From Lama guanicoe (taxonomy: Eukaryota): a stretch of DNA of 64,000 nt. The position numbers were made by a program, and so were the translations under genes. This document shows, one piece after another, positions 1 to 64,000 of this stretch (the stretch's first letter is position 1; every line of letters begins with the position of its first letter). The notes below the pieces were generated by a model. That model was not told the origin of the DNA. It worked only from the letters and a program-made list of their open reading frames with translations, and did no database searches. The DNA lies in NCBI GenBank assembly GCA_013239625.1, contig MU053559.1, positions 3,350,607 through 3,414,606 on the forward strand, in the 5' to 3' direction.

Positions 1-18
1 TTATCTTGCTTATAACAT

Positions 19-447
19 TGCCCTGGGTTGAATATTGTCCCCTCAAAATTCATGTCTACTGGGAACCTCAGAATGTGAACTTATCTGGAAATAGTCTTTG
101 CAGATATAATGAAAACAGCTACTAAAAGTTAAAATGAGGTCACAACTGGATTAGGGTGGGCCGTAAATCCAGTAATTGGTGTCCTGATGAGAAGGCCATG
201 TGAAAGAGCGAGATAGAGGCGGAGGGTAGTGATGTACCTACAAGCCAAGGAACTCAAAGGATAGCCAACAAGCACCAGAAGCTAGGAGAGAAGCATGGGA
301 CAGTCGCCCTTAGAGCCTCCAGAAAGAACCAGCCCTGCCAACACCTGCCAACATCTGGTTTCCTGCACAGTGACAGAATACATTTCTGTTGCTTTAAGCC
401 TCTCAGTTTGTGGTAATTTGTTGTGGCAGCCCTAGGAAATTAATACA
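19..447 (+). mobile_element. MLT1 (ERVL-MaLR) solo LTR, MLT1B/C-like
   Basis: Starts TG..GGGTTGAATATTGTCCCCTCAAAATTCATGT and ends GTGGTAATTTGTTGTGGCAGCCCTAGGAAATTAATACA, typical MLT1 termini. Confidence 0.85.
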
Positions 448-507
448 GGCATCATCAACTGTTATCTAAATTTAGAAGTCTTAGACCCATCCTTAGCTGT
501 ATTTGTT

Positions 508-674
508 CATAAGGACGCCAGTCACATTGAATTAGGGGGTCTGCCCTACTCCAGTACAACCGCATCTTGGCTAATTACCTCTGCGATGACCCTGTTTCCA
601 AATAAGGTCACATTGAGATCCAGGGCGTAGAACTTCAGCATATCTTTTTGGAGGGGACACAGTTCAACCCATAA
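508..674 (-). mobile_element. MLT1 LTR 5' fragment
   Basis: Reverse complement of an MLT1 start (CCCTGTTTCCAAATAAGGTCACATT...GGGGACACAGTTCAACCCATAA). Confidence 0.75.
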
Positions 675-1289
675 TGTATCCCCTTTTCTTTTATCACTGC
701 TTCACATCAGTCACCTTCTGGGCATTGTATGTTCTGTGGGAGCCAAATCTTTCAGATGTCACTCTTGCTCACCCCAGCCTAGCTGCCCTGGTTAGACAGT
801 CACCACCTCTCCCCAGGATTACTGCAGTAACTTCCAAAGTGGTGTTCCTCCTTCATCTCATTCTTCATGCATCCACTGAATTACCTATTTCTTTTTTTTT
901 TTCATTTAAAACTTGTTTTATTCCCCAACTCTGTATTATAAGCACTTTCATTTCAATAGTTAGTCCCATAATGTTTTTTAAATGGGTAAAATATCATATC
1001 ATTGCATAAAGTGAAATTGTCTAACCTAATACTTATTGTTGGACATTTTGGTTGTCTTAAATTTTCACTATTAGAGACAATATTAACAAACATCCTTGAA
1101 GTGAAATGATTGTACATATGCTTAATTATTTCTAAATGATGTATTTCTATAAGTAGAATATTCATTTCAAAGACTTTTCGTAACTACAGTGCTAATTAAT
1201 ACCTCATCAGATTTCTCTGGCTGGGACCCCCCAGTGACTTTCCCTGGCCACAGCACAGAGTATCACCTAGCACAGAAAGCCCAAGGTTG

Positions 1290-1580
1290 GCCCCATCTTT
1301 TCCTTCCCACTGCCTCTCTCACCACTGTGTACCCCCGATCCACTGAGCTGCTCACCCTTTCTTGAAAATAGATTGTTAGGTCTCCGGGCCTTGCCTTACG
1401 CTGTTCTCCATGCCTGGAACACCCTTCATCCCTTCAGTCCCCTACTGAAGTGCTCCTCATCCTGTAAGGCCCCGGTGAAACATTACTCACTCAGCTTGCT
1501 TCACAGTCCCATCACCTAGAAGTATTGAGCCCTTACCTGTGTTGCCATGACTCCTTGTGACTCTGGATACTAATGTAACA
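1290..1580 (+). mobile_element. L2 fragment
   Basis: L2-like motif GCTGTTCTCCATGCCTGGAACACCCTT in pyrimidine-rich context. Confidence 0.5.
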
Positions 1581-2085
1581 CTAGGGAAAAAACAATACCT
1601 CTTATATACAACAATTAACCTTGACAATAGCACTATAAGCAGCCATAGTTATGGACTCAGCCCCCTCTCCTCTGCCACTGATATTAATTCACCATTACAG
1701 CATAAATAAAACGTGTGCGTATGCATATTGTGCATCTGTGTATACAAGAGTTTTGAAATCTGACATGTTTATTATCTCTAATTAAATTTTGTTGCAATCC
1801 ACCTTATCAAAATAATTCTTAAGCCTCTTTAGTGAAGGTATTTATTTCCTAAAATTAGCAAATATATACACAGTTGTTTCATATACAGTGTGTATATATA
1901 AAGCATGTGTGTACATATTTTTATACATATGTGTATATGTGTAAAGTAGCTTCCCCCTACCCAAGAAGATGCCATGAGTGATTCAGTGCTCATCTCATTG
2001 GTAGATTGATGCAACAGTAACCCAGCAGCCAGTACAGCTAGCAGTTTGAGTTTTAAAAACTGAGTTCTTCATAAAGTGAAGGGGG

Positions 2086-2470
2086 AGCTATCACTGCAGT
2101 AATGCTGCGTAACCGCCCCCAGTCATCAGTGGTTCACAACAACACACGTTTATTTTTCTTGTCCACGGGCCTGTAGATCTGCTGGCCTTGCTCTACCTGT
2201 GTCATTCTGGGACCAAGTAGCACCTCGGGCCATGTTCATCTCATGGCGACGGCCAAGCCAAATCATGCCCGCACATCAGGGACTCTGCTTGTCGTGTATC
2301 TGCTAACATTACATAGGACGAAGCCAGCCATGGGGCAAACGCCGAGTCAAAGGGGTAGGAAAATCGACTCCATAGGAGGTCCTGCAAAGTCACATGGCAA
2401 AGAGAACAGAGTATTATTCTAACACAGGGAGGAGGGCAAAGGACTGCGCACAGGAATCCAGTCTCCCACA
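2086..2470 (-). mobile_element. Old MLT1 (J/K-like) LTR
   Basis: TAATGCTGCGTAAC...TCAGTGGTTCACAACAACACACGTTTATT and GCAAAGTCACATGGCAAAG motifs. Confidence 0.6.
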
Positions 2471-4965
2471 GAGTCCTTATGATCTGAAAGTGGATGGTCG
2501 AAACGTCTGCTTTGAAAATAAACTACTTACCAAGAGCTCACGTGATGACAAGGAACAATCTGATGTTGCGTTTACGGGACTGCACTTTGCCACGTCGTTC
2601 TAATTATGTCCATCTTTGTTTTCTTTCCCAGAGATGTGAAGAGGAGTGGCTCGGGATGCCATCACCTATTCCTGCGAAATGCATTAACTATTTAAAGCTT
2701 TTAAAGGATGTGTTTGGCTTAGAGGAGGAGTAACCATGCAGCTTTGGTTACCTCCCTTTGATTTCCTGCTCTACTTTTGCCAAGTCTGTTTCAGTAGCTA
2801 TAATTCCATTAAAAACAAAAAGAAACAAAGTTCATATTGAATTAAAATCCCATAGACTGCAATTAATCTCCATTTGTCATGTTAGTTTTTCAGAACATCA
2901 TACGATATTGCTGATGTATCAGCACTATTAAAAATGCCATTTAAAGAAAGGAACATTTTTATTATATGATTTATTAATACCAAGAATCTTACTGTAACTT
3001 TCTAGCCAACATGATTCATTACAACACAAAAAGAAACTGACTTTTGACAGCTATATATGACAATATAAAATCAAATTATATCAGCACAAAAAGTTATCTT
3101 ATTAAACATTTTTTGAAATCTTTTTGACATGTGTTTATTACTTATATAATTAAACTTCGTAGCAACCCACCTTTTCAAAATAATCCTTAAACTTCTGTCG
3201 AGTGAAGGTATTTGTTTTCTGAAATGAGCAAAGTTATGGGAAGAACTCCCCCTACAACACACACACAAAATTAGGGAGAGATTGAAACATATGCAATGTT
3301 TAGATAGTCAAAGGGCATTAAAAATATAAAGTTAGCTTGTTAACATAGGAATATGTGCATGTGTATATAATTACAGTATGACCAAAAATGTATGATGTCT
3401 GAAATATTTAAGGATGTGAATGCTGAAGATTTTGAGAGAGCTCTTGGTTCATTCTCCACACACAAATAACCGCCCACCCCAGGGGTTTTCATATTCTAAG
3501 ACTCCAGCGCATTTCCCTTTTGCATTTCTCTATTTTTCTCTTTCTTTTAGGACTCTACATTATGAGTCACAGCAGAACTTTTGTCACATAGTGTATATCT
3601 GATTACACCTCCTAACCATGGACCTCTGGGAATTCATCGTGAGAAGGTTGTCAGTCCACCCCATCCTTCAGTGTTGTGTGCTGGGTATCACAAATCCAGT
3701 TGGCTGGTGTTCTCAGAGACAATGAAACCGTGTGGAGAAGGGACTTGGGTGTTGACTTTCATGACTGCTCTGAAGGGAGGAAGAGGAACTGATGACATCT
3801 CAAGGGTCCCTTCCATCTCATTATTCTTCCTCTCCACATTTACAGGATTTGGCCTAGAAATGAGCTGGTCTCTTGGCACTCAGATGTACCAATTTGCTCG
3901 ACAACAATGGCTCTTTCATTTTTTTAAAGAATGGAAGTTAACCAATAAACTATTTCTAGATACAAACCTAGGATAATTCTATATGTGCCATCGTTAAAAT
4001 AGACCCCATAGGATTTTCCAGTAAACTAGAACACTCAATTTATATCCTAGAACCATTTACCCATAAAATCTAATTTTGACTTCTTGATTTTTGTCCCAGG
4101 CTTTTTCTTTTTCTTTTTTTTTTTTTTAAGACAACTGACAGTGCCAAGCCATTTTGTCACTTTAAGATTTTCCACTCCCCAGAGAGGCAAGCTTTTAGAA
4201 GGATGACACTTTCCTGGAACTTTTCAGGCTGACACATTTGTCACTTACCTATTCCGTTTCTTCAGTCAGTTGTCTTTCCCTCAAGATTTTAAATCTGTAG
4301 ATAATTTAGCCCTTGAACAGCCTTGTAATATAGTTCATTTGAGAAGCAGGAGGGGGAAAAAGGAAGGAAGCAAGCCAGTGATCTGCTCCTGAGTTTGTAG
4401 GATGACAACTGCTTGTTGGGTTGCATGGACGTGTCACCACCCTGCTTATCCACAGTCCGAGCCCACAGTTAGCAAGTAAATGGTCATTATAGAAATCATG
4501 CCAATAAACATGATGCACTGCAGCCATACAGATACTTTAAATAATTATTCTTTTTATAACTAAGCCATATACTGAAGGAGATTTATAATTCAGAGATAAT
4601 ATACCCATTAGTAAAGTTTATGACCCAATAAACAGCTCCCACTAGTTAATAAATGGCAAAGCCATAAAAACAAAGACTATTAATTTAATAGAATTTCTGC
4701 ACCTCCCTCTTGCTGGTGGTCTCAAGGCACTGAAGGGAAATGCTATCTTAGGAAAAACATTTATTCCCGTTATGTAAATATCAATGAATTGTCTTACAAT
4801 CCATCTGGAAATCTCCCGGCCCCCACCTCCTTGGTCCCAGGTGGTCCTGAAATGCTGATGCAGTCTGCTTAGGTTTCAAGCAGTAGATAACTCTGGTTTT
4901 CAGCACAAATAAACCCTGTGACTCAAATCTTTGGGGGATGTGGAGAAGATGGCTGTAATTTCTGT

Positions 4966-5180
4966 CTCTCCTCTACCCTCTGAAGAAGAGAAATCCCAAC
5001 TATTACCATTATTCCAGAGTAGTAACTTCTAAGTTTCACCATCTTTGCGTACACTTAAGTTGCTAGCTGCCTCTTCTCTTTCCTCTGAAAAAAAGAAATC
5101 CCTACTCTTACCATTGTTCCTGGATAATAATTTTTAAAGAACTTTCATAACCTTTGTATATACTTGTATTTTTAGCTGCT
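4966..5180. repeat. Diverged two-copy tandem duplication (~105-110 bp unit)
   Basis: CCTCTGAAGAAGAGAAATCCCAACTATTACCATTATTCC...TAGCTGC followed by CCTCTGAAAAAAAGAAATCCCTACTCTTACCATTGTTCC...TAGCTGC. Confidence 0.8.
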
Positions 5181-7299
5181 AATATTTCTCATTTTGATGG
5201 AAAAGCAGGTGCTGCCGGTGGATGTCAGGGTGAGTTGAAGGTTAATATAGGCAATCCTTTTGTACTAAGAACTAATTGTTTTTTTTAATATTCCTGGAAC
5301 CCTGGGAATGATTGATAAAGTCATTTGAAAGCCCCAATCAAATCATGTCTTTTCATAAGAACCTGATGAAAAGCTGTTGAAGTTCACATTAAATGGTTTG
5401 CTGAGTCATTGTTGGAAAGTGGGGATGTCAGCAGATGGCTAATTTCCAGTGTGGGGTTTTGGGGGGTTTCTTGTTTTGTTTTTGCCTTTTCCCCCCACTT
5501 TAAACCCAACTGAACTGTTTGGACTTAACCGTTTGAAAAGCAACATGTATAGGTCTATCGGTTGACTTTAATGCTTACTAAAATAGTTGAATTCTTATAA
5601 TAGAGAGAAGATAAAGAGTGCTGTAACTTAAGTATTATTATCGTTTAAACATTTTGCCTGCTTTAGTCTATTTATTGCCCCTGATCCAATTAACGTCAAA
5701 CACACCATTCTTGGTCTTTGTTTGAAGTTTGTTTTTCGGGGGAGAGTGGGGGTTGTATTGCTTCCAGGCTTTATGGATAGCTCAGTCATCAGTTTAGGAT
5801 ATTTAAAGTGCCCTTCCTCCTTTCAAATAGCAGGGAATTATCGACGAACAAAATGAAACCTCTCCAAATTTAAAAAAAAAACAGTCTTGCCTTTCCAATT
5901 TGGATTATCTTAATTTGAAGATTGCTTCACAGCCTTTTCCACTTGTTCCATACGTGATAATTTCGCTGGAAGTTTGGCAGTTCGAGTCTTCTCTACTAGC
6001 TTAATGAAATACTAGGGTTTCCCACAAAATATTTATGATGCTTAATAATGCAGAGTCCACTGAATAATGAATAGTCACGTTCCCAATTATATGTAGATTC
6101 TTTTTAGCTAAGAATATAGATTCCTGAATTCTGAATAGCCTTCAGAATTGGTCTGTAAATGGTCTTTCAGACAAACAGCTTCCAAAATGATATTAGACAT
6201 ACACTCAAGTGATACTTGTTTGGGCAAAAGTCTGAATGGCTTCGAGTTAAAAGCAGGTTAAGACCTTTTTCCAAAATGAGTCTCTTCAAGTTTGAACATC
6301 TTCAGAAACACTGTGCTTTTCAGTTCCCCAGAGAATGTGATGGGTAAAAACAGAAAACCTACTGAGGCAAGATCACTGAAGCTATTGAGCACATAAACCC
6401 GGAGTGATAATGGAGCAAGCATCATTGTTACAAAGTAGCGCTGACGGTGCAGTTAGTTTCAGAGACATTGTAATTCACCCCCCTCCCCCGTCACCTTCTT
6501 ACCAGGTTATATATGGGTTTAAATAAACATTTTCATTCAAGTTCAATAAGTTCCCCAGACCAAGAGTTTGAAGACAAGAATGTACATCTTTGCATTTGTT
6601 CCTGGTACCCCCGTAAAATTCCTTCCAAGGGGACTTTCGAGCCCATTATGTGTCTGGTGGGTGGCACGGGAAGCCAAGGGTCAGCGCTGCTGCTCAGAAG
6701 CACCTGGAAACGGCTGAAAAATGTGGCTGATGAAAAACTCCACAGTGGCTCTGCAAGGAGAGAATTAATGACTGGCTAGAATCAGTAGGAGCCTTTACTT
6801 CTAAATACTCATTAGTTTAAAGCAGTGAGGCCTGATGTTATGCAAGTTATAGAGGGAAACGGGGACCGCCCCTTCCCATTGTCTATTTTGAACAGAATAT
6901 GCACATTTAACTCAATGGTGAATGGTTCAAACACATCAAACCAACAATTCATCCATCTCCCAGCTTCCTGAGCACTGCTTCGCTTCTGTGTAAAGCCAAC
7001 AATAGCGGAAATGCTTGTTATGACCCCACTGTAATATTAAAATCCAGAGGGACTGATGGCTGGGTGAAAAACACAAAATATATTCTCCTTTAGAAACTGT
7101 TCCACCAAAGTCGTCTCTCTGTGTTTTCCACTTTCCTACTTCGCCTAGAGGGGAACAGCTGCCGGAAATAGGAACTTGATAAAAATTACTTTTGCTGGCT
7201 TTTTTTCTCCCTTGCTACCCCTGTTCTCCATTCTTGCTGTGAAGCCACTCACTGAATACAGAACAGGAGATGACGAGTAATTTCAGACTGCCACAGACA

Positions 7300-7960
7300 G
7301 AGAGTGGCAAGAGGCAAGGGAAGTGGCAAGAGATGACAGTCACAGAGGGGACTCGGAGGAGAATAGGGACCACCTGGTGTGTGTAACTCACATTTAAGAG
7401 TTTGAACTTCATCCTAAGGGCATGAGAAACGACTGCAAGATTTTTAATCTGGAGAACGAAAAGATCGTGTCTGTATTTAAAAAGCTCTGGCTGCTGTGTG
7501 CGTGTGAACTACAAGAGTGGGTTTGGCAGCGAGGAGTCTGACTAGGAGGCTGTTGCCAGGGAAGTGATGGGTGGTTTGGATTCATGTCATGTCAGTGAGG
7601 TGGTGAGGTCGATGAGGAGTGGATAAATCCAGGACACATTCAGGATGTTGAAGATAAGGGAGAAGAAATCAAAATTAAGATTGGGTCACTTTGGCAGCCG
7701 GGTAGGTGGTGTTGCCATTCATTGTGCTGGGATATACCAGGGGCAAATCGGGTTGGAGGGGGAATGAAGAATTCTGCCTTGGGCTTGCGGATTTAGGGTG
7801 CCTGTGGAACAGGTAAAGGGAGATGCTGACAAAGCAACTGGATTAACAGGTCTACATCTCAGCAGAATGGCCAGGGCTGGAGAGGCATGTTTGAGAGTCA
7901 TCAGGGTGTGGGTGGTTAATTATGAGCTTAGCTAAGATTGGCTAAGGGCAGTGTGCTGTC
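7300..7960 (-). mobile_element. L2 fragment
   Basis: Purine-rich antisense L2 signatures (CTCTGGCTGCTGTGTG, AGGAGGCTGTTGC, TTTGAGAGTCATCAG). Confidence 0.65.
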
Positions 7961-8159
7961 TGAGAAGCACAGTGCCTAGTGTATTACTTACATTTTTTAA
8001 AGAGCTTTTTATTGACATGCAATGAACTGTGCATCTTAAAATGTACAATTTGAGAAACTGACACATCCATCTACCTGTGAAGCATCATCCCAATCAAGAT
8101 CCTGAACCTATTCCCCCAAATTTCCTCACGCTCTTTGAAATCTCTTTCCATGTCCCCAT

Positions 8160-8689
8160 TGTCGGGGAGGAAAAATTATTTTCCATCTACCATTCTTACC
8201 ATTCTGAGTTCTTGGCTGAGACCCCCTGTAATAAAAGATTAAGAGAAAAAGAAACAGAAAGTTAACATGTACACCTCATGTATGCCAGAGAGGGATCCAG
8301 AAAAAAATTACTAACTTTCCGAGGTGATTGAAGCCACCACCTCAAATACCATCTTCGACTAAAGACAAAAGAGAAGTGTTTTGGGGGCCGGAGAGGGGAG
8401 CAGTTTGGGGAGGTGACCAGGAAAAGCAAGGTAAACAAGGGTGAGTTTGTTTTGCAGATATAAGTCAGTGCCTTCTTCATTAATAGGGGTTTCTTGTGAT
8501 TTTGAGCCATCCTCTTCCTGGTACAGAGAGGGAGATGCCCTTATAAATGGAGATTTCTATTATAGATGTAAATGTCCCTTACAAAAGGGTGGCTTCTCTT
8601 TTCAAAGCTTCTCCTGAGTCTGCTGTGATTATTTCTCAAAATAATCAGCTCAAAATATTCCTTATGCCAAAGAGGGTGGTGTATTCTCA
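8160..8689 (-). mobile_element. ERV1-type solo LTR (MER34-like)
   Basis: TG...CA ends, 4-bp TSD CCAT (8156-8159 / 8690-8693), CTCAAAATATTCCTTATGCCAAAG motif. Confidence 0.75.
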
Positions 8690-9069
8690 CCATCTCCCAT
8701 ATCACTTAGCTGCTTTCTGTCACTGCAGAAAAGTTAGTGTTCTCCAGAATTTTATAAGTGGAATTATATAGTGTGCACTTTTTTTTTTTTGGTTTCTTTC
8801 ACTCGGTGTAATTATTTTGCAATTCTCCCATGTTGTTGCATGTACCAATATTTCATTTTATTTTATTTCTAAGTAGTATCCCATTGTATGCACATACCAC
8901 AGTTTAATTCATTCACCTGTCTATGGACAGTTGGGTTGATTTCAGTTATTACCTATTACAAACAAAGCTGCTATGAACATTCGTGCACAAGTCTTTATAT
9001 GGATATATGCTTTCATTTCTTTTAGGTAAATACCTAGGAGTAAAATGGCTGGTTCCAATGGTAGATATA

Positions 9070-9472
9070 CGTTAAGTAACAAAAAATCCAACAAAAGTGA
9101 TTAAAGATCAAATTGGCCTTATTAAATAATTCATGAATTGGACAGCATCTCATCTAGCAAATAGAAAGGAGCTCCACTGAGCTGTAGAAAAGGAAAGGTT
9201 TTTTTAAAGGCAGGAAAGAGACAGGAAAAGGAAATTATTAGCAAAGAATGCATCGTTTCAGGAAGGTTACCCTCCTAAGGGAAACAGAAGGGACCTGTCA
9301 GGTAGATTACTACTGAAGTAGTCTGTGCTGACCAGGTGATTCCTTCCAGGTTGACTGGTTAAAGGTTACATTCCTGGGGGGTTGAAACTGCAAATAGTTT
9401 GGGTATTAAAGTCTTGGTTTGCTGACATGGGGTTTAGCACATCATTTTGGGCCCGCTGTCTCCTTTTTAACA
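9070..9472 (-). mobile_element. Solo LTR (ERV1-like)
   Basis: (C/T)GTTAA...TTAACA inverted termini; interrupts the L1 sequence GGTAGATAT|ATGTTTAACTT. Confidence 0.6.
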
Positions 9473-11049
9473 ATGTTTAACTTTTTAAGTAACTGACAAG
9501 GTGTTTTCCAAAGTGATTGTACCATTTTACTTCCCTTCCAGCATTGTATGAAGTCCCAGTTCCTCCACATTTTTGCAAATACTAGGTATGGCCAATCCTT
9601 TCAATGTTAGCCATTCTAATAGATGTAGAGTAATACCCTATTATGGTTGTCTATTTTCTTACTGAGCTTTGAGAGTATCCTATAAGTTCTAGATTCAAGT
9701 CCTTTATCAGATATGTGACTTCTAAATATCTTCTCCCAGACCGTAGTGGTCTTTTTATTCTCTTGACAGGGTCTTTTGGAGGGCAAGTGTTTTAAATTCT
9801 GATTAAGTATTTTATCAATTTCTTTTTTTAATTGTGCTGGTGATGTTTTATCTAATCCTTGCCTAAACCAAGGTCACGAGGGTTCTCTCATGTTTTCTTC
9901 TAGAAGTTTTTAAGATTTTTCATTAGGTCCATTTCTAGTTAATTTTTGTTAAGATGTGAGGTATGGCTCCAAGTTTCTTTCTTTGCATATGGATATCCAG
10001 TTGTTACAGTACCATTTGTAAAGAGACTACTGTTTCTCCACTGAATTGCCTTTGTACTTTGCTGAAAGTCAGCTGTTGATATAGAGATAGACCTATGACT
10101 AGACTTTCTATTCTGTTCCATTTATTTATGTTTAATCTTTACACCAATATCACACTGTCTTGATTACTGTAGCTTTATAAGAAGTCTTGAAATCAGTAGA
10201 GTTAATTCTCCAGTCTTGCTCTTCTTTGCATAGTCATTTTGGCTATTCTAAATCTTTGTATTTCCATTTGAATTTTAGAATAAGCTTGTCAGTTCAAACA
10301 TCCTGCTAGGTTTAAATTGGAATTGCACTTAAGTTACAGATCAATTTGAGGAAAATGGACATCTTAGTAGTATTGAGTCTTCTGATCCATGAACACAGTA
10401 TATCACTCTATTTATTTAAGGCTCCTTTCTTAGCAATGTTTTGTAGTTTTTAGTGTACAGGTATTGCACATATTTGACAAATTTCTCCCTAAATATTTCA
10501 TACCTGTTAATTCTAATATAAATGGCAGTTTCTTTAAATTTCAATTTCTGATTGTTGCTAGAAGACAGACTGATTTTTGTACAATGATCTTGTATCCTTC
10601 AAACAAAATAAATACATTTATTATTTTTGTGACTTTTTTGGTAGATATATTCTTTACATAGACAATCCATATAAATGATCACAGATGATCAAATTTTCCA
10701 TATAGATACTAGTCTACAAATAAGGTTTCACTTCTTCATTTCAAATCTGGATGCCTCTTATTTCTTTTTCTTATCTTGCTACACTGGCTAGTACTTCCAA
10801 TACAATGTTGAATAGAGTGGTGAGGGTGGACATTCTTTGCTTGTTACTGAACTTATGGGGGAAAGCATTGTTTTTCACCATTAAATATGATTTAGCTAAA
10901 TCAAAGGTGTCTTTGATCAGTTTTGGGAAGCTTCCTTCTACTCCTACTTTGATGAGAGATTTTTTCTTTTATCAGGAATGGATATTGGATTTTGTCAAAT
11001 GCTTTCACTGCATCTCTTGAGATGATCATAATAATTTTTGTTTAAATTT

Positions 11050-11342
11050 TGCTAATTCTATGTTTAGCTTTTTGGGGAGCTGCCAAATTGTTTTCCACAG
11101 TGGCTGAATTCTCACCAGCAATATACGAGGGTTACAATTTTTCTGTTCTTGCCAACACTTATTATTTTCCATTTTTAAAAAGTATAGCCATCCTAGTGGG
11201 TGCGAACTGGTACCTCGTTGTGGTTTTGATTTGTACTTCCCTAATTACTAATGACGAGGAACATCTTTTCATGTCCTTGTTGGCCATTTGTATATCTTTT
11301 TGGAGAAATGTCCACTCAAATCTGTTGCCCATTTTAAAATTG
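11050..11342 (-). mobile_element. Nested L1 ORF2 3' fragment
   Basis: Second copy of the ORF2 C-terminal region (CTCGTTGTGGTTTTGATTTG) lying inside the RT region of the host L1. Confidence 0.6.
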
Positions 11343-13118
11343 GAAATGACATTGACTTTTGAATGTTAAGCCAACTTTGCAATACTGGAATATAACTTAC
11401 TAGGTCATGATGTATTATCTTTATATATTGCTAGGTTTAATTTGCTACAATCTTGCTTGAATTTTTTTCCTATGTTCACAAAGACTTATTGATCTGTAGT
11501 TTTCTTGTCATGTCTTTCTCTAGTTTTGGTTTCCTGGTAACAACGCTGGCCTCATAGAATGAGTTGGGAAATATTCCTTCCTTTGCAGTTTTATGGATGA
11601 GTTTGTGTACAATTGGTATTATTCTTTCCTTAAACGTAACCAGTGAAGACTGCAGTTTTCTTTGTGGGAAGTTTTTCTTAAACTACACCCTCAATTCCTT
11701 TAGTAGATATAGGGCTATTCAGGTTATATATTTCTTCTTTGGTGAGCGTTGATAGATTGTGTTTTAAAGGACTTTATCCATTTCATCTTGGTTGTTGGAT
11801 TTATTGGCTTAAATTTGTTCATAGTAGTCACTTATTATCCTTATAATATCTGAGGAGGCTTTAGTGATGTCACCTCTCTCATTCCTGATATTGGCAATTT
11901 CTCTATTTTTTTTTCCTGATCATTCTGGCTAGAGATTAATCAATTTTATTGATCTCAAAGAAGCAGCTCATGATTTCCTTAACTTTCACTAGTGTCCTGT
12001 TTTCCATTTCAATGATTTCTGCTCTGTTCATTATTATTTCCTTTCTCATACTTACTTTGGGTTTAGTTTGCTCTTTTTCTAATTTCTTAGTGTGAAAGCT
12101 GAAGTCATTGATTTGAGGGCTTTTTTTCTGATGTAGGCTTCTAGTGCTGTAAAATCCTCATAAATACTGCTTCACCAACATCCCGCAAATTTTGTACATT
12201 GTGTTTATTTTCGTTCAGTTACTCATTCAGTTACTTTCTTATTTCTCTTTGATTTCTTCTTTGATCTACAGGTTATCTAGAAGTCTGTTATTGTTTCAAA
12301 TATTGGAGGATTTTCCAAAAGATCTCTGATGATCTAATTTAATTCCTTGTGGTCAGAGAACATACATGTATGACTTGTATCCTTTTAAATTCACTGAGAC
12401 TAGTTTCATGGCTCAGAATATGGTCTATCTTAGTAAACACATCATATGCACTTGAAAATGATGTTTATTATGTACTTCTTTGGTGAATATTCTATAAATG
12501 TCAGTTAGATCAAGTTGTGCAAATCTTCTATATCCTTATTGATTTTCTGCCTACTCGGTCTAACAATTATTAAGGGGAAGGTATTAAAATTTCTGCCTAT
12601 AATTATGATTTTGTCTACTTTTCTCTACAATTCTTTCAGTTTTTGCTTCATGTATCTTGAAACTCTGCTATTAGCTGTATAAACATTTAGGACTCTTATG
12701 TCCTCTTGATGAATTGACTATCATTATGAAGTTTCTTATCTTTGGTAATGTTTTTTTGCTCCAAAATCTACATTGATAGTAAGGCCACTTTAGCTTTCTT
12801 TTTATTGTTATTACTGTGGTATATTTTTTTCTGTCTTAAAACTTTTAACCTATATGTATTTTTACATTCAAAGTACCTTTCTTATAGGCAGCATTTTGTT
12901 GAGTCTTGCTTTTTTTAATCCAACATGACAATTGCCTTTTATTTGATACATTAAGATTATGTGCATTTAATGTAATTATTGATTGATGAGATTTAAGTCT
13001 ATCATCTTGCTGTTAAGTTTCCTGTTTGTCCATTTTTCCCCTTGTTTCCTTTTTCTTCCTTTTGGATTATTCCGTTTTTTTTTTTCATTGTTTTATCTCA
13101 TTGTGGATTAGTAGCTAC

Positions 13119-13627
13119 TGTCAGAGAGGAAAAACTTTTATTCTACCCTCTTAGGTTTATAACTTGAGGGCGTGCAAATTAAAATGAAAAAGACAGATTT
13201 TCAAGAGGGAAAAAAAGATTTAATTACAGACACACAAAGACATGTGAGTCAAATTGGCCATTAGGGGCTTATTTACCATCAACAGATGAGGAGGGGCAGA
13301 GAGGTGTTTCTGGGAGAACAAATGACTTCTTAGAAGGTGTGGTGGGGGGAGAGCACTTACAGAAAAACAAAAGACTTTTTTTGGGTAAAAAATAGGCACT
13401 TAGGAAAATAGATAGGAGACATGATAGTTTTATGATAATGTCTGGGTGTGGTGCTAACTTTTCTCTGAAAAGTGAAGAATACAGAGTTGCTCCTTGGGTG
13501 GGAATTTATGACAGTTGGATTCTTTGGGGAAGGCTCTGCTTTTAGGCAGATAAGGATTTTCAGGAAATCAAGTGGCTTCATCTCAAAATACTTCTTATGC
13601 TACAGTGACTTATTCTGGACCACTTCA
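13119..13627 (-). mobile_element. ERV1-type solo LTR (MER34-like)
   Basis: TGTCAGAGAGGAAAAA start resembles the 8160 LTR; CTCAAAATACTTCTTATGC...CACTTCA end. Confidence 0.7.
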
Positions 13628-13730
13628 CCGTAACTCTGTAATTTGTTATTTTACTGGTTGTTTTAGGGTTTACAGCATATACTTTTAACTTAGCACAATC
13701 TACCTTCCAGTGATGGTACAGTGTAGAATA

Positions 13731-13820
13731 ATCAACACTTGAACAATGCTGGGGTTGTGGTTATTGTCCTCCACACAGTCAAAAATCCACATATAAGTTA
13801 CATTCAGCCTTCTGTATTCA
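13731..13820 (+). mobile_element. MER8 (TcMar-Tigger) 5' half
   Basis: CTTGAACAATGCTGGGGTT...CAGTCAAAAATCCACATATAAGTTACATTCAGCCTTCTGTAT resembles the MER8 start as recalled. Confidence 0.6.
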
Positions 13821-13844
13821 TTTATGTTTCTGTATGTTATGTAT

Positions 13845-16800
13845 TCTCTATTATGTTTGTTAATATTTGCTGTATATATGTAGGTGCTCCTATGTTAGAT
13901 ACATATATATTTACAATTGTTATATCTTCTTGTTTGATTGATCTTTTTATCACTATGTTATATCCTTTTTTTTTAAATTGAGTTATAGTCAGTTTACAAT
14001 GTTGTGTCAAATTCCAGTGTAGAGCACAATTTTTCAGTTATACCTGAGCATACATATATTCATTGTTGCATTCTTTTTCACTGTGAGCTACCACAAGATC
14101 TTGCATATATTTCCCCGTACTATACAGTATAATCTTGTTTATCTATTCTACATTTTGAAATCCCAGTCTATACCTTCCCACTCCCCGCCCCCTTGGCAAC
14201 CACAAGTTTATATTCTATGTCTATGAGTCTGTTTCTGTTTTGTATTTCTGTTTTGTGGTTTGTGTTTTTTTTTAGATTCCACATATGAGCGATCTCATAT
14301 GGTATTTTTCTTTCTGGCTTACTTCATTCGGAATGACATTCTCCAGGGACATCCATGTTGCTGCAAATGGCGCTATGTTGTCATTTTTATGGCTGAATAC
14401 TATTCCATTGTATAAATATACCACCTCTTCTTTATCCAGTCATCTATTGATGGACATTTAGGCTGTTTCCATGTCTTGGCTCTCATAAATAGTGCTGCTA
14501 TGAACATTGGGGTGCAGGTGTCTTTTTGAAGTAGGGTTCCTTCTGGATAGACACCCAGGAGTGGGATTCCTGGGTCATATGGTAAGTCTATTCCTAGTCT
14601 TTTGAGGAATCTCCATACTGTTTTCCACAGTGGCTGCACCAACCTGCATTCCCACCAGAAGTGTAGGAGGGTTCCCTTTTGTCCACAGTCTCTCCAGCAT
14701 TTGTCATTTGTGGACTTTCTAATGATGGCCATTCTGACTGGTGTGAGATGATACCTCATTGTAGTTTTGATTTGCATTTCTCTGATAATTAGTGATATTG
14801 AGCATGTTTTCATGTGCCTATTGATCATTTGTATGTCTTCCTTGGAGAATTGCATGTTTAGGTCTTCTGCCCATTTTTGGATTAGGTTGTTTGTTTTTTT
14901 CTTATTAAGTCGTATGAGCTGTTTATATATTCTGGAGATCAAGCCTTTGTCAGTTTCATCTTTTGCAAAAATTTTCTCCCATTCCATAGGTTGTCGTTTT
15001 GTTTTTGTCATGTCTTGCTTTGTTTTTTGTTACAGTCTTTATTTAAAAGTCTATTTTGTCTAAGTATTGCTACCCTGGCTTTTCTTTCCATTTGCATGGA
15101 ATACCTTTTTCCATCCCCCTCACTTTCATTCTATGTGTCTTTAGATCTGAGATGAGTCTCTTGTAGGCAACATATATATGGGTCCTGTTTATGTATTCAT
15201 TCAGCCACTGTTTTTTGACTGGAACATTTAGTCCATTTACATTTAAATTATTGATTGATTATTGATAGGTAGGTCCTCATTGCCATTTTGTTAATTGTTT
15301 TGGGGTTGTTTTATAGTTTTTTCATCTCTTCTTTTACTCTTTTCCTTTGTGATTTGATGACTATCTTTAGTGTTATGTTTGGATTCCTTTCTTTTTTGCG
15401 TGTTGTATCTATTACAGGCTTTTGGTCTGTGGTTACCATGAGGTCTGTGGTTACCATGAGGTTCATACGTAACAACATATATATGTTGATGATCTCATAA
15501 GTTCAAACACATTCTGAAGACCCTGCATCCCTCCCCACATTTAATATTTTTTGACATCCTATCTTTACAAAAAAGATATTCTACAACCATTTATTGTGGA
15601 TATAGATGATTTTACTATGTTTGTCATTTAACCTTCCTACTCGCTTTATAAGGGGTTTATTTACTATCTTTATTGTATGTTTGCCTTTACCAAGGAGACT
15701 TTTTCTTTTGTAATTTTTATATTTCTAGTTGTAGTCTTTCTTTCCCACTTGGAGAAGTCGCTTTAACATTTCTTGTGTACAATGCTGAACTATTAGTGCT
15801 GAACTAGTAGCTTTTGCTTGTCTGTAAAACTCTATCTGTCCTTAAAATATGAATAGTAGCCTTGCCACGTTCAGTATTCTTGGTTGCAGGCCTTTTCTTT
15901 TTGTCACTTTGAATATGTCATGCTACCCCCTTTGGCCTGCAAAGTTTCTCCTAAAAAATCAGCTGACAGTCTTATGGGAGTTCCCTGGTACATAACTAGT
16001 GCTTTTTTCTTGCTGCTTTTAAGATTCTTTGTCTTTAATTTTGCCATTTCAATTATGATGTGTCTTGGTGTAGACCTCCTTAGGTTCATCTTGTTTGGGA
16101 CTCTCTGTGCATCCTGGACCTGGATATCTGTTTCCTGCCCCGGATTAGGTAAGTTTTCAGGTATCATCTCTTCAAGTATGTTCTCTGCCCCTCTCTCTCT
16201 TCTCCTTCTAGAGCCCCCATCATGTGAATGTCAGTATGCCTGGCATTGCCCCAGATGTCTCTCAAACTAGCCTCATTTTTTTTTAACATTCTTTTTGCTG
16301 TTCAGCTTGGGTGATTTCCACTACTCTGTCTTCTAGCTCACTAATCCTTCCTCTGTGTCTTCTAATTTACTGTTGATTCCTTCTAGTGTATTTTCTATTT
16401 CAGTCATTATATTCTTCAGTTCTGTTTTTTTTTTCTCCTTTATGTTAAAGTTCTCACTGTGTTTATTCTCCTGAGTCTGTTGAGCATCTTTATGATCATT
16501 ACCCTGACCTTTTTACTGCATAGATTGCTTTATCTCCACTTCATTTAGTTCTTTTTCTGAGGTTATGTCTTGTTGAACTTCACTTGGGATATATCCCTTT
16601 GTCTCCTAATTTTGCCAAATTCCATGGTTTCTTTTTTTTTCTATGCATTAGGTAGACTGGTTACGTTTGCTGATCTTGGAGAAGTGGTCTGACATGAGAG
16701 ACATCCTGTGGGACCCAGCAGCACACTCCCCTCTGGTCATCAGAGCTATCTGCTCAAGGGTGCCTCCTATGTGGGCTGCACGGGACTTTCTGTTGTGGTG

Positions 16801-17685
16801 AAGCCAACTACTGTTGGCATGCTGGTAGGCAAGGCTAGCTCCCAGTTTGGTTGGCTGCCAGCCCACTGGTAGGTGGTGCCAGTTCCCAACATGGCTGGCT
16901 ATAAGGCCCACTGGGTCCCAGGGCTGGTGATGGCCTCCTGGTGGGTGGCGCTGGATCTGGTGTGGCTGGCTGTGGAGCCCAAAAGGTTCTGCAGGCAGGC
17001 GTCAGCCCACTGGTGGTAGCGATTGTGTTGGCCCAGTGCTGGTCCTAGGCTGCTGGTCGGTGGGTAAGTTTCCAGTGGTAATAGGCTAGAGAGATTCCAA
17101 AATGGTACTTGCTAGCACCAGTGTCTTCATTGTAGATCGAGCTTCCCCAAATGGCTGCCACCAGCATCTGTAACCTCGGGGCGGTGGTGGGGGGGAGGGG
17201 GTCCCAGTTCCCTCCTGCCTCTGCAGGTGGCTCTCCAAGAACAGCGAGTGGTACTGACCCTGGCTCCTTTTAAATTACTGCCTGTGCACAATCCTTTAAG
17301 AGGTGAGCACTCACACTTTCATGTATATAAATGAGCCCTGCTGATCTTCAAAGCCAGATGTCCTGGAGACTTGTCTTCCGGGTGCAGCAGCCCTGGGCTG
17401 GGGAGCCTGATGTGGGGCTCAGACCCTGTCTCCTTGGGGAGAACTTCTGCACTTGTGATTATTTTCCCATTTGCAGTAGCCTACCTGGGGGTTTGGGTCT
17501 GGACTATACTGCATTTGTTCCCCTCCTACCCATCTTGTGATTCCTTCTTTGTATCTTTAGTTGTGGAAAATCTTTTTTGCCTTCAGGTTGTTCGCATAGT
17601 TTCTCTGTAAATAGTTGTGATTTTGGTATATCCGTGAGAGGAACTAAGCTCGGGGTCTTCCTCCACCACCACCTTGGTCACCTTA
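13845..17685 (-). mobile_element. L1 5' UTR + ORF1 + ORF2 N-terminus; 3' portion missing
   Basis: 5' UTR homologous to those at 20290 and 42874; ORF1 remnant 15904-16167 (QDAQRVPNKMN..TPRHIII, PIRLSADF); endonuclease remnant split by a younger L1. Confidence 0.9.
13966..15010 (-). mobile_element. Young 5'-truncated L1 (ORF2 C-terminus + 3' UTR)
   Basis: ORF 14400-15011 encodes the ORF2 Cys-rich C-terminus; poly-T at 13966; closely similar to the 30362 copy. Confidence 0.95.
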
Positions 17686-17689
17686 TCTG

Positions 17690-19335
17690 CCTTGGATTTT
17701 GTCTTTTGAAAGGTCTTTCAAGTTCACTAATAATTTCTTCTGAAATAATGTAATCTGCCATGAATTCAATGCATCATATTTTTCATCTCATGTACTGTTC
17801 TTAGACTTGGGTCTTTTCATATCTCCATGTCTCTATTCAACATGTTAAAATTTTCCTCTACCTTCTACCTAAAGAATACAGTTGTAATAATGGTTTTAAC
17901 GTCCTTGTCTACTAATTCTATCATCCGTGCAATTTCTATGTCAGTTTAGAGTGGTTGATTTTTTTCCCCATTATCAATAATACCTTCCTGCTTGCTATAT
18001 TATTAGATGCCAGAAGTTTCAACTTTCACTTTGTGGGTGACAGATATATCTGTGTTCTTATAAACACACTTGAGCTTTGTTTTGTGGGTATGATGAAGTT
18101 ACCTGGAAACAATTTCATCCTTTCCGGTCATGCTTTTAAGCTTTGTTAGACAGGAAAAGAACAGCCTTTAGTCTAGGGCTAATTTTTCCACAATACTGAG
18201 GCCCAACCCTTCTGAGCACTCCACCCAATTCCCCATCATTAATGAAGTTTTCTACTCTGTAGTGTTGGGAGCAAGAATGTGGTAGGCAGAATTCTACGAT
18301 GACCCCCCAATGGCCCACACCTTTATATAATCCCCTCCCCACTGAGTCTGGGTATGAATTTTATGATGGGTTAATCATTCTGATGACTGAGTTATATTAT
18401 ACTAAATAATCGATGTTTAAAAAAAAAAAAAAAAGGCTGATTACCCTGGATGGATTTGACCTAAACAAGATGAGCCCTGAAAAAGGACTAGGTCCTTCCT
18501 GGAAGAAGACTTTTGATGCATGCGAGGGAATCAACGTGAGGGAGATTCTCTCTCATTGGTATTGAAGATGGAGAGGGCCATATGGCAAGGATCTGAGACC
18601 ATCCTTTAGGATAAGAGCAACGCCTGCTGACAGCCAGTGAAGAAATGGTGCCTCATTCCTAACAGCCGCAAGGATCTAAATTCTGGCAGCAACAAATGAG
18701 CTTGGCAGTATGTCCTGCCCCAGAGCCTCCGAAAAGGAACCCAGCCCATCCAACACCTTGGCATCAGCCTGTAATACCCTGAGCAGAGGACCCAGCTAAC
18801 CCATATTCAGACTACTGAGTTAAAGAACTGTGAACTAGTAAAATGGGTATTATTTTAAGTCACTAAGTATGTGGTAATTTGTTATACAGCAATTGAAAAT
18901 TAATGTGAGGAACTATATTCTTGGCCTCATGTAACCTCAAGATTTTTTTCCTCTAATTCTTTTGGCTGATTCTTTCCCTGGCCTCAAGTATTTACCTCAC
19001 ATGCATACACTGAGCAATACTCAACAGAAGACTTAATTGGGACGTTCTACAAATATTTAGCGTTCTATCTCTGTGTATTTCTCTTTTCCAACAGTCTGCC
19101 TTGAGAATGTTTCTCCTTGACCTCTCTGAAGTCCAAGCTTTGTCTACTCAACTCAGGGAGGATGCTAGCCGCTGCCTGAGATCCTTTTCCCTACATTTAT
19201 GAAAGTGTCTCCAGGCTGTAAGCTCGGAAACAATAGGGTTAACCTCATTTGTTTCCTCTCAGAGATCACTGCCCTTGTTAATGTCTAATCTCTTGAAAGC
19301 TACAGTTTCACCTGTTTTGTCTATTTTGTCGTTGT
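17690..19335 (-). mobile_element. Old L1 5' region (L1M-type)
   Basis: Resembles the plus-strand segments at 29450-30340 and 37670-38740. Confidence 0.55.
18278..18907 (+). mobile_element. MLT1 (D/E-like) solo LTR
   Basis: TGTGGTAGGCAGAATTCTA start; TGTGGTAATTTGTTATACAGCAAT end; degenerate 5-bp TSD AAGAA/AGGAA. Confidence 0.85.
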
Positions 19336-19440
19336 TTCAAGACAAAAGCAGATGATGTACCTTTTTAAAGGTGTATTACATAATTATATAATTTTTAGTT
19401 GGTAAGTGCTCTAATTTTGTATGTAAAAAGTAAGCATCTT

Positions 19441-19849
19441 CACCTCATACCTCTCAGAATGGCTGTCATCAAAAAGGACACAAATAACAAAATGTGGGTG
19501 AGGATGTGGAGAAAAGGGAACCCTTGTGCACTGTTGGTGGGAATGTAAATTGGCGCAGCCACTGTAGAAAACAATATGATGGTAGGTTTCTCAAAAAACT
19601 AAAAATAGAACTATTAGATAGCCTGGCAATTTCACTTCTGGGTATACATCAAAAACAAAACAAAACAAGACAAAACAAAACACCACTAATTCAAAAAAGA
19701 TACATGCACCCTAATGTTCATAACAGCATTATTTACAATAGCCAAAATATGGAAGCAACTTAAGTATCCACCAACAGGTGGTGAATGGATAAAGATGTGG
19801 TATATATAGACAATAGAATACTATTCAGCTATAAAATAGAAGGGAATTT
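19441..19849 (+). mobile_element. 5'-truncated L1, left part (host of the chimeric insertion)
   Basis: ORF2 C-terminal sequence ending TATTCAGCTATAAAATAGAAGGGAATTT; continues at ~27020. Confidence 0.85.
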
Positions 19850-20253
19850 GGGAGGTGGCGGCAGCGATAAAGGAAAAGGAGGAGATGGTGGCGGAGGAGG
19901 AACAACCCGGCCCCACCCACCAGGCCCCATGCTCACCTGCCTGTGCGCATGTCAGTGGCCTACCATAGGCCTCTGCACATGGCAGCGCTCTGGGTTGGAG
20001 GGAATAGCCTGCTGGGGCGCCAAGGGAAGATGGGGTGGCGGCCTTGGAAAGTGTTTGGACTGTGAGCCATGTAAGAACTCTGTTCTCAAGACCCATTATT
20101 TTAACATTTGGAAGAGACATGTCCAGAAGACACACACTAGACTGAAGGAGGAGTAGGGAATCTGAAGACTCCATATGATATCAGAGCTATTTTTCAGCAG
20201 CCTTCTAAGTTTCCTTTCTCAAAAAGTAGAGACTCATACCTTGGAGACAGGTG
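19850..20253 (+). pseudogene. NRIP1: Processed copy of NRIP1 non-coding 5' exons 1-3 (5' UTR only), fused to L1
   Basis: 20048-20253 closely matches the human NRIP1 exon 2+3 (circNRIP1) sequence as I recall it: GAAGTGTTTGGATTGTGAGC...CATTATTTTAACATTTGG...CCAGAAG|ATGCACACTTGACTGAAGGAGG...GAATCTGAAGACTCC...CTTGGAGACAGACG. It is preceded by GC-rich exon-1-like sequence ending GGCGGCCTTGG, with no introns. Confidence 0.85.
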
Positions 20254-20286
20254 ATTTTCAGGTTTAAAGTCTTTTAAAGGTAATTT

Positions 20287-23200
20287 GGATGACTGGATTA
20301 AGATGGCGGAGTAGAAGGACTTTGATTTCACATTCTCTTATGAACACAACAAAATTACAACTAACGGCTGAACAAGCATTGATAATAAAAAAAAAGACTG
20401 AAACCTACCAGAAAAAGATCTACATCTAAAGATATAATGAAGGAACCACAAGATAATGGAGGGAGGGGATGGTACACTTGTGATATAATCAAACCTCATA
20501 CCCCCCTGGGTGGACGACTGACAACCTGCAGAAAAAATACATTGCAGAGGTTCTACCCACAGGAGTGACAGCTCTGAGCCCCAAGTCAGGGTACCCAGCC
20601 TGGGGGTCTGTCATCAGGAAGAGGAGTCCCCAGAGCATCAGGCTTTGATGGCCAGTGGGGCTTAACTGTAGGAGCTCCACAGGACTGCAGGAAACAGAGA
20701 CATCAGTCTTAGAGGGTGCACACAAAATCTCATGCACACTTAGACCAAGGGCAAAAGCAGGAACTTCATAGAAACCTGGGACAGACCTACATGCTGATTT
20801 TGGAGGGTCTCCTGGGGAAGTGGGGTCCAGCTCTGGCTCACCCTGAGGACATAAAAGCTGATGGCAGATATAATGGCGAGTAATCATTTGCATGCACTCT
20901 CCTCAAGGCTGCCATCTTGCTTGAGTCATTAGCACCAAGACTTGACCCCACCCAACAGCCTGTAGGCTCCAGTGGGGGATGCCTCAGGCCAAACAACTAA
21001 CTGGGTGGGAATACAGCCCCACCATCAGCATACAGGCTGCCTAAAGACTTCCTGAGCCCACAGCTGCCTCTAGACACACCCCTGCCCACCAGAGGAGTAG
21101 GATCCAGCTCCACCCACCACTGGGCAGGCACCAACCCCTCTCACCAGGAAGCCCACACAAGCTTCTAGACCAGCCTACTCCACCAGGGGGCAGACACCAA
21201 AAGCAAGGTAAGTACAATCCCACAGCCTGTGAAACAAGTCCACAAATGCAGGCCGGACACTGGGAAGAGCTGGCCCCTGGTCCCTGGGTAATAAGAGGGT
21301 AGTGTTCTACTGGGATGCATAAGGATGTATCCAACAGAGGGCCACTTCTCCACTCCAAGATTGAGAAACATAACTAACCTCCCACATACATAAATATATC
21401 AAAAGAAATTTAGACAAAATGAGACAGCAGAAGAGTATGTTCCAAAGAAACAAGATAAAATCCCAGAAGAACTATGTGATGTAGAGATAGGCACTCTACC
21501 TGAGAAAGAGTTCAGTGTAATGATTATAAAGATGATCAGAGAACTTGAGGGGTTTATGGATGCACAGAGTAAGAAGTTAGAAAATATAAAGAGCCAAAGA
21601 CTTCTAACTCTTATTAAACAGAGATGAAGAATACAATAACTGAAAAAATTCTACAATATAAGGAACTAAGAGTAGACTAAATAAGGCAGAAGAATGGATC
21701 AGTGGGCTAGAAGACAGATTAGTGGAAATCACTACTGCAGAACAGAAAAAAGAAAAAAGAATGAAAAGAAATGCAGATAGTTTAAGAGAACTCTGGGACA
21801 ACATGAAGCGCACTAATATTCACATTATAGGGGTCCCAGAAGGAGAAGAGAGAAAGAGCCTGAGAAAATATGTGAAGAGATAATAGCTGAAAACTTCCCT
21901 AAATTGGGAAAGGAAATAGTCACTTAAGTCTAGGAAGCACAGTCTCATACAGGATTAACCAACCCCAAGAGGACCTAGACATATTATAATTAAAGTGACA
22001 AAAACTAAAGATAAAGAGATAATATTAAAAGCAACAAGGGAAAAGCAGCAAGTAACATACAAGGGAACTCCCATAAGACTATCAGCTGATTTTTCAGCAG
22101 AAACTCTGCAGGCCAGAAGGGAGTGGCAAGATATGTTTTGAGTGATGAAAGGGAAAAACTTACAACCAAGAATACTCTACCCAGCAAGGCTCTCATACAC
22201 ATTTCATGGAGAAATCAAAAGCTTTACAGATAAGAAAAAGCTAAAAGAATTCAGCATCACCAAATCAGCTTTACAACAAATGATAAAGGAACTTATCTAG
22301 GCAAAAAAGAAATGGCCACAACTATAAATAAGAAAACTATGAAATGGAAAAGCTTACTGGTAAAAGCAAACATAGAGTAATAGTAGGAAATTGTCCACAA
22401 ACAAACTAGGAAGAAGGTTAAGAGACAAAAGCAGCAGTAAAATCATCTGTGTCCACAATAACCATTTAAGGGATACACAAAAGAAATGTAAAGTATAATA
22501 TCAAAAACAGTAATTGTGAGGGGAAGAGAGTACAAATGCAAGGTATTTAAAATGGATTTGATAATTGACATCAGCAACCTACAGCAATTGTGTGTGTGTA
22601 TTTTGTACACACACATATATATATCTCCCAGAAGGAGAGAGAGAGACTGCTATACCAAAACCTCATGCTAACCACAAACCAAAAATCTATAATAGATACA
22701 CACACAAAAAGAAAGGAATGCAAAACGCACTAAAAATAGTCACCAGATAACAAAAGAAACAAAAAAGGAGAAGGGAAAAAAATCTACAAAAACTCAAAAA
22801 CAGTGAACAAAATGGCAATATGAAGATACATGTCAATAATTACCTTAAATGTAAACATACCTTAATTATAAACAGATTTAATGCTCCAAAAGATACATAT
22901 TGCCTGAATAGATACAAAAACAAGACCTATGTATTTGCTGCCTACAGGAGACTCACTTCAGATCTAGAGACACATACAGACTGAAAGTGAGAGGATGGAA
23001 AAAATTACTACATGCGAATGGAAATCAAAAGAAAGCTAGAGTAGCAATACTTCTATAGACAAAAATAGACTTTAAAATAAAGGCTCTTACAAGAGACAAA
23101 GAAGGGTACTACATAATGACTGAGGGATCAATCCAAGAAGATATAACAATTTTAAGTATATATGCACCCAACGTAGGAGCACCTCAATATATAAGGCAAA

Positions 23201-23547
23201 TGTTAACAGACATACAGGGAGAAAATGACACTAACACAATAATAATGAGGGAGTTTACCACTCCACTTACATCAAAGGAGAGATCAGACCAAAAAAATTA
23301 ATAAGGAAACACAGGCCTTTAACCAGGCCTTTAGACCAGATGGACATAACTGATATTTATAGAGCATCCCATCTAAAAGCAGCAGAATACACAATCTCTT
23401 CAAGAGCACATGAAGCATTCTCCAGAATAGATCACATGCTGGGCCACAAAACAAGCCTTGGTAAATTTAAGAAAATCGAAACAATATAAAGCATCTTTTC
23501 TAACCAGAACGCTATGAAATTAGAAATCAACTACAAGAAATAAAACT

Positions 23548-23592
<45 letters not shown>

Positions 23593-26500
23593 AAAACACA
23601 AGCACATGAAGGCCAAACAATATGCTACTAAACAACCAACAGATCACTGAAGAAATCAAGAAGAAATAAAAAATACCTAGAGAAAAAGCAAAATGAAACA
23701 TGACAATTCAAAACCTATGGGATGCAGCAAAAGCAATTCTAAGAGGGAAGTTTATAACTATACAAGCTTACATCAGGAAACAAGAAAAATCCAAATAAAT
23801 AATCTAACTATACATCTAAAGCAACTAGAGAAAAAAGAAACAAAACCTAAAGTTAGAAGAAATCAAAGCAACTAGAGAAAGAACAAACAAAACCCAACAT
23901 TAATATAAGAAATCATAAAGATCAGCAGAAAAATAAATGACATAGAGACTAAGAAAAAAAGAATAGAAAAGATCAATGAAAGTAAAAGCTGCTTCTTTGA
24001 AAAGATAAACAAAATTGATAAACCTTTAGCCAGACTCATCAAGAAAAAAAGGGGGGACAAAAATCAATAAAATCAGAAATGAAAAAGAATTTACAACTGA
24101 TACCACAGAAATATAAGAGATTATAAAAAGCTACTATAAGCAATATATGCAAATAAAACGGACAATCTAGAAGGAATGGACAAATTCTTAGAAAGGCACA
24201 ATTTCCCAAGACTTAACCAGGAAGAAATAGAAAATATGAACAGACCAATTAACAGTACTGGAATTGAATCAGTAATTTTAAAACTCCCAACAAAGAAAAG
24301 TCCAGGACCAGAGTGCTTCACAGCTGAAGTCTACCAAACATTTAGAAAAGAGTTAATGCATATCCTTCTGAAATTATTCCAAAAATTGCAAAAGAAAGAA
24401 GACTTCCAAACTCATTCTATGAGGCCACTATCACTCTGATACCAAAACCAGATTGATCACAGAAAAAGAAAATTACAGGCCAATATCACTTATGAACATA
24501 GATGCAAAAATTCTCCACAAGATACTAGCAAATTGAATCCAACTTGACTCCAACAATACATTAAAAGGATCACATACCATGATTAAGTGAGATTTATCCC
24601 AGGGATGCAAGGATTTTTCAATAGCTACAAATCAATCAGTGTGCTACACCACATTAACAAATTGAAGAATAAACACAGTATGGTCATCTTACTAGATGCA
24701 GAAGATGTTGATAAAATTCAACATCCATTTATGATAAAAACTCTCCAGAAAGGGGGCATAGAGGGAACATACCTCAACATAATAAAGACTACATATGACA
24801 AACCCACAGCTAACATCATACTCAATGGTGAAAAGCATTTCCTCTAAGATCAGGAACAAGACAAGGATGCCCACTCCTGCCACTTTTATTCAACACAGTT
24901 TTTGACCTCCTAGCCACTGCAATCAGAGAATAAAGAGAAATAGAGGGAATCCAAATCAGAAAAGAAGTAAAACTGTCACTGTTTGCAGATGACATGATAC
25001 TATACATAAAAAATCCTAAAGAGGCTACCAGAAAGCTACTAGAGCTCATCAATGCATTTGGTAAAGTTCCAGGATACAAAATTAATACACAAAAATCAGT
25101 TGCATTTCTATACACTAACAATGAAATTTCAGAAAAAAAATTAAGAAAATAATCCCATTTACCACTGCATCAAAAAGAATAAAATACCTAGGAATAAACC
25201 TACCTAAGGAGGCAAAGGACCCGTACTCCGGAACCTCTAAGATGCTAATGAAAGAAATTGAAAACAATACAAATAGATGAAAAGGTATACCATGTTCTTG
25301 GATTGGAAGAATCAATATTGTTAAAACGGCCATACTACCCAAGGCAATCTACAGATTCAATGCAATCCCTACCAAATTACAAACAGCATTTTTCACAATA
25401 TGAAACTAAACAAAATAAAACAATTTTTAATCTGTATGGAAACACAAAAGATCCCAAATAGACAAAACAATCTTGAGAGAGAAGAACAGAGCTAGAGGAA
25501 TCATATTCCCTGACTTCAGACTATACTACAAAGGTACAGTAATCAAAACAGTATGGTACTGGCACAAGAACCAACACACACTTCAATGGAACAGGATAGA
25601 AAGTCCAGAAATAAACCTACACACTTATGATCAATTAATTTATGACAAAGGAGACAAGAATATACAATGGAGAAAAGACAGTTTCTTCAATAAGTGGTGC
25701 TGGGAAAACTGGTCAGCTATTTATAAAAGAATTAAATTTAGAACATTCTCTAACACCATGTACAAAAATAAACTCAAAATTGATTAAAGACCTAAATGTA
25801 AGACCACATACTATAAAACTTTTAGAGGAATACATAGGCAACACATTCTTTGACTTAAATTGCAGCAATATTTTTTCTGATCTACTCCTAGAGTAATCAA
25901 AATAAAAACAAACAAATGAGGCCTTATTAAACTTAGAAGCATATGTATATCAAAGGAAACTATAAATAAAATGAAAAGACAACCTATGGAATGTGAGAAA
26001 ATATTTGCAAATTATTTGACAGAATGAGATTAATTTCCAAAATATATAAACAGCTCATACAGCTTAATATGTATTTTTAAAAAACCAATCAAAAAAAAGG
26101 GCAGAAGACCCAAATAGACATTTCTCCATAGAATACATACAGATGGCCAACAGGTACATGAAAAAATGCTCAATATCACTAATTATTAGAGATATGCAAA
26201 GCAAAATTGCAATGAGATATCACCTCATACCAGTAGGAATGGCCATTATTAAAAAGTCTACAAATAATAAATGCTGGAGAGGGTGTGGAGAAAAAGAAAC
26301 CCTCCTATACTGTTGGTGAGAATGTAAATTGGTACAGCCACTATGGAGGACAGTATGGAGGGTCCTTAAAAAATTAACAATAGTTACCATATGATCCAGC
26401 AATCCCACTCCTGGGCATATATCCACAAAAAAACTCTAACTCGAAAAGATACATGCACCCCAATGTTCATAGCACTATTTATAATAGCAAGACATGGAAG

Positions 26501-27019
26501 CAACCTAAATGTCCATCGACAGATGACTGGATAAAGATGTGGTGTATATATATACACACACAATGGTATACAATGGAATATTACTCAGCCATAGAAAACA
26601 ATGAAATAATGCCATTTGCAGCAACATGGATGGACCTAGAGATTATCATATTAAGTGAAATAAGTCAAAGACAAATATCATATGATAATACTTATACTTG
26701 GAACCTGAAAAAAATGATACAAATGAACTTATTGGAAATAGACTTGTACAGACAGAAAACAAATTATGGTTACAAAGGGGAGAAGGGTAGGGGGAGGAAT
26801 AAATTGGGATCTTGGGACTGACATATATACACTATTATATATAAAATTGATAAACAAGGACCTACTGTATGGCACAGGGAACTATGTTCAATAGCTTGTA
26901 ATAACATACTGGAAAACAATCTGAAAAAAAATATGTATGTATATGTATAACTGAATCACTTTGCTGTACATCTGAAACTAACATTGTAAATCAACTATAC
27001 GTCAATAGAAGTAAATTAA
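20287..27019 (+). mobile_element. Full-length inactivated L1 (copy A)
   Basis: AAGATGGCGG (YY1-type) start, ~1.1 kb 5' UTR, ORF1 from ATG ~21419 to ~22342, long spacer, ORF2 from ATG 22812 (FADD at ~24982), 3' UTR; many stops and frameshifts. Confidence 0.95.
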
Positions 27020-27447
27020 AAGAAAAAATGAAATTTTGTCATTTGCAACAACATGGATGGACTTGGAGGGTATTATGCTAAGTGAAGTAAGTCAGACAGA
27101 GAAAGAAAAATGCTATATGTATATCACTTATAAGTGGAATATAAAAAATACAACAAACTTGTGAATATAACAAAAAAATAAGCAGACTCACAGACCTAAA
27201 GAGCAAACTAGTGGTGACCAGTGGGGAGACAGAAGGAGAAAGCGGCAATATAGGAGTAGAGGATTAAGAGGTGCAAAATATTATGTATAAGATAATCTAC
27301 AAGCACAGGGAATGTAGCCAATATTTTATAATAACTCTAAATGGAGTATAAACTCTACATTTTAAATTGTGAATCAGTATATTGTACACCTGTATCATAT
27401 ATATAATATTGTACTATACTTCAATAATAAACATAAAAATAAAAATA
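27020..27447 (+). mobile_element. 5'-truncated L1, right part (3' UTR + A-rich tail)
   Basis: Resumes GAAATTTTGTCATTTGCAACAACATGG where 19849 stopped. Confidence 0.85.
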
Positions 27448-27719
27448 ATCATCCTGCTAAACATTATCTCTGGTTCCATATGCATATTTCTTGCTATTTT
27501 CCACAATGTTTAGCACAATAGTTTACATGTAGAAAGCATTCAATAAATGCTTGAGTTGATTTTTTAATTTGGTTTTTAAAAATGCAACATTTGCTGCAAG
27601 CTTTCAAAAGTCTTGTGGGTAGCATTACCTGATTTCATTAGGTTTCACTAGTATCACTACATCAAAACTGGTTGTTATAATATATTGACATGTACATGAA
27701 AATATACCTATATGGTCTA

Positions 27720-28745
27720 CCATCTTAGCCTGTTCCTCTAAGAGAAGATCCTAAGATTAAGGCTTGTGGACAGGTAATTTGTTTAGAAATGTAATTCCAG
27801 AAAGCAGAGTATGTGCAAAAAGGAAGTGAAACAGAGAAAAAGGGAAAGAGCCAATCTAAGTAAAAGCAGAATTGGCCATCACTGAAGATTGGTACTTAAG
27901 CCAACTGGAATCTTGTTTGAAGTGTTAAGAAATGAGTTTCAAATGGCGTTGTGTTGTCATTTTTATGGCTGCATAATATTCCGTTGCATAAATACACCAC
28001 ATCTTCTTTATCCAATCATTTGTTGATGGACATTTAGGCTGTTTCCATGTCTTGGCTACTGTAAATAGTGCTGCTTTGAACACTGGGGTGCAGGTGTCTT
28101 TTTGAAGTAGGGTTCCTTCTGAAACAGACTCATAGACATAGANNNNNNNNNNNNNNNNNNNNNNNNNNNNNNNNNNNNNNNNNNNNNNNNNNNNNNNNNN
28201 NNNNNNNNNNNNNNNNNNNNNNNNNNNNNNNNNNNNNNNNNNNNNNNNNNNNNNNNNNNNNNNNNNNNNNNNNNNNNCTTGTGGTAGGGAGAAAAAAAAT
28301 GTGACAATGAATATATGTATGTTCATGTGTAACTGAAAACTTGTGCTCTATGCTGGAATTTGACACAACATTGTAAAATGACTATAACTCAATAAAAAAT
28401 ATAAAAAAATGAGTTTCGGAACTGTCTACTCAAGGATCAGAGGGGAAATCATTTATCTACTGTTTCCTGTTCCCCATTGGTCAAGAGTGGCCCCGTGTGC
28501 ATTAAATTCCCTCACACTTTCTGGGTCTCCATGTGTGAATGCAGAGGAGGTTCCTACTGGTCAGAGAAGCCTCAAAGAAGGAAGAAAATATGTTTGACAT
28601 CAGCCAAGGAGAGACACAGTTTAACTGCACTTGTGCAAAGCCAGTCAAAGTCTGAATGCAACTGCTCACTCCAGCAGTAGCTGGAGTAAGAAGAGAGAGA
28701 CCAAGAGGCTTTTCGAATGGTACGGAGGGCTCGTCCAATACACAT
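27720..28745 (-). mobile_element. Old ERVL-type LTR (LTR16/33-like), interrupted by L1
   Basis: TCTTAGCCTGTTCCTCTAAGAGAAGATCCTAAGA resembles a reverse-complement ERVL LTR end. Confidence 0.4.
27941..28406 (+). mobile_element. Young L1 with 5' inversion (twin priming)
   Basis: 27941-28120 antisense ORF2 end, 28121-28406 sense 3' UTR + A tail, TSD AAATGAGTTTC (27930-27940 / 28407-28417); N gap 28143-28277. Confidence 0.9.
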
Positions 28746-28925
28746 AAAATTCTGCAAGTTATTAAAAAATATAATCTATTACTAGTTTCTAACAACTTTT
28801 GAATTATTGTCCATACAATTTTGAGTAGCCTTGAGCTACAGAATACTAAAAACTCCCAGAAAGTGTTGAGAAGGGGCCACCAAAGATGAAGGCCCCCAAA
28901 TCAGGAATAATATTCTTGAAATAAG

Positions 28926-29435
28926 TTTTTCAGGTTTGTTGACATACAATTGACGTACAACATTGTGTAAGTTTAATGCATACATGTTAATTTGATACAT
29001 TTATATTGCAAAATGATTACCACTGTAGTGTTAGCTAAGAATCTTCATCATGTCACATAATTACCATTTCTTTTTTGTGTGGTGAAAACATTTAAGATCT
29101 ATTCTCTTAGCAACTTTCAAGTATATAATACAATATTGTTAACTGTAATCATCATTAGATTATATATTAGATCCCCAGAACTTATTCATCTTATAATTAG
29201 GAGTTTGTGCCCTTTGACTAGCATCCCTCATTTTCTACACCTTAAGCGTCTGGTAACCACTACTCTTTCTCTGAGTTTGACATTTTTAGATTCCACATGT
29301 AAGTGAGACCATATAGTATTTGTTTTCTCTGACTTACTTCATTTAGCCTAATGCCCTCAAGTTTCATCCATATTGTTGCAAAATGGCAGGCTTCCTTCTT
29401 TCTCATAGCTGAATGTAGACATTTATCTTTATCCA
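28926..29435 (-). mobile_element. L1 3' end (L1MA9-like)
   Basis: Antisense 3' UTR motifs (TTTAAGATCTATTCTCTTAGCAACTTTCAAGTA, TTAGATTCCACATGTAAGTGAGA). Confidence 0.75.
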
Positions 29436-30361
29436 TGCGTTAAGAGGTCTGCTTCTGGCTAAGATGTAGTGACAGAGTCTAGATTTACCTTCCTGCCTGA
29501 AACAACTGAAAAACAGGCAAAAATATATGAAACAATGCTTTTCAAGACAGTAGATTTCAGGCAATGAAGGAGAGTAATCCAGGAGAGACAGGAAACAAAC
29601 ATGGCGAGCCTTGAGAAAGCTTCTGGCCTATGGCAAGGAAGAGGGAAACAAAGTAAGATATGATGGTCTGACTAGAAGAGATGGGGCTGAGAGTTTAGGA
29701 ATACCAAGGGACCTAGAGTTCATAAGGACTTGTTACGTGAGAGGAGAGTTGCACAGAAGCGGAACTTCAAAGTTTTTCAGAAGATCCCATGAATATTCAG
29801 CTGAGTACTGAGCAGTGCATGTGTGTGAGGAAACTCCCCAAGACTGGAAAAAGAACCATCTGAAAGGATTAGAGAGAATGGTACTTAGTGCCTATTCTCA
29901 ACAACCTGACTGTAAAGTCTCAAAATTCATAGAGCTGTACCCAGAAGATTCTTGCCCCAGTAATGAGAGATAATTAACTTTAGATTATACATGGGTCTTA
30001 TCCCAGCTAATGCATTTTAGAAGCAAGACCTAAGAGAGACAAACTGTTTCCAAGTAATTTAGCTATGTCTCAGAAAAAAAAAAAAAGCTTTAAGGATATT
30101 GATAGATACACATAAATACTCAGCACCCCAAAAGGTAAAAAATCACAAGTTCTTGCATCCAATAAGAAATTACCAGGCATGCAAAGAAAATTTCAATTTG
30201 TAATGAGGAAAAAAAGAAATCAAAAGAAACTGACACAGATGTTATAATTAGCAGAAATGGACAATCAACAGCTATTAAAACTATTTTACATATAATAAAA
30301 GAGACATGGAAGATTTAAAAAACCCATTTCAAACTTCTATTGATAAAACTACAATGTATGA

Positions 30362-32650
30362 ATAAAAACTCTCGCCAAAGTGGGTATAGAGGGAACATAT
30401 CTCAACATAATAAAAGCTATATATGACAAACCTACAGCCAGCATAGTACTCAATGGTGAAAAACTCAAAAGCTTCCCACTAAAATCTGGGACAAGACAAG
30501 GATGCCCACTATCACCACTCCAATTCAACATAGTCCTGGAAGTCCTAGCCACAGCAATCAGGCAAGAGAAAGAAATAAAAGGGATCCAAATTGGAAAAGA
30601 AGAGGTAAAAGTGTCATTATATGCTGACGACATGTTACTATATTTAGAAAACCCTAAAAGGTCCACACAAAAGCTACTAGAGCTGATTGAAGAATTCAGC
30701 AAGGTAGCAGGTTACAAAATTAACGTTCAAAAATCAGTTGCATTTCTGTACACTAACGATGAATCAACAGGAAAAGAAAGTAAAGAAACAATCCCCTTTA
30801 AAATAGCACCCAAAGTAATAAAATATCTGGGAATAAATCTAACCAAGGAGGTGAAAGAATTATACACAGAAAACTATAAACCATTGATGAAGGAAATTAA
30901 AGAAGACTTTAAAAAATGGAAAGATATTCCATGCTCTTGGATTGGAAGAATCAATATTGTTAAAATGGTCACACTGCCCAAGGCAATCTACAGATTTCAT
31001 GCAATCCCTATCCAATTACCCAGGACATATTTCACAGAACTAGAACAAATCATAATAAAATTTATATGGAACCATCAAAGACCTAGAATTGCTAAAGCAT
31101 TACTGAAGAGAAAGAAAGAGGCTGGAGGAATAACTCTCCCAGACTTCAGACAATACTATAGAGCTACAGTCATCAAGACAGCATGGTATTGGTACCAAAA
31201 CAGACATATAGACCAATGGAACAGAATAGAGAGCCCAGAAATGAACCCACAAACTTTTGGTCAACTCATCTTCGACAAAGGAGGCAAGAATATACAATGG
31301 AATAAAGACAGTCTCTTCAGCAAATGGTGTTGGGAAAACTGGACAGCAGCATGTAAAACAATGAAGCTAGAACACACCCTTACACCATATACAAAAATCA
31401 ACTCAAAATGGATCAAAGACTTAAACATAAGACAAGATACAATAAACCTCCTAGAGGAAAACATAGGCAAAACATTATCTGACATACATTTCAAAAATTT
31501 TCTCCTAGAAGAAATAAAAGCAAGAATAAACAAATGGGACCTAATGAAACTTACAAGCTTCTGCAGAGCAAAGGAAACCAGAAATAAAACAAGAAGAAAA
31601 CCTACGGAATGGGAGAAAATTTTTGCAAGTGAAACCGACAAAGGCTTGATCTCCAAAATATATAAGCAGCTCATACGACTCAATAAGAAAAAAATAAACA
31701 ACCCAATCCAAAAATGGGCAGAAGACCTAAACAAGCAATTCTCCAAGGAAGACATACAAATGATCAAAAAGCACATGAAAAAATGTTCAATATCACTAAT
31801 TATCAGAGAAATGCAAATCAAAACTACAATGAGGTATCACCTCACACCAGTCAGAATGGCCGTCATTCAAAAATCCAAAAATGACAAATGCTGGAGAGGC
31901 TGTGGAGAAAGGGGAACCCTCCTACACTGCTGGTGGGAATGCAGTTTGGTGCAGCCACTATGGAAAACAGTGTGGAGATTCCTCAAAAGACTAGGAATAG
32001 ACTTACCATATGACCCAGGAATCCCACTCCTGGGCATATATCCAGAAGGAACTCTACTTCAAAAAGACACCTGCACCCCAATGTTCATAGCAGCACTATT
32101 TACAATAGCCAAGACATGGAAACANNNNNNNNNNNNNNNNNNNNNNNNNNNNNNNNNNNNNGTGGTATATTTATACAATGGAATACTACTCAGCCATAAA
32201 AACCGACAACATAATGCCATTTGCAGCAACATGGATGCTCCTGGAGAATGTCATTCTAAGTGAAGTAAGCCAGAAAGAGAAAGAAAAATACCATATGAGA
32301 GCGCTCATATGTGGAATCTAAAAAACAAAAACAAAAACAAACAAACAAAAACAAAGCGTAAATACAGGACAGAAATAGACTCATAGACAGAGAATACAGA
32401 CTTGTGGTTGCCAGGGGGGTGGAGGGTGGGAAGGGATAGACTGGGATTTCAGAATTGTAGAACAGATAAACAAGATTACACTGTATAGCACAGGGAAATA
32501 TACACAAAATGTTATGATAACTCACAGAGGAAAAAATGTGACAATGAGTGTGTAAATGTCCATGAATGACTGAAAAATTGTGCTGAACACTGTAATTTGA
32601 CACAACATTGTAAAATGATTATAAATCAATAAAAAATGTTAAAAAAACAA
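30362..32650 (+). mobile_element. Young 5'-truncated L1 with uninterrupted ORF2 3' half
   Basis: Perfect 17-bp TSD AAAACTACAATGTATGA (30345-30361 / 32651-32667); A-rich tail. Confidence 0.97.
30380..32321 (+). CDS. L1 ORF2p fragment (partial RT with YADD, C-terminal Cys-rich domain); no native start
   Basis: [19 protein letters not shown] and [18 protein letters not shown] motifs; after the N gap the ORF2 frame reads [13 protein letters not shown]...ALICGI to TAA at 32319-32321. Confidence 0.85.
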
Positions 32651-32776
32651 AAAACTACAATGTATGAGAAAGATTGGAAAATATAATTAATAGGATTAAT
32701 GGCAGATTAGACTCTGAAGAAAAGTTTAGTGAACTTGAAGACATAACAAAAGAAATTATCCAAAATGAAACAGGCA

Positions 32777-32904
32777 GGAAGGGAGTGTATAGCTCAAGTG
32801 GTAGAGCGCATGCTTAGCATGCATGAGGTCCTGGGTTCAATCCCCGGTACCTCCTCTAAAAATAAATACATAAACCTAATTACCTTCCCCACACACACAC
32901 AAAG
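32777..32904 (+). mobile_element. tRNA-Ala-derived SINE, Vic-1-like (camelid)
   Basis: A box TAGCTCAAGTGG, B box GGTTCAATCC, AGC anticodon region, non-tRNA tail, direct repeat AATGAAACA (32764-32772 / 32905-32913). Confidence 0.85.
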
Positions 32905-33354
32905 AATGAAACAAGGAGTAAAAGGATTGAGAAAAAAAAAGTGAATGGGACATTGGTGAACTGTGGGACAACTTAAAGCAGTCTAATATGTAATTATAGT
33001 AGCAGAGAGAGTAGACAGTGAAATAATGGCCTAAAAAGTTCTAAATTTTATGAAAATTAGTTAACATATGGATGTAAGAATGCCAAAAAAAAAAGCACAA
33101 GAAATAGGAAGGAAACTACACAAGGATCATCATAAACAGTGGAAAGCTAGATATACAGTGAAAATCTTAAAACCAGCCACAGAAAAATGACACGTTACGC
33201 ACAGAGGAAGGAAAATAAGGATTTTAGCAGATTTTTCATTAGGAAAAATCCAAGCAAGAAGATAGTGGACCAACAAATTTCAAGTACTGAAACAGTACAC
33301 AGACAATGTAGAATTTTATGCCCAGTGAAAATATCTTTAAAAAATTAAGGCAGG

Positions 33355-33845
33355 GCAGGTACTCAAACAAATATTTATACACAAATGTTCATAGCAGCAT
33401 TATTTACAATAGCCAAAAAGTGAAAACAACTCAAGTGCCCAATAACATATGAACAGATAAACAAATTGTGATATAAGCACACAGTGGAATATTACTCGGC
33501 CATTAAAAATAAGTACTGATCTATGTGATATATGCAACAAAACATGGATGAACCTCAAAAACATGCTAAGTGAAAGGCAGGTAGAAAAGGTCACATATCG
33601 TGTGATTTCATTTATATGAAATATCCAGAATAGGTAAATCTAGAGAGACAGAAAACAGAGCAGACTGGAAGGAGTGAGGAATGGGGAGTGATGGCTTACT
33701 GGACAGAGTTTTCTTTCGAGTCAATGAAAATGTTTTGGAACTAGGTAGAGGTGATGGTTGTACAAAATTGTGAATGTACTAAATGCCACTAAGTTTTACA
33801 CTTCAGTTAATTTTATGTTATGTGAATTTCATCTTGATAAAAATA
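33355..33845 (+). mobile_element. L1 3' end (L1MB-like)
   Basis: ATGGATGAACCTCAAAAACATGCTAAGTGAAAG...GAATGTACTAAATGCCACT. Confidence 0.8.
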
Positions 33846-33854
33846 TGTTAGTTT

Positions 33855-36410
33855 ACCATGGACTGGAAAACTCAATACACTAAAAGTGTGAATTCTCCCA
33901 TATTGATAGACAGATTTAATGCAATTTCTATCAAAATTTCACTAAGAACTTTTGTAGATATAGACAATATTATTCTAAAACTTATACGGAAAAAGAGAGC
34001 AACTAGAATAGCTATAACAATTTTGAAAAAGAACAAAAAAGTAGGAAATCTGATTTAAAGATTTGTTATGTATCTATAATCATCAAGACTGTTTGCCATC
34101 TCTAAATAGACTAAATAGACATGTCTCAAAATAACACACCCAGATGGCCAATAGGCACGTGAAAAGATGCTCAGTATCACTAATTATTAGAGAAATGCAA
34201 ATCAAAACTACAGTGAGGTATTACCTCACACCAGTCAGAATGGCCATCATTAAGAAAATCCATGAATAATAAATGCTGGAGAGGGTGTGGATAAAAAGGA
34301 ACCCTCCTACACTGTTCGTGGAATGTAAATGGTGCAGCTACTATGGAGAACAGTATGGAGCTTCCTTAGAAAACTAAAAATAGTTACCAGGGGATCCAGC
34401 AATCCCACTCCTGGTCACATATCTGGAGAAAACTCTAATTCAAAAAGATACATGCACCCCAATGTTCATAGTAGCACTATTTACAATAGTCAAGACATGG
34501 AAGCAAACTAAATGTCCACAGACAGATGAAGGGATAAAGAGGATGTGACGTCTATATACAACAAAATATTAGTCGACCATAAAGAATGAAATAATGCCAT
34601 TTGTAGCAACACGGAGGAACCTAGAGATTATCATATTAAGTGAAGTCAGAGAAAGACAAATATCATATAGTATCAGTTATATGTGGAATCTGAAAAAGTG
34701 ATACAAATGAACTGATTTACAAACCAGAAATAGACTCACAGACTGAAAACTACGGTTACCAAAGGGGAAGGGGAGGAGGGATAAATTGGGATTTGGGGAT
34801 TGACACATACATACTACCATATATGGAGCAGATAAACAAGGACTTACTGTGTAGCAAAGGGAACTGTGTTCAACATCTTGTAATAACTTATAAAAGAATC
34901 TGAATAAAAATATGTATATAAAACTGAATCACTTTTGCTGTACACCTGAAGTAAACACAGCATTGTAAGTCAACTATATCTCATTGAGAAAAAGAAAACA
35001 CAGACTGTCATTGGTGGAATGACAGACACATAGATCAATGGAAGGGAAGAGAAAACCCAGAAATAGACCCACACAAATGTTATCAACTAATCTTTGACAA
35101 ATGAGCAAAATCAAGTCAGTGGAGGAAGAATAGCCTCTCACCAAGTGGCACGTTAGTAATTCAACATCCACAAGCCAAAAACAAACAAACAAACAAAAAT
35201 TTGAGTTAAGCCTTACACTTTAACCCTCTACTTTATACAAATATCTCAAGGTGGATCATGGACTTAAATGTAAAATGTTATAGCATAAAACTTTTAGGAA
35301 AAAAATCCCAAGAGAAAATATTCAGAATAAGGGGCAAGTGAAGAGTTCTTAGACTTGATATCAAAAGTATGATCCATTAAAAAAGGTAAAATGGACTTCA
35401 TGAAATTTAAATATTTGCTTTTGCAAAAGACCCTGTTCAGAGGATGAGAACACAAAACCAAGAGAAAATCTTTGCAGCCCATATAGCCAACAAAGGTCTA
35501 TTATCTAGAATATGTAAAGAAATATCAAAACTCAATAATAAACAAACAATCCATTGCAAAAGAAACAAAAGACATGAACAGAGATTTCACCAAAGAAGAT
35601 AGATACACAGGTGAAAAATAAGCACATGAGAAGACTATATTGTTTAGCCATTAAGGAAATGCAAACAGTCACAATTCAGTATTACTACACATCTCTCAGG
35701 AGGCCTAAAACGCAGGATAACAGTAATTACTGGCTGGATGTGGAGAAGCTGGATCTCTCATACTTTGCTGGTGGGGCTAGAAAATGGTACACCTGGGCAT
35801 TCAATCCAGAGAAATGAAAACATATGTTCATATGAAAACCTACATATGGATATTTACAGCAGCTTTATTCTTAATAGTCCCAAAGTGGAAACAACCCAGC
35901 TGATCTTCAAATGGGTTAATGGTTAAACAGACGGAAACAACTCAGCACTGTGGAATACTATACAGCAATGAAAATGGAAACAAACTGTCAGTCCAAGGCA
36001 ACAACTTGGATAAGTCTGGAGAGAATTATGCTGTGTGAAAAAAGCCAATCCCAAAAGGTTACACACTGCATTATTCTATTTATATAACGTTCTTGAAATT
36101 TTAACAAAAAATTATAGAAAGAAGAAAATGTCAGTGGTAGCTAGGGGTTAAAGGGGGTAGTGTGGAGGGTGGGAGGAGAAATGAGTGTGGCTACAAAAGA
36201 GACACATGAGGAATTCCTGTGATGATGAAGATGGTCTGTCTTGATTTTGTTAATGTCAATATCCTGCTTGTGATACAGCACAATAGTTTTTCAAGATGTC
36301 ACCACTGATGGAAGTGGGTAAAAGATGTGGGATTTCTCTGTATTATTTCTTACAACTAGATTTGAATCTACTATATAAAAAGAAAAGGTTAATTGAAAAC
36401 TTTTTAAAAA
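33855..36410 (+). mobile_element. Old L1 ORF2 3' part and 3' UTR (L1MC/MD-like), interrupted at 34093-35001
   Basis: Degraded ORF2 motifs continuous across the direct repeat AGACTGT. Confidence 0.7.
34100..35001 (+). mobile_element. 5'-truncated L1, related to copies A/B
   Basis: ORF2 C-terminus + 3' UTR similar to 26110-27000; direct repeat AGACTGT (34086-34092 / 35002-35008). Confidence 0.9.
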
Positions 36411-36459
36411 GAAGACAAAAAAGACCTATTCAGATATGAAAAAGATGACAGTGTTCATC

Positions 36460-39400
36460 ATGAGCAATTATCTCCAAACTGATCTATAGATTCAACACAA
36501 TCACAATCACAATGTGAGCAACAATTTTTATAGAAACTGACCAAATGATTCTAAAATTCATAAGAAATGGAAAGGTAGTCCTTCTGGCAAAAGGAAAAAT
36601 GGCTTCACTGGGGAGTTCTATCAAACATTTAATAACAAAATACTGGTTCTACATAAACTCAGAAGTTGAAGAGGAAAAAATATTTCCCAACTCATTCTAA
36701 GAATTGGGCATTACTCTGATTTTTAAAAAAAAAACAGAAAAAGATATTTAAAGGAAAAGAAACTACAAATTAATATCCCTCATGAATATTAATGCAAAGT
36801 TTCTTAACCAAATTTTAGAAAAAGAAATGCAGTAATTATAAAAATGATAATATATCATGACCAAGTAGAGTTTAGTTCAGGAGTGTAAAGCTGGCTTATC
36901 AATATCTTCGATGTAAAAGATTAGAAAGGAAAAACATGATGATTATTTCAATAGAGTTAGGGAAAGAATTTGACAAAATCCAACACCTATTCCTTATTTA
37001 AATTTCCAGCAAAGTAAGAGTACAAGGGGATATCTTCAACAACTACAATAAAATTAATTCTTATTTTCAGATGGGTAAGATAGCCTACCTAGAAAATCCA
37101 AGAGAATAATTTTTAAAGATCATCTTAGAATAATGAGAATTCAGAAAATTATGGGTATAAGATAAATATACAGAACTCAACAGCTTTCTGGTAAACAAGC
37201 AATAACCACTTAGAGGACACAATGGAAAAATCCCTTTTATAAAAATGATAAAATCTCTTAAGACCTAGGAATAACCTTCGGTTGAAACATTTGAAGCACA
37301 CTGAAAATTAGCAACAAATAAAAATGAAGACATGTGGAGAAAAATACTATGTTCCTGGACACGAAGTTTGAATATGGTTAAGATGTCAGTTTTTCCAAGT
37401 TAAACTGGACGCTTAACATAAATAAAGGAAAGTCCCAATGGGGTTTTAAGAAGCTGAATAAAATTATGATGTATTTGGAAATATAAATATATAAAAATAG
37501 TTTTAAGACACTGGAAAAGTAAATGAGCAGAGACTCTTCCTCCCTTAATTTTAAATTTTTAATAATTGAACCAGTAACGTAAGAATAAATTGCAGATCTA
37601 TGAAATAAACAACAGAATGTGTGTGTGCGCATGTGTCTATAAACGGAACATTAACAGTTAGTAAAGAGACTTCAGTTTCTCTGGCGATGATGGGCTAACA
37701 GGGTTCAAATTTACCCTTTCACCTTAAACAACTAAAAAACTAGAAAACTAAGTTATGAAGCAATGCTTTTCAGATACTGGTCAATAAAGAGGGCAGCACT
37801 GTGATTCCTGAAACTAAGAAATCAAAGGAGGTGAGAGCTATGATTGTCCCACATTACGATCTACAGAGAGTTTTCATGTAGAGGGAAGGGGAGTCCAAAT
37901 AGAGTCTGGTGGTCTCATTAAGTTAAGACAAGGACTGAAGTTCAGGGAAACCAAGGAGTCTGGAGTTTGTGGGGAGAGTGCTGGAGATGAGGGAGCTGCA
38001 AGAGAGAACTCAATATCTGTAGAAGGATCGACTCTAGCCTTTAGCTTTGGCTGAGTACTGACGTTCTAATGGATGAGAAAAAAATTACCCAGGGTTGAGG
38101 AAAAGACCACTGGACAGCAGTAGGCCAAAGAATTCCCAGAGCTCAAAGGCTGGAAATAGTTTGTGTTTCCTCTAGCCAGAGTGGAAAGACCGTGTCATAG
38201 GTAGCCGGCTTGGGTGAAGTCCTCAAAGGCCATATTGCTACGTTAGTAAGACTAAATTAATCCTACACTGAAGACTATTCTGGATCTCTCCTAAAAAAGC
38301 CTAAAAGCAAGTCACAAAAGGATACAGCTGATTCCATGTAACTTAATGGGATACTAGAACAAAGTTCAATACTATTTAAAGGAATAGAAAAAATATAGCA
38401 CTCAACAAAATTCAAGATGTCCAGCATCCAATCAAAACTTCTCAGGAAGGCAAGGAGGCAAGAAAATATGATCCACAACCAGGGGGAAATTTAATAAACA
38501 CAAATGAAGCCAGAAATGATAGGGATGATAAACTAGAAAACAAGAATACCAAAACAGCTAAGATAAATATACCTATATGTTCAAGAAGAGATGAAAACAT
38601 GAACAAGATGAGGAGATAGAAAGATATTGAAAGGGCCAAAATGGGACTTCTAGAAGTGAAAAACACAGGATCTGAAAGGAAAGGCACACTGGATGGGATT
38701 AAACACAGATCAGACATTGCAGAGGAAAAGATTAGTGAATGTCAAACAAAGGAAGTTGATTAATTGAACTTGCTCAAAATGTAAAACTTTCTTCAAAAGA
38801 TACAGTTAATAAATTTAAAAGAGAATCCACAGACAGGGAGAAAAAAAGTATAAACTGCATATCCAACAAAAAGACTTGTATCTAGAATATATAAAGAACT
38901 TTCAAATCTCAAGATTAAGTGAACAACACAATTTTTTAAATGGGCCAAAGACTTGAAGAGAAACTTCACCAAAGAAGATATTTAAATGGCAAATAAGCAC
39001 GCAAAAAGAAGTTCAACATTATTTTCTGTGAGGGGAATGCAGATTAAAGCCACAATGTGCCACCATTACACACCCATTAGAACGGCTAAAATTTAAAAAA
39101 TATATATTAATAATACCAAGTGCTGGCTAGGATGCAGAGCAATTGGTAGAAATGCAAAATGGTCCTGTCACTTTGCAAAATAGTTTGTCAGTCTCTGATA
39201 AAGTTAAACATACTTACCATATACCCCAGTGATTCCATGTCTAGGTACATATCCAAGAGAAATGACAACATGTCTACACAAAGACTTGTATCCAAATATC
39301 CATAGCAGCTTTATTAATAAGAGCCCCAAATTAGAAAGACTCCAAATGTCAATCAGCTGGTGAATGGATAAACCAACTATGATACACCCATACAACTGGG

Positions 39401-40335
39401 TACTACTCACCAATAGAAAGGTACAAACCATTGATACATGAAACAACATAGATGAATCCAAAAGTATAAGTGAAAGATAGACAAGTCTGTATGATATATT
39501 GATATGACGTTGTAGAAATGGCAAAATTGTAGACACCAGGGGTGTAGGCAGTGGACTGATTGCAAAGGTCCACATGGGACCCTTTGGGATGTTGCAGGGG
39601 TTCTAAATCATGACTGAAGTGGTGGTTACATGACTATATGTTTGTCAATATCCATTCAATTTTACACTTAAAATTGGCTAATTTTAATGCATGTACATTA
39701 TATCTCAATTAAGCTGATTTTTAAAAAAACCAGTGGGAACTTTCCTGATGTGATGCTCTGAGAGGGACACACGACCACCTATGAAGTTTTTCTAGCAAAA
39801 GTATTTAACTAGGATCTGCTCTTGAATAAACACTCAGGCTAGCCAGACTGTGTGATATTCTATAAGACAACTGGCCTGAAATACTGAAAAACTGTCAGTA
39901 TCATGAGAGAGGAAAAAGGAGACTAAAGGGCCACAATAACTAAATACGATGTGTAATCCTTGATAGGATTCTATATTAGGAAAAATAAAACTATAAAGAA
40001 TGTCATTGGGACAATTAGGGAAATTTGAATATGGACAATTTATTAGATAACAATACTGCATGAATGTTGTTTCCCAAGTAATTTGTTTATGTAAGAAGAA
40101 TGCTCTTGTTTTTAGGAGATACACGGTGAAGACTTTTGGTTGACATTCAAAGTGTCAAAAGATTGCATCAAGTGGTTCAGGAAAACAAAACAAGGAGGGA
40201 AGGGGGAGGAGAACAGACAAAGAGTTAAAGGAAATTTAACAACTGATGAAAATAGGTTAAGATTATATGGGTATTCATTGCATTATTCGTTTAATTTTTA
40301 GGCAATTTTGAATTTTTTCAACATGAAAAGTTGAG
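36460..40335 (+). mobile_element. Mosaic of old L1 fragments (ORF2 pieces, 5' region 37670-38740, 3' ends 38750-40335)
   Basis: Degraded L1M-type motifs throughout; individual boundaries not resolved. Confidence 0.6.
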
Positions 40336-40373
40336 AAATAAACTTGGTTTAAGACTTTAAGATTGCAAGTTTT

Positions 40374-42147
40374 TTTTTCCTGCATTATTTTTGGTATTTT
40401 TTATTGAAGTATATAGTTGGTTTACAATGTTGTGTTAATTTCTGTTGTACAGCATAATGTTTCAGTTATACACATATATTGCTTTTTATATTCTATCATT
40501 ATAGGTTACTACAAGATATTGAATATAGTTCCCTGTGTTATACAGTTGAACCTTGTTGTTTATCTGTTTTATATATAGTAGTTACTATCTGCAAATACTG
40601 AACTCCCAATTTATCCCTCCACCCTTCCCCCACTTTTCCCCCTGGTTCCGTAAGTTTGTTGTCTATGTCTATAAGTTTGTTTCTGTTTTGTAAGTAAGTT
40701 CATTTGTGTCTTTTTTAAATTTTAGATTCTACATATGAGTGATATCATATGGTATTTTTCTGTCTCTTTCTGGCTTACTTCACTCAGAATGACATTCTCC
40801 AGGGCCATCCATGTTGCTGCAAATGGCATTATTTTATTCTGAGTAGTATTCCTTTATATATACACACCACATCTTCTTTATTCACTCTTCTGTCCATGGA
40901 CACTTAGTTTCCTTCCATGTGTTGGCTACTGTAAATAGTGCTGCTATGAACATTGGGGTGCATGTATCTTTTTAAGTTATTTTTGTGTGTGTGGCTATAT
41001 GCCCAGAAGTGGGAGTTCCCTGATCAGATGGTAACTATTGTTAGTTTAAGGACCCTCCACACTGTTCTCCATAGTAACTGCACCAATTTACATTCCCAAC
41101 AGTGTAGAAGGGCTCCCTTTTCCTCCACACCCTCTCCAGCATTTATTATTTGTAGACTTTTTAATGATGGCCATTCCAACTGATGTGAGGTGATACCTCA
41201 TTGTAGTTTTGATTTGCATTTTTCTGATAATTAGCAATATTGATCATTTTTTTCATATGACTATTGCCCATTGTATGTCTTCAAGGGAGAAATGCTTGTT
41301 TAGGTCTTCTGCCCATTTTTGGATTGGGTTGTTTGTTTTTTTGTTATTGAGTTGTATGAGCTGTTTGTATATTCTGGAAATTAAGCCTTTGTCAGTTGCA
41401 TCATTTGCAAATATTTTCTCCCATTCTGTAGGTTGTCTTTTTGTTTTGTTGATAGTTTCCTTTGGTGTGCAAAAGCTTTTAAGTTTAATTAGGTCCCATT
41501 TGTTTATTTTTGTTTTTATTCCTATTGCCTGGGTAGACTGCCCTCAGAAAATACTGCTAAGATTTATGTTAGAGAATGTTTTGCCTATGTTTTTTTCTAG
41601 GAAGTTTATAGTGTCTTGTCTTATGTTTTATGTCTTTAAGCCATTTTGAGTTTATTTTTGTGTATGGTGTGAGAGGGTGTTCTAATTTCATTGATTTACA
41701 TGTGGCTGTCCAGCTTTCCCAACACCACTTGAAGAGACTGTCTTTTCTCCATTGTATATTCTTGCCTCCTTTGTTGAAGATAAATTGACCCTATGTCTGT
41801 GGGTTCATTTCTGGGCTCTCTATTCTGTTCCATTGATCCATTATGTCTGTTTTGGTGCCAATACCATGCTATTTTGATTACTGTAGCTCTTTAATATTGT
41901 CTGAAGTCTGGGAGGGTTATTCCTCCAGCTTCATTTTCTTTCTTCAGTATTTCTTTGGCAATTCTGGGTCTTTTGTGATTCCATATAAATTTTAGGATTA
42001 TTTGTTCTAGTTCTGTGAAAAAATGTCTTGGGTAATTTGGTAGGGATTGCATTAAATGTGTAGATTGCTTTGGGTACTATGGCCATTTTAACAATACTAA
42101 CTCTTCCAATCCAAGAGCATAGGATATCTTTCCATTTCTTTAAATCA
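40374..42147 (-). mobile_element. 5'-truncated L1
   Basis: Perfect 16-bp TSD TAAGATTGCAAGTTTT (40358-40373 / 42148-42163); antisense ORF2 C-terminal part and 3' UTR. Confidence 0.95.
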
Positions 42148-42873
42148 TAAGATTGCAAGTTTTAAATCACAACTTTTAAAAATGATGCATGCTCAGTCAT
42201 ATGTTCTCACTAGAAATATTAATAAGCTGAGAGAACAAAGTCTTTTTATACTTTAAACAAAACTTTTCACTGTAAAAATTCAGTGGGAGACGATACATGT
42301 TATTCAGTATATTGACTAGAAAAACAGTTCAGAAAAGAAACATTCATTATAAGTGGATTAAAGTTCACTGTCAAAATGCAATCATAAAAATTGAACATTT
42401 ACTTAGTATACTCTGAATGGAGAACATTCCAAGTATAAAAGAAACTGCAGGCATGAACAGATTTGATGATGAAATTAAAACTTTGAAACATCAAAAACAT
42501 AACATTAGACAATAAATATTTTAAACAGATAACAAGAAATGATGGCTTACCAGGTTTATCTTCAATATGTAAAAGAATGTTATACACATTTGATAAGGAA
42601 TATTCTAGGACTAAAGGAAAATTCTAGGACTAATGGAAAATAAGCACTCAGTCACAAAAGAGAAAAATGGAACCTCAAATGTAATCAAAGAAATATAAAT
42701 AAAATACTGTAATAAGGTTCTATTGCCATGAAATCAATGTCATAAAATTTTAAAGTGGTAATTTCCCTATTGCTGAGGAAAATGGGGAAATCTAACTTTC
42801 CATTCTGGTGTGGTGGAACAACTTTTCTAAAAAGCAATTGGAGAATATCTTTTTGAGCCTTAAAATATCCATA

Positions 42874-45800
42874 GACTTGGAAGAGGCCAAGGTGGAGGAG
42901 TAGAAGGAACCAGAGCTCACTTCCTCTTGTGAACACACTGAAATGGCAGCTAACTACAGAACAACTATTAATATAAAAGACTGGAGCCTACCAGAAAAGA
43001 TCTTCCATAACTGAAGACATAAGAAACAACAATGAAAAGGGGTAGGAAAAGACTCACAGTCAAATCAAATCCCACACCCTCAGTGGGCAACCCACAAACT
43101 GGAGAATAATTACACTGCAGAGGTTCTCTCACAGGAGTGAGAGTTCTGAACCCCACATCAGGCTCCCCAGCCCAGGGGTCCAGCATCAGGAACAGGATCG
43201 TCCAGAGTATTTGGCTTTGAAGGCCAGTGGGGCTTAATTGCAGGAACTCCACAGGATTGGGGGAAATGGAGATCTCACTCTTAAGGGACGCATGCAAAAT
43301 CTCATGTTCTCTGGGACCAAGGACAAAAGCAGTAATTTCATAGAAGCCTGGGTCAGACCTATCTGTTAGTCTTGGGAGAGTCTTGTGGGAAGGCAGGAAG
43401 CAACTGTGGCTCACCCTGGGGACATCGACATGGTGGCAGACAGATCAGGGAGCATTCATCTGCATGAACTCTCCTTCCTGGAGGAAGATATCTTGCTTGG
43501 GTCATTAACACCAAGACCTGGCCCCACCCAACTGCCTGTAGGAGCCAGTCCTGGGATGCCCCAGGCCAAATAACTAACTGGGTGGGGACACATCCCCACC
43601 CATCAGCAGAAAGGCTGCCCAACGACTTCTCGAGCCCACAGCCACTTCTAGACACGCCCCAAGATACAGCCCTGTCCACCAGAGGGCCAAGACCCAGCTT
43701 TACCCACTAGTGGGTGGACACTGGCCCCTCCCACCAGGAAGCCTACACAAGCCTCTAGGCCAGCCTCACCCACCAGGATGCAGACACCAGAAGCAGGAAA
43801 ACTACAATTCTGCAGCCTGTGGAATGAGTCCACATACACAGGCCAGGCTCTACCCTAGGACCAGCTGGCCCCTAACGCTTGGGTGACGAGGGGGGAGTGC
43901 ACTGCTGGCATGCACAAGGATGTCTCCTATAGAAGGCCACTTCTCCAAGGTTGAGAAATGTAACTAAACTACCACATACATAAAGATGAAAATAGAAATG
44001 TAGACAAAATGAGGCAGCAGAGGAATATGTTCCAGGCCAAGGCACAAGACAAAATCCCAGGAGAAGAACTAAATAATGCAGAGATAGGGAATCTATCTGA
44101 AAGAATTCAGAATGATGATCATAGAGATGATCAGAGGACTCGGGAGGAGAATGGATGCACAGAGTGAGAAATTAGAAGTTTTTCAGCAAAGAGAAAATAT
44201 AAAAGACAACCAGAGTTGAAGAATACAATAACTGAAATGAATAATATGCTAGAAGGAATCAACAGTAGATCAAATGAGGCAAAAGAATAGATCAGTGAAT
44301 GAAATGACAGTAGTGGAAATCACTACTGCAAAACAGAACAAAGGAAAGCAATGAATACAGTTTAAGAGACCTCTGGAACAATATCAAGAGTACGAATATT
44401 CATATTATAGGGGTCCCAGAAGGAGAAGAGAGAGAGAGAAAGGGCCTGATAAAATACTTGAAGAGATAATAGCTGAAAACTTCCCTAACTGGGGAAGAGA
44501 AACTATCATCTGAGTCCAGAAGCACAGAGAGTTCCATACATGATTAACATTAAGAGGAACAAACCTAGACATATTGTTATTAAAGTGACAAAAATTAAAT
44601 ATAAAAGGAAATATTAAAAGCAATATGGGGAAATGCAACAAATAACATACAAAGCGACTCCCATGAGACTATCAGCTGGTTTTTCAGCAGAAACTCTACA
44701 GGCCAGGAGGGAGTGGCAAGATATGTTTTGAGTGATGAAAGGGAAAAACTTATAACCAAGAATACTCTACCCAGCAAGGCTCTCATACACATTTCATGGA
44801 GAAATCAAAAGCTTCACAGATAAGCAAAAGCTAAAAGAATTCAGCACCACCAAACCAGCTTTACAAAAAATGCTAAAGGAACTTCTCTAGGAGGGAAAGA
44901 AAAGGTCACAACTAGAAACAAGAAAACTATGAAATGGAAAAGCTCACTAGTTAAGACAAATGTACAGTAAAAGTAGGAAATTGTCCACACACAAACTAGG
45001 AGGAAGATTAAAAGACAAAAGTAGTAAAATCATCTGTATCCACAATAAACAGTTAAGGGATACATGAAACAATTAAAGGTAAAATATAATATTAAGAACA
45101 GTAATCATGAGGGGAAGAGAGTATAAAATGCAGGGTATTTAAAATGCATTTGAAATCAAAACATCAGCAACCTAAAGCAATCACATATGTATATAGACTG
45201 CTATACCAAAACCTCATGGTAACCACAAACCAAAAAATCTATAATAGATACACACACACACATAAAAGGAAACCAAACATAACACTAAATATAGTCACCA
45301 AATCACAAAAGAGAACACAAAAGGAAAAAAGACCTACAAAAACAAACTCAAAAACAATTAACAAAATGGCAATAAGAACACACATGTCAATAATTACCTT
45401 AAATGTGAACGGACTAAATGCTCCAACCAAAAGATATGTACTGCCTGATGTATACAGAAACAAGACCCATATATTCGCTGTGCACAAGAGATTCACTTCA
45501 GATCTAAGACACATACAGACTGAAAGCAAGGGGATGGAAAGTCATTCCAGGCAAATGGGGAAAAAAAGCCAGAGTAGCAATATTTATACAGACAAAATAG
45601 ACTTAAATACTGTTAAAAGAGACAAAGAAGGACACTACATAATGATCAAGGGGTCAATCCAAGAAGATAACAATTGTAACTATATATGCACCCAACATAG
45701 AAGCACCAAAATATATAAGGCAAACGTTAACAAAAAAAGGAAGAAACTGACAGTAACGCAGTAATAGTGGGGGACTTTAACACCCCACTGACATCAGTGG

Positions 45801-48800
45801 ACACCTCATCCAGATGGAAAAATCAATAAGGTAATACAGGCCTTAAATGACACATTAGATCAGACAGACTTAATTGATACTTATAGAATATTCTATACAA
45901 AAGCAGCGGAATACACATTCTTCTCAAGTGACATGGAACATTCTCCAAGACAGATCACATGCTGGCCCATAAAGCAAGCCTTGGTAAATTTAAGGAAACT
46001 GAAATTATATCAAGCATCTTTTCTGACCACAACCCTATGAGATTAGAAATTGACTACAAGAAAAAAAAAAAAACTGCAAAAACCACAAACACACAGAGGC
46101 TAAGCAATATGCTACAAACCAACCAATCGATCACTGAAAAAGTCAAAGAGGAAACTAAAATCCTTACAGAAAAATGAAAACAAAAATACTACAATCCAAA
46201 ACCTCTATGACCCAGCACAAGTAGTTCTAAAGAGGGAAGTTTATGGTGATAGAAACTTACCTCAGGAAACAAGAACAATCTCAAATAAACAACCTAACCT
46301 CACATCTAAAGAAACTAGAAAAGAACAAACAAAACCCAAAGTTAGAAGGAAAGAAAGCACAAGATTACAGCAGAAATAAAATGAAATAGACTTTAAAAAA
46401 AAACAATTAAAAAGATCAATGAAACTAAAAGCTCATTCTTTGAAAAGATGAACAAATTGATAAACCCTTAGCCAGACTCAATCAAAAAAAAAAGAGAAGC
46501 CCAAAATCAATAAAATCAGAAATGAAAAAGAAGTTACAACCAACATCACAGAAATAAAATTATGAAAAGCTATTATAAGCAACTATATGCAAATAAAATG
46601 GACACCCAGAAGAAATAAATTTCTTAGGAAGGTACAATCTCTCAAGACTGAACGAGTAAGAAGTAGAAAATATGAACAAACCAATTACCAGCACTGAAAT
46701 TCAGTCAGTAATTTAAAAACTCCCAGTAAAGTCCAGGACCAGATGGTCTCACAGAGGTGTTCTACCATACATTTAGAAAAGAGTTAATGCCTATCCTTCT
46801 GAAATTATTCCAAAAATTGCAAAAGAAGGAAGACTTCCAAACTCATTCTATGAGGCCACTATCTCTCTGATACCAAAACCAGATTGATCACAGAAAAGAA
46901 AATTACAGGCCAACATCACTTATGAACATAGATGCAAAAATTCTCCACAAGGTACCAGCAAATTGACTCCAACTTGACCCCAACAATACATTAAAAGGAT
47001 CGTATACCATGATCAAGTGGGATTTATCCCAGGGATGCAAGGATTTTTCAATATCCACAAATCAGTGTGCTACACCACATTAACAAATTGAAGAATAAAC
47101 ACTTTATGATCATCTTACTAGATGCAGAAGCTGTTGATAAAATTCAACATCCATTTATGATAAAACCTCTCCAGAAAGTGGGCATAGAGGGAACATACCT
47201 CAACATAAGAAAGGCCATCTATGACAAACCCACAGCTAACATCATACTTAATGTGAGAAACTGAAAAGCATTTCCTCTAAGATCAGGAACAAGACAAGGA
47301 TGCCCACTCCTGCCACTTTTATTCAACACAGTTTTTGACCTCCTAGCCACTACAGTCAAGGAATAAAGAGAAATAAAAGGAATCCAAATTGGAAAAGAAG
47401 AAGTAAAACTGTCACTGTTGGCAGAAGACATGATACTATACACAGGAAATCCTAAAGAGACTACCAGAAAACTATTGGAGCTCATCAATGAATTTGCTAA
47501 AGTTGCAGGATACAAAGAAATATACAGAAATCAGTTGCATTTCTATACACTAACAATGAAATTTCAGAAAAGGAAATTAAAGAAACAATCCATTTACCAT
47601 CACATCAAAAAGAATAAAATACCTAGGAATAAACCTACGTAGGGATGCAAAAGCCTGTACTCTGGGAACTAGAAGACACTGATGAAAAAACTGAAGATGA
47701 TACAAACAGATGGAAAGATACAGTGTTCTTATATTGGAAGAATCAATAGTGTTACAATGGCCATATTACCCAAGGCAATCTACAGATTCAATGCAATCCC
47801 TATCAAATTACCAATGGCATTTTGCACAGAATTGGAACAAAAAATTTTTAATTTTTCATGGAAACACAGAAGACCCTGATAACCCAAACAGTCTTAAGAA
47901 GAATGGAACCAGAAGAATCACTCTCCCTGACTTCAGACTATACCACAAAGCTACAGTAATTAAAACAGTATGGTACATTATGCCATTCAACAGAAATTGA
48001 CACATTGTAACTGACTATTCTTCAATTAAAAAAAAAACAGTATGGTACTGGCACAAAAACAGACACAGATCAATGAACAGATTAGAAAGCCCAGAAATAA
48101 ACCCACACACTTATGGTCAATTAATCTATGACAAAGGAGGTAAGACTATACAATGGAGAAAAGACAGTCTCTTTAATAAATTGTGCTGGGAAAACTGGGC
48201 AGCTACATATAAAAGAATGAAATAAGAGCATTCTCTAACACCATATATAAAAATAAACTTAAAATAGATTTCAGACCTAAATGTAAGACCAAATACTATA
48301 ACACTTTTAGAAGAATACATAGGCAACACACTCTTTGACATAAATTGCAGCAATATTTTTTTCAACCCATCTCCTAGAATAATCTAAATAAAAGCAAATG
48401 TAAGCCCTTTGGAGCTGATGAAACTTAAAAGCTTTTGCACAGCAAAGGAAACCATAAACAAAATAAAAAGACAATCTATACAGATTGGGAGACAATTTGC
48501 GAATGATGAGATCAACAAGGAATTAATTTCCAAAATATCCAAACAGCTCATACACCTTAATATAAAAAAAAAAAATCACAAAATAGGCAGAAGACCTGAA
48601 TAGACATTTCTCCAAGTAACACATCCAGATGGCCAATAGGCCCATGAAAAGATGCTCAGTATCACTGACTATTAGAGAAATGCAAATCAGTGGCAATGAG
48701 GTATCACCTCACACCAGTGAGAATGCCCATCATTAAAAACTCTACAAGTAATAAATGCTGGAGTGGGTGTGGAGAAAAAGGAACCCTCCTATACTATTCA

Positions 48801-49474
48801 CGGAAATATAAATTGGTGCAGCCACTATTGAGAACAGTATGGAGGTTCCTTAAAAAATTAGAGTTACCATATGATCCAACAATCCAACTTCTGGGTGTAT
48901 ATCCAGATAAAACTGTAACTCAAAAAAAATACATGCACTCCAATGTTCACAGCAGCAATATTTACAATAGCTAAGATATGGAAACAACCTAAATGTCCAT
49001 CGACAGATGACTGGATAAAGAAGTGGTATATTTATACAATGGAATACTACTCAGCCATAAAAAAGAATAAAATGCCATTTGCAGCAACATGGGTGGACTT
49101 AGAGATTATCATATTAAGTGAAATAAGTCAAAGACAAATATCATATGATATTACCTATATGTGGAGTCTAAAAAAATGACACAAATGAGCTGATTTAAAA
49201 AACAGAAACTGACAGACATAGAAAAAGAAATTATGGTCACCAAAGAGGGAAGGAGTGAGGGAGGGATAAATTAGGAGTTTAGGATTAACATATACACACT
49301 ACTGTATATAAAATAGATAAACAAGAACCTACTATATAGCACAGGGAAATATATCAGTATCTTGTAATAACCTATAATGGAAAAGAATCTGAAAAATTAT
49401 GTACACGTATAATTGAATCACTTTGCTGTACAGCTGAAACTAACAACATTGTAAATCATCTATACTTCAATTTA
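42874..49474 (+). mobile_element. Full-length inactivated L1 (copy B)
   Basis: TSD AAAATATCCATA / AAAAAATCCATA (42862-42873 / 49475-49486); ORF1 from ATG 44009 to 44932, ORF2 from ATG 45366 to ~49171, both disrupted; inserted in an old L1 3' end. Confidence 0.95.
47977..48033 (+). mobile_element. 57-bp extreme 5'-truncated L1 3' terminus
   Basis: Perfect 15-bp TSD AAAACAGTATGGTAC (47962-47976 / 48034-48048); L1-like end ACATTGTAACTGACTATTCTTCAATTAAAA. Confidence 0.9.
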
Positions 49475-49994
49475 AAAAAATCCATATTCCAGTAAGGAAT
49501 CTGAAGGAAATAATCAGAGATGCAGACCAAGATTTATGTGCTAAATTAATCTTTGTAACATTATGTAAAATAGTGAAGATATGGAAATAGCAGAAATGGC
49601 CTATGATTGGGGGTTGATTAAATCCATTTCAATACATACAAGGAAACAATACGATGCAGCCATTAAGCCGCATTTTTAGTGACATGAGGAATTACTTAAG
49701 ATGTAAATACTAAGGGAAAAAACCAGTTCAAATTTTTATATCCGAAAAATTAACCATTTAAAAAATATATGCTTAGAGAAGAGTTTGAAGGAAATAGTCT
49801 AAAATGTTCACAGTAGTTCTTTCTGGGGACTAGAATTTAATTGATTTTTCACTTTTCCTTAGCTCTCTTATAAATTCCTATTTTCTTCACAATATATGTC
49901 TTAACTTATATTTGGAACACTGACATCGTTTTAACTAAGAATGTGACATGGTCTACGCTCTCAGTTGGGGAAGGAAAGATTGTACTTAAACCTT

Positions 49995-50238
49995 CTTAGA
50001 TTGGCCGTGGGACCATCTGGTCCAACTTGTCCCATTCAGGATTTCCTCCTGTGATACCTCTGCCCCATGGTCCCTCATCTGCCACAACACTTCCAGGACA
50101 GGGGGAGGTGGGGCAAGCACAGATATTTTGAGGCAACCCATTTACTGCATAAGCAATTCTAATTGTTTGGAAGTTCCTCTCTATTGAGCTGAAATCAAAA
50201 TCTTCTTAATGTTATATAGTTTCCCTTTAGTGCCCTTG
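49995..50238 (+). mobile_element. Possible L3/CR1 fragment (ERV insertion site)
   Basis: CATCTGGTCCAAC and AAGTTCCTCTCTATTGAGCTGAAATC resemble the CR1/L3 3' region. Confidence 0.35.
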
Positions 50239-50703
50239 TGTTACTGTGTGCAAGTTCATGTGCCCGAAACACAGTGAGTCCAAACAAACCGAAAGGTCAG
50301 CATTTGGAGCAGAGAAAGGTTCATTGCAGGGCTGAGAAAGCGCACGTGTGGCTTGTGCCCCCCAAAAAAACAAACAAACAAAAAAACCCTGAATTCCCTG
50401 AGGGGTTTCAGTTGAGCTTTTTGAAGGCCAGGTGCAGGAGGGGCATCCCAGGGTCTGTGATCAGCTGTGCAATTCTCTGATTGGTTGATGGTGAGCAATC
50501 CTTAGGTGCCCGAAGGTCTGGAGGCTAAGTGCTCATGATCAAGTAGTTAATTCCTTCCATTTGGTGGTAGTTTTTAGCATCTGAAAAACTCAGGAAATAT
50601 GCATGAGATGCTATTATCTGGGTACTTCAGAGAGGAGCTAAACAGCAGAGGATGAGGGAGCGATCTGTCCAAGGAAGGTCCCAGAGGGTCCTGCTTAGTT
50701 ACA
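50239..50703 (-). repeat. 3' LTR (465 bp)
   Basis: Direct repeat of 55163-55597; adjacent to the PPT. Confidence 0.93.
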
Positions 50704-50719
50704 ATTCCCCTCCTTTTTT
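50704..50719 (-). other. Polypurine tract
   Basis: Minus strand AAAAAAGGAGGGGAAT immediately before the 3' LTR. Confidence 0.85.
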
Positions 50720-51099
50720 GATACTCCTCAATCTTGAGGAGAATAGGTGTTGGACAAGAAGGGAATAATGTTTTAGATAGACAGGTTACTCATAAACTCG
50801 GCAGAGGAACTCACTTTCAATCTCCGATCCTGTTTCATCCTTCCCCAAATCTTTTCAGAGAATGGGGCAATGACGGTTCTGGCTGCTTCCTGCTCATACG
50901 GGGGCATAGTCCTACCTCAATCAGGGGAATGGACACTGAGTTGGAAATATTCCTGAGTCCCAGGTCCTGGATCTGAGTCTTCTATGATTAAGAACACCTG
51001 CCCTGAGGAGTTCAGGAGAATAAGCATGAAGACCAGTCTGGATCTGGCACTTTGGGGGAGACTTGTAGCCAGGTAGCCAGTTGTTTACTTTTATTTAAA

Positions 51100-51240
51100 T
51101 AGGTTTCAACTTCTGATGTGGGGGGTGTGTGTATATATACACATACATAACACAAGAGCTATTGGCCACTACACATGCCTCTTTCTCTGTTAACATCTGA
51201 TCTAAAGCAATTTCATTGTCTAAAAATTTAATAGTTATAA
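51100..51240 (-). pseudogene. env: env transmembrane-subunit remnant (immunosuppressive-domain-like)
   Basis: ORF 51095-51388 contains FLDNEIALDQMLTEKEACVVANSSC, resembling the gamma-type env L(Q/D)NRxALDxLxAExGGxC...CC motif. Confidence 0.65.
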
Positions 51241-53803
51241 GAGGAGACCTTGAAGTCGTAAGGTCACAGCTGCCAACAGACAGTGCTTTGAGAATGGCTG
51301 GTGGTGTTCCGATTATGACACAGCTCAGAAAATTCGAGGTCTCAAACAAAAACAGGAACTTGTCTGAAATTATGCCCACAATGGCCACCTAGCTTTACCT
51401 TGGATGTCTGAACCACAGCTACTCCATTTTGATTTTCAAATGCATTTCCCTCCTCAAGGCCAAAGCAGATGTACGATGCATGTCCAAAAGGCCATAAAAC
51501 AGGCTGCTTTTGTCAGTAAAATTTAAGTTATATCATGTATAAGCCAGTATGATTTCCCCATACCTCAACATGTGAGGATTTGTCCATCATTTCCCCTTTG
51601 GACTGCAAATCTTTTGATAAAAAGCACTGATGATCAAAATACCTCTCCCTTGATGCTGGGGTGATGGCTCCTGCCCCAGGTTCAGATCATGTCCCTCGGT
51701 GCTAAGTCTCCTTTATACGCTGGGGCAAAAGTAATCAGATAATGTCAACAGGTTGAGAAGTATATTACTGGGGAAACACCTTATAAACCATACATTTTAT
51801 CACTCACACCCAATTGTTACACAAACATTGTACATGCGCTTTTAGCAATAAACTTAAAGCAAGCATTTTTATACATCATGAGTAGTTATACTGACAACTC
51901 CATTAGGGAATTCTCTTCCTATCCTAAACATTAGGGGCAACAGTATGGTTAGAAGTCAAACAATAACTTTCAATACTGATAGGGAGACAAACATTTGCGA
52001 CAAACATTTGGTAGACAGTTCAATTAGGAAACACAGACTAAAAGCCAGTGATATTTCAGACAAAACCAAAGAATTATAACCATACCCATCAGTTTGCTTT
52101 TAACCATATTCATCAGTTTACTTAATCCTCGGTAGTTAATCCTTTTTACTAACAGTTTTACAAAATCAGGTTTCGTTACTTTTAAATATCTTACCCAGTT
52201 CAGCAGTATGATTTAAAAGAAACCTATTCTTATCAAAAAGCCCTTTTTATGAATCATCTTGAAGATGAAGCAGTTTTGCAAAGCATTGGCTTAACTGTTC
52301 TATGAATGACAAAAGACTTCGAAAGGCAAGGTTAAAGATCTGATTACAATGTTTTTGACAAAGAAACTTAATCAAGCTGCTATAACATACAACATTTTAA
52401 GATAACTAGAATTATGACTGATAGCATACCAGGACATATCCAAATTTCAGAAACTTAATTTCTAGAATATCTATATTAACATTTATTCACATTATATTAT
52501 CTGAGGGATGCTCATTACTCATTTGACAATGCTTCCTGTGTAATTTAACATACCAACCAATCCTAATTAACTATTTTTGTCTGAGATGACTCAGGGGCCC
52601 TCTGAAGCATCCCAAAGTCATCTGAAGTTAAAAGAACTCGAATTAGAATTTGAATAGGAAGTTTGTCAACATCAAAAAGTTTCACACGATCTGTTATCAG
52701 AAGCATTCTAAATAAACTTGTTCTCTTAACAGAGAGGAACCAAATCTAGTCCTGCACCAGCTTCCTTTTAAACAACAAAATCCATTTATCTCATCACGTT
52801 TAATCTCAGAGTTTTGAGCATGGTCAGGCCTTTTTTATGGCTTCCTTTCTACAAAACTTTCCACAACTTTCTGTATCCATATTAGTCGGTTCCTTATTTT
52901 TTTCCCCATCTAGAGACAACCAGCTCCAGGACCAAATCATTCTTTTCCCTTCAATTCTATTCCTCATACCTTTTTCCCCCCTAGCCAACACACACATCTT
53001 ACTTTCCTATTTCCTTTTTCATCTTTAGTAGCTTTAATTACATATTTAAATTAGAATCCTCAATTCCTAAAAATGTTAACTTCCAAGGAATCTTCCAGTA
53101 TATTATTTTGTTTGAGAATTGATCTAGGTATTCAACTATTCAATAAACTTCCACCATTTAATTTAGCACAACTCTAAAATTTCTAGTCACCAAATATCTG
53201 GAGAGATTATTTTTAAGGAGACATTTCTAAAACAGTTTATGGTTCACCCAAGAGCTCTTATCTCATTTGTATTTGATTCACTTAGAATTTCATCATACCA
53301 ATTCATTTTTTTCTTTTTGCTGACAAACTCTCCAACAGAAACATGAATTTATTGACCTTCAGTAAACTTCGGTAGACGACCTATCTGCATTGATTATACC
53401 AACAAGCTCAAACCAGCTTTAATATCATATCAATAAATATTGAATATTTCCCAGATCACATGAACCTGAAACCTGTTCTGTCTAGCTTTTTTTATACTTA
53501 AAAACAAGTGCTTACAAGTTAAATACTTCTAAATCAATTAAATAGAACTCATTTACAAGTCAGTTTTTTTATGTAAGACAGAACCAGAGATCCCAGTTTT
53601 TCTACTTGAGCTTAAAAAAAATTTTTTTTTTTTTGGAGCCCAGGTAGATTATTTACATCTCAAAGGCACAGGAAGAGGAATGCAAATTCCTCCTCTAACT
53701 GCTTATACAAAACCCAACCATCTTGGCTATTTTCAGGGTTTTTAAAATTTTTTTTCCAGTTCCCAAATATCCACTTCAGTTTAAAGAAATAACAGTAATA
53801 GAC

Positions 53804-53823
53804 TATATATATATATATATATG

Positions 53824-53864
<41 letters not shown>
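53804..53864. repeat. (TA)n microsatellite, interrupted
   Basis: Direct reading. Confidence 0.95.
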
Positions 53865-53867
<3 letters not shown>

Positions 53868-55136
53868 ATTCAGTCATGCCTCACTTTCAGCAAAACCAGG
53901 AAGAGAAAACAGGATTTGGACTCAGATACTGAGGGACGCACACACTCATCCACCCATCTAAGATATAAACCAAATTGCAAAAGGCCCGCCTTGATATCCT
54001 AGCAGAGCCATTAAGGACCATTTTCCTCTAAATCTCAGGGAGCACTGAGCCCACACAATGTTACAATAAAAATATCCTTTTATTTCATCTATGAGAGCAT
54101 AGCTGATGATCTCCCCGTTTTGTAAAATACACCCTGGGAGGACTATAAGATGAAACGGAGCTCTGATCATCCATACTTAATTATTCACGGTCGATGTTAT
54201 CAAATATCAAGCCAACAACAATTCACAATGATCTCTCAGGGACACAGTTCCCTAGCCACCCCCCCTCCCAAGGGAGATTTCCAACCAATGCTGCATCAGT
54301 CCAAAAGGTGGGAACCACAACTACTGCCCCATCAGAGATGAAGCTGAATGAACGACCAAGCTAGAAAGGGAAAATCCTAGCCATCGCTCCACCACAGGTG
54401 AAGCCACTACAGCAGGGAAGGAAACCCTGGTGTCATCACACTCGCGAGCCCAGTGACTCAGCAAAGACGTCTCAACTGGCCAGTGCAAGTACACACACAC
54501 TCACACACACACACACCAAACATGGTCCCACAAACAAAAGAAGTGTAGCCCCCAAATTCCACTTCCACTCCCAGAAGGAGGCTTCCAGAGTGGCCTCGCT
54601 CCTGAAAGAGAATGGACCCAGAATGGCTCCCTTCCTGGAAGGGATGTGAGCCCAGGTGGAGCGGGTAGAATTTCCCATCCTGCACAAGCTGGTGTGGCTC
54701 ACCCCAAAATGATACACACAAAAACACAATAAATAAGGTACAGTCGCACAGACAGCAAATCAGAGGAGGTGTAATCTAAAAACGCCACTTCCACTCCCAG
54801 ATGGAGGCCTCAAACAGATGGGCCCAGCTCTCCAAAAGGAACGGACGCAGAGTGGCTCGCAAGGAGCCTGGAGTGGCTCACTTCCTGGGGGAAGTGAGCC
54901 CGGATGGAGAGGAGTGAAGTTCCAGCCAGCACAAGCTGGAGCCACTCACCTCCAGGATACACCCAGCGTGGACTGCAACTCTGGACGCTTCTCAGCAACC
55001 AACAGCCTGGTGCCCGGGGGGCCGGCGCAGGTCAGGGAGCGTCTCTCCTGGTTCCCCGGGGCGAAGTGAGCTCCGGCAGCTGCTGGGACCCAGGAAAGGG
55101 GCGGCCCCCGGCTGGGGTCGACCTGCCATGGGCACA

Positions 55137-55160
55137 GACTCCTAGGCTGGCTTCTGCAAA
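55137..55160 (-). other. Degenerate primer-binding site, tRNA-Arg(ACG)-like
   Basis: Plus strand GACTCCTAGGCTGGCTTCTGCA versus tRNA-Arg 3' end GACTCCTGGCTGGCTCGCCA, next to the 5' LTR. Confidence 0.7.
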
Positions 55161-55162
55161 GT

Positions 55163-55597
55163 TGTTACTGAACGCAAGTTCATGTGCCCGACACACAGAA
55201 ATGTCGGAGTTTGGGGCGGAGAAAGGTTGACTGCAGGGCGGAGCAAGAAGGACACGTGGCTCATGCCCAAAAAAACCTGAACTCCCCTGATGGGTTTCAG
55301 CTGAGGATTCTTAAAGGCCACGTGAGAGAGGGGCGTCCCAGTGCCTGTGACCAGCTGTGCACAATTCTCAGATTGATTGATGGTGCTCAATCCTTAGATG
55401 CCAGAAGATCTGGGGGCTAAGTGCTCATGATCATCAAGTAGTTAATTTCTTCCATTTGGTGGTGGTTTTAGCATCTGAAAAACTCAGGAAATATGCATGA
55501 GATGCTATTATCTGGGTACTTCTGAGAGAAGCTACAGCAGAGGATATGGGGGAAGGGTCTGTCCAGGGAAAGCCCCAGAGGGTCCTGCTCAGTTACA
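55163..55597 (-). repeat. 5' LTR (435 bp)
   Basis: Direct repeat of 50239-50703; adjacent to the PBS. Confidence 0.93.
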
Positions 55598-55731
55598 CTT
55601 GGGCCAGCTAAGGGTGAACGTACTGCCCTTCACCTCCAAGTATCCAAATCCAACCACATTGGTCTCCACTGCAACTATTCTTCCTACGTCCTAGTTTTCA
55701 GATCCTTCAAGATCACAGGCACCCACCCTAA

Positions 55732-55875
55732 CCATGCTACTCAAAGCGTGGTCTGTGGACCAACAGCCTGGACATCGCTTGGGAGCTTGGAGGAAGTTGG
55801 ACTCCTGAATGGAATCTGAATCTTAAGAAGATCCTCAGGTGGTTTGTGGGCACATTTAGAGTTTAAGAAGCACTG
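55732..55875. mobile_element. MER5A (hAT-Charlie MITE), degraded
   Basis: CTACTCAAAGCGTGGTC...TTTAAGAAGCACTG termini. Confidence 0.7.
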
Positions 55876-56291
55876 GCCTGGAGGAGGACACATTCTCATT
55901 TGCCAGCATTTCATTTAATAAGAGCTCTCCAGACTGAAGAATATTCCAATCTTCTTGAGGTGTGCAAAGTGATTGTTAGCACTTCTGATATATACATTCA
56001 TCACGGAAATGCATATTTATGAAGCTTGTAGCTTTATGCTAGCCACTGTTGTCAGTCACTGTTAAGTGGAAGACAGATGAGAAAATTAAGACATAAGTGA
56101 TAAAGTGGCAAAAAGATTGTGCAGACAATGATGATTATTGAGACTAAGAAGAGGAAGAGGTCAACTGAGAACAAGGAGGTTACAGAGGAGTGAGCTTGTA
56201 TCTGGGCTTATAATGATTAAATGCCCCTAGGAGGTAAAAGCTGTGGTCAGCTCATCTCTGGACATGGTCATGTGGATTTTTGCTCTAAGGA

Positions 56292-56580
56292 CAGGGGTTC
56301 TCAAATTTTGAAGAGTATTAGCATCACCTGGAGGGCTTTTTTTTTTAATTTTTCCCGTTTCTCTTTATTGTACCTATATGAGAGATTTTTTTAATTGGAT
56401 TATAGTTGATGTACAATATTATATAAGTTACAGGTGCACTGGAGCGCTTGTTAAGACACAAATCACTGATCTTCTGAAATTGTCTAAGAATCTCATCCAG
56501 GAGATCTGGAACAAGGCCCAAAGATGTGCATTTTTCTAACAAGTTCTCAGGTGATACTGATGATGCTGGTCTGGGGAAAT
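56292..56580. mobile_element. MER5A/B MITE interrupted by a short L1
   Basis: CAGGGGTTCTCAAA TIR; TGCATTTTTCTAACAAGTTCTCAGGTGAT. Confidence 0.75.
56339..56438 (-). mobile_element. ~100-bp L1 3' terminus with probable 3' transduction
   Basis: TSD CTGGAGGGCTT / CTGGAGCGCTT (56328-56338 / 56439-56449); L1 end, A7, unique 39 bp with AATAAA, second A tail. Confidence 0.8.
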
Positions 56581-56581
56581 A

Positions 56582-56755
56582 GCGTGGCTCTTGGAGCCAG
56601 TTTTGGTTCTGCTACTTAGGTGGCATTTGTAGTAATTAACAGTGGTTTGTTTTTTTTTTGAGGTTTCTCTTTGAGGAGTAGAGAATTATAATGCCCATTT
56701 TACAAGTGTTTCGGACAAGTAAAGGAAATAAAGGTCTATGAAAGCACCTTAGTGC
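56582..56755 (+). mobile_element. MIR fragment
   Basis: GGCTCTTGGAGCCAG...TCTGCTACTTA...ATAATGCC...TGAAAGCACCTTAG. Confidence 0.55.
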
Positions 56756-59114
56756 ATTCCCTTCCCCAAAGTAATCCTACTTGACAGTGTTAGTTGCAAC
56801 ATCTTTGGGAGAGAAAAAATAGTGTTTTGGGTGTGAAGGTCACTTGGGAGTGGATGTAAGTCTTTTTTGTAGAACCTGGAGTTGAGCCTTCACACCACTG
56901 GCACAAACCAGTTGGTGTCTTCTGTGGAATGGTTTTGGCCATTTATTACTCTGATGGCATTCATAATGCCTGGCAATGAGCCAAAACAAAGATACTTCAA
57001 GATTTAGAGACCAGTGCCATTCCAGATATACTACCTAAAGGAATGATTTGAGAAATTGGAAACTAGAACTTAAATTTCACCAGGGCATGACAAAAATCTA
57101 TTTCTAATCTATTAGAACTGAAAATTCTAAGGGAACTTCCTTAGACTTTTTATTTTTGAGAAATTCAAGCAAGCTGATATATTTGGAAGATTGAAAATGT
57201 AGACCTTTCTCCTTTCTCTAATAGGGATTCTTGACTTTCAACACCATGAACAAAATGATTTGGTGACCGAACCTATTTGTCCCCGTCACAACTGATTTGG
57301 AATGTGCTAGAATCCTTAAAACATTGAAGTGTTTTTATTCAGGTGCATTTATTCACTTCATTTGTATTGTTTCACACTCACTGGATCCATCAAGAAGAAT
57401 AAGGCTTTCCTATCCGATACCCAAATTGAAATGGGAAATGGATGGATTCTCCTTGTACCATCATCAGTCCTTGACTCTCTGTGGGAATCTGTGTATTAGA
57501 TTATAGGTAATAGCTAGTTCATCACATGGTAAACTTTTTAAAGATTCAGCCATGGAACAGGTGCATTTTGGTGCAGGTAGAGGAAAGAAAGGATCATTCT
57601 GAAGCAGGAGTCATTGCCCAGTTGAGTTTGGGACACTTAGGGGTCAGCCTCAGGACATCTGAGAGAAGGACATCCAGCAGGAGAATGGATAGGAAAGGGG
57701 ACACAATTTTCCCACTCTGCAGTCTCACTTGCGGTTTCTAAACTAGACTTAGGGCCTGTTCCTATTTCTTTACCCTCTCAATAGCTGAACTTTAACAGAG
57801 AAAACATGTCACCTCCCAGATTATGTGTCTTTACTGGCTCTGCTGGTTGCCTTCTGGATCAAATTTAAACTGCCTATTTCAAGAGCAGCCAGGATCCCTT
57901 CACTCCAGTGGTGCGTTGTATAAATAGCCATCATGGGCAATTAGTGTCTCTGATTTTCTTCTTTCTAAATAATGTGGTTAAGTGATGTTTAATATATTTC
58001 AGTTTTTCTCTCCCCAAATCATGTCAAGTAAATTATGTTTTTGTATGCCTTGCAAAGTTCATGCATATATCACTTCAACTGTGATTAAAAAGGATAAGGG
58101 GATTTTTTTAAAAAAAGCACATGAACCAGCCACTCGCTAACATTTCACAAACATAAGACTGTTTCGGTCAGAATATTTCCTTAGGAAAAAAATTTCTATT
58201 CTTTTTAAGAGAAGACATTTTATTTTTATATAGTGAATATTAAGTTACTATATAACATTAAATGGGCATTTTTGATTGTTTATTATTCTTGTCTTTCTTG
58301 CCCACCCACACATACCCGTGTCACACACATCTGTTGCTCGGAATCACTCGAAGCTATCCATAATTCTGCACTCCCGTAACCCCAACAGCAGGACAAGAAG
58401 TCTGTTTGAAAATCAAGGGAGCAAATACTCTCGACTTGTTGGGTTCTCAAGAAATTAATTTCAGAGGCTCAGTGCCTGAGGCAAAGACTGATTGAGAAGG
58501 AGGGGTTTCTAATAGCACTTGAGAGGGGCAGTGTGTCACCTAAGTGCCTGGGTACAGTCAGAGTAACCACACCCACAAGTGCTAGGCAAGCCCTTCTTTT
58601 CCAGCCTACACTCTAAGACTTCTTATTTGGCCAATAGATTGATCTAATTCCATTCTTTCCTCTGACATTCTATTGTAGTTCATAATCACTGCAGGGCAAG
58701 TGGCTACCACTGGTCTATTAAAAGGTCAGAGGGCTCAAGGTTTGTTCCAAAGGATGACTTCAAAAGACTGCCTGCAGACACTCCCTCAGCTGCTTTGTCA
58801 GCACCCCATGCCCTGCGGCATGTTTCCCTAGTGTCCATGGCCCTCTTGGTGCTACTGTTTCTACTCACCACCTGCCCCTGGGCTCCTTAATGCCATCTGG
58901 TCACACAGACTTCCATGCACTGAGCCAAGGATCACCCAGGCTGCTGCCCACGAAAGCCATAAAGAATCAGCTCAGCCCCATCCAAAACGTTGTCTTCCAG
59001 AGAGCCGGAGCAGGAGAAGGTAGGCGTGGTCCCTTCCATGCGGAAGAAGAGATGTGTGAAAGCGGTGGGTGTCAAGAGGACTTGTAGAGCAGAAGCTGAT
59101 GGTTCCTCATCAAA

Positions 59115-59550
59115 GAACCTGTGGCGCTCACATTCCCATGTGCTCTGACCTCATGGCTTCCTACTTCAAGTGCCTGGGGCTCTGCTTGAGTGCTTTCTCT
59201 GACCTCCAGAGTGAGCTAGACTTGTACAGGGGCACACCGGAAGTGATGCGCGGCTAGTGGGTCTAGAGGCAGCCTTCAAGCAAAGACTGGCAGAAATTGG
59301 TGAATAATTCCCCAGGTCCTTCAGCTCTCGAGCAGGACAACTCTGAGGTGAGCTCTGTGCAGTACTCCAGAGGCCCCCCCAGTGAGGCTGAGCCCCCGTT
59401 GCCCACGGCAGTAATCTTCTCATCAACGAACTCTGGATTGGTTTCATTTCTTTCCCTGTCTAACCTACTGCCTCCTGTCCTATGGCTTCCTGGCATCACC
59501 CTTCAAATCCTTGTTTCTGGGTTTGCTTCTGAGGGAACCCAAGCTAAGAG
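59115..59550 (+). mobile_element. LTR16-like ERVL solo LTR
   Basis: CCGGAAGTG, GGACAACTCTGAGG, CAGTGAGGCTGAGCCCCCGTTGCCCAC and terminal GCTTCTGAGGGAACCCAAGCTAAGA. Confidence 0.75.
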
Positions 59551-59559
59551 CTAAAACCT

Positions 59560-60005
59560 GGGACGTGTGAGGTTGTGACTGCACACATGAGCTGGGACCA
59601 CGTTATGGAGGTCCTAAATGTCATGTTGAGGTGAGCCTGTCTTCCATAGTGGCAGGGTGGTAAATATGTGATCAGACTCCTATGCTAGAGGATCATTCTG
59701 GAAACAGAGAGAAGAATGGATTAGAGCAGTGGTTCTCAAAGAGTGGTCCCTGGACCATGAGCATAAAAATCATCTGGAAACTTTTAATGGCACAAATTCT
59801 TGCCTTCACCTCAGACCTACTATAGCAGATAATCTAAGGGTGAGGCCCAGAAACCTATGTTTTAATAAGCACGCCTTCAGGTAATCTGATGCCCCTAAAG
59901 TTTGAGAACCACTGGATTAGAGAGCGGAGCAGAAGCTGGTAGCATGGAGACCAGTTGTCAGGCTATCGTGAGAGCCCTGGTAGAGATAATAAAGGCCTGA
60001 ACCAT
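59560..60005 (-). mobile_element. L2 fragment hosting MER5A
   Basis: AGGATCATTCTGG...GAATGGATTAGAG...GGAGACCAGTT...GGCCTGAAC. Confidence 0.6.
59727..59914. mobile_element. Complete MER5A MITE
   Basis: Perfect 14-bp TIRs CAGTGGTTCTCAAA / TTTGAGAACCACTG and perfect 8-bp TSD GATTAGAG. Confidence 0.95.
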
Positions 60006-61619
60006 CAGTCAATTCTCTTCTCCCAATTCTTCTTGCCTTGAACTATGTTCTGCATTCAGAGTGTGCTGAATACCTATTTTGGCCTGATGTCTGCCATACC
60101 ATTATCAAATAAGTGGGAGTGGTAATGGGAGGGGCAGGGATGGAGAAAGGTGGAGCCAGATGCCTCAGTTCATCTGAGGGTCAGCTACCACTGACCACAT
60201 GGCATTTCCAGGATTATTCCTTTCTCAGTTCCAGGGACAAAGTCTTCCCCTAAACAATTAGGTGGAGGATTGGCCAAATCTGATGTCTTTTTAGAAGAGA
60301 AATCGAGATCGCATGGCTTGTGTGTATGGAGCTTGAGAAGTATTGTAAATCCAAGTATGAAATCCCCATAAACTGGGCAATAAAAGCTTTTTAACAGAAA
60401 TTACTTCCTGAGAAAGGGAACATTGTGTGTGGACAAGGGGGAGGCATAGAGTCTGGAAAGATGGACAGGAGGTTTCCTGCTAAGTGGCCTGAAATCCCAA
60501 ATTAGTTTGTGTTAGTTTGAGACCTAATCTGTATTGTTATTATTTGTTACTGCTTGCAAATCTTTTCTTTATTTTCAGAGTCAGCTTGACCAGGGTCTTT
60601 ATAAGTCATGAGTTTCAGAACCCCATCATTATGCCCTGCAACCTTGTCCAATGACATCCCAGACCCTCAATGCCTGCTTATGGAGCTGTGGGAACTCAAA
60701 GTCCCCCAACAGTCCCCAGGGCTGGGGTGGGTGAGGGAGACGTGGTTGGCAACGGCCCATCCCACTGGGGTACCAGCTCCCAGAACAACAAGGCCTTTGA
60801 CTGAGGCCTTCACTGGAAACTGGATGACATTCTCTGGGCCAAAAGGAGTAATTGGAAAGGTAGTTTTGTGGGTTGGATTCTAAGCCAGAGTTGAAACTAG
60901 GCTGTAGCAAGTCTGAAAGGAACCTGGCAGTGGAGGAAAAGGCCCTCTTTGTGCCAGGAACTGCATAAACCCAAGACTGATCAAACAGAACCAGTGTGGT
61001 GAGGAAATAATTCTGACTGGCAAAGATGGCTCCACTGTCTGGTGATTTACCGTAAGTGGTGATGGCCAATGTCCTGCTTGGTGGAGTGTGGCCTGTTGAA
61101 GGAGAGCCTGGCTGGCATGATTGCTGTGTTATTTCTCTTTGACCTGGAAAAAAAAAAAAGTATGCCTTCTCAAGAGGAACTAAAGAGGGGAAATCTTTTG
61201 TGATTGCAAGACCTTAAAAGGGCATTGTCTGCCCTTCTTAACCAGACAGATTGAGTTCTTGCTTGAGCTATGTTGCATAAAATTAATGAAAATAAAGATG
61301 TACATAAACAAGAATTTACTAGGCGTATGGATATTTTTTCATAAACAAAGAAAAATAATTAGCTTGAAGAGCAGGCTACGGTTGGCTACACTAAGGGATT
61401 TTTCAGGGCTGCTTTGCAGATTAAATACAAACCTGTTGTAAAATGAGTCAGTACAAAACCTCCTATCAGATGGAAAGACTACTGGGGCCAGTGTTGGCCC
61501 TGGGCTGGAGAGAACAAAGCCACAGGGCCAACTTGGCCCTTTTAAAGCTCCCATAGCAGAGGGGCCGCTGGTTGTGACCATTTCTCTCCACTGAGTCCTT
61601 GGCTTTTGCAGCATTGTTT

Positions 61620-61639
61620 CTGGTTGTCATAACAACCAG
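61620..61639. promoter_or_regulatory. Palindromic RFX X-box-like motif
   Basis: CTGGTTGT-CATA-ACAACCAG; core GTTGTCATAACAAC resembles GTTGCCATGGCAAC. Confidence 0.35.
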
Positions 61640-61804
61640 CTGTGGAATGATCTATCCGGATACTGAATGGCGTACTCAGTTCAGTCATTAAAAACGAACA
61701 CAAATTTTAACTATTACCGTGAGTTTCATGACTGACATGAGCAAATCTCGCAGCCATTGACTTAATTACCAACGGGAGGGTGGTCGAAGAACCAGGGAAA
61801 GTGC

Positions 61805-61940
61805 CCCAGAGATTGGTTAGTCCAACTACTTTTTCTAGAACTGAGGCTCAGAGGGGGAAAGTAACACCCAAGTCACCCGGCTAGTGTAGGGTAGAAACAG
61901 ACTAAGACTCCCAGGCCAGAGTTCACTGCCTCTTTCTACC
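61805..61940 (-). mobile_element. MIR fragment
   Basis: AACTGAGGCTCAGAGGGG...CCCAAGTCACCCGGCTAGT core. Confidence 0.7.
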
Positions 61941-61990
61941 ATCTGGTCAACCCAGAGGTCCCTTCCTCTTTCTACCATCTGGTCAACCCA
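61929..61990. repeat. Perfect 26-bp direct repeat with 10-bp spacer
   Basis: CCTCTTTCTACCATCTGGTCAACCCA at 61929-61954 and 61965-61990. Confidence 0.9.
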
Positions 61991-64000
61991 AAGCACCTAC
62001 TCTTTATTCACAGAAATAAAACAAACCTATTGTTAAAACTTCTACTCTTTTTTTTCCCAACAGAAGTGAATCCCCCAAAGACATATCTTAATTAAGGTAG
62101 CATAAGAAAAATGGCAGCAATAACTATAAAAATGATGCAAGATAAATATGGGCATTCTGTGCAGCTTAATTTATTATGACTTTAAAAGGTTTGCAAGACC
62201 TCGCCTTGCTTCTGTGAAACATAGTGCATTTTTTGCAATTCCCCTCAGTTATAAATTAATATAAGCCATTAGGGATGAAGCTAAGGGTGGATGAAGGCTA
62301 TCTCATGGGGAATATGCGGCACCTGAGAAAATGAACAGCTGTTGTGTATGGACCCCAACTAGTCCCACAAATGATACAACTTGTCACAAAACTAGTCTCC
62401 GCAGAGGCATATTAATTTCTAATAAATAAACCCAGCCACATTCCCATGTCTCTTTACCCAGAGGAGTTTTGGTATATGTATCAAGGAGCTATACAGGGCC
62501 ACCCTGCATGAGAGCTCCGTGCTGACACCGAGCTCTTCCCTTTGGGAAAGTCTAAATTCCCAACTGAGATTATGTGCTGATGAGAAGCAAAGCTAACGTG
62601 TCTGCAGGCTGGGTACCCATTATGAGTATACCCCAAAGTTTCCCTTTCGGAAATAGAAGAAAGCCTCCAAATCTCTCTAGTTCCCACTGCAACAAAGTAA
62701 AATCTAGGGAGCTTTCAGAAAAATAGGGAGTCGTTGAAGCAATATGTCAGTTTTTCCCCTTCGGTCATACAAGGTTGCTGAGAGAGGCGTGAGGGAGTTT
62801 AGCAACTTACTGGGGGAGGCTTGAATGGGTCCTTGAGTTGAAAGGGAGCTCAGAGATTACTCATCTAGGCCTCTGCTACCTTAGTTCGGAGAAGAGGAGA
62901 CCAGAGTGGAAGGTGGAGGTGGTTTATCGACTCAGTTGAAGCCACCGGAGTTGGGAGGGGCAAAACTGAAACTCGAACCAGTTCACCCGGTTGTCTACCC
63001 TGTACTCTTCTACCCCCTCACGATGCCTTGGCCATCAAGTTCCGTCATGCCTTACAAACCTGCTGGCTTTAGCTTTGCTGAAATTAGTTAATTCTCTAAT
63101 ACTTTGTCTACTTTTCCGTTTCCTTGCTATCCCAAATTTCATAGATCATAATTGTCACCATCAAAATAAGACTCAAGCTTTCCTTGGATGAAAGATGCAT
63201 TCCTAGATAAGAAGAGTTTTCATTAAAATGGCGTGTGCACAAAGACACTTTACTATGGCAGCTGAACTGGAAGATGTATGAAAGCATGTGAAATTGCAGC
63301 TAAAATTGTGTTCTTAGTGACTATGCTAAATTTCCTGTACTTGATGAATGAATATATTTACTCTAGTCAAAATCACTTTGGTTTAAACGCCTCAACAATA
63401 TCTTTCTCTTTTTTTTACATGTATTTGTGATTTGCACTATTGATGGGGGGTTGTTCTAGGACTGCAGGAGTTGTTGCCAATGTGTGATTTGTGTTTTTAT
63501 TTTATAGAATCCTCTAATGTGATATGCCGATTTTTATATAAGCGATATTTAGATAATTCTAATAACCATATATTTGACAGCCTATTAAAATGTTTTGCAT
63601 TGGAGAAAAAGAATAGCTTTCACTTCAGACATCCTCTGTGAAATGGCCTGGACATGCTAAATATGCCCCAGGACTTGGTACCTGCAAAGCAGTTACCAGA
63701 GCTGTGTGTTTCTTTAGGTTATAATTTGTACTCAGGATTGGAAGCGACTTCTGATGCCAGTCAAGGTCTTGTGGGACCCATTAACGTGCTAAATGTATTA
63801 GCGAACAGAAAGGCACATCAAGGCATAAGCCCTACTCCCAGGAACCTTATGAGGTTATTGGTAAGACAAGACCAGCCGACGTGAAACAATGCTAAGTTGT
63901 GCATCAGAAAAGAGAAGAACGAACCACGGTCTGCTGAAGCCAGCGGTTTTACATAATATTATCACGCCTGTTCCTCACAACAATGCAGATGACGTAGTTG

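Follow-up and report, generated by a model that had tools for sequence, protein, structure and literature searches.

A window of 64,000 nucleotides from Lama guanicoe (contig MU053559.1, positions 3,350,607 to 3,414,606) contains, at 19850-27019, one retrotransposition unit lodged within an older L1. The unit is a 7.17-kb chimeric cDNA. Its RNA template began in the CpG-island promoter region of NRIP1, carried exons 1, 2 and 3 of that gene joined at the gene's own splice sites, had exon 3 joined to a cryptic acceptor in intron 3, and from there ran unbroken through 34 nt of that intron and the first base of a full-length L1 to the L1's own 3′ end. Probably, transcription from the NRIP1 promoter passed through an L1 allele, now lost, that lay in sense orientation in intron 3, and the resulting spliced chimera was retrotransposed.

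An earlier note on this DNA had described an older L1 split at 19849/~27020 with a degenerate direct repeat, and alignment bears this out. The left part of the older element (19500-19849, + strand, ORF2 C-terminal region, continuing left past the stretch examined) ends at 19849, and its right part (27020-27300, + strand) resumes the same ORF2 C-terminal alignment at 27020 and runs on past the stretch examined, so that the two flanks align as one continuous stretch with the C-terminal region of the inserted L1's ORF2. Because 19833-19849 and 27020-27036 cover identical ORF2 positions in this alignment, they represent a duplicated and decayed target of ~17 bp; the 5′ copy, AAAATAGAAGGGAATTT, and the 3′ copy, AAGAAAAAATGAAATTT, both on the + strand, agree at 12 of 17 positions by our own count from the sequence. 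AT precedes the 5′ copy, which makes the target AT/AAAA at 19831-19836, a site of the endonuclease type (TT/AAAA or a variant), and the insert ends in a short, degenerate A-rich tail at ~27004-27019. Only this one duplication is present, and it encloses the NRIP1 part together with the L1: its left copy touches the start of exon 1, its right copy touches the L1 tail, and there is no poly(A) at the boundary between the two parts. The whole composite entered the older L1 in a single L1 retrotransposition event. Nested insertions are frequent in the window.

The first 438 bp of the leader consist of four colinear, same-strand pieces of another contig of the assembly, C4389, in gene order; an open frame of 1162 codons follows them at distances of 78, 60, 38 and 12 kb downstream. 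The locus is identified as NRIP1 because C4389:20527426-20528337, inside this downstream frame and on the same strand, matches the Pfam family NRIP1_repr_1 (E 1e-143). The earlier note had assigned 20048-20253 to NRIP1 non-coding exons 2 and 3, with junctions near 20048 and 20130, had matched the sequence just before them to the end of exon 1, and had expected three colinear hits separated by introns; comparison with the gene confirms each of these points and makes both junctions exact.

The exon 1 copy (19850-20047, + strand) matches C4389:20449296-20449487 at 68.5% of 200 positions (E 3e-14 in a 200-kb search); it starts inside the CpG-island promoter region and ends at the exon 1 donor. In the gene, this region is a CpG island (GC 0.84, CpG o/e 1.10) that ends in GGCCTCGG followed by GTGAGT, and the end of the copy, GGCGGCCTTGG, corresponds to GGCGGCCTCGG directly before that GTGAGT. 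An alternative alignment, in which the copy would end at GCGCCTTCG, 56 nt earlier in the gene, was rejected because no GT follows there; with the canonical donor as the end point, the alignment we retained leaves the copy 56 nt short by a gap. The copy of exon 2 (20048-20129, + strand) matches C4389:20466949-20467020 (89%, E 9e-13 genome-wide) with 10 extra bases at about 20059-20068, and that of exon 3 (20130-20253, + strand) matches C4389:20489011-20489137 (88%, E 1.5e-37 genome-wide). TTTTCAG precedes and GTA follows exon 2 in the gene, and exon 3 is bordered by CTTAAG and GTGAGA, so that AG and GT stand exactly at the borders. Each of the five splice borders is canonical in the gene and is reproduced exactly by the copy, and the introns, of 17.4 and 22.0 kb, have been taken out at the sites that the gene itself uses for splicing. 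As had been noted, the insert lacks the coding exon: its 1162-codon frame lies downstream on C4389, and none of its sequence is in the insert. This absence, together with the lack of any copy of the mature mRNA 3′ end with poly(A), rules out an NRIP1 processed pseudogene. A genome-wide search with 19850-20290 matched only the insert itself and two exons of the gene.

The fourth piece of the leader, which had previously been regarded as a linker, is a fragment of NRIP1 intron 3 (20254-20287, + strand), identical at 30 of 34 positions and without gaps to C4389:20515089-20515122. In the gene, it starts right after a strong cryptic acceptor, with GGTTTTTAG immediately before it, 26 kb into intron 3; a crude pyrimidine-tract test places this acceptor among the best 78 of the 2570 AGs of the intron. 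AATTTG are the last bases of the piece, directly followed at 20288 by the 5′ terminus typical of the L1 family, and the junction 20287/20288 has no splice site, no filler and no microhomology. The proposal that exon 3 was spliced onto an L1 in intron 3 needs an amendment: exon 3 was joined to a cryptic acceptor in that intron, 34 bp upstream of the L1 start, and not to the L1 itself. Neither the copied nor the gene version of the 34 nt has another match with three or fewer mismatches in the 2.05-Gb genome, so that no other L1 in this assembly has the piece as its flank. Several other origins for it were discarded. It is not part of a repeat, given this lack of further matches and of L1 similarity around it; it is not the start of the NRIP1 coding exon, since the ATGACT at 20289-20294, which resembles the gene's start-codon region, belongs to the L1 terminus shared with other copies and the piece matches intron 3 rather than exon 4; and its resemblance to the old-L1 target, as a second copy of it, is faint, with 21 identities and a 4-nt gap, against 30/34 ungapped to the gene.

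At the end of the matching segment, the present gene reads TTTT followed by AAAAGTAATTTG, which makes a perfect TT/AAAA whose 12-bp duplication would stop right at the junction. Chance alone offers a TT/AAAA that would give a 7-20-bp duplication at 2096 of 79520 positions (2.6%) across 80 kb of NRIP1 introns. By our own estimate, this circumstantial argument from the endonuclease site carries a likelihood ratio of about 10. The 34-bp footprint and the geometry of the site thus point to a source L1 that would have stood in intron 3. The earlier note had expected a same-family sense L1 there, and this expectation failed: there is no same-family full-length sense L1 in NRIP1 intron 3 and no L1 at C4389:20515122/3 in this assembly, where the site is empty, and of L1 today's intron contains nothing beyond short pieces of the 3′ part, with an identity of about 70%, at 20523563-20524106. 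The site is also empty in a relative about 2% diverged, whose Logan contigs (3 studies, 4 runs, compared over L022:4200-6200; for some it is uncertain whether they derive from RNA or DNA) cross it without an insert, unspliced and with neither joints nor loose ends.

The L1 itself (20288-27019, + strand) is full length in extent and decayed, with its 5′ UTR starting at 20288. It had been described as complete, which is true of its extent but not of its coding capacity, the longest stop-to-stop frame on its strand being 145 aa. ORF1 domains (Pfam Tnp_22_trimer, Transposase_22 and Tnp_22_dsRBD, ~21660-22300), a reverse-transcriptase fragment (RVT_1, 24934-25149) and the ORF2 C-terminus (~26384-26821), all on the + strand, are present as fragments only, spread over three frames; Pfam reported no endonuclease domain in the L1, and nothing in two of the three read-through frames. 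With neither ORF1 nor ORF2 open, an intact, potentially active element was rejected; the L1 is dead. Its 5′ terminus, GATGACTGGATT, is shared by 4 of 10 other genomic copies with unrelated upstream flanks (short stretches of ten among 40 L1 5′-UTR matches).

Judged by its divergence and decay, the copy is old. Outside CpG sites the leader agrees with the gene at 204 of 228 positions, a divergence of about 10.5%. The intron piece (30/34) is as diverged from the gene as the exons are, and the two arrived together; the NRIP1 part and the L1 have decayed to the same order, which lends indirect support to a joint arrival of leader and L1. The exon 1 copy retains 8 CpGs of the 46 in the gene, its CpG o/e is 0.40 as against 1.10, and C>T or G>A changes account for 18 of the 28 differences at CpG sites, a pattern consistent with a copy that would have been methylated and would have decayed after insertion. 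A genome search for sibling chimeras with the 441-bp leader or the linker found none among the best-scoring candidates, a search that weak copies could escape. The chimera, with its dead L1 and decayed leader, has no evident present function.

Taken together, these observations suggest the following course of events. A sense full-length L1 allele would have stood at C4389:20515122/3, inserted at TTTT/AAAA with a 12-bp duplication of AAAAGTAATTTG, so that the 34 nt would have adjoined the L1 in DNA. Read-through from the NRIP1 promoter, with 19850 as the assumed transcription start, would have yielded a spliced NRIP1-L1 RNA in which the cryptic acceptor and the L1 polyadenylation signal together acted as an alternative last exon, and by way of a spliced 5′ transduction L1 proteins would have returned a copy of this chimeric RNA to the genome. 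The allele that served as source may never have become fixed or may have been lost later, and for this reason the gene would show an empty site today. The earlier note had proposed just such a transcript, spliced onto a sense L1 instead of the coding exon and retrotransposed, and the splice borders, the single duplication and the absence of the coding exon support it.

The principal competitor is that two separate RNAs were joined in trans and that no L1 ever stood in NRIP1. It would have taken one of two forms: (i) on arriving at the 5′ end of an ordinary L1 RNA, L1 reverse transcriptase changed over to a fragment of NRIP1 RNA, namely exons 1-2-3 with an alternative exon or a partly spliced intron, which happened to end 34 nt past the cryptic acceptor; or (ii) the two RNAs were ligated before reverse transcription. 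RNA ligation requires an uncapped L1 5′ end, which counts against the second form. Template-switch chimeras are a known class, and a complete L1 would also result if the enzyme jumped only once it had copied the L1 RNA to its 5′ end. If the cryptic acceptor is used without an L1, an NRIP1 RNA with the intron piece would exist; no transcript using this acceptor was seen in the relative's contigs, which are unable to rule one out. The source site is empty both in this genome and in those contigs, and the gene loci of 15 of 17 human exon-L1 chimeras have no intronic L1, RNA recombination being the explanation favoured in the main text of Law and Burns (doi 10.1101/2025.02.02.635956). Against joining in trans, the NRIP1 RNA would need a 3′ end at an arbitrary intronic base exactly 12 bp past a perfect TT/AAAA, for which the chance is 2.6%, and the junction has neither filler nor microhomology. 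We regard this explanation as unlikely, while giving it by far the largest share of what the lost intronic allele leaves over.

Trans-splicing of NRIP1 pre-mRNA to an L1 transcript from another locus is very improbable. The chimera does have sense first exons and a long following intron (38 kb), features that Law and Burns associate with trans-splicing (doi 10.1101/2025.02.02.635956). However, the donor of exon 3 was spliced to an acceptor within NRIP1's own intron 3, no splice site lies at 20287/20288, where the L1 begins at its normal terminus, and the 34 nt have no other genomic match at three or fewer mismatches. Least credible of all are two independent events, an L1 insertion and a separate NRIP1 cDNA fragment placed exactly at its 5′ end: nothing specific speaks for them beyond the frequency of nested insertions in the window, while a duplication is present only around the composite, the NRIP1 part lacks a 3′ end, a poly(A) and flanking repeats of its own, both parts have decayed to the same order and a 5′-only cDNA is not known to arise by target-primed reverse transcription alone.

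Under the preferred reading, a spliced 5′ transduction from intron 3, the chimera would show, cleanly, to the base and in a mammal other than a primate, how an L1 in an intron was driven from the CpG-island promoter of its host gene in cells that feed into the germline, with three host exons taken along. The retained 34-bp flank shows cis splicing in NRIP1 pre-mRNA and would locate a source L1 that is now gone; it also bears on the question, raised by the human cases, of whether exon-L1 chimeras need trans-splicing. The fall from 46 CpGs to 8 documents the fate of a CpG-island fragment taken out of its context. A more far-reaching idea is possible, although we hold it only tentatively: the 34-bp piece may mark the place of an L1 allele, never fixed and since gone, that took over the NRIP1 promoter and redirected its transcripts into an L1-terminated last exon. 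In that case, orphan exon-L1 chimeras, whose parent genes have no L1 today (15 of 17 human cases, for example, now attributed to trans-splicing), could for the most part have arisen in cis from intronic L1 alleles that did not last. If so, such alleles may have been removed because they were gene-breaking, and chimeras that retain a piece of flank would let lost insertion sites be mapped to the base.

Among known systems, unspliced L1 5′ transduction carries along DNA from upstream of the source L1. The NRIP1 chimera resembles it in that an upstream promoter starts the L1 RNA and that extra 5′ sequence inside the duplication marks the source locus, and differs in that 65 kb of gene have been spliced down to 438 bp, of which only the last 34 bp would be the immediate flank. 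In template-switch chimeric retrogenes of the U6-L1 type, the 5′ partner is usually a complete small RNA whose 3′ end is joined to a 5′-truncated L1. Here too a copy of a cellular RNA lies 5′ and an L1 3′, with one duplication round both; however, the L1 5′ end is complete, and the NRIP1 partner lacks the coding exon and stops within an intron, at a base with the geometry of an L1 endonuclease site, so that the chimera does not belong to this type. The SVA_F1 (MAST2 exon 1, human) and pt_SVA_D6 (STK40 exon 1, chimpanzee) elements, as described in PMC6139936, are likewise retrotransposons that gained, through splicing, a GC-rich host first exon at their 5′ end and were mobilised by the L1 machinery. 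Those elements are non-autonomous, with the acceptor inside the element, whereas the L1 here is autonomous and the acceptor lies in a host intron; they also founded subfamilies of roughly 90 copies in which the exon serves as promoter (PMC6139936), whereas the NRIP1 case has three exons and no offspring were found.

The closest relatives are the human exon-L1 5′ chimeras, RAP1GDS1-L1PA2 and 16 more, for most of which trans-splicing is the proposed mechanism (Law and Burns 2025, doi 10.1101/2025.02.02.635956). The kind of chimera is thus already described in humans, and its NRIP1 member is new: the gene has 0 occurrences in the main text of that study, and, judged by titles and abstracts, we found no related report in the literature on NRIP1 within chimeric LINE-1 retrotransposons or LINE-1 transduction. 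The human chimeras share with ours the spliced, sense host first exons before a near-full-length L1, the single target-site duplication round the whole and the long intron after the last captured exon. Ours differs in its host, another mammal, in its gene and in its L1 family; in the 5′ end of its L1, which is complete rather than spliced and promoter-less; and in standing alone, since the searches turned up no further insertion from its source. Since its exon 3 donor meets an acceptor in NRIP1's own intron, it does not fall among the trans-spliced members. In MAP3K13 or FHIT the exon abuts the L1 directly, whereas the NRIP1 chimera keeps a putative footprint of the source site. RAP1GDS1-L1PA2 remains the nearest parallel: in both, the first exons stand in sense and in order with the introns spliced out, and the last exon leads through a cryptic acceptor and a short intron link to the L1, 15 bp upstream of an intronic source L1 there (doi 10.1101/2025.02.02.635956) and 34 bp here, where the putative source L1 no longer stands in the gene.

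A genome-wide search with window positions 19850–20290 returned, besides the insert itself, only two matches, both on the plus strand of C4389, another contig of the same assembly: 20489008–20489135 (88%, E = 1.5e-37) and 20466960–20467020 (89%, E = 9e-13). A sensitive search over 200 kb of C4389 added two further colinear pieces, pairing window 19844–20042 with C4389:20449296–20449487 (68.5% of 200, E = 3e-14) and window 20253–20287 with C4389:20515088–20515122 (88.6% of 35, E = 1.3e-6). On the same strand, Pfam NRIP1_repr_1 matches C4389:20527426–20528337 (E = 1e-143) within a 1162-codon open frame whose ATG lies at C4389:20527348. Thus, the four leader pieces belong to NRIP1, in gene order, 78, 60, 38 and 12 kb upstream of the coding exon. 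This bears out the earlier note, which had identified the 5′ part as NRIP1 exons and expected colinear matches separated by introns.

Each NRIP1 border carries a canonical splice site, and the pieces in the copy are joined exactly at those points. Exon 1 ends at C4389:20449547 (border GGCCTCGG/GTGAGT; an alternative alignment exists for its end in the copy), exon 2 (C4389:20466949–20467020) lies between TTTTCAG and GTA, and exon 3 (C4389:20489011–20489137) lies between CTTAAG and GTGAGA. The copy lacks the introns of 17.4 and 22.0 kb as well as 26 kb of intron 3. The fourth piece, which starts at C4389:20515089 after GGTTTTTAG, is the short linker previously noticed between exon 3 and the L1, and can now be identified as NRIP1 intron 3 (30/34 identical, ungapped) starting at a cryptic acceptor. 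Splicing therefore did occur at the exon 3 donor, as had been proposed, but to this acceptor rather than to the L1. In a crude test (pyrimidines in the upstream 20 nt, no AG in the last 15, YAG), this acceptor ranks within the top 78 of the 2570 AGs of intron 3. The genome holds no other match to the 34-mer, in its copy or gene version, with ≤3 mismatches.

In the 2.05-Gb mammalian assembly, where the window is G000:C1178:3350607-3414606, an older L1 is broken between window positions 19849 and 27020. Up to 19849, the left flank of that element matches the inserted L1 within its ORF2 C-terminal region, and from 27020 the right flank takes the alignment up again. The segments 19833–19849 and 27020–27036 (17 bp each) span identical L1 positions and form a target-site duplication, now 12/17 identical, which is preceded by AT/AAAA; a short, decayed A-rich tail stands before the 3′ copy. 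Together, the duplication, the AT/AAAA and the tail establish 19850–27019 as one insert. Separately, the older L1 contains a short (CAAAA)n-like microsatellite at 19640–19690, just upstream of the ORF2 C-terminal region. N runs, either gaps in the assembly or withheld sequence, occur at 28143–28277, in a minus-strand L1 ORF2 C-terminal fragment (ORF 27925–28326, minus strand), and at 32125–32161.

When the inserted L1 was searched with 20256–20900, the best 40 of 2066 candidate copies were 73–79% identical, most of them starting at window position 20300. Four of ten fetched L1 5′ ends bear the window's 12 bases before AAGATGG (GATTACTGGATT in those copies, GATGACTGGATT in the window), although the sequences upstream of these four are unrelated, so the window L1 begins at the terminus of its own family, 20288, with the last intron base immediately before it; no filler is present at 20287/20288. 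The element extends 6.7 kb to 27019. Pfam identified the three domains of ORF1 along with part of a reverse transcriptase, with no endonuclease domain reported, and the longest open frame on the L1 strand is 145 aa. The L1 is dead; it was rightly called complete as to extent (20288–27019), but it is not intact. At 23549–23597, in the ORF2 region, where coding sequence is naturally A-rich, ~48 A with one G look like a microsatellite expansion after insertion.

Because one duplication surrounds both parts, no poly(A) separates the NRIP1 part from the L1, and their decay is equal, a single chimeric RNA carrying both was retrotransposed. It started in the NRIP1 promoter region, the transcription start being assumed from the beginning of the copy, and ended at the 3′ end of the L1. 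The simplest explanation is contiguity of intron piece and L1 in DNA, which would place a sense L1 formerly at C4389:20515122/3, and such an L1 in NRIP1 intron 3 is the probable source. The site today reads TCTTTT/AAAAGTAATTTG/ATCAC, and had an L1 entered at the perfect TT/AAAA in this sequence and duplicated 12 bp, its first base would coincide exactly with the L1 start of the chimera, a geometry that supports this placement. A TT/AAAA site giving a 7–20 bp distance is found for only 2096 of 79520 positions (2.6%) in 80 kb of NRIP1 introns.

There is no L1 at 20515122/3 in this assembly, nor in contigs from a relative ~2% diverged. This empty site favors the joining of two RNAs, by a template switch at the 5′ end of the L1 RNA or by ligation, but that event requires an NRIP1 RNA ending at exactly that base, and we consider it unlikely. 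Trans-splicing of NRIP1 to an L1 RNA is contradicted, as exon 3 is joined at its donor to an intron of NRIP1 itself and no splice site coincides with the L1 junction. Instead of the same-family sense L1 anticipated in intron 3, only short L1 3′ fragments, ~70% identical, were found. Given these fragments and the empty site, a sense L1 in intron 3 as source entails that its allele must since have been lost. Neither of two adjoining sense-strand L1 3′-end fragments at C4389:20523563–20524106, ~3 kb 5′ of the NRIP1 coding exon, is the source: they share ~70–72% identity with the window's L1 and stem from older, unrelated insertions. Across positions 4200–6200 of C4389:20510001–20520000, organism A run contigs differ from the assembly by ~2% and by small indels, including 9-bp insertions after 5259 and near 5666–5670, which identifies their origin as a close relative rather than the assembled species; organism B runs contain 90–94% of the words there. 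Among the best-scoring candidates of genome searches with the leader and the 34-mer, no sibling chimeras were found.

Outside CpG sites, 204 of 228 positions (89.5%) of exon 2, exon 3 and the intron piece, taken together, agree with the gene. In the gene, exon 1 forms a CpG island (GC 0.84, CpG o/e 1.10); its copy does not qualify as one (GC 0.65, o/e 0.40), counting 8 CpGs against the gene's 46, and 18 of the 28 CpG-site differences are C>T or G>A; the CpG loss thus reflects loss of the island's protection from methylation. At mammalian neutral rates, the copy would be tens of millions of years old. Relative to the gene, the copy has 10 additional bases in exon 2 (20059–20068) and 14 in exon 1 (~19905–19918) and lacks 56 near the end of exon 1 (gap after ~20033), differences that may have arisen in either lineage.

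We found no description of an NRIP1-L1 chimera in the literature; Law and Burns do not mention NRIP1 in their main text (10.1101/2025.02.02.635956). They list 17 human L1s, mostly near full length and sense, that carry spliced first gene exons at their 5′ ends (10.1101/2025.02.02.635956). Analogous captures by SVA elements, SVA_F1 (MAST2) and pt_SVA_D6 (STK40), are described in PMC6139936. Among the 17 human cases, RAP1GDS1-L1PA2 has the build of the NRIP1 chimera, with exons spliced to a cryptic acceptor just upstream of an intronic L1, there by 15 bp (10.1101/2025.02.02.635956). However, RAP1GDS1 still contains its source L1, whereas NRIP1 lacks one but keeps the flank footprint; for the present case, that favors an ancestral variant as the explanation.
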